Virus record (IMG/VR): IMGVR_UViG_3300030390_001438
Reading direction: 5' to 3' (one strand)
Source: an uncultured virus (IMG/VR IMGVR_UViG_3300030390_001438)
Lineage: Duplodnaviria > Heunggongvirae > Uroviricota > Caudoviricetes > Crassvirales
DNA length: 20,000 nucleotides
Below, piece by piece: positions 1-20,000 of the stretch (position 1 is the stretch's first letter; each line of letters starts with the position of its first letter). The notes under the pieces are model-generated. The model saw nothing but the letters and a program-made list of their open reading frames with translations, was not told the origin of the DNA and did not search any database. The position numbers were made by a program, and so were the translations under genes.

Positions 1-1442
1 TTGTTTGCTCCTAAGACACAAACAGCTCTTTCAGTCAAGAAGTTTACTTCCATAGCATCTAAAGAAGATGTTTTTGCTCCACCAGCAGAACCAGTGATCC
101 AAGTTTTATATCTTCTATCTTCAGTTTCAGAAGCTCTGTAACGAACATGTAAGAAAGGACGCTTAGCATTCTTTCCTAAGATTTGATCGTAAACTGTAGT
201 TGAACCAGCAGGAACTAATAGTCCGTTGATTGCTCCACCTACAAGACCGCCTCTCATTGTTGGGTCGTTAAGATATTTCCAGTCAGACTTGTAAAAGTCA
301 TAACCTCTTCTAAATCCTGAGAATCCAAGATTTAAAGCCATCTCTTCATCATTATCAAATAAACCATATGAAGTACCACCAGCTCCGTAAGAGTTTTGTG
401 CTGCTAACATATCGTCAATGTCAAATGAAAAGTCTCTATTTACAAAAAGAACATTTTCTTCAATAGCTCCTTGCTTGTCTAATCTTTGAATAATAGAATC
501 AAATTCAGAAAGTACTGTTGGATTACCTCCACCAAATACATTTCCTCTTTGTCCTACTACAAAGAATACACCTTCAGAACCATTTAAGTTTGCTGCTGAG
601 TTACCAGCTGCAACTCCTTGGAAAAAGTCTCCTGCTCCAGAAGTAGCTTCTGCAGGTACAGCTTCAATCATAGCTGTCTCCATGTAGTCTTCAAAACGTA
701 ATCTTGTGTCATGCTCAGATTTTAAATACCATAGGTATCCGCTTACGCCATCTTCACCTGATACTTCGATCCATCCAATTTGAGCCATATCAGAACCAGA
801 AACAGAATATTTGTCTTTGATAATGATTGGTTTGTTATCGAAAATAAAGTCATCAGCTTCATTAGATCCTACCATACCATCAGTTCCTTTGTTAAATTCA
901 GAACCATAGATAAAGATATCACACGATACTCCAGCTGCCATAGTTTGTCCAGTTGCTTCATAGTAAGCAATTGTTACAACGTTTGGCGCACCAGCTGTAG
1001 GTGCTACTGTAATTACACCTTTGTTAGTTAAATTTGATCCAGGTGTTTTGTCAGAGACCATTACTGTTTGTCCAACTCTTAAAGACGCTGTATTAGGCGT
1101 TCCACCTAATGCAGGGTTAAAGTTAGTAACGTTGTTAGGAATAGTCCATACAGCGGCTCTTGTTGCTGCTCCAGCTGCCGAAGCAGATGTGCAATTTTGA
1201 TATTTTACATGCAATCTTCCTTGCTCAGCCCATTTAATAAGGTCAGAGTTAGAAGGCATTTCAGCTCCTACCAATCTAAGGAAGGAGGATACGCTTCGAT
1301 TACCATATCTTTCAAACTCTTTTTCATAAGTGTCAGGTAAATACTGATTTAAGAAATTGAAGTCTGTAATATAGTTGCTTTCCAACGGCACTTGTTGTGC
1401 TGAAGGTTGTAAGTCGAAACCAGGGGTTACATTTACTGCCAT
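1..1442 (-). CDS. Major capsid protein (3' end truncated by window edge, >=480 aa)
   Basis: Not in the ORF track because there is no stop inside the window. Manual translation from the ATG at 1442 is open to the edge: MAVNVTPGFDLQPSAQQVPLESNYITDFNFLNQYLPDTYEKEFERYGNRSVSSFLRLVGAEMPSNSDLIKWAEQGRLH...IYGSEFNKGTDG...YLWYLKSEHDTRLRFEDYMETAMIE...GYDFYKSDWKYLND...MEVNFLTERAVCVLGANN. Position after terminase-portal-scaffold, size and motifs fit an HK97-fold capsid protein of Bacteroidota podoviruses. Confidence 0.9.
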   Translation of the reverse strand, partial: MAVNVTPGFDLQPSAQQVPLESNYITDFNFLNQYLPDTYEKEFERYGNRSVSSFLRLVGAEMPSNSDLIKWAEQGRLHVKYQNCTSASAAGAATRAAVWTIPNNVTNFNPALGGTPNTASLRVGQTVMVSDKTPGSNLTNKGVITVAPTAGAPNVVTIAYYEATGQTMAAGVSCDIFIYGSEFNKGTDGMVGSNEADDFIFDNKPIIIKDKYSVSGSDMAQIGWIEVSGEDGVSGYLWYLKSEHDTRLRFEDYMETAMIEAVPAEATSGAGDFFQGVAAGNSAANLNGSEGVFFVVGQRGNVFGGGNPTVLSEFDSIIQRLDKQGAIEENVLFVNRDFSFDIDDMLAAQNSYGAGGTSYGLFDNDEEMALNLGFSGFRRGYDFYKSDWKYLNDPTMRGGLVGGAINGLLVPAGSTTVYDQILGKNAKRPFLHVRYRASETEDRRYKTWITGSAGGAKTSSLDAMEVNFLTERAVCVLGAN

Positions 1443-1461
1443 TTTTTTTAATTTTTAATTG

Positions 1462-2601
1462 TTAATTATTTTTAATACTTCTAATTTTGAGTCCTCTTCC
1501 ACTACCACTGTCACCAATTGGGCGAATCTTTAAACCATCTTTTGTTGAGAGCTGTGGTGATTTACGCACTTCCATATTTATATTTTTGGATTTACGTGTA
1601 TCATCATCCACTGCTTGAGCAACACCTTGATCGTAAAAGAACTGAGCAAACTTATCTGGATTCATCGCAACCGATAAGGCTTTGTGATATCCTTTTGCGT
1701 CTGACATTAAACCGTCTTTGCTTACATATTTGTTTACAAAGTTGTTTACGTCTGACTGCTTGTTCATCAATTCATCTGCTGTACCTGGTTTATAATTAAA
1801 CTTTTTTTCACCAACCTCAAATTCAAAACCTTTGAACTCATCGTTAAACACTTCTTTAGTGCGGTTTAAAAAGTAATCATATCGCTTTTCATTACTTTCA
1901 GCAATTGTTTTTGATTCCTCTATATACTTATTATAGGCACTTAAATCTTTTTCCTGATCATCAGATAATCCACCCCCGCTTGACTCAAGAGGGATTTTAT
2001 ATTTATCTTTCTGTTCAGTGAAAAACTTACGTGCTTTAGCAAGTTCTCTTTTTTTAGCTAATTTTAATTTTCTAATATCTTTTTCATCATCTTCATCATC
2101 ATATCCAAACTTGTCATCCATTAAGTCTTGAATATCAATAGCATCCAAACCTTCTTCCTGAATAGACATATAATCAGCTAATACTGCATCTTCTTCCATG
2201 TTATCGTAGTCTTTTTGTAATCTATAAAAGTCTTCGATTCCACGACCAGTTTCTTTTTTATATTCAAAATACTTTAAAACATCTTCAGGTAACTTTTCAT
2301 TTGATTCTTTAGTTTCAAATAATTCATCAACTGATTCAATATCTTTATTGTATCTTTCTTTAATATATGAAAGAACGTTATCATCATTTACCCCTGATGA
2401 TTCAGGTATATTGTTAGAAGTATTTTCAACTTCTTTAGTTTCAACTTCTTTTGCTTCAACTGGAGCTTCTACTTTTACTTCTTCTACTTTAGTTTCAGGT
2501 TTTTCCTGAGATGTAGTTTCTTCGTGTTTTTGCAGTAATTGCTCTTCTATTTCAGCTTTAGATTTTTCGTTTCCACTAACTTCTTTTACTTGTAATTTCA
2601 T
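1462..2601 (-). CDS. Probable capsid scaffolding / head assembly protein
   Basis: 379 aa, Glu/Asp/Lys-rich with a low-complexity acidic N-terminus, a helical-looking core and a basic C-terminal tail (GLKIRPIG...GLKIRSIK). Lies directly upstream of the MCP. Function inferred from position and composition. Confidence 0.7.
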   Translation of the reverse strand: MKLQVKEVSGNEKSKAEIEEQLLQKHEETTSQEKPETKVEEVKVEAPVEAKEVETKEVENTSNNIPESSGVNDDNVLSYIKERYNKDIESVDELFETKESNEKLPEDVLKYFEYKKETGRGIEDFYRLQKDYDNMEEDAVLADYMSIQEEGLDAIDIQDLMDDKFGYDDEDDEKDIRKLKLAKKRELAKARKFFTEQKDKYKIPLESSGGGLSDDQEKDLSAYNKYIEESKTIAESNEKRYDYFLNRTKEVFNDEFKGFEFEVGEKKFNYKPGTADELMNKQSDVNNFVNKYVSKDGLMSDAKGYHKALSVAMNPDKFAQFFYDQGVAQAVDDDTRKSKNINMEVRKSPQLSTKDGLKIRPIGDSGSGRGLKIRSIKNN

Positions 2602-2617
2602 TAGATTTAATTTTTAA

Positions 2618-2625
2618 CAAAGTTA
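2618..2625 (-). promoter_or_regulatory. Bacteroidota-type -7 promoter element (TAACTTTG) upstream of scaffold-MCP
   Basis: The minus strand reads AAGTATTAACTTTGTTAAAAATTAAATCTAATG, matching the TAnnTTTG consensus of the Bacteroidota primary sigma factor. It lies in a 45-bp intergenic gap, 16 nt before the ATG. No TTTG -33 element seen. Confidence 0.7.
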
Positions 2626-2646
2626 ATACTTATTTAATTATATATT

Positions 2647-2961
2647 TTAGCTTCTTTTTTTACTAATTTTTTTATCTATTTTTTCTACGGCTTTACCAAC
2701 TGCATATTCTTTAAGCATCCATTTACCTGCTTTGTATAAACCCTTTACACCAGATCCTATGTTTGCTAAATTTCCAGCAGAACCTAATCTTTTTGCTTTT
2801 AAACCTTTAGGTATATTTTTTATCAGACCTTTTTTTTTCGCAGCTATTTGCTTAGGTGTTAATTTCTTTTTTAGTTTTTTTCTTTGTACTACTTTTTTTC
2901 GTGTAGGTTGACTATCAACAACAGTTTTTTTTCTACGTTCTGATTTTTTTAATTTACTCAT
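2647..2961 (-). CDS. Small, extremely basic (Lys-rich) hypothetical protein
   Basis: 104 aa; by hand count 30 Lys + 6 Arg versus 5 acidic residues. The ATG overlaps the portal stop (TAATG at 2961), and the ORF fills the portal-scaffold gap. Confidence 0.75.
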   Translation of the reverse strand: MSKLKKSERRKKTVVDSQPTRKKVVQRKKLKKKLTPKQIAAKKKGLIKNIPKGLKAKRLGSAGNLANIGSGVKGLYKAGKWMLKEYAVGKAVEKIDKKISKKRS

Positions 2962-5396
2962 TATCGTGGATTAAATTCTGCTAAATCAAAACCATCTAAA
3001 CTATCTTCATTAGATTCAAAAGTTATTGGAGGTAAGTTTCTTTTTCTTTGCTCTATCATTTTTGATTGCTGTGAATTAGCCATAGTAATTCTGTCTGATT
3101 TTCCTTTTTCCTTACTTGCTTCTCTCTGATCAATTTGAGATTGTTCTAAACCTCTTAGTTGCATATTAAATTGGAACTCTTTATCCATTAATTGAGCTTT
3201 TAATGCAGCTTCGTTTTTAAGCTTTTCAATATCCATTGCAACCTCTTGTTGTTTTAATTGCATTTTACCTTGAATTTCCATTTGTGCTTTTTGTTGATCA
3301 GCTTGAGCCTGAGCCATTATACCAGCTTGTTGCTGTTCTGCCGCTGCTGCTTGTTGCTGTTGCATTTGTTGCATTTCTGCATCCTGCTTTCTTTTTCTTT
3401 TTACTTTTAATAATTGGTTGGCCATTTTTAAATTATGGATTTCCCTAATATCAATAGCGTCTTCTAAGCTTATATCGTTTTTAGATAAAGCCATTTGTAT
3501 ATTTTGTTCAAGCATTTGCTTTTGTTCCTCATCAGGAGACATTTCTAAGAAAATACCAAAATCATATAAATAGAAATCTTTTAAATCTTCTAATAATCTT
3601 AAATTGTATTTACCAATCTGCATAGCAAATTGATTTTTAAAATCTGAATATTGTAAAATATCTGCAGTTCTTATAATAACGCCTTCTGCCAATCTTTTAG
3701 TCATAAACAAACTACTGTTTAATATGTGTCTTGTCGCTGTGTTAGAACTAAGTGCTGCAAGTTTTTGAACGCCTACCAATGCATCTGGATTTGGGCTTGA
3801 AGCATCACGTGCTTCATTTAGTCCTGTAACAGTTCTAATCATATCCATATAATGATTATAGTTTCCTATAAGCATTTGAAGTTTACCAGCACCACTACTT
3901 GATGTTAATTGTTGAATAGGTTGTCTTGCATTATTAAATTCTCCATCTTGAGTATAAGATCTACCCACTACAGATCCAGTTTGGAAATATAATCTTAAAG
4001 CATCTTCAGGATTATAAGCATTTCCTGTTCCTAAATCTACTTCATTTAAACCATCAGCATCAATAAAGACTCCATCAGGAACAACACGAGAAACTACTTG
4101 TTGTATTTTTAAATGTGTAATTTGTATTAAGTCTGCAAAAGGAATCATTCTTCTAACTAAAGACTCGTAAACTCCTTTATACATTCTTGGCGCACAAGCT
4201 ACGTAATTTGGTAAAGCATGTTGAGATGCAGATTTAGGTCTAACCATATTTTCTGCAAGTTCCCATTTAAGTAAAATATTAGTACCCATGACCATTATAC
4301 CGTCATACCAAACTTCTATCTTTTTTTCTATTCTTTCAAATTTACCTTCCTCTTGCATTTCTGCTGGAGGATTAAATTCATCATTTTTACTTACTACTTT
4401 ATAACTTCCGTCTGCCATTTCTTTCTTCTTATAAACAAAAGAATGAGTGGTTTTATAATTAAAATATAATAAAGTAACTGTGTCACGCATAAACATACTA
4501 TTCTCATAGTATTGTGCGTTATTATAATAGTTGTACCAAGATTGACTATACTTGGATATAGTTTCCATTTCTTCATTTGTAATATCAGGTTTAATTTTAA
4601 CTAACTCCGCCATTGGAATAGTTTTAATTTCTCCCCAATAAAAACAATCTTTAAAATAAGGATCTTCTGTATAGCTGTAAACAACATTAGCTGGATCAAC
4701 ATAATCTAACTGAACACCTTGTCCAGGCAAAAATTGATGTTTTGCCATACTAACACCAAGTGTCATTAAATCATAATCACATCTTTTTCTTATTTCTTGA
4801 TATTGATTTTTATTTAAAATAGTATCTACTGCTTCTTCAGCAGCAATTTCAATAGCTGGTTTATACTTCATTTGCATAAACAACTGAAGTTCTTCGTCAT
4901 CATTAGGAAGTTCAGATTCTTCTGTTTGAAAAACATTAACTCCAAAATCTTCTTCAATTTGTTGAAATAAAGGTCGAGCTATCATTTCACCTTCTATTCT
5001 TTTTTGAAACTCATTTCTTTTTTCAGCTGACATTGCATCTTCCGCAAATGCTTTAACTTTAAAAAGTCGATCATTTAATCCATTAACCACTATGTCTACG
5101 AACTTTGGAATAACAGGAACTGGTGTCCAGTCTAAATTTAAGTAACTTAAATCTCCATCTACTGCAATTTCATTTTTATATTTAGCTACAGATTGTTCTC
5201 CACGAGCATATAGTCTAAGTCTGTTAAACTCACCCCATTGATTAAAAAACCTACATGTACTATTATCTTTTCTAAACCACTCGTACTGTATCGCCTGCCC
5301 TATTTGTAGGCCATACTCCATGGTATCTTTTTGTGCGTCAGTAACAAACTGATCAGGAAAAGCGGCTTGATTTATTTCTATATTTACCTCTTTCAT
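2961..5396 (-). CDS. Portal protein
   Basis: 811 aa, directly downstream of TerL with an ATGA overlap. Motifs such as YLNLDWTPVPVIPKFVDIVVNG and MIRTVTGLNEARDAS, plus a long Gln/Glu-rich C-terminal coiled coil (P22-like barrel), fit large podovirus/crAss-like portals. Confidence 0.88.
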   Translation of the reverse strand: MKEVNIEINQAAFPDQFVTDAQKDTMEYGLQIGQAIQYEWFRKDNSTCRFFNQWGEFNRLRLYARGEQSVAKYKNEIAVDGDLSYLNLDWTPVPVIPKFVDIVVNGLNDRLFKVKAFAEDAMSAEKRNEFQKRIEGEMIARPLFQQIEEDFGVNVFQTEESELPNDDEELQLFMQMKYKPAIEIAAEEAVDTILNKNQYQEIRKRCDYDLMTLGVSMAKHQFLPGQGVQLDYVDPANVVYSYTEDPYFKDCFYWGEIKTIPMAELVKIKPDITNEEMETISKYSQSWYNYYNNAQYYENSMFMRDTVTLLYFNYKTTHSFVYKKKEMADGSYKVVSKNDEFNPPAEMQEEGKFERIEKKIEVWYDGIMVMGTNILLKWELAENMVRPKSASQHALPNYVACAPRMYKGVYESLVRRMIPFADLIQITHLKIQQVVSRVVPDGVFIDADGLNEVDLGTGNAYNPEDALRLYFQTGSVVGRSYTQDGEFNNARQPIQQLTSSSGAGKLQMLIGNYNHYMDMIRTVTGLNEARDASSPNPDALVGVQKLAALSSNTATRHILNSSLFMTKRLAEGVIIRTADILQYSDFKNQFAMQIGKYNLRLLEDLKDFYLYDFGIFLEMSPDEEQKQMLEQNIQMALSKNDISLEDAIDIREIHNLKMANQLLKVKRKRKQDAEMQQMQQQQAAAAEQQQAGIMAQAQADQQKAQMEIQGKMQLKQQEVAMDIEKLKNEAALKAQLMDKEFQFNMQLRGLEQSQIDQREASKEKGKSDRITMANSQQSKMIEQRKRNLPPITFESNEDSLDGFDLAEFNPR

Positions 5397-7645
5397 CTAT
5401 TATTTATTCTACTGCGAGAATCAGTGTTGTTATATGTTGCAAATTTAATGCTTATTTTCGTCTTTTCTCTTGACGGTGTATATAAGTGTTTTTGATTAGC
5501 CATTATTGCTAATCCAGAGCTTATAGAAGCATCAAATTTAGTTCTATTGTTTATATCAAATTTTGCCCAATCTTCTAATGTTCTCTGAAAATAAGAATCA
5601 CCCATGTCTCCTTCTGTTCTATAAATACCACTCATATCCAATCCTACATATTTTTCTATGTAAGACTCAATAGCAGATGCGTGTGACTGCTTTACATCTT
5701 CAGAGGTGTTAGGTATACCTCCTAATTCTTTTTCAGTTTTAGAAAGTTTAGAAAAAGTTTTATCAGGTCTATTTAAAGAAAACCCTCGATAACCTCTATT
5801 TTTAAAATGATACAACAATCTTGGTTTATTATTTTCAACTAAAATTGGCATACCAAAAAATACGCATGCCATCAAAACTTCTTCAAAAAATATCTCTGCT
5901 GTTTGTGGTCGTGCAATGTATTCTAAAAAGAAATGATTGCTTGGCATCTCTTCCATTGAAAATTTTGTCAAACCATGCAAAGAACCGTTAGATCCTTTAC
6001 CAACAACAACACCTGATATATCATAAGAATCACAACCAAACGAACCTAAATGTTCATTGCCTGGAAAAAACTTGCCATTCTTTTTAATAACATTATTTTG
6101 TAACGCTACCTTTGGCATGTAAGTTACAAAAAATCTACCTCTTTTATTTGGAGTCCAAATAACCTTAGTATCTTTGATTCCATCTTTCCAACTAAACGAG
6201 CCTTGTGTTATAAAATGCTCTTTAATTAAAGAATCATTGTAATCTATTTGTTGATATATTTTTGTTAAATTAAAAATAGATTGTTTACTTTCATCTCTAA
6301 ACGCATGTGATTCTGTTCGAGGAAATTGTCTGTAAAATTCATTTAATGCATCTGGATCATTAGATAAAGAATCAACTTCGTTTTGCCAATAGTTTATAGC
6401 ACCTTGACGTATCATTTCCCCATCAATACCCAGACTGGGTAATTTCGGGTTTTCTAAAACAGGCATTCCATACTGATCTATAAATCCTTCCATATTCCAT
6501 TCCATAGGAACGAAAAGTGAATATAACCCGCTTTTAGTTTGACCATTTGAATTTCTTTTTGAAACATCAGAATCATTAAAAAGTTGTTTAAAATTTTTAC
6601 CTCCTTTATCTAAAGCATTAGACGTAGATCCCATCATACATTTTCCAATAACTTTACTACCTAATCTTAAACAAGTTTTTGTAACACGCCAATTGTTTAA
6701 TATATTATCAGGTCTTTCCCATTTACCAGATTCGTCATGGACAAGCAACTTTAATTTTTCACCATCATAACTATTGTCTCCTGTGTTTTTCCAATCAATA
6801 GTTGTATCTAATCCTTCAAGCTCTTCTGTTTCATCTATTACAAACATATTCTTTTTTGTAATTTTAGCAGCAGGAACTCTATAAGCTAATTCTGTTTTTG
6901 GTTTATCCATACCATCTTGGATGGGTTTAAAGAAAAAAGGATAATTATTAGAAATAGGAACAACTTTATCAGTAAACATTTTTTTTGCATCTGAACCAGT
7001 TTTAGATAAAATTCCTATACGTGCGTCTTTTGCAAGAGTGGCTAAGTTTACACATTCTTCAGAACCCATATATGAAAATCCTGAACGTCTAATTTTTAAA
7101 TAACAAATACCAAAACTTCTCTTATCAGCTTTACAAGCTTCCCAGTATAAATAAAATATTCTATTAGCTTCACGAAAGTCTGGTAATCCTATATCAATTT
7201 TTGTCCACTGTATATACATGTAATGAGATCCTGTTATATATGTAGGAATACCATTATTATAAAACCAATAACCAAACTCTCTTTTGTTAAATTCTTTTTC
7301 TATATAGTCAACCCATTGTTCTTTAAAACTATTAGGCATGGAATGCCACTGAAATATAGTAGATATTCTTTTAAGTGTTTTAGAATACTCTGAAGCCTCC
7401 CAGTATTGTTTTGATTTTTCAGATGATCTTTTGTGTATTTCTTTTGGAGTACTTGGAAGAGCAACTTTTAAATTATTTATATTATATATATCTCCTATTG
7501 TTCCGTCACGAGATATAATAACCATGTCGTACTTCTCATTATAACCATATTGCCAAGACCTTTTACGATTCTTTAACACCATGGCTTGTTTAGGCACAAC
7601 ACTGTTTACTTTTATATATAAACTATTTTGATTTTGATTCTGCAA
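5393..7645 (-). CDS. terL: Terminase large subunit
   Basis: 750 aa. Walker A-like LKIRRSGFS, Walker B LLVHDESGK, motif III GSTS, and RNase H-like nuclease acidic motifs FGCDSYD, VENN and FDASISSG. The predicted start is a TTG inside the upstream gene, so the start is uncertain. Confidence 0.93.
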   Translation of the reverse strand: MQNQNQNSLYIKVNSVVPKQAMVLKNRKRSWQYGYNEKYDMVIISRDGTIGDIYNINNLKVALPSTPKEIHKRSSEKSKQYWEASEYSKTLKRISTIFQWHSMPNSFKEQWVDYIEKEFNKREFGYWFYNNGIPTYITGSHYMYIQWTKIDIGLPDFREANRIFYLYWEACKADKRSFGICYLKIRRSGFSYMGSEECVNLATLAKDARIGILSKTGSDAKKMFTDKVVPISNNYPFFFKPIQDGMDKPKTELAYRVPAAKITKKNMFVIDETEELEGLDTTIDWKNTGDNSYDGEKLKLLVHDESGKWERPDNILNNWRVTKTCLRLGSKVIGKCMMGSTSNALDKGGKNFKQLFNDSDVSKRNSNGQTKSGLYSLFVPMEWNMEGFIDQYGMPVLENPKLPSLGIDGEMIRQGAINYWQNEVDSLSNDPDALNEFYRQFPRTESHAFRDESKQSIFNLTKIYQQIDYNDSLIKEHFITQGSFSWKDGIKDTKVIWTPNKRGRFFVTYMPKVALQNNVIKKNGKFFPGNEHLGSFGCDSYDISGVVVGKGSNGSLHGLTKFSMEEMPSNHFFLEYIARPQTAEIFFEEVLMACVFFGMPILVENNKPRLLYHFKNRGYRGFSLNRPDKTFSKLSKTEKELGGIPNTSEDVKQSHASAIESYIEKYVGLDMSGIYRTEGDMGDSYFQRTLEDWAKFDINNRTKFDASISSGLAIMANQKHLYTPSREKTKISIKFATYNNTDSRSRINNR

Positions 7646-7898
7646 ATCCTTTAGGTAAATTATTTGTTTTTCTTTCTATTCCATTAATTTTATCTTCTTC
7701 TTCTTCAATACGTTTTAAAATATCAAACGCATCAAATATTGCAAGCTTCTTAGTTGCTGCTGCGTTTTTTAATCTATCAGCAGCAAGTGAATCTTCAGGA
7801 TCACCAGTAATAATTTTTTCATTAGCAACTTTAATTAGATGCTTTACTGCTTTTTCTCCTGCTTGAATTATTTGTATTTTTAAACTTACTATATCCAT
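7623..7898 (-). CDS. Probable terminase small subunit
   Basis: 91-aa helical protein (ADRLKNAAATKKLAIFDAFDILKRIEEEE) immediately upstream of and overlapping terL by 23 bp. Function inferred from position. Confidence 0.6.
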   Translation of the reverse strand: MDIVSLKIQIIQAGEKAVKHLIKVANEKIITGDPEDSLAADRLKNAAATKKLAIFDAFDILKRIEEEEDKINGIERKTNNLPKGFAESKSK

Positions 7899-8467
7899 TA
7901 CTTAAATTTATAAAACATTACAAATACTTTACGACCTTCTTCCCAAGATTTATTAGGATATTTACTGTGAAAATAATTTGAAGGATAAGAAATTAATCTA
8001 TTTTCTTCATAACCAACTACCGTACTTAATCTCCATTTATCTAAAATTTCTGAATCTACTTTAAGCATTTTATCATACTCATCATCAGACATATTTTTAG
8101 GCATTTCTTTTCCATAGATATCGTGTTCCCAAAAAGCAGTTCCATGTAAATCTTCTAACTCTCTTGGAGAGAAATATAATACTATAGCCCTATCAGGTTT
8201 CTGTCCTTTAATATTTAAATCAGAGTGTATACGCCAAGTTACATCTAATTTATCCGTAGAAACTCTAAAAAAACTTAGTATGTTTTCTAATTCTCTTTCT
8301 TCTTTTTGTTGTAATAGATCTATAATGTAATGATCAAAATCTTCATTAGATTCTAAAACATAAAAATCCTTACCACCAGATATTTTCTTTTGGAAAGGAT
8401 TGTCTAAATATTCTTTAATTATTTTTAAAAAATCTTTATCTATAACATCATCTAATATATAAATCAT
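7898..8467 (-). CDS. 2OG-Fe(II) oxygenase-fold protein
   Basis: 189 aa with HxD (RIHSD), AIVLYFS, GTAFW, NRLISYPSNYFHS (distal His) and GRKVFVMF (2-oxoglutarate-binding Arg). This is the canonical HxD...H...R arrangement of the double-stranded beta-helix oxygenases. Confidence 0.8.
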   Translation of the reverse strand: MIYILDDVIDKDFLKIIKEYLDNPFQKKISGGKDFYVLESNEDFDHYIIDLLQQKEERELENILSFFRVSTDKLDVTWRIHSDLNIKGQKPDRAIVLYFSPRELEDLHGTAFWEHDIYGKEMPKNMSDDEYDKMLKVDSEILDKWRLSTVVGYEENRLISYPSNYFHSKYPNKSWEEGRKVFVMFYKFK

Positions 8468-9030
8468 AATTTAATGGTTATATTATTAGTATACATTCTA
8501 TACAATAATTCTCCTTCTATAACAAATTCATATTCACTAAATGGTTCGTAACAAATTTTATCTCCTTTTTTTAGACCAAGTTTTTCTAATTGTTTATTTA
8601 GATAAATTAATTCTCCATGTAAAGGTTCGTTTTTGACACCACTACCTATAATATAAGAATCTTTTTTTGCAATAGGTTTTACAAAACAATACTTATCAAA
8701 AGCATTCCATTTATTGTTTTTTTTATAAAGAAAAAATTGATCAAAGTCTACAATAAATAAATCATCTTTAACCCAGCTTCTACCGCTTTTTTGTCTTCCA
8801 TACATGTCATTATAATATTTAAAAACATTGTGATGAACTAATATAGTATCTCCGATAGAAACTTCTCCTTTATAATTTACAGGAACATTTATTACTTCTG
8901 CAAATCGATTTGAGACTGTATGATCTTCTTCGGAAACGCTAATGATTAGTTCTTTATCACCATAGTTTCTAATATTATCATACCTTCTTCCGTTTAAAGG
9001 TTTTACTATAAATGAATATGGAGATTGCAT
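8464..9030 (-). CDS. GroES-like co-chaperonin, apparently two tandem domains
   Basis: 188 aa with two GroES-like halves: FIVKP...AEVINVP...EVSIGDTILVH and CFVKP...GELIY...GLKKGDKICY...EFVIEGELLYRM. These resemble the GroES pattern (V.V.R/K...G.V.AV...VKVGD.V...E..IDGE.Y.I). Confidence 0.65.
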   Translation of the reverse strand: MQSPYSFIVKPLNGRRYDNIRNYGDKELIISVSEEDHTVSNRFAEVINVPVNYKGEVSIGDTILVHHNVFKYYNDMYGRQKSGRSWVKDDLFIVDFDQFFLYKKNNKWNAFDKYCFVKPIAKKDSYIIGSGVKNEPLHGELIYLNKQLEKLGLKKGDKICYEPFSEYEFVIEGELLYRMYTNNITIKL

Positions 9031-9254
9031 TAAAAGTTTATATTATATTCCAAAGAAATAGGCATAGTTATTTTAAATTCTTTCCAAAGTAAAACTTCAT
9101 CTTTGCTTTGAATCCATATTTTATATGAATTTGAAGATTTGTCGTGTTGAATTAAATGAATTGAATGTGATGCGCCTAAAACATCTTGGCCTACAATATA
9201 ATGCATTGCGCCAGATTTATAATCTGATCCTATGGAGATTTTTCTTATGTCCAA
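9030..9254 (-). CDS. Hypothetical phage protein (TTG start)
   Basis: 74 aa, MDIRKISIGSDYKSGAMHYIVGQ...; the stop overlaps the next ATG (TAATG at 9030), and the ORF fits the operon packing exactly. Confidence 0.75.
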   Translation of the reverse strand: MDIRKISIGSDYKSGAMHYIVGQDVLGASHSIHLIQHDKSSNSYKIWIQSKDEVLLWKEFKITMPISLEYNINF

Positions 9255-9263
9255 TTTATTAAA

Positions 9264-9794
9264 TTAAAATGAATTTCCTGCAGTCAAAACTCTATAATAA
9301 ACATTAACAAACATTTTTCCATCTCCTTGTGTAGGATTGGCTGATGTTTTTAAGTTTAAAGCTTGTCCTGGCGATAGGGTTATGGTGTTTCCACTTCCTA
9401 CCATAACTTTGCGAACACTATTAGCAGCACTGTTTAGTACTAATAAAGGTAAAGTTCCCATTACTACAGAGTTATAATCAAATGTTACGTTAGCTCCAAA
9501 ATCAAAAACTGTAGTTCCAGGAACAAAATTAATGGCAATAGATAAAATATCTATAACCTTGTTTGCTCCAGGAGATGCAATTAAAACTTTAGATGTAGTA
9601 GCTAAGTTTTGTAACTGTGCTGATGTAACCTCTACATGAGCAACCAACGTGTCTATTCCAAATAATGCTTGTAGCTGATTAATAGTACAAGTTTTAGTCA
9701 TTAATTGATTTACTTTATCAGTTAAAATTAAGTAATCATCTCCAACTAAATTAAGTATTTCGGGATATGCCGTTGTGTTACTTATTCTTGCCAT
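9264..9794 (-). CDS. Putative virion structural/decoration protein
   Basis: 176 aa, beta-rich C-terminal region. The N-terminus MARISNTTAYP...DDYLILTD...TK parallels the N-terminus of the 241-aa protein at 18214-18939. Confidence 0.6.
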   Translation of the reverse strand: MARISNTTAYPEILNLVGDDYLILTDKVNQLMTKTCTINQLQALFGIDTLVAHVEVTSAQLQNLATTSKVLIASPGANKVIDILSIAINFVPGTTVFDFGANVTFDYNSVVMGTLPLLVLNSAANSVRKVMVGSGNTITLSPGQALNLKTSANPTQGDGKMFVNVYYRVLTAGNSF

Positions 9795-10052
9795 TTATTC
9801 TTTTTTATCTTCTGGTTGAGTAACTTCTCCTGTTTGTAAATTTATAGTAGCGTTCTCACCATATTTTTCTGCAAGTACTTTTTCTTGCTTTTTAAAATCT
9901 TTTTGAACTTCACTTAATTCTGCAACTAATTGTTGTTGTTGAATTACAGCATCTGCAATTGCAACTTTAGTTTGCATAAACTTTTGATTTAACTCTTGAA
10001 TGACTACTAATTCGTCTGCATTCAATTTTACTAATTCTTCTTTTTTACTCAT
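9795..10052 (-). CDS. Small coiled-coil protein, possible fibre assembly chaperone
   Basis: 85 aa, long amphipathic helix ending in LAEKYGENATINLQTGEV. First gene after the promoter at 10085-10092. Confidence 0.65.
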   Translation of the reverse strand: MSKKEELVKLNADELVVIQELNQKFMQTKVAIADAVIQQQQLVAELSEVQKDFKKQEKVLAEKYGENATINLQTGEVTQPEDKKE

Positions 10053-10084
10053 GACATTTAATTTAATTTGTTATTATATTTATA

Positions 10085-10092
10085 CAAAGATA
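10085..10092 (-). promoter_or_regulatory. Bacteroidota-type -7 promoter element (TATCTTTG)
   Basis: The minus strand reads AATTTAGTATCTTTGTATAAAT in the 56-bp intergenic gap 10053-10108 and matches TAnnTTTG. It is followed by an AT-rich, SD-less leader (AAATTAAATTAAATGTCATG). Confidence 0.7.
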
Positions 10093-10108
10093 CTAAATTT
10101 ATTTTTGG

Positions 10109-10441
10109 CTATATGGAATCTTCCCACGTAAAAAACAACTCTTCATTTACTGGATTTTGTTGACTTGATATTTCTGCAGAAATAGTTGCTTTCATTTCAT
10201 CTACATCTAAAGATCCTTCTAACCAACCTATAACAACGTCTTCAAACTCTTTCGTATTTTCATACGGAACAAAAGGATCACCAGCTTTATAAGTGAAGTC
10301 TTCTTCTCCATTTTCAGCACTCATATAAGTGTTTTCTTCTCCTACATAAGTCCACTGTACTTTGTGTATTACATTGCTTTCGCCCTCTGATTCAACATAA
10401 GCATCCATTTGTGAGATATCCCATTTATAATTAATTGCCAT
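10109..10441 (-). CDS. Acidic fibre-associated protein
   Basis: 110 aa, MAINYKWDISQMD...NVIHKVQW...FVPYEN...VIGWL. Starts 4 bp after the S74 fibre stop. Resembles small proteins commonly encoded after S74-bearing fibres in aquatic phages. Confidence 0.65.
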   Translation of the reverse strand: MAINYKWDISQMDAYVESEGESNVIHKVQWTYVGEENTYMSAENGEEDFTYKAGDPFVPYENTKEFEDVVIGWLEGSLDVDEMKATISAEISSQQNPVNEELFFTWEDSI

Positions 10442-10445
10442 AATT

Positions 10446-13400
10446 TTATTTTTCTAATTGATCTATTCTTGATTTTAAATCTTCTATCATTGCTTGTTGT
10501 TCCTTTACTGCATTTATTAGTACAGCAGTTAACTCTGAGTATGCTACTGACTTAAGTCCATCATCTTCGTTTTCTAAAATAAGTTCTGGTAAAACTGCTT
10601 CTACCTCTTGTGCTATAACACCAACTTTAGTAACCTCTGTATTGAAATCAGTTCTATTATAATAAACGCCTCGCATTGCTTGAACCTTACTAATACAGTC
10701 ATCTATTTCTACTACATTTTCTTTAATTCTTATATCAGAATTTTGTGTCAACGTACCGTTAATAGTCATGTTAGCAGTTGAAGGGAAGAATCTATATCTA
10801 ATAGAACCTCCATCTCTCCAAAATACATTACCACAATTCATGTCAAAATAAGTGTCAATGTTATTTGTATGAAACCTAAAGTGATTAGCTGTTGCGTTAT
10901 TTCCTAAATAGAAATCACCTACTCCAGAACTTGTTTTTACTAACGATGTTCCGTTTACATGAAATTTTGCTTGTGGTGTTACACCAATACCACAATCTTG
11001 ATTAATGATTGTAGCAAAATTACTTACAGTTATTCTGGAAGTTCCACCTGTAGCAAATTGCATATTATCACTACCACCTCTAAACATACCAGTGTTTGTA
11101 TCACTTGTAAAAGATATAGATGGTTGAGAAGCACTTCCACTTGTATATCGACCACGACCTGCTACAATATTTCCTACCGCTTCAAGGTTTCCTTGTGATC
11201 TAATGTTTGTAGATACGTTTAATTCAGATCCATTAGCATCGAGTCTTACATCAAAATCAGATGTACCTGAGTTGTCCTTGTGAAAATCTATGTATCTACC
11301 TATTTCAGTTACAGCACCAACAATCGCTACTCCACCATTATGCCACGATCCACTTACTGGTTTTAATAGGCTAATAGTACCTGTACTTGTGATTGTTCCA
11401 CCTAATACAGGTGATGATGTAGCAATTGACGTAACTCCCGAAGAAGTTTTAAATCCTGCATCGTTATCCATGATACTTAAAGGTAGGTCTACAAATTGTC
11501 CTTTTTTACTGTCACCACCTCCAGAAGAATCAGCTCCATACATGTAATAATCGTCACCATCAGGAGAGCTTCCGTTAGGAGCTGCCATAACTATTGAATC
11601 ACCACCTGTGTAATCCACATTCAATGTAACACTTCCACTTGAACCACCACCAGTTAATCCACTACCAGCATTTACTGCCGTAATATCTCCTACATTAGTT
11701 GTAAAACCTCTGCCATTAGTAAGTTGATTGTTGTTAGTAATAGTACAGTTTAAAGTAACAGAACCAGAAGTACCACCACCTGACATCCCTGTCCCTGCAG
11801 TAACTGCTGTTATATCACCTGCATTAGTTGTATATCCTGAATTATTAGTCCATTGAGATATATTACCACCTTTGTTTGTAAATGTCTGAGAATTTGAGGC
11901 TGTCGTTGTACCTGTGTTAGTTGTAAAACCTCTACCGTTAGTTAATTGAGTATTATTTGAAAGAGTACAATTTAATGTAACTGCTCCACTTGTACCTCCT
12001 CCAGACATATTTGTACCAGCAGCAACACTGGTTATATCACCTGAGTTATTTGAAAAAGGTAAGTTGCTTATTACAGATTTATATACATTACCAGTAGATG
12101 CGCTACTTACCATTAGTCTATCCGAACCAGATAATGTACCTGTAGCTTCAGTAGGTGATTGCAATATTATATTATCACTACCTAAGTAATCTACACTTAC
12201 TGTTGGCGTTCCACTCGATCCACCACCAGTTAATCCACTACCTGCAGTTATACCGTCTATATCTCCAGTTCCACCTGTTGATACAGCAGTAACTCTACCA
12301 TATGCATCTACAGAAATTGTATCAATTTTAGTTGAATTACTTGAAGAACCATAAGTACCCGATCCTATTCCACCAGTTGCCATATTAAGTGTAACTGCTC
12401 CACTTGAACCACCTCCAGTTAAATTTGTTCCTGCGCTAACACTGGTTATATCACCTACATTAGTTGTATATCCTGCGCCATTTGTAATAGCATTGTTATT
12501 TAATGATATATTAGCAGTACCGTTAAATGATACACCAGCTATAGTTCTTGCTGTCTTTAGTTGTTCTGCATTTCTTGAAAGATCTACTCTAACTCCATAA
12601 GTTAGAGATCCATTCCAACCCATTAATGTAGGGTAAGTTCCTGTCCAAGGAACTGATGGGTTAGTATTACTTACAGAAGTTCCTTGCGGAGAGGTGCCAT
12701 TAGAAGCATCAAATATAGTATGGTTATTTCCATAATGTTTCCACATCATCTGACCAATAACAGAAGTATCTGTAACACCTTTGTAATTAGTTCTGCCTGT
12801 TGAAAATTTAGTTGCCGTAGCTGCATTACCACTTATACTACTCCCTGAAGTTATATAACCTGAATTATTTGACCATTGGCTTATATTACCTGACTTATTT
12901 GTAAATGTCTGTGAGTTAGAAGCAGTTGTAGTACCAGTGTTAGTAGTAAAACCTCTTCCATTTGTTAATTGATTGTTATTAGTAATAGTACAATTTAAAG
13001 TAACTGTTCCACTCGTTCCACCACCTGACATCCCTGTCCCTGCAGTAACACCAGTTATATCTCCAACGTTAGATGTAAATCCTGCGTCATTACTAAATAT
13101 ACTTAAACCTATTTCACCCGCACGTTTTCTTCTTTCAGCACTACTATCTAATACTATGAACTCGTCATTAGTATTCATACCTGCTGTCATATCTGTAAAT
13201 TCAGATAAATCTAAAGTTAAAGCAATTGTTTTGGCAGATGATTGATTAAGAGTAAAACTGGTTGCTCCATCTAAACCTGTCCCTGTGGTTATTGTTATCG
13301 TAGGATTATTAACAGTTGGTAATGATGCTGAAGTTATATATCCACTATTGTTATTCCACTGAGAAATGTTACCACTTTTATTAGTAAAGGTTTGAGTGTT

Positions 13401-15971
13401 TGATGGAGTAGTTGTACCTGTATTTGTAGTAAAACCTCTTCCGTTAGTTAACTGTGTGTTATTTGTTATTGTGTTGCTAATAGTAAGAGTACCTCCACTT
13501 GAAGTAGAAGTTAGTTCTGTCTGTATACCTGCACCTTGAGCAAAAGTTACTGTTTCACCATTTGTTACTGTACTTGTCTCTGTACCATTACCTTCTTTAA
13601 GCGTCCAAGAAGACATACTTCCTACAGCTGTATTATCTACTTTTGTCCATGTTGTGTTAGCAAATACAGCCCAATCACCTATTTGCCAATCTGTAATACC
13701 GTTTAAGTTTGTACTACCTGCAACCGCTACTATATAATAATCTCCTGACGTACCTACATTACTTGCTAATGTTGGTGTGTTTGTACTTGCGTTCCATGTA
13801 CCTTCAAATTGTAATACTCCAGTTAGAGCTGTATTAATAGCTGATTGTATTTGCGCTCCTGTTGCTAAGTTACCAGAAGATAAATTTACTGTGCCAGTTA
13901 TTGGTGTTACAGTTGTAGTTGTACCACTACTTATGGACATTGTAGATAAATTACCTGAGTTTACTTGATTAACTTGTCCTGTAGATCCTGTAGATACACC
14001 AGTTACTCTACCATATGCGTCTACTATAATACTATCTATTTTAGTGCTATCGGATGAAGAACCATAAGATCCAGCTCCTACACCACCAGTTGCCATGTTA
14101 ATAGTAATTGTTTCATTAATACCCTGATTAGTTGTAAAATTACCACCAGTAGTTAAATTTGTACCTGCAGCTATAGTTATAGTTGCGTTGTTTACTGTAG
14201 GTAAAGATGCTGACGTTATATAGCCAGAGTTATTAGTCCATTGAGATATATTACCACTTTTGTTTGTAAAGGTTTGTGTATTACTTGCAGTTGTTGTACC
14301 TGTGTTAGTTGTATATCCCGAATTATTTACAAATTGAGATATATTGTTACTTGCTAAACCTAATGTTACTGAACCAGATGTGCCTCCACCTGTTAATTTA
14401 TTTCCTGCGACTACCGCAGTGATATCACCTTGAGGTACACCTGCAACAGCATTATCTACATATGTTTTATTTGCTGCGTCAGTTCCAGAACTTACTGTAT
14501 CTACGCCGCGAATTCTTCCTGTGCCACCTAAAACCAATGCACCACCATTTATTAATAATGTTCCTGCAGTGTCTATAGACAATCTTTCATTAGGCTCGTC
14601 ATTTACAAAAAAGTCTAATGTCTCACTGCTTGAATCAAATTTAATTGCAGCTCTTTGGGAAGTACCTGCTTGTGTATCAGTAAAAACAATTCCTGCTTGA
14701 GTTTCTGCTGTATTAGCAATTATTAAATTTTTTGTGTCTCCTGATATTGTAACATTGTCACTAAAAGTTTTAGCACCACCTATTGATTGTGTGCCTGAAG
14801 TTCTAACAACTGTACTATCTACTAATAATCCTGTAGATGATTGTGATAATCCATCACCAGCTCCTACAGTTAAAGTACCTGTTGAGGTTATTGTTCCTCC
14901 AGATATTCCATTTCCAGTTGCAACAGATGTTACACCTTGGGCGTCACCATTAGCTGATATAGACGTAACGTGTCCTGTAGCATTTACTGTTACAGTAGCT
15001 CTTGCATATGAACCTGCAGTCACACCTGAATTAGCATGTGCAATTGTAACCGATCCACTTGATCCACCCCCAGTTATTGGAGATGTTGTAGAAACATTTG
15101 TTATATCACCTGCATTATTGGTAAAAGGTAAATTGCTTATTACAGATTTAAATACATTGCCAGTAGAATTACTACTTAACATTAATCTATCTGATGTAGA
15201 TAACGTTCCAGTAGCTTCAGTCGGTGCATCTAAAATAATGTTATCACTACCTAAGTAGTCTACGTTTATTGTAGGTGTTCCACTTGATCCTCCTCCTGAT
15301 AAACCTAAACCAGCAGTAATACCATCTATATCTCCTGTACCTCCTGTACTTATGGCGGTTATTCTACCATAAGCATCTACAGTTATATTATCTATTTTAA
15401 CAGAGTTTGCTGTTGAGCCATAACTTCCAGCTCCAATACCTCCTGTGGCCATATTTAACGTAACACTACCTGAAGTACCTCCTCCTGTCAAATTTGTACC
15501 AGCATTTACTGCTGTTATATCTCCAACATTAGTTGTAAATCCTGCGTCATTGTTAAATATACTTAACCCTATTTCGTTAGCTGCTTTTCTACGTTCTGCA
15601 CCAGAATCTAAAACTATAAATTCATCAGTTCCAATCATTGCAGCTGTCATATCTGTAAGTTCAGATAAATCTAACGTTATTGAAAATGATCCTGAAGTAG
15701 TAATAGTTCCACCCCCATCTAAACCTGTGCCTGTTGAAAGACCTACACTTGTTACAGTTCCTTGTGGATTACTAAATGAAGTGGTTAATGTTCCACCATC
15801 TTGTTGCGTAAGCGTAAGAGTTATCGTAGAACTACCAGAGTCACTAAAGCCTGTTATAGAATTAGCGTAGCCAGTATTCCACTGAGTCGAATTACCACCA
15901 GGAGCTGTTATAACTCCTGTTGTGCTTAATGTGCCGTCTATTGACTGGTCTCTTAAAAATCTAATTGCCAT
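10446..15971 (-). CDS. Long repetitive fibre protein with C-terminal peptidase S74 intramolecular chaperone
   Basis: 1841 aa, Gly/Thr/Ser/Asn-rich with many internal repeats. The C-terminal domain has SDIRIKEN (SDxRxK autocleavage site, Ser codon at 10737-10739), GVIAQEVEAVLPE, V.Y..L...LI.AVKE and a terminal coiled coil. Confidence 0.92.
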   Translation of the reverse strand: MAIRFLRDQSIDGTLSTTGVITAPGGNSTQWNTGYANSITGFSDSGSSTITLTLTQQDGGTLTTSFSNPQGTVTSVGLSTGTGLDGGGTITTSGSFSITLDLSELTDMTAAMIGTDEFIVLDSGAERRKAANEIGLSIFNNDAGFTTNVGDITAVNAGTNLTGGGTSGSVTLNMATGGIGAGSYGSTANSVKIDNITVDAYGRITAISTGGTGDIDGITAGLGLSGGGSSGTPTINVDYLGSDNIILDAPTEATGTLSTSDRLMLSSNSTGNVFKSVISNLPFTNNAGDITNVSTTSPITGGGSSGSVTIAHANSGVTAGSYARATVTVNATGHVTSISANGDAQGVTSVATGNGISGGTITSTGTLTVGAGDGLSQSSTGLLVDSTVVRTSGTQSIGGAKTFSDNVTISGDTKNLIIANTAETQAGIVFTDTQAGTSQRAAIKFDSSSETLDFFVNDEPNERLSIDTAGTLLINGGALVLGGTGRIRGVDTVSSGTDAANKTYVDNAVAGVPQGDITAVVAGNKLTGGGTSGSVTLGLASNNISQFVNNSGYTTNTGTTTASNTQTFTNKSGNISQWTNNSGYITSASLPTVNNATITIAAGTNLTTGGNFTTNQGINETITINMATGGVGAGSYGSSSDSTKIDSIIVDAYGRVTGVSTGSTGQVNQVNSGNLSTMSISSGTTTTVTPITGTVNLSSGNLATGAQIQSAINTALTGVLQFEGTWNASTNTPTLASNVGTSGDYYIVAVAGSTNLNGITDWQIGDWAVFANTTWTKVDNTAVGSMSSWTLKEGNGTETSTVTNGETVTFAQGAGIQTELTSTSSGGTLTISNTITNNTQLTNGRGFTTNTGTTTPSNTQTFTNKSGNISQWNNNSGYITSASLPTVNNPTITITTGTGLDGATSFTLNQSSAKTIALTLDLSEFTDMTAGMNTNDEFIVLDSSAERRKRAGEIGLSIFSNDAGFTSNVGDITGVTAGTGMSGGGTSGTVTLNCTITNNNQLTNGRGFTTNTGTTTASNSQTFTNKSGNISQWSNNSGYITSGSSISGNAATATKFSTGRTNYKGVTDTSVIGQMMWKHYGNNHTIFDASNGTSPQGTSVSNTNPSVPWTGTYPTLMGWNGSLTYGVRVDLSRNAEQLKTARTIAGVSFNGTANISLNNNAITNGAGYTTNVGDITSVSAGTNLTGGGSSGAVTLNMATGGIGSGTYGSSSNSTKIDTISVDAYGRVTAVSTGGTGDIDGITAGSGLTGGGSSGTPTVSVDYLGSDNIILQSPTEATGTLSGSDRLMVSSASTGNVYKSVISNLPFSNNSGDITSVAAGTNMSGGGTSGAVTLNCTLSNNTQLTNGRGFTTNTGTTTASNSQTFTNKGGNISQWTNNSGYTTNAGDITAVTAGTGMSGGGTSGSVTLNCTITNNNQLTNGRGFTTNVGDITAVNAGSGLTGGGSSGSVTLNVDYTGGDSIVMAAPNGSSPDGDDYYMYGADSSGGGDSKKGQFVDLPLSIMDNDAGFKTSSGVTSIATSSPVLGGTITSTGTISLLKPVSGSWHNGGVAIVGAVTEIGRYIDFHKDNSGTSDFDVRLDANGSELNVSTNIRSQGNLEAVGNIVAGRGRYTSGSASQPSISFTSDTNTGMFRGGSDNMQFATGGTSRITVSNFATIINQDCGIGVTPQAKFHVNGTSLVKTSSGVGDFYLGNNATANHFRFHTNNIDTYFDMNCGNVFWRDGGSIRYRFFPSTANMTINGTLTQNSDIRIKENVVEIDDCISKVQAMRGVYYNRTDFNTEVTKVGVIAQEVEAVLPELILENEDDGLKSVAYSELTAVLINAVKEQQAMIEDLKSRIDQLEK
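11620..15690 (-). repeat. Intragenic modular repeats within the 1841-aa fibre
   Basis: The GDIT.V.AG..L/M.GGG.SG.VTLN-type unit occurs about 10 times. TTNTGTTT.SN.QTFTNK.GNISQW.NNSGY occurs 4 times (approx. 14215-14320, 13335-13440, 12850-12960, 11830-11935). LDLSE.TDMTA...DEFIVLDS.AERRK.A.EIGLSIF.NDAGF occurs twice (approx. 15520-15680, 13065-13220). A ~130-aa MATGG...VDAYGR...VDYLGSDNIIL...SNLPF block occurs twice (approx. 15100-15460, 12040-12385), with a partial third copy (approx. 13985-14100). Confidence 0.9.
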
Positions 15972-15991
15972 AAGCTATTTAATTAAAATTA

Positions 15992-18199
15992 TTAAACAGT
16001 CTTACTAATCAATACTCTTACGTCATTAGTTGCTATAGGACTGTTTGTTGTTATTGTTATTTGTGATGTGCTATTTCTTACAACTTGAGCATATACTGTA
16101 TCATATGTACTGTTATCATATAATTGAACTACTACATCTCTTGTTCCTAAATTATGTGTTACAACATAAGTTGTAGCAGATGCGTTACCAATGTTAGTAG
16201 CAAACGTTAAATCTGAAGCTACACATGTTTCAACGGCTGCACAAAAATCTGTTACTTGAGATGCTACTATTGCAATGTTTTGCTCTGAAGCTGCTGTTGC
16301 AACACCAGTTTTATTAAAAGTAATTGACGCAGTTTTACCAGCCGTTCCAACCGCTCCTGCTACTCCTCGATCTACAAGTTGTACAAAACCATTTGAAGTT
16401 GCAGTAAACGATCCATTATCAAATCCAGCAACACCTTTTACAGTTGCTCCGTCAGAAGCTCCTGCAGCAGCGATACTTTGTCCAGATTGTACTACCGTAT
16501 AATCCGATGCACTTGGCGTTGAACTTGCTGCTATTGCATTATTTGCAAATATTAAATCTCCAACTTCTAAAATTACTCCTAAGAACGTTGTATTGTTTGA
16601 GTCTGTTACAGCAAAGTAATCACCTTGATCTAAAGCTACGTTACTTCCTCCAGTTAAAGCTGGACTATTTGTTATTGCGTTATATCCTCCTTGGAATATT
16701 CCAACACCAGCAGCTATTCCTTGTACCTGTGCTAAGTTAACACCATCTGTACCTGCAGTACCAGTTTTAACATTTAATAATTTATTGTTTCCAAAATCTA
16801 CATCTCCTTCGGCATCACCAAATTGTTGTAGATGAACATCTTGAAGTAATATTTTTTGTTCTGAATTTAAAGAAGTAACAAAAGGTAGGAAATCTCCTGC
16901 TCCCATTGCTGTTAATGTTCCTAATTCCTCTAAAGCTAAATTAACAGTAATAACTTGCGCTCCTGCAATACCTGTTGTAATACCAGTACCACCAGCAATA
17001 TCTACAACTTCACCATTTGTTACTGTTTGGTCTGTACCACTATCTGCACGTGCTGTCCAACTTGACATTGAACCAGTACCACCAGTATAAGCAACAGTTA
17101 CTGTACCACTACCATTATTAGTAGTAGACATGTTTGCACCTGCAGCAATAGTTATTGTGTCAAGATTAGTAATATTTGAGTCACTACCACTTGTAGCCGC
17201 TAAAGTTATTCTGTTAAACGGTAAAGAGTTTGTAATAGTTATAGTGTCAGTAGCTGAAGCCGCTGTCGTTATACCAGTTCCTTGTAAAAAAGAAGCAGTG
17301 TTGCCGTTTGTAATTGTTTGTGGAGTACCACTTGATCCTGCAAGAGTCCAAGAAGTCATTGTTCCTGATCCACCATTTGCAGCAGCCGTAATTCTACCTT
17401 GAGCATCAACCGTAATATCTGCTGAGGTATAAGCTCCTGCAGTAACTGCGGTATTATCTAAGTTTATTGTAACTGTATCAGTTGCACTTACTACTGAAGT
17501 TAATGCAGTACCACCAGCAATATCAACAGTGTTTCCACTTGCTACACCCTGTATTGTACCAGAGTCAGCGTTTAAATTCCAACCAGAATAATTATCAAAA
17601 GGTAAAAGACTAATAGTTGCATCCACAACATTAGAAGTACCATTATCACTTACCAGTATTTTATCTGAACCAGAAAGTGTTGAAGATGCCGAACTTGGTG
17701 CGGCTAAAACTACGTTATCTGCTCCTAAGTAATCAACTGCCATATCATCAGCGTTAGCTGTTAAACCAGCTCCACCTATAACATTTAAAGTAGGTATCGG
17801 GCCAGATAAATCTGTACCTGTCATACCGCTACCAGCTACTATTGCTGTTATATCCCCTTGAGGTATTGATGGAAATGTTGTTAAATTACCTGCACCATCA
17901 ATATATTGAGAAGCTGAACCAACAAGAGTTATAGCTAAAGTTCCTGATCCTGTAATAGGAGAACCAGCTACACTAAAAGCATTACCACCATGAGATTGAG
18001 CTACAGATGTAACAGAACCTCCACTTGTTCCAAAAGTTTGCCAGTTAGAACCATCGTAATATTTCATTACATTAGTATCTGTTCTGTATATCATTTGTCC
18101 TTCGCCTACTACTGAAGGATCTGCGGAAAGATTTTGAACTTTAAAATTCTGTAATTCTCCGTTCGTTAAGTCGATGTTTGATAAATATCTTATTGCCAT
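15992..18199 (-). CDS. Fibre protein (735 aa)
   Basis: Gly/Thr/Ala/Ser-rich. N-terminal EGQMIYRTDTNVMKYYDGSNW motif, typical of trimeric fibre necks. Shares several modules with the 1841-aa fibre and ends in a VVTHNL beta domain. Confidence 0.85.
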   Translation of the reverse strand: MAIRYLSNIDLTNGELQNFKVQNLSADPSVVGEGQMIYRTDTNVMKYYDGSNWQTFGTSGGSVTSVAQSHGGNAFSVAGSPITGSGTLAITLVGSASQYIDGAGNLTTFPSIPQGDITAIVAGSGMTGTDLSGPIPTLNVIGGAGLTANADDMAVDYLGADNVVLAAPSSASSTLSGSDKILVSDNGTSNVVDATISLLPFDNYSGWNLNADSGTIQGVASGNTVDIAGGTALTSVVSATDTVTINLDNTAVTAGAYTSADITVDAQGRITAAANGGSGTMTSWTLAGSSGTPQTITNGNTASFLQGTGITTAASATDTITITNSLPFNRITLAATSGSDSNITNLDTITIAAGANMSTTNNGSGTVTVAYTGGTGSMSSWTARADSGTDQTVTNGEVVDIAGGTGITTGIAGAQVITVNLALEELGTLTAMGAGDFLPFVTSLNSEQKILLQDVHLQQFGDAEGDVDFGNNKLLNVKTGTAGTDGVNLAQVQGIAAGVGIFQGGYNAITNSPALTGGSNVALDQGDYFAVTDSNNTTFLGVILEVGDLIFANNAIAASSTPSASDYTVVQSGQSIAAAGASDGATVKGVAGFDNGSFTATSNGFVQLVDRGVAGAVGTAGKTASITFNKTGVATAASEQNIAIVASQVTDFCAAVETCVASDLTFATNIGNASATTYVVTHNLGTRDVVVQLYDNSTYDTVYAQVVRNSTSQITITTNSPIATNDVRVLISKTV

Positions 18200-18213
18200 T
18201 TTATTATGTTTAC

Positions 18214-18939
18214 TTAGTTAAAAAATGCTTTTCCTGAAAAAGCAGATTTAAAGGTTATTGTTACTTGGTTTAAACTGTTATACTCTACTTCTCCATATAC
18301 TGTTGTATTTGCCGAGTCTACTACTGATACTGATGGATACTTATTTAAATTATGAGTAACCACCCATGTTGATGCAGGAGTGTTCTGTGTAAATACAAAG
18401 TTTTTGTCTGCTGCTGCTGTAGCATTATATTGCAACAAAGATATAAAATAATCTTCGTTCTTCTTTAAGCTACCGTTGCCAGCTTTGAAGGTTAATGTAA
18501 TGTCGTAAAAGTCGTTATTGGAAGGGTCTTTTGCTTCATTATCCCATTGAAATATTGCCCATTGACTTATGTCATCACATTGAGTAAGAAGTATAGTGCT
18601 TGTTTTAAATGGAGAATTATATAAAGCTGATATATCTATAGGCGGTGTAGATTGATTGCTGTAAGAATCAAACTTGCTCAATACAAATGTATTAATTCCA
18701 CTAAATTGTACTACATCTGCACCAAATGGATCAAAACTTATAGTCGCTGCTTTTAATACACCCTGATTTTGATATGTATATCTTAGTAATTGATTTTGAC
18801 CTGCTCTTGCATTTATAAAATCAGCAACATCTCCTGCAGTAAAGTTTTTGGTTTGAAAACTGTTTTGAGAGTCAGAACCAATCCATTTATCTGCTGATAC
18901 TATATTTACATCATTAGGGTACGTTGCTATTCTTGCCAT
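18214..18939 (-). CDS. Putative fibre adaptor / structural protein (241 aa)
   Basis: N-terminal MARIATYP...DKWIGSD...TKNFT module. C-terminal FVFTQNTPASTWVVTHNLNKYPSVSVVD...VTITF domain similar to the C-terminus of the 735-aa fibre. Confidence 0.7.
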   Translation of the reverse strand: MARIATYPNDVNIVSADKWIGSDSQNSFQTKNFTAGDVADFINARAGQNQLLRYTYQNQGVLKAATISFDPFGADVVQFSGINTFVLSKFDSYSNQSTPPIDISALYNSPFKTSTILLTQCDDISQWAIFQWDNEAKDPSNNDFYDITLTFKAGNGSLKKNEDYFISLLQYNATAAADKNFVFTQNTPASTWVVTHNLNKYPSVSVVDSANTTVYGEVEYNSLNQVTITFKSAFSGKAFFN

Positions 18940-18942
18940 TTG

Positions 18943-19401
18943 TTATTTTTTTATTGATTGCCCTTTTTCATAACTACGCCCTCCGAAGTATGCCGCAACA
19001 ATTGTAATAAGAAGCATTTTTAAAAGTTCTTTCCATTCACTATCCACTGCAAAGTTAATAAATCCTGAATCAATAAAGATAAGCAAGATTGTACTTATTA
19101 AAACAAAGGCTAAAGATAGTGGTCTAATTGATTTAGAAAGCTTATTATCTGATGACATATCTGAAGACCATCTTTTTGACACCTCTTGTAATTCAGTGTT
19201 TTGATGATCATATATCATTTGTTGAAGTTTTATTTTATCTTCAACAGATATTTTTGATTCTGTGATTGCTTGTATAGCTTCTTTAGGAGACAAAACTCCT
19301 TCAAGTAATTTTCCTAAAGAAGGATTGATTACATGAGCAGCTCCCATTAATATTTTTCCTAAAGTAGAATCTTTAAATTTTTTTTTCTTTTTGTCTGGCA
19401 T
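18943..19401 (-). CDS. Holin, 3TM (GTA_holin_3TM-like) family
   Basis: 152 aa with RW..DM.SD..LSK.IRP, two hydrophobic segments (LSLAFVLISTILLIFI; LLKMLLITIVAAYF) and a terminal YFGGRSYEK, the pattern typical of this holin family. Confidence 0.75.
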   Translation of the reverse strand: MPDKKKKKFKDSTLGKILMGAAHVINPSLGKLLEGVLSPKEAIQAITESKISVEDKIKLQQMIYDHQNTELQEVSKRWSSDMSSDNKLSKSIRPLSLAFVLISTILLIFIDSGFINFAVDSEWKELLKMLLITIVAAYFGGRSYEKGQSIKK

Positions 19402-19410
19402 TTTTTACGA

Positions 19411-19590
19411 TCATTTATTTGTTTTATCTTGATCGTGTTTTTTTTGAAGTAACCACCATTTATTTAAAGTATAAGCTATTGAAACTATTAAAAGAGTCAA
19501 TTTTAAAATCATGTCAAGGTTAGAGAAAGATAAAGCAAGAGTACTTGCGTTAAGGGCATATAATTTTATATCTGACATCCAGTTATTCAT
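19411..19590 (-). CDS. Small membrane protein, possible second holin/antiholin (59 aa)
   Basis: Not in the ORF track. Manual translation: MNNWMSDIKLYALNASTLALSFSNLDMILKLTLLIVSIAYTLNKWWLLQKKHDQDKTNK*. Hydrophobic core with a charged C-tail, ending 9 bp before the holin ATG. An alternative start at the second Met is possible. Confidence 0.75.
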   Translation of the reverse strand: MNNWMSDIKLYALNASTLALSFSNLDMILKLTLLIVSIAYTLNKWWLLQKKHDQDKTNK

Positions 19591-19658
19591 TTATTTTCCA
19601 CGTATGTGTAGGTTATTACTAATTCGTCTGACCAAGAGTTGTTTTGTGTATTTTCCAT
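19587..19658 (-). CDS. 23-aa micro-ORF
   Basis: Manual translation MENTQNNSWSDELVITYTYVENK*. The ATG is 1 nt after the upstream TAA, and its TGA overlaps the next ATG (ATGA), so it fills the gap exactly. Confidence 0.5.
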   Translation of the reverse strand: MENTQNNSWSDELVITYTYVENK

Positions 19659-19659
19659 A

Positions 19660-20000
19660 TTACCAAATTGCTAAACAATTTTTACCTGCGGCTGCATCTG
19701 TACCAGTAGCGTATAATTGTACTACTTGAACTGGTAAATATTTGCCTACTGGAAAATTACTAAATGTAACTATACTTCCAGCTATTGTTTTTACTTTAAC
19801 ATCAACATAAGATTTTGCTACATCCATAGTAGCATCACTACTTCCTACATATAATAAACATCCTTCAGAAGAATCTATTCTTGACGAACCGTTAGGGCCT
19901 CCTAAAAATATTTTATAATTATCATCCCAAGTTTCACTTCCATCAAACAAAGTATCTGAAAGAGTTAAATCTACTTCACTGTTTATAGCAGTAACAGTTG
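19660..20000 (-). CDS. Virion protein with RcGTA Rcc01079-like (head spike base) C-terminal domain; 5' end truncated
   Basis: The frame is open beyond the track's TTG at 19950 to the window edge (...TVTAINSEVDLTLSDTLFDG...). The C-terminus LYVG...VKVKTIAGSIVTFSNFPVGKYLPVQVVQLYATGT...LAIW matches from memory the LYVG..G...V.....G..VTF.NVP.G..LP.RV.RV.ATGTTA..IV.L pattern of that family. Confidence 0.6.
   Translation of the reverse strand, partial: TVTAINSEVDLTLSDTLFDGSETWDDNYKIFLGGPNGSSRIDSSEGCLLYVGSSDATMDVAKSYVDVKVKTIAGSIVTFSNFPVGKYLPVQVVQLYATGTDAAAGKNCLAIW

What the first reader, a model, noticed from the sequence alone, without database searches (positions are those of the whole stretch)
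10446..18939. Possible daisy-chain fibre system: C-terminal 'VVTHNL' domains each followed by a gene starting MAIR[YF]L
Seen: the 241-aa protein ends in TWVVTHNLNKYPSVSVVDSANTTVYGEVEYNSLNQVTITF (approx. 18214-18400), and the next gene starts MAIRYL. That 735-aa protein ends in a similar domain, TYVVTHNLGTRDVVVQLYDNSTYDTVYAQVVRNSTSQITIT (approx. 15992-16200), and the next gene starts MAIRFL. The last gene lacks the THNL domain and ends in an S74 chaperone. Inference: THNL domains act as sockets for the MAIR[YF]L N-terminal peptide of the next subunit. This would join three separately encoded trimers (241+735+1841 aa) end to end into one very long, extensible fibre whose order follows gene order. 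I know of no description of this plug-and-socket grammar.
Basis: partly seen in the sequence, partly recalled or inferred. Interest (0 to 1): 0.75.

Follow-up and report, generated by a model that had tools for sequence, protein, structure and literature searches.

The report
Plug-and-socket joints between phage fibre genes
Three neighbouring fibre genes of a Bacteroidota-type short-tailed phage appear to clip together through a small end domain on one protein and a short start peptide on the next; this joint recurs in hundreds of uncultured phages but has no name yet.

Summary
The 241-aa and 735-aa proteins each end in a related beta-sandwich ("THNL") domain (45% identity over 49 aa, E=7e-6). 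The next genes start MAIRYL and MAIRFL, and the 1841-aa protein ends in a Peptidase_S74 chaperone.

The first joint is well supported.
- All 50 testable IMG/VR loci found through the 241-aa protein have a gene with the same about 55-aa N-terminal domain behind the THNL-A gene (48 next, 2 second next).
- Of 80 loci found through that N-terminal domain, 76 have a THNL-A gene directly upstream.
- THNL-A proteins carry 19 unrelated N-terminal parts, as expected of an adaptor.
- A 3:3 complex prediction scored 0.92 (best control 0.00). Residues 1-8 of the fibre lie against an edge strand of THNL-A.

The second joint (735-aa end to 1841-aa start) rests on gene-order statistics only. One lineage keeps the end domain with no plug gene behind it.

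The general grammar is already known from Klebsiella, K1-5, G7C and CBA120 phages and, for end-to-end assembly, from the T4 long tail fibre. This domain pair has no Pfam family or sequence relative in the PDB, and I found no paper on it. I rate it a new variant of a known kind. Binding is predicted, not shown.

The parts
18214..18939 (-). Gene 1 (P0001, 241 aa): proposed fibre adaptor with anchor, middle beta domain and THNL-A socket
   Evidence: ORF and translation. 20 full-length relatives aligned at 34-72% identity. AlphaFold2 model with mean pLDDT 80.2 shows three parts.
18805..18939 (-). N-terminal putative virion anchor of P0001 (residues 1-45, MARIxTY..DKWIGsD..TKNF)
   Evidence: Conserved in the P0001 family. 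The motif also starts other fibre-like proteins in relatives and the 176-aa protein at 9264-9794 (41% over 37 aa, E=1e-4). That it is an anchor is inferred.
18424..18795 (-). Middle beta domain of P0001 (residues 49-172)
   Evidence: Model pLDDT 81-93 per 10-residue block over residues 51-170. Only middling fold matches (Z up to 6.1). BFVD matches to C-terminal parts of collagen-repeat fibre proteins.
18217..18411 (-). THNL-A domain (residues 177-241), the proposed socket
   Evidence: Profile hit E=5e-38. Domain model with mean pLDDT 87 over the 77-aa fragment. In the library search, 9600 representatives reach E<=1e-3, and in single-domain proteins the domain ends at the last residue. Predicted interface residues are 206, 208, 212-217, 229-232 and 234.
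15992..18199 (-). Gene 2 (P0002, 735 aa): proposed middle fibre segment
   Evidence: ORF and translation. No Pfam hit. PHROG hits to unknown-function and virion structural families.
18035..18199 (-). Plug2 domain of P0002 (residues 1-55); the docking strand is residues 1-8 (18176-18199)
   Evidence: Conserved N-terminal domain in 29 aligned gene-2 proteins. The profile sits at the N-terminus in 141 of 144 genes that hit it. Residues 1-8, 12 and 14 form the predicted interface.
15995..16249 (-). THNL-B domain of P0002 (residues 651-735), proposed second socket
   Evidence: THNL-B profile E=4e-41, residues 651-734. Related to THNL-A (E=7e-6). The edge-strand motif TVY is shared with the THNL-A interface strand.
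10446..15971 (-). Gene 3 (P0003, 1841 aa): proposed distal fibre segment
   Evidence: ORF and translation. PHROG tail fibre families. Repeats shared with P0002. No THNL domain.
15927..15971 (-). Plug3 of P0003 (residues 1-15, MAIRFLRDQSIDGTL)
   Evidence: Genes after THNL-B genes start with M[AS]I[KR]F[LK]-like peptides. All 4 distinct N-terminal P0003-like starts have a THNL-B gene upstream.
10578..10739 (-). Peptidase_S74 intramolecular chaperone domain of P0003 (residues 1745-1798)
   Evidence: PF13884, E=2.2e-11, 44.3 bits against a cut-off of 22.

Best explanation
The three genes encode the parts of one modular virion fibre of a Bacteroidota-type podophage. P0001 is an adaptor. Its N-terminal motif, shared with other fibre-like proteins, fixes it to the virion (inferred). 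Its C-terminal THNL-A beta-sandwich is a socket. The first eight residues of P0002 (MAIRYLSN) lie as an added strand against the edge strand T212-E217 of THNL-A (predicted). P0002 is an extension piece with a conserved start, a variable middle and a conserved THNL-B end. THNL-B most likely receives the N-terminal strand of P0003 in the same way (inferred from gene order only). P0003 carries the distal, variable part. Its S74 chaperone helps folding and is expected to be cut off, as is established for that family. Gene order equals assembly order. The joint is a reusable cassette found in many unrelated phages.
For: Forward test: in all 50 testable of the 51 IMG/VR loci found with P0001, a gene with the plug2 domain follows the THNL-A gene, directly in 48 and after one inserted small gene in 2 (L007, L018). 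L047 holds only the end of its THNL-A gene, and the next gene there starts just behind the match; I did not read its start.
Reverse test: of 80 loci found with a plug2 N-terminus alone, 76 have a THNL-A gene (E<1e-10) directly upstream, 3 have it two genes further up, and 1 has no upstream DNA.
In the pooled set (the window plus the 131 loci), 136 THNL-A proteins fall into 19 clusters with unrelated N-terminal parts and lengths of 79-411 aa. In every cluster a plug2 gene follows: 133 next, 2 second next, 1 at a contig end. That is the modular pattern expected of an adaptor.
Regex test on distinct adjacent gene pairs: 78 of 90 after THNL-A, 41 of 75 after THNL-B and 24 of 538 after other genes. 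Fisher p=2e-64 and 2e-26, not corrected for relatedness.
Complex prediction (THNL-A x3 with P0002 residues 1-60 x3): scores 0.93, 0.92 and 0.92, best of 3 controls 0.00, partner pLDDT at least 93, and the runs agree in all contacts of the smaller set. That mark was reached by 116 of 157 solved complexes and 2 of 215 mismatched pairs. These counts hold only roughly here, because my own alignments and a 3:3 design were used.
No like complex turned up by sequence in the PDB.
Second joint: all 4 distinct N-terminal P0003-like starts, plus L255, have a THNL-B gene upstream. The interface strand motif TVY is kept in THNL-B. Gene 2 ranges from 298 to 880 aa in the loci, between conserved ends. Gene 3 proteins end in many different ways.
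L015 carries the plug2 start and the gene-3 tip on one chain and lacks both THNL-B and plug3.
A four-gene chain exists in L111 and L146.
A gene-2 homologue, R5C gp040 (386 aa), was detected in purified virions (Table S8 of PMC12014285).
Against: No binding has been measured. The complex score is the model's own confidence, and the design lay outside the tool's calibration.
At least 20 distinct gene pairs of one lineage have THNL-B with no plug gene behind it; the next gene starts MGLRDRIA. THNL-B therefore has some role without a partner, or its partner is encoded elsewhere.
THNL domains also occur in tandem arrays of 2-9 copies inside single fibre proteins, so the fold is a general fibre building block and not a dedicated socket.
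The plug starts of P0002 and P0003 are nearly identical, so P0003 might bind THNL-A instead.
The loci are related to each other, so the p-values overstate independence.
R5C gp040 was only 0.01% of the virion signal, and gp039 and gp041 were not listed.
Whether these are tail, neck or head fibres is open: in R5C the cassette follows the portal gene, and one PHROG hit is labelled head decoration.
Confidence: 0.55

Rival explanations
1. Branched or alternative-cargo model. Both P0002 and P0003 plug into the THNL-A socket of P0001, on different P0001 trimers or in competition. This gives two kinds of fibre on one adaptor. THNL-B at the end of P0002 is then a distal tip or cap, not a socket.
For: The predicted interface uses residues 1-8, 12 and 14 of P0002, and P0003 shares residues 1-6 with a Y-to-F change. 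Across genomes, plug2 and plug3 starts are similar. One lineage has a terminal THNL-B with no following plug gene. Branched systems with one adaptor and two receptor-binding proteins are the known precedent (PMC6872550 passages).
Against: THNL-B is conserved across phages whose gene-2 middles differ, which is unusual for a receptor-binding tip. Genes starting like plug3 follow THNL-B genes far more often than other genes (41 of 75 against 24 of 538). Plug3 lacks the rest of the plug2 domain. The interface strand motif TVY is kept in THNL-B.
Confidence: 0.2
2. THNL domains are generic Ig-like fibre or carbohydrate-binding modules. The conserved gene order only reflects a cassette that is inherited together. 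The N-terminal motifs serve trimer initiation or attachment to another virion part.
For: Only middling fold matches to many beta-sandwich domains, with no specific relative: Z at most 6.6 and no Foldseek hit at E<=0.001. Tandem THNL arrays exist inside single proteins. The loci are not independent.
Against: 19 unrelated N-terminal contexts of THNL-A are all followed by plug2, so the link holds at the level of domains and not of whole genes. In every single-stretch row among the 150 best library hits, THNL-A ends at or within 2 residues of the last residue. The complex prediction scored 0.92 against 0.00 for the best of 3 controls; that mark was reached by 116 of 157 solved complexes and 2 of 215 mismatched pairs, counts that hold only roughly for this 3:3 design with my own alignments.
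Confidence: 0.12
3. P0001 is a transient assembly factor (fibre chaperone) that holds the N-terminus of P0002 during folding and is not part of the virion.
For: It is small and lies next to a fibre gene, and the predicted binding would fit a chaperone too. In the R5C virion proteome the THNL-A protein gp039 is not listed although gp040 is.
Against: Known fibre chaperones are as a rule encoded downstream of the fibre and act on its C-terminal part (from my own knowledge). P0001 shares its N-terminal motif with other fibre-like proteins, which fits a virion anchor. In L111 and L146, THNL-A proteins are themselves chained.
Confidence: 0.08

Closest known systems
Branched receptor-binding protein systems: an anchor and a T4gp10-like branching domain on RBP1 or an adaptor, plus a conserved N-terminal docking peptide on RBP2 (K1-5 gp37, G7C gp66/gp63.1, CBA120 TSP1-4, Klebsiella phages KP32, K11, KP34)
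   Same: One protein carries a virion anchor and a small beta docking domain. The next protein has no anchor but a short conserved N-terminal peptide that is needed for docking. The parts are modular and exchangeable. Sources: passages of PMC6872550 and the abstract of PMC13352976.
   Different: Here the docking domain sits at the extreme C-terminus, so the geometry would be end to end and not a side branch. It recurs at the end of the second protein, allowing a series. No sequence relation to solved T4gp10-like domains was found. The fold likeness to CBA120 TSP4 is only middling: Z 5.4, rmsd 1.8 A, 54 residues aligned with the whole-protein model, and Z 4.3-4.6 with the domain model. The plug is the start of a domain of about 55 aa.
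Phage T4 long tail fibre, gp34-gp35-gp36-gp37 (from my own knowledge)
   Same: Separately encoded fibre segments are joined end to end, in the order of the genes.
   Different: No sequence similarity was seen: Pfam and PHROGs gave no T4 fibre family for P0001 or P0002. The T4 joints are not described as an Ig-like end domain plus an N-terminal strand, and T4 has no reusable cassette spread across unrelated phages.
Endosialidase-type tailspikes and fibres with a C-terminal Peptidase_S74 intramolecular chaperone
   Same: P0003 ends in this domain (PF13884).
   Different: This concerns only the folding of the last segment, not the joints.

Membership tests
Anchor / branching-domain / conserved-peptide RBP systems (T4gp10-like) | The first protein carries a conserved N-terminal virion anchor | tested here: inconclusive
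   The N-terminal motif is conserved in the family and shared with other fibre-like proteins, including the window's 176-aa protein. Attachment to the virion was not tested.
Anchor / branching-domain / conserved-peptide RBP systems (T4gp10-like) | The docking domain is homologous to T4 gp10 domains 2 and 3 | tested here: inconclusive
   A profile search of PDB sequences found no phage protein. VIA-align against CBA120 TSP4 residues 187-249 gave Z 5.4, rmsd 1.8 A, 54 residues aligned, and Z 4.3-4.6 with the domain model, which is within the range of common beta-sandwich matches.
Anchor / branching-domain / conserved-peptide RBP systems (T4gp10-like) | The second protein lacks the anchor and starts with a conserved docking peptide | tested here: met
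   29 gene-2 proteins share the N-terminal domain. The profile sits at the N-terminus in 141 of 144 genes that hit it.
Anchor / branching-domain / conserved-peptide RBP systems (T4gp10-like) | The docking domain and the peptide bind each other physically | not testable with these tools
   Prediction only: score 0.92, best of 3 controls 0.00. That mark was reached by 116 of 157 solved complexes and 2 of 215 mismatched pairs, counts that hold only roughly here.
T4-type serial long tail fibre | Separately encoded segments are joined end to end in gene order | tested here: inconclusive
   The gene order socket-then-plug is conserved. The first joint is predicted; the second joint was not modelled.
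T4-type serial long tail fibre | Homology to gp34, gp35, gp36 or gp37 | tested here: not met
   No such Pfam family matched any of the three proteins. The only such PHROG hit is phrog_33119 ('long tail fiber protein distal subunit'), which matches P0003 residues 1732-1840, the S74 end region.
Peptidase_S74 (intramolecular chaperone of endosialidase-like fibres) | Pfam PF13884 match above the gathering score at the C-terminus | tested here: met
   P0003 residues 1745-1798, 44.3 bits against a cut-off of 22, E=2.2e-11. Self-cleavage was not tested.

The most novel reading that the evidence does not exclude
THNL end domains and their matching N-terminal strands form a general, ordered connector code of environmental phages. 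Type A takes plug2 and type B takes plug3, so that fibres of two, three or four separately encoded segments assemble in gene order and can be lengthened or re-tipped by swapping one gene. The plug strand may mimic the first strand of the next domain in a tandem THNL array; in that case the joint would be a THNL array split between genes.
Probability: 0.3. Interest if true: 0.75.

Novelty: new variant of a known kind. Interest (0 to 1): 0.6.

Why it matters
If the joint is real, it gives a simple rule for reading fibre architecture straight from the gene order of uncultured phages. The plug2 domain alone matched more than 590 IMG/VR stretches. The end domain has 9600 cluster representatives at E<=1e-3. 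The rule would say which protein is adaptor, which is extension and which is tip, and so where host specificity sits. It would also add a C-terminal, serial connector to the known N-terminal, branching connectors of Klebsiella and E. coli phages. The family has no Pfam entry, no sequence relative in the PDB and only unnamed clusters in the ESM Atlas.

Tried and rejected
- Fold searches of the whole P0001 model and of the THNL-A domain model gave no clear relative. Foldseek found nothing at E<=0.001 in the PDB. VIA-align gave a best Z of 6.6 and 6.0, to a neuraminidase C-terminal domain, among many Ig-like and phage neck, tailspike and tripod domains. I therefore do not call the fold T4gp10-like.
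- PDB sequence searches with P0001, P0002 and the THNL-A profile found nothing relevant.
- A second IMG/VR scan with the THNL-A alignment returned the same contigs as the first and added nothing.
- A scan with the plug2 alignment was not run by the tool because the alignment had no conserved stretch. I used a single plug2 sequence instead.
- The scan with the first 80 residues of P0003 mostly hit an internal fibre repeat. Of 61 distinct ORFs in the table, only 5 had the match at the N-terminus, 4 of them with upstream DNA in the locus (6 further loci gave no ORF).
- No natural fusion of THNL-B with a following plug3 fibre was found in my loci. L015 is a bypass, not a fusion.
- My simple regexes miss obvious plug variants, including the window's own P0003. 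The counts for THNL-B are therefore underestimates.
- Paper searches for this domain pair found nothing. Subscription journals are not covered.
- This scan's notes hold nothing for this genome or for this sequence.
Full report
**What the window is.** All long ORFs lie on the minus strand. The terminase large subunit (5393-7645) and the portal protein (2961-5396) match PHROG families at E=1e-169 and 3e-141. The terminase is 70% identical to that of an uncultured podovirus record (MW202828). It is about 44% identical to those of Flavobacterium elemoviruses, and the same search also hit Cellulophaga, Tenacibaculum and Maribacter phages. G+C is 26-40%. The window is therefore part of a Bacteroidota-type podophage genome. 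Read in the direction of transcription, the order is:
- a holin-like gene (18943-19401);
- the three genes of the finding;
- a DUF7936 gene, several small genes and a GroES-like gene;
- then terminase and portal.

**Observation.**
- The two end domains are related: 22 of 49 residues are identical, E=7e-6.
- P0003 has Peptidase_S74 at residues 1745-1798 and no THNL domain.
- P0002 and P0003 share internal fibre repeats (E=1e-17). At the N-terminus they share only MAIR[YF]L.

**The first joint in other genomes.** A scan of IMG/VR with P0001 gave 51 loci.
- In all 50 testable loci, a gene with a conserved N-terminal domain follows the THNL-A gene. It follows directly in 48 and after one inserted small gene in 2 (L007, L018).
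- The domain is about 55 aa long, with the consensus MAIKFLxNIxLxxNELQNxxxQNLxxDPxxxxxGQIIYNT..KYY.G..W.
- L047 holds only the end of its THNL-A gene. The next gene there starts just behind the match; I did not read its start.
- The proteins that carry THNL-A differ. Some are 233-252 aa with the MARIxTY..DKWIGTD start of P0001. Others are 100-151 aa or 389 aa with other starts.

In the reverse direction, a scan with one plug2 N-terminus found more than 590 relatives, of which 80 loci were kept.
- 76 of the 80 have a THNL-A gene (E<1e-10) directly upstream.
- 3 have it two genes further up.
- 1 has no upstream DNA.

Pooling the window with both sets (131 loci), 136 THNL-A proteins fall into 19 clusters with unrelated N-terminal parts. 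A plug2 gene follows in every cluster: 133 next, 2 second next, 1 at a contig end. The plug2 profile was built from 29 of these sequences, so the count is partly circular. The two scans themselves are independent of each other.

In the 1.84-billion-protein library the 72-aa THNL-A domain has 9600 hits at E<=1e-3 and 3299 at E<=1e-10. In every single-stretch row among the 150 best, the match ends at or within 2 residues of the last residue. The multi-stretch rows are tandem arrays.

**Structure and complex.** The AlphaFold2 model of P0001 (mean pLDDT 80.2) shows four stretches:
- a weakly predicted N-terminal part;
- a beta domain (about residues 49-172);
- a low-confidence linker (171-178);
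- the THNL-A sandwich (181-240).

The domain modelled alone, as a 77-aa fragment, reaches mean pLDDT 87. Fold searches give only middling matches to Ig-like domains. Among them are CBA120 TSP4 residues 187-249 (Z 5.4, rmsd 1.8 A, 54 residues aligned), the TP901-1 and Tuc2009 tripods, and several phage neck proteins. I take the fold as a common beta sandwich and leave the T4gp10 question open.

The complex job used THNL-A x3 with P0002 residues 1-60 x3 and my own alignments.
- It scored 0.93, 0.92 and 0.92, against 0.00 for the best of three controls.
- The partner pLDDT was at least 93, and the three runs agreed in all contacts of the smaller set.
- The mark was reached by 116 of 157 solved complexes and 2 of 215 mismatched pairs. 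These counts hold only roughly here, because the design differs from the calibration.
- The confident interface joins P0002 residues 1-8, 12 and 14 to P0001 residues 206, 208, 212-217, 229-232 and 234. The N-terminal peptide lies along the edge strand TTVYGE.
- The THNL motif itself (195-198) is not in the listed interface.
- No like complex turned up by sequence in the PDB, so a pass from memory is unlikely.
- This supports binding but does not show it.

**The second joint.** Gene 2 proteins nearly always end in THNL-B (40 genes in the first set).
- The next gene usually starts with a related short peptide (M[AS]I[KR]F[LK].D..VDG, MKF[KL].DIE, MA.RFLNNI.IND and so on), and after it the proteins diverge.
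- A loose regex matches 41 of 75 distinct pairs after THNL-B, against 24 of 538 after other genes (p=2e-26, not corrected for relatedness).
- The regex misses obvious cases, the window's own P0003 among them, so the true share is higher.
- In the scan with the P0003 start, all 4 distinct N-terminal matches, plus L255, have a THNL-B gene upstream.
- Gene 2 has conserved ends and a middle that varies from 298 to 880 aa in the loci, while gene 3 ends in many different ways. This fits an extension piece followed by a variable tip.
- The interface strand motif TVY is kept in THNL-B, typically as ETVYADV.
- L015 carries the plug2 start (85% identical to L008 gene 2) and the L008 gene-3 tip (93%) on one chain. 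It lacks both THNL-B and plug3.
- L111 and L146 show a four-gene chain.

Evidence against the second joint:
- At least 20 distinct pairs of one lineage have a THNL-B subtype (ending YRVVVH[AG]) followed by an unrelated gene.
- The joint was not modelled.
- The near identity of the two plug starts leaves room for a branched arrangement.

**Cultured carriers.** The cassette occurs in Dinoroseobacter phage R5C (gp039, gp040, gp041), directly after the portal gene. It also occurs in Streptococcus phage T12 and its relatives (gp61, gp62), after the endolysin. R5C gp040 (386 aa) is listed in the virion proteome at 0.01% with 9.6% coverage; gp039 and gp041 are not listed (Table S8 of PMC12014285). 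So at least the middle piece is a minor virion protein. Where it sits on the virion is unknown.

**Comparison with what is known.** Three elements of the logic are described for K1-5, G7C, CBA120 and Klebsiella phages: an anchor, a small docking domain and a conserved N-terminal docking peptide (passages of PMC6872550). The logic was validated by engineering in KP32, K11 and KP34 (abstract of PMC13352976). End-to-end assembly in gene order is known from the T4 long tail fibre (my own knowledge). The differences here are:
- the socket sits at the extreme C-terminus;
- it recurs on the second protein;
- the family is unnamed: no Pfam hit, and only unnamed clusters in the Atlas;
- the cassette is spread over many phage types.

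My paper searches found no description of it. Earlier notes of this scan describe similar unnamed joints in other genomes. I did not check whether they are the same family.

**Verdict.** The first joint is likely (about 0.75). The full three-part serial fibre is about even odds (0.55 including its variants). It is a new variant of a known kind, of moderate to good interest.

Noticed in passing
window 9264-9794 (-): A 176-aa protein starts MARIS.. and shares its first 37 residues or so with P0001 (41% identity, E=1e-4). It may be a second short fibre that uses the same virion anchor. Relatives have similar extra anchor-type genes.
   Followed up: partly
L179 3650-5006 (Streptococcus phage T12, NC_028700): The THNL-A / plug2 / THNL-B cassette (gp61, gp62) also occurs in Streptococcus pyogenes and S. 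dysgalactiae prophages. There it lies after the endolysin and two genes before the annotated speA, far from the tail genes.
   Followed up: partly
L180 4791-8442 (Dinoroseobacter phage R5C, NC_041921): The cassette (gp039-gp041) lies directly after the portal gene and a 106-aa gene. gp040 is in the published virion proteome at 0.01%. The fibre may therefore sit near the neck or head and not on the tail tip.
   Followed up: partly
L111 1359-3706 and L146 1209-3715: A chain of four genes. A THNL-A protein is followed by a 175-182-aa protein with a plug2-like start and its own THNL-A end. Then comes a plug2..THNL-B fibre, then a gene starting MLKFL or MKFL.
   Followed up: partly
L189, L221, L240 (upstream genes of the matches): Fibre genes starting MAINFL or MSINLI follow proteins that end ..INFVGSxIxQGTYxxxIxR. 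This may be a third THNL-like end type that my profiles did not detect. L050 and L053 have similar ends.
   Followed up: no
window 10109-10441 (-): A DUF7936 gene (PF25590, E=1.5e-16) follows the fibre genes here, and similar small genes follow them in L033, L034 and L038. Its role is unknown. Its start MAINYKW resembles the plug only by chance or distantly.
   Followed up: no
window 19660-19950 (-) and upstream genes in most loci: A small protein ending ..LPVQVVxL..TGT....IAIW (phrog_12296, labelled tail fiber protein, E=1e-4) is conserved a few genes upstream of the cassette in many loci.
   Followed up: no
P0004, P0005, P0007, P0012, P0023 (library proteins): THNL domains also form tandem arrays of 2 to 9 copies inside single fibre-like proteins. 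In P0023, four copies precede an S74-like end.
   Followed up: partly
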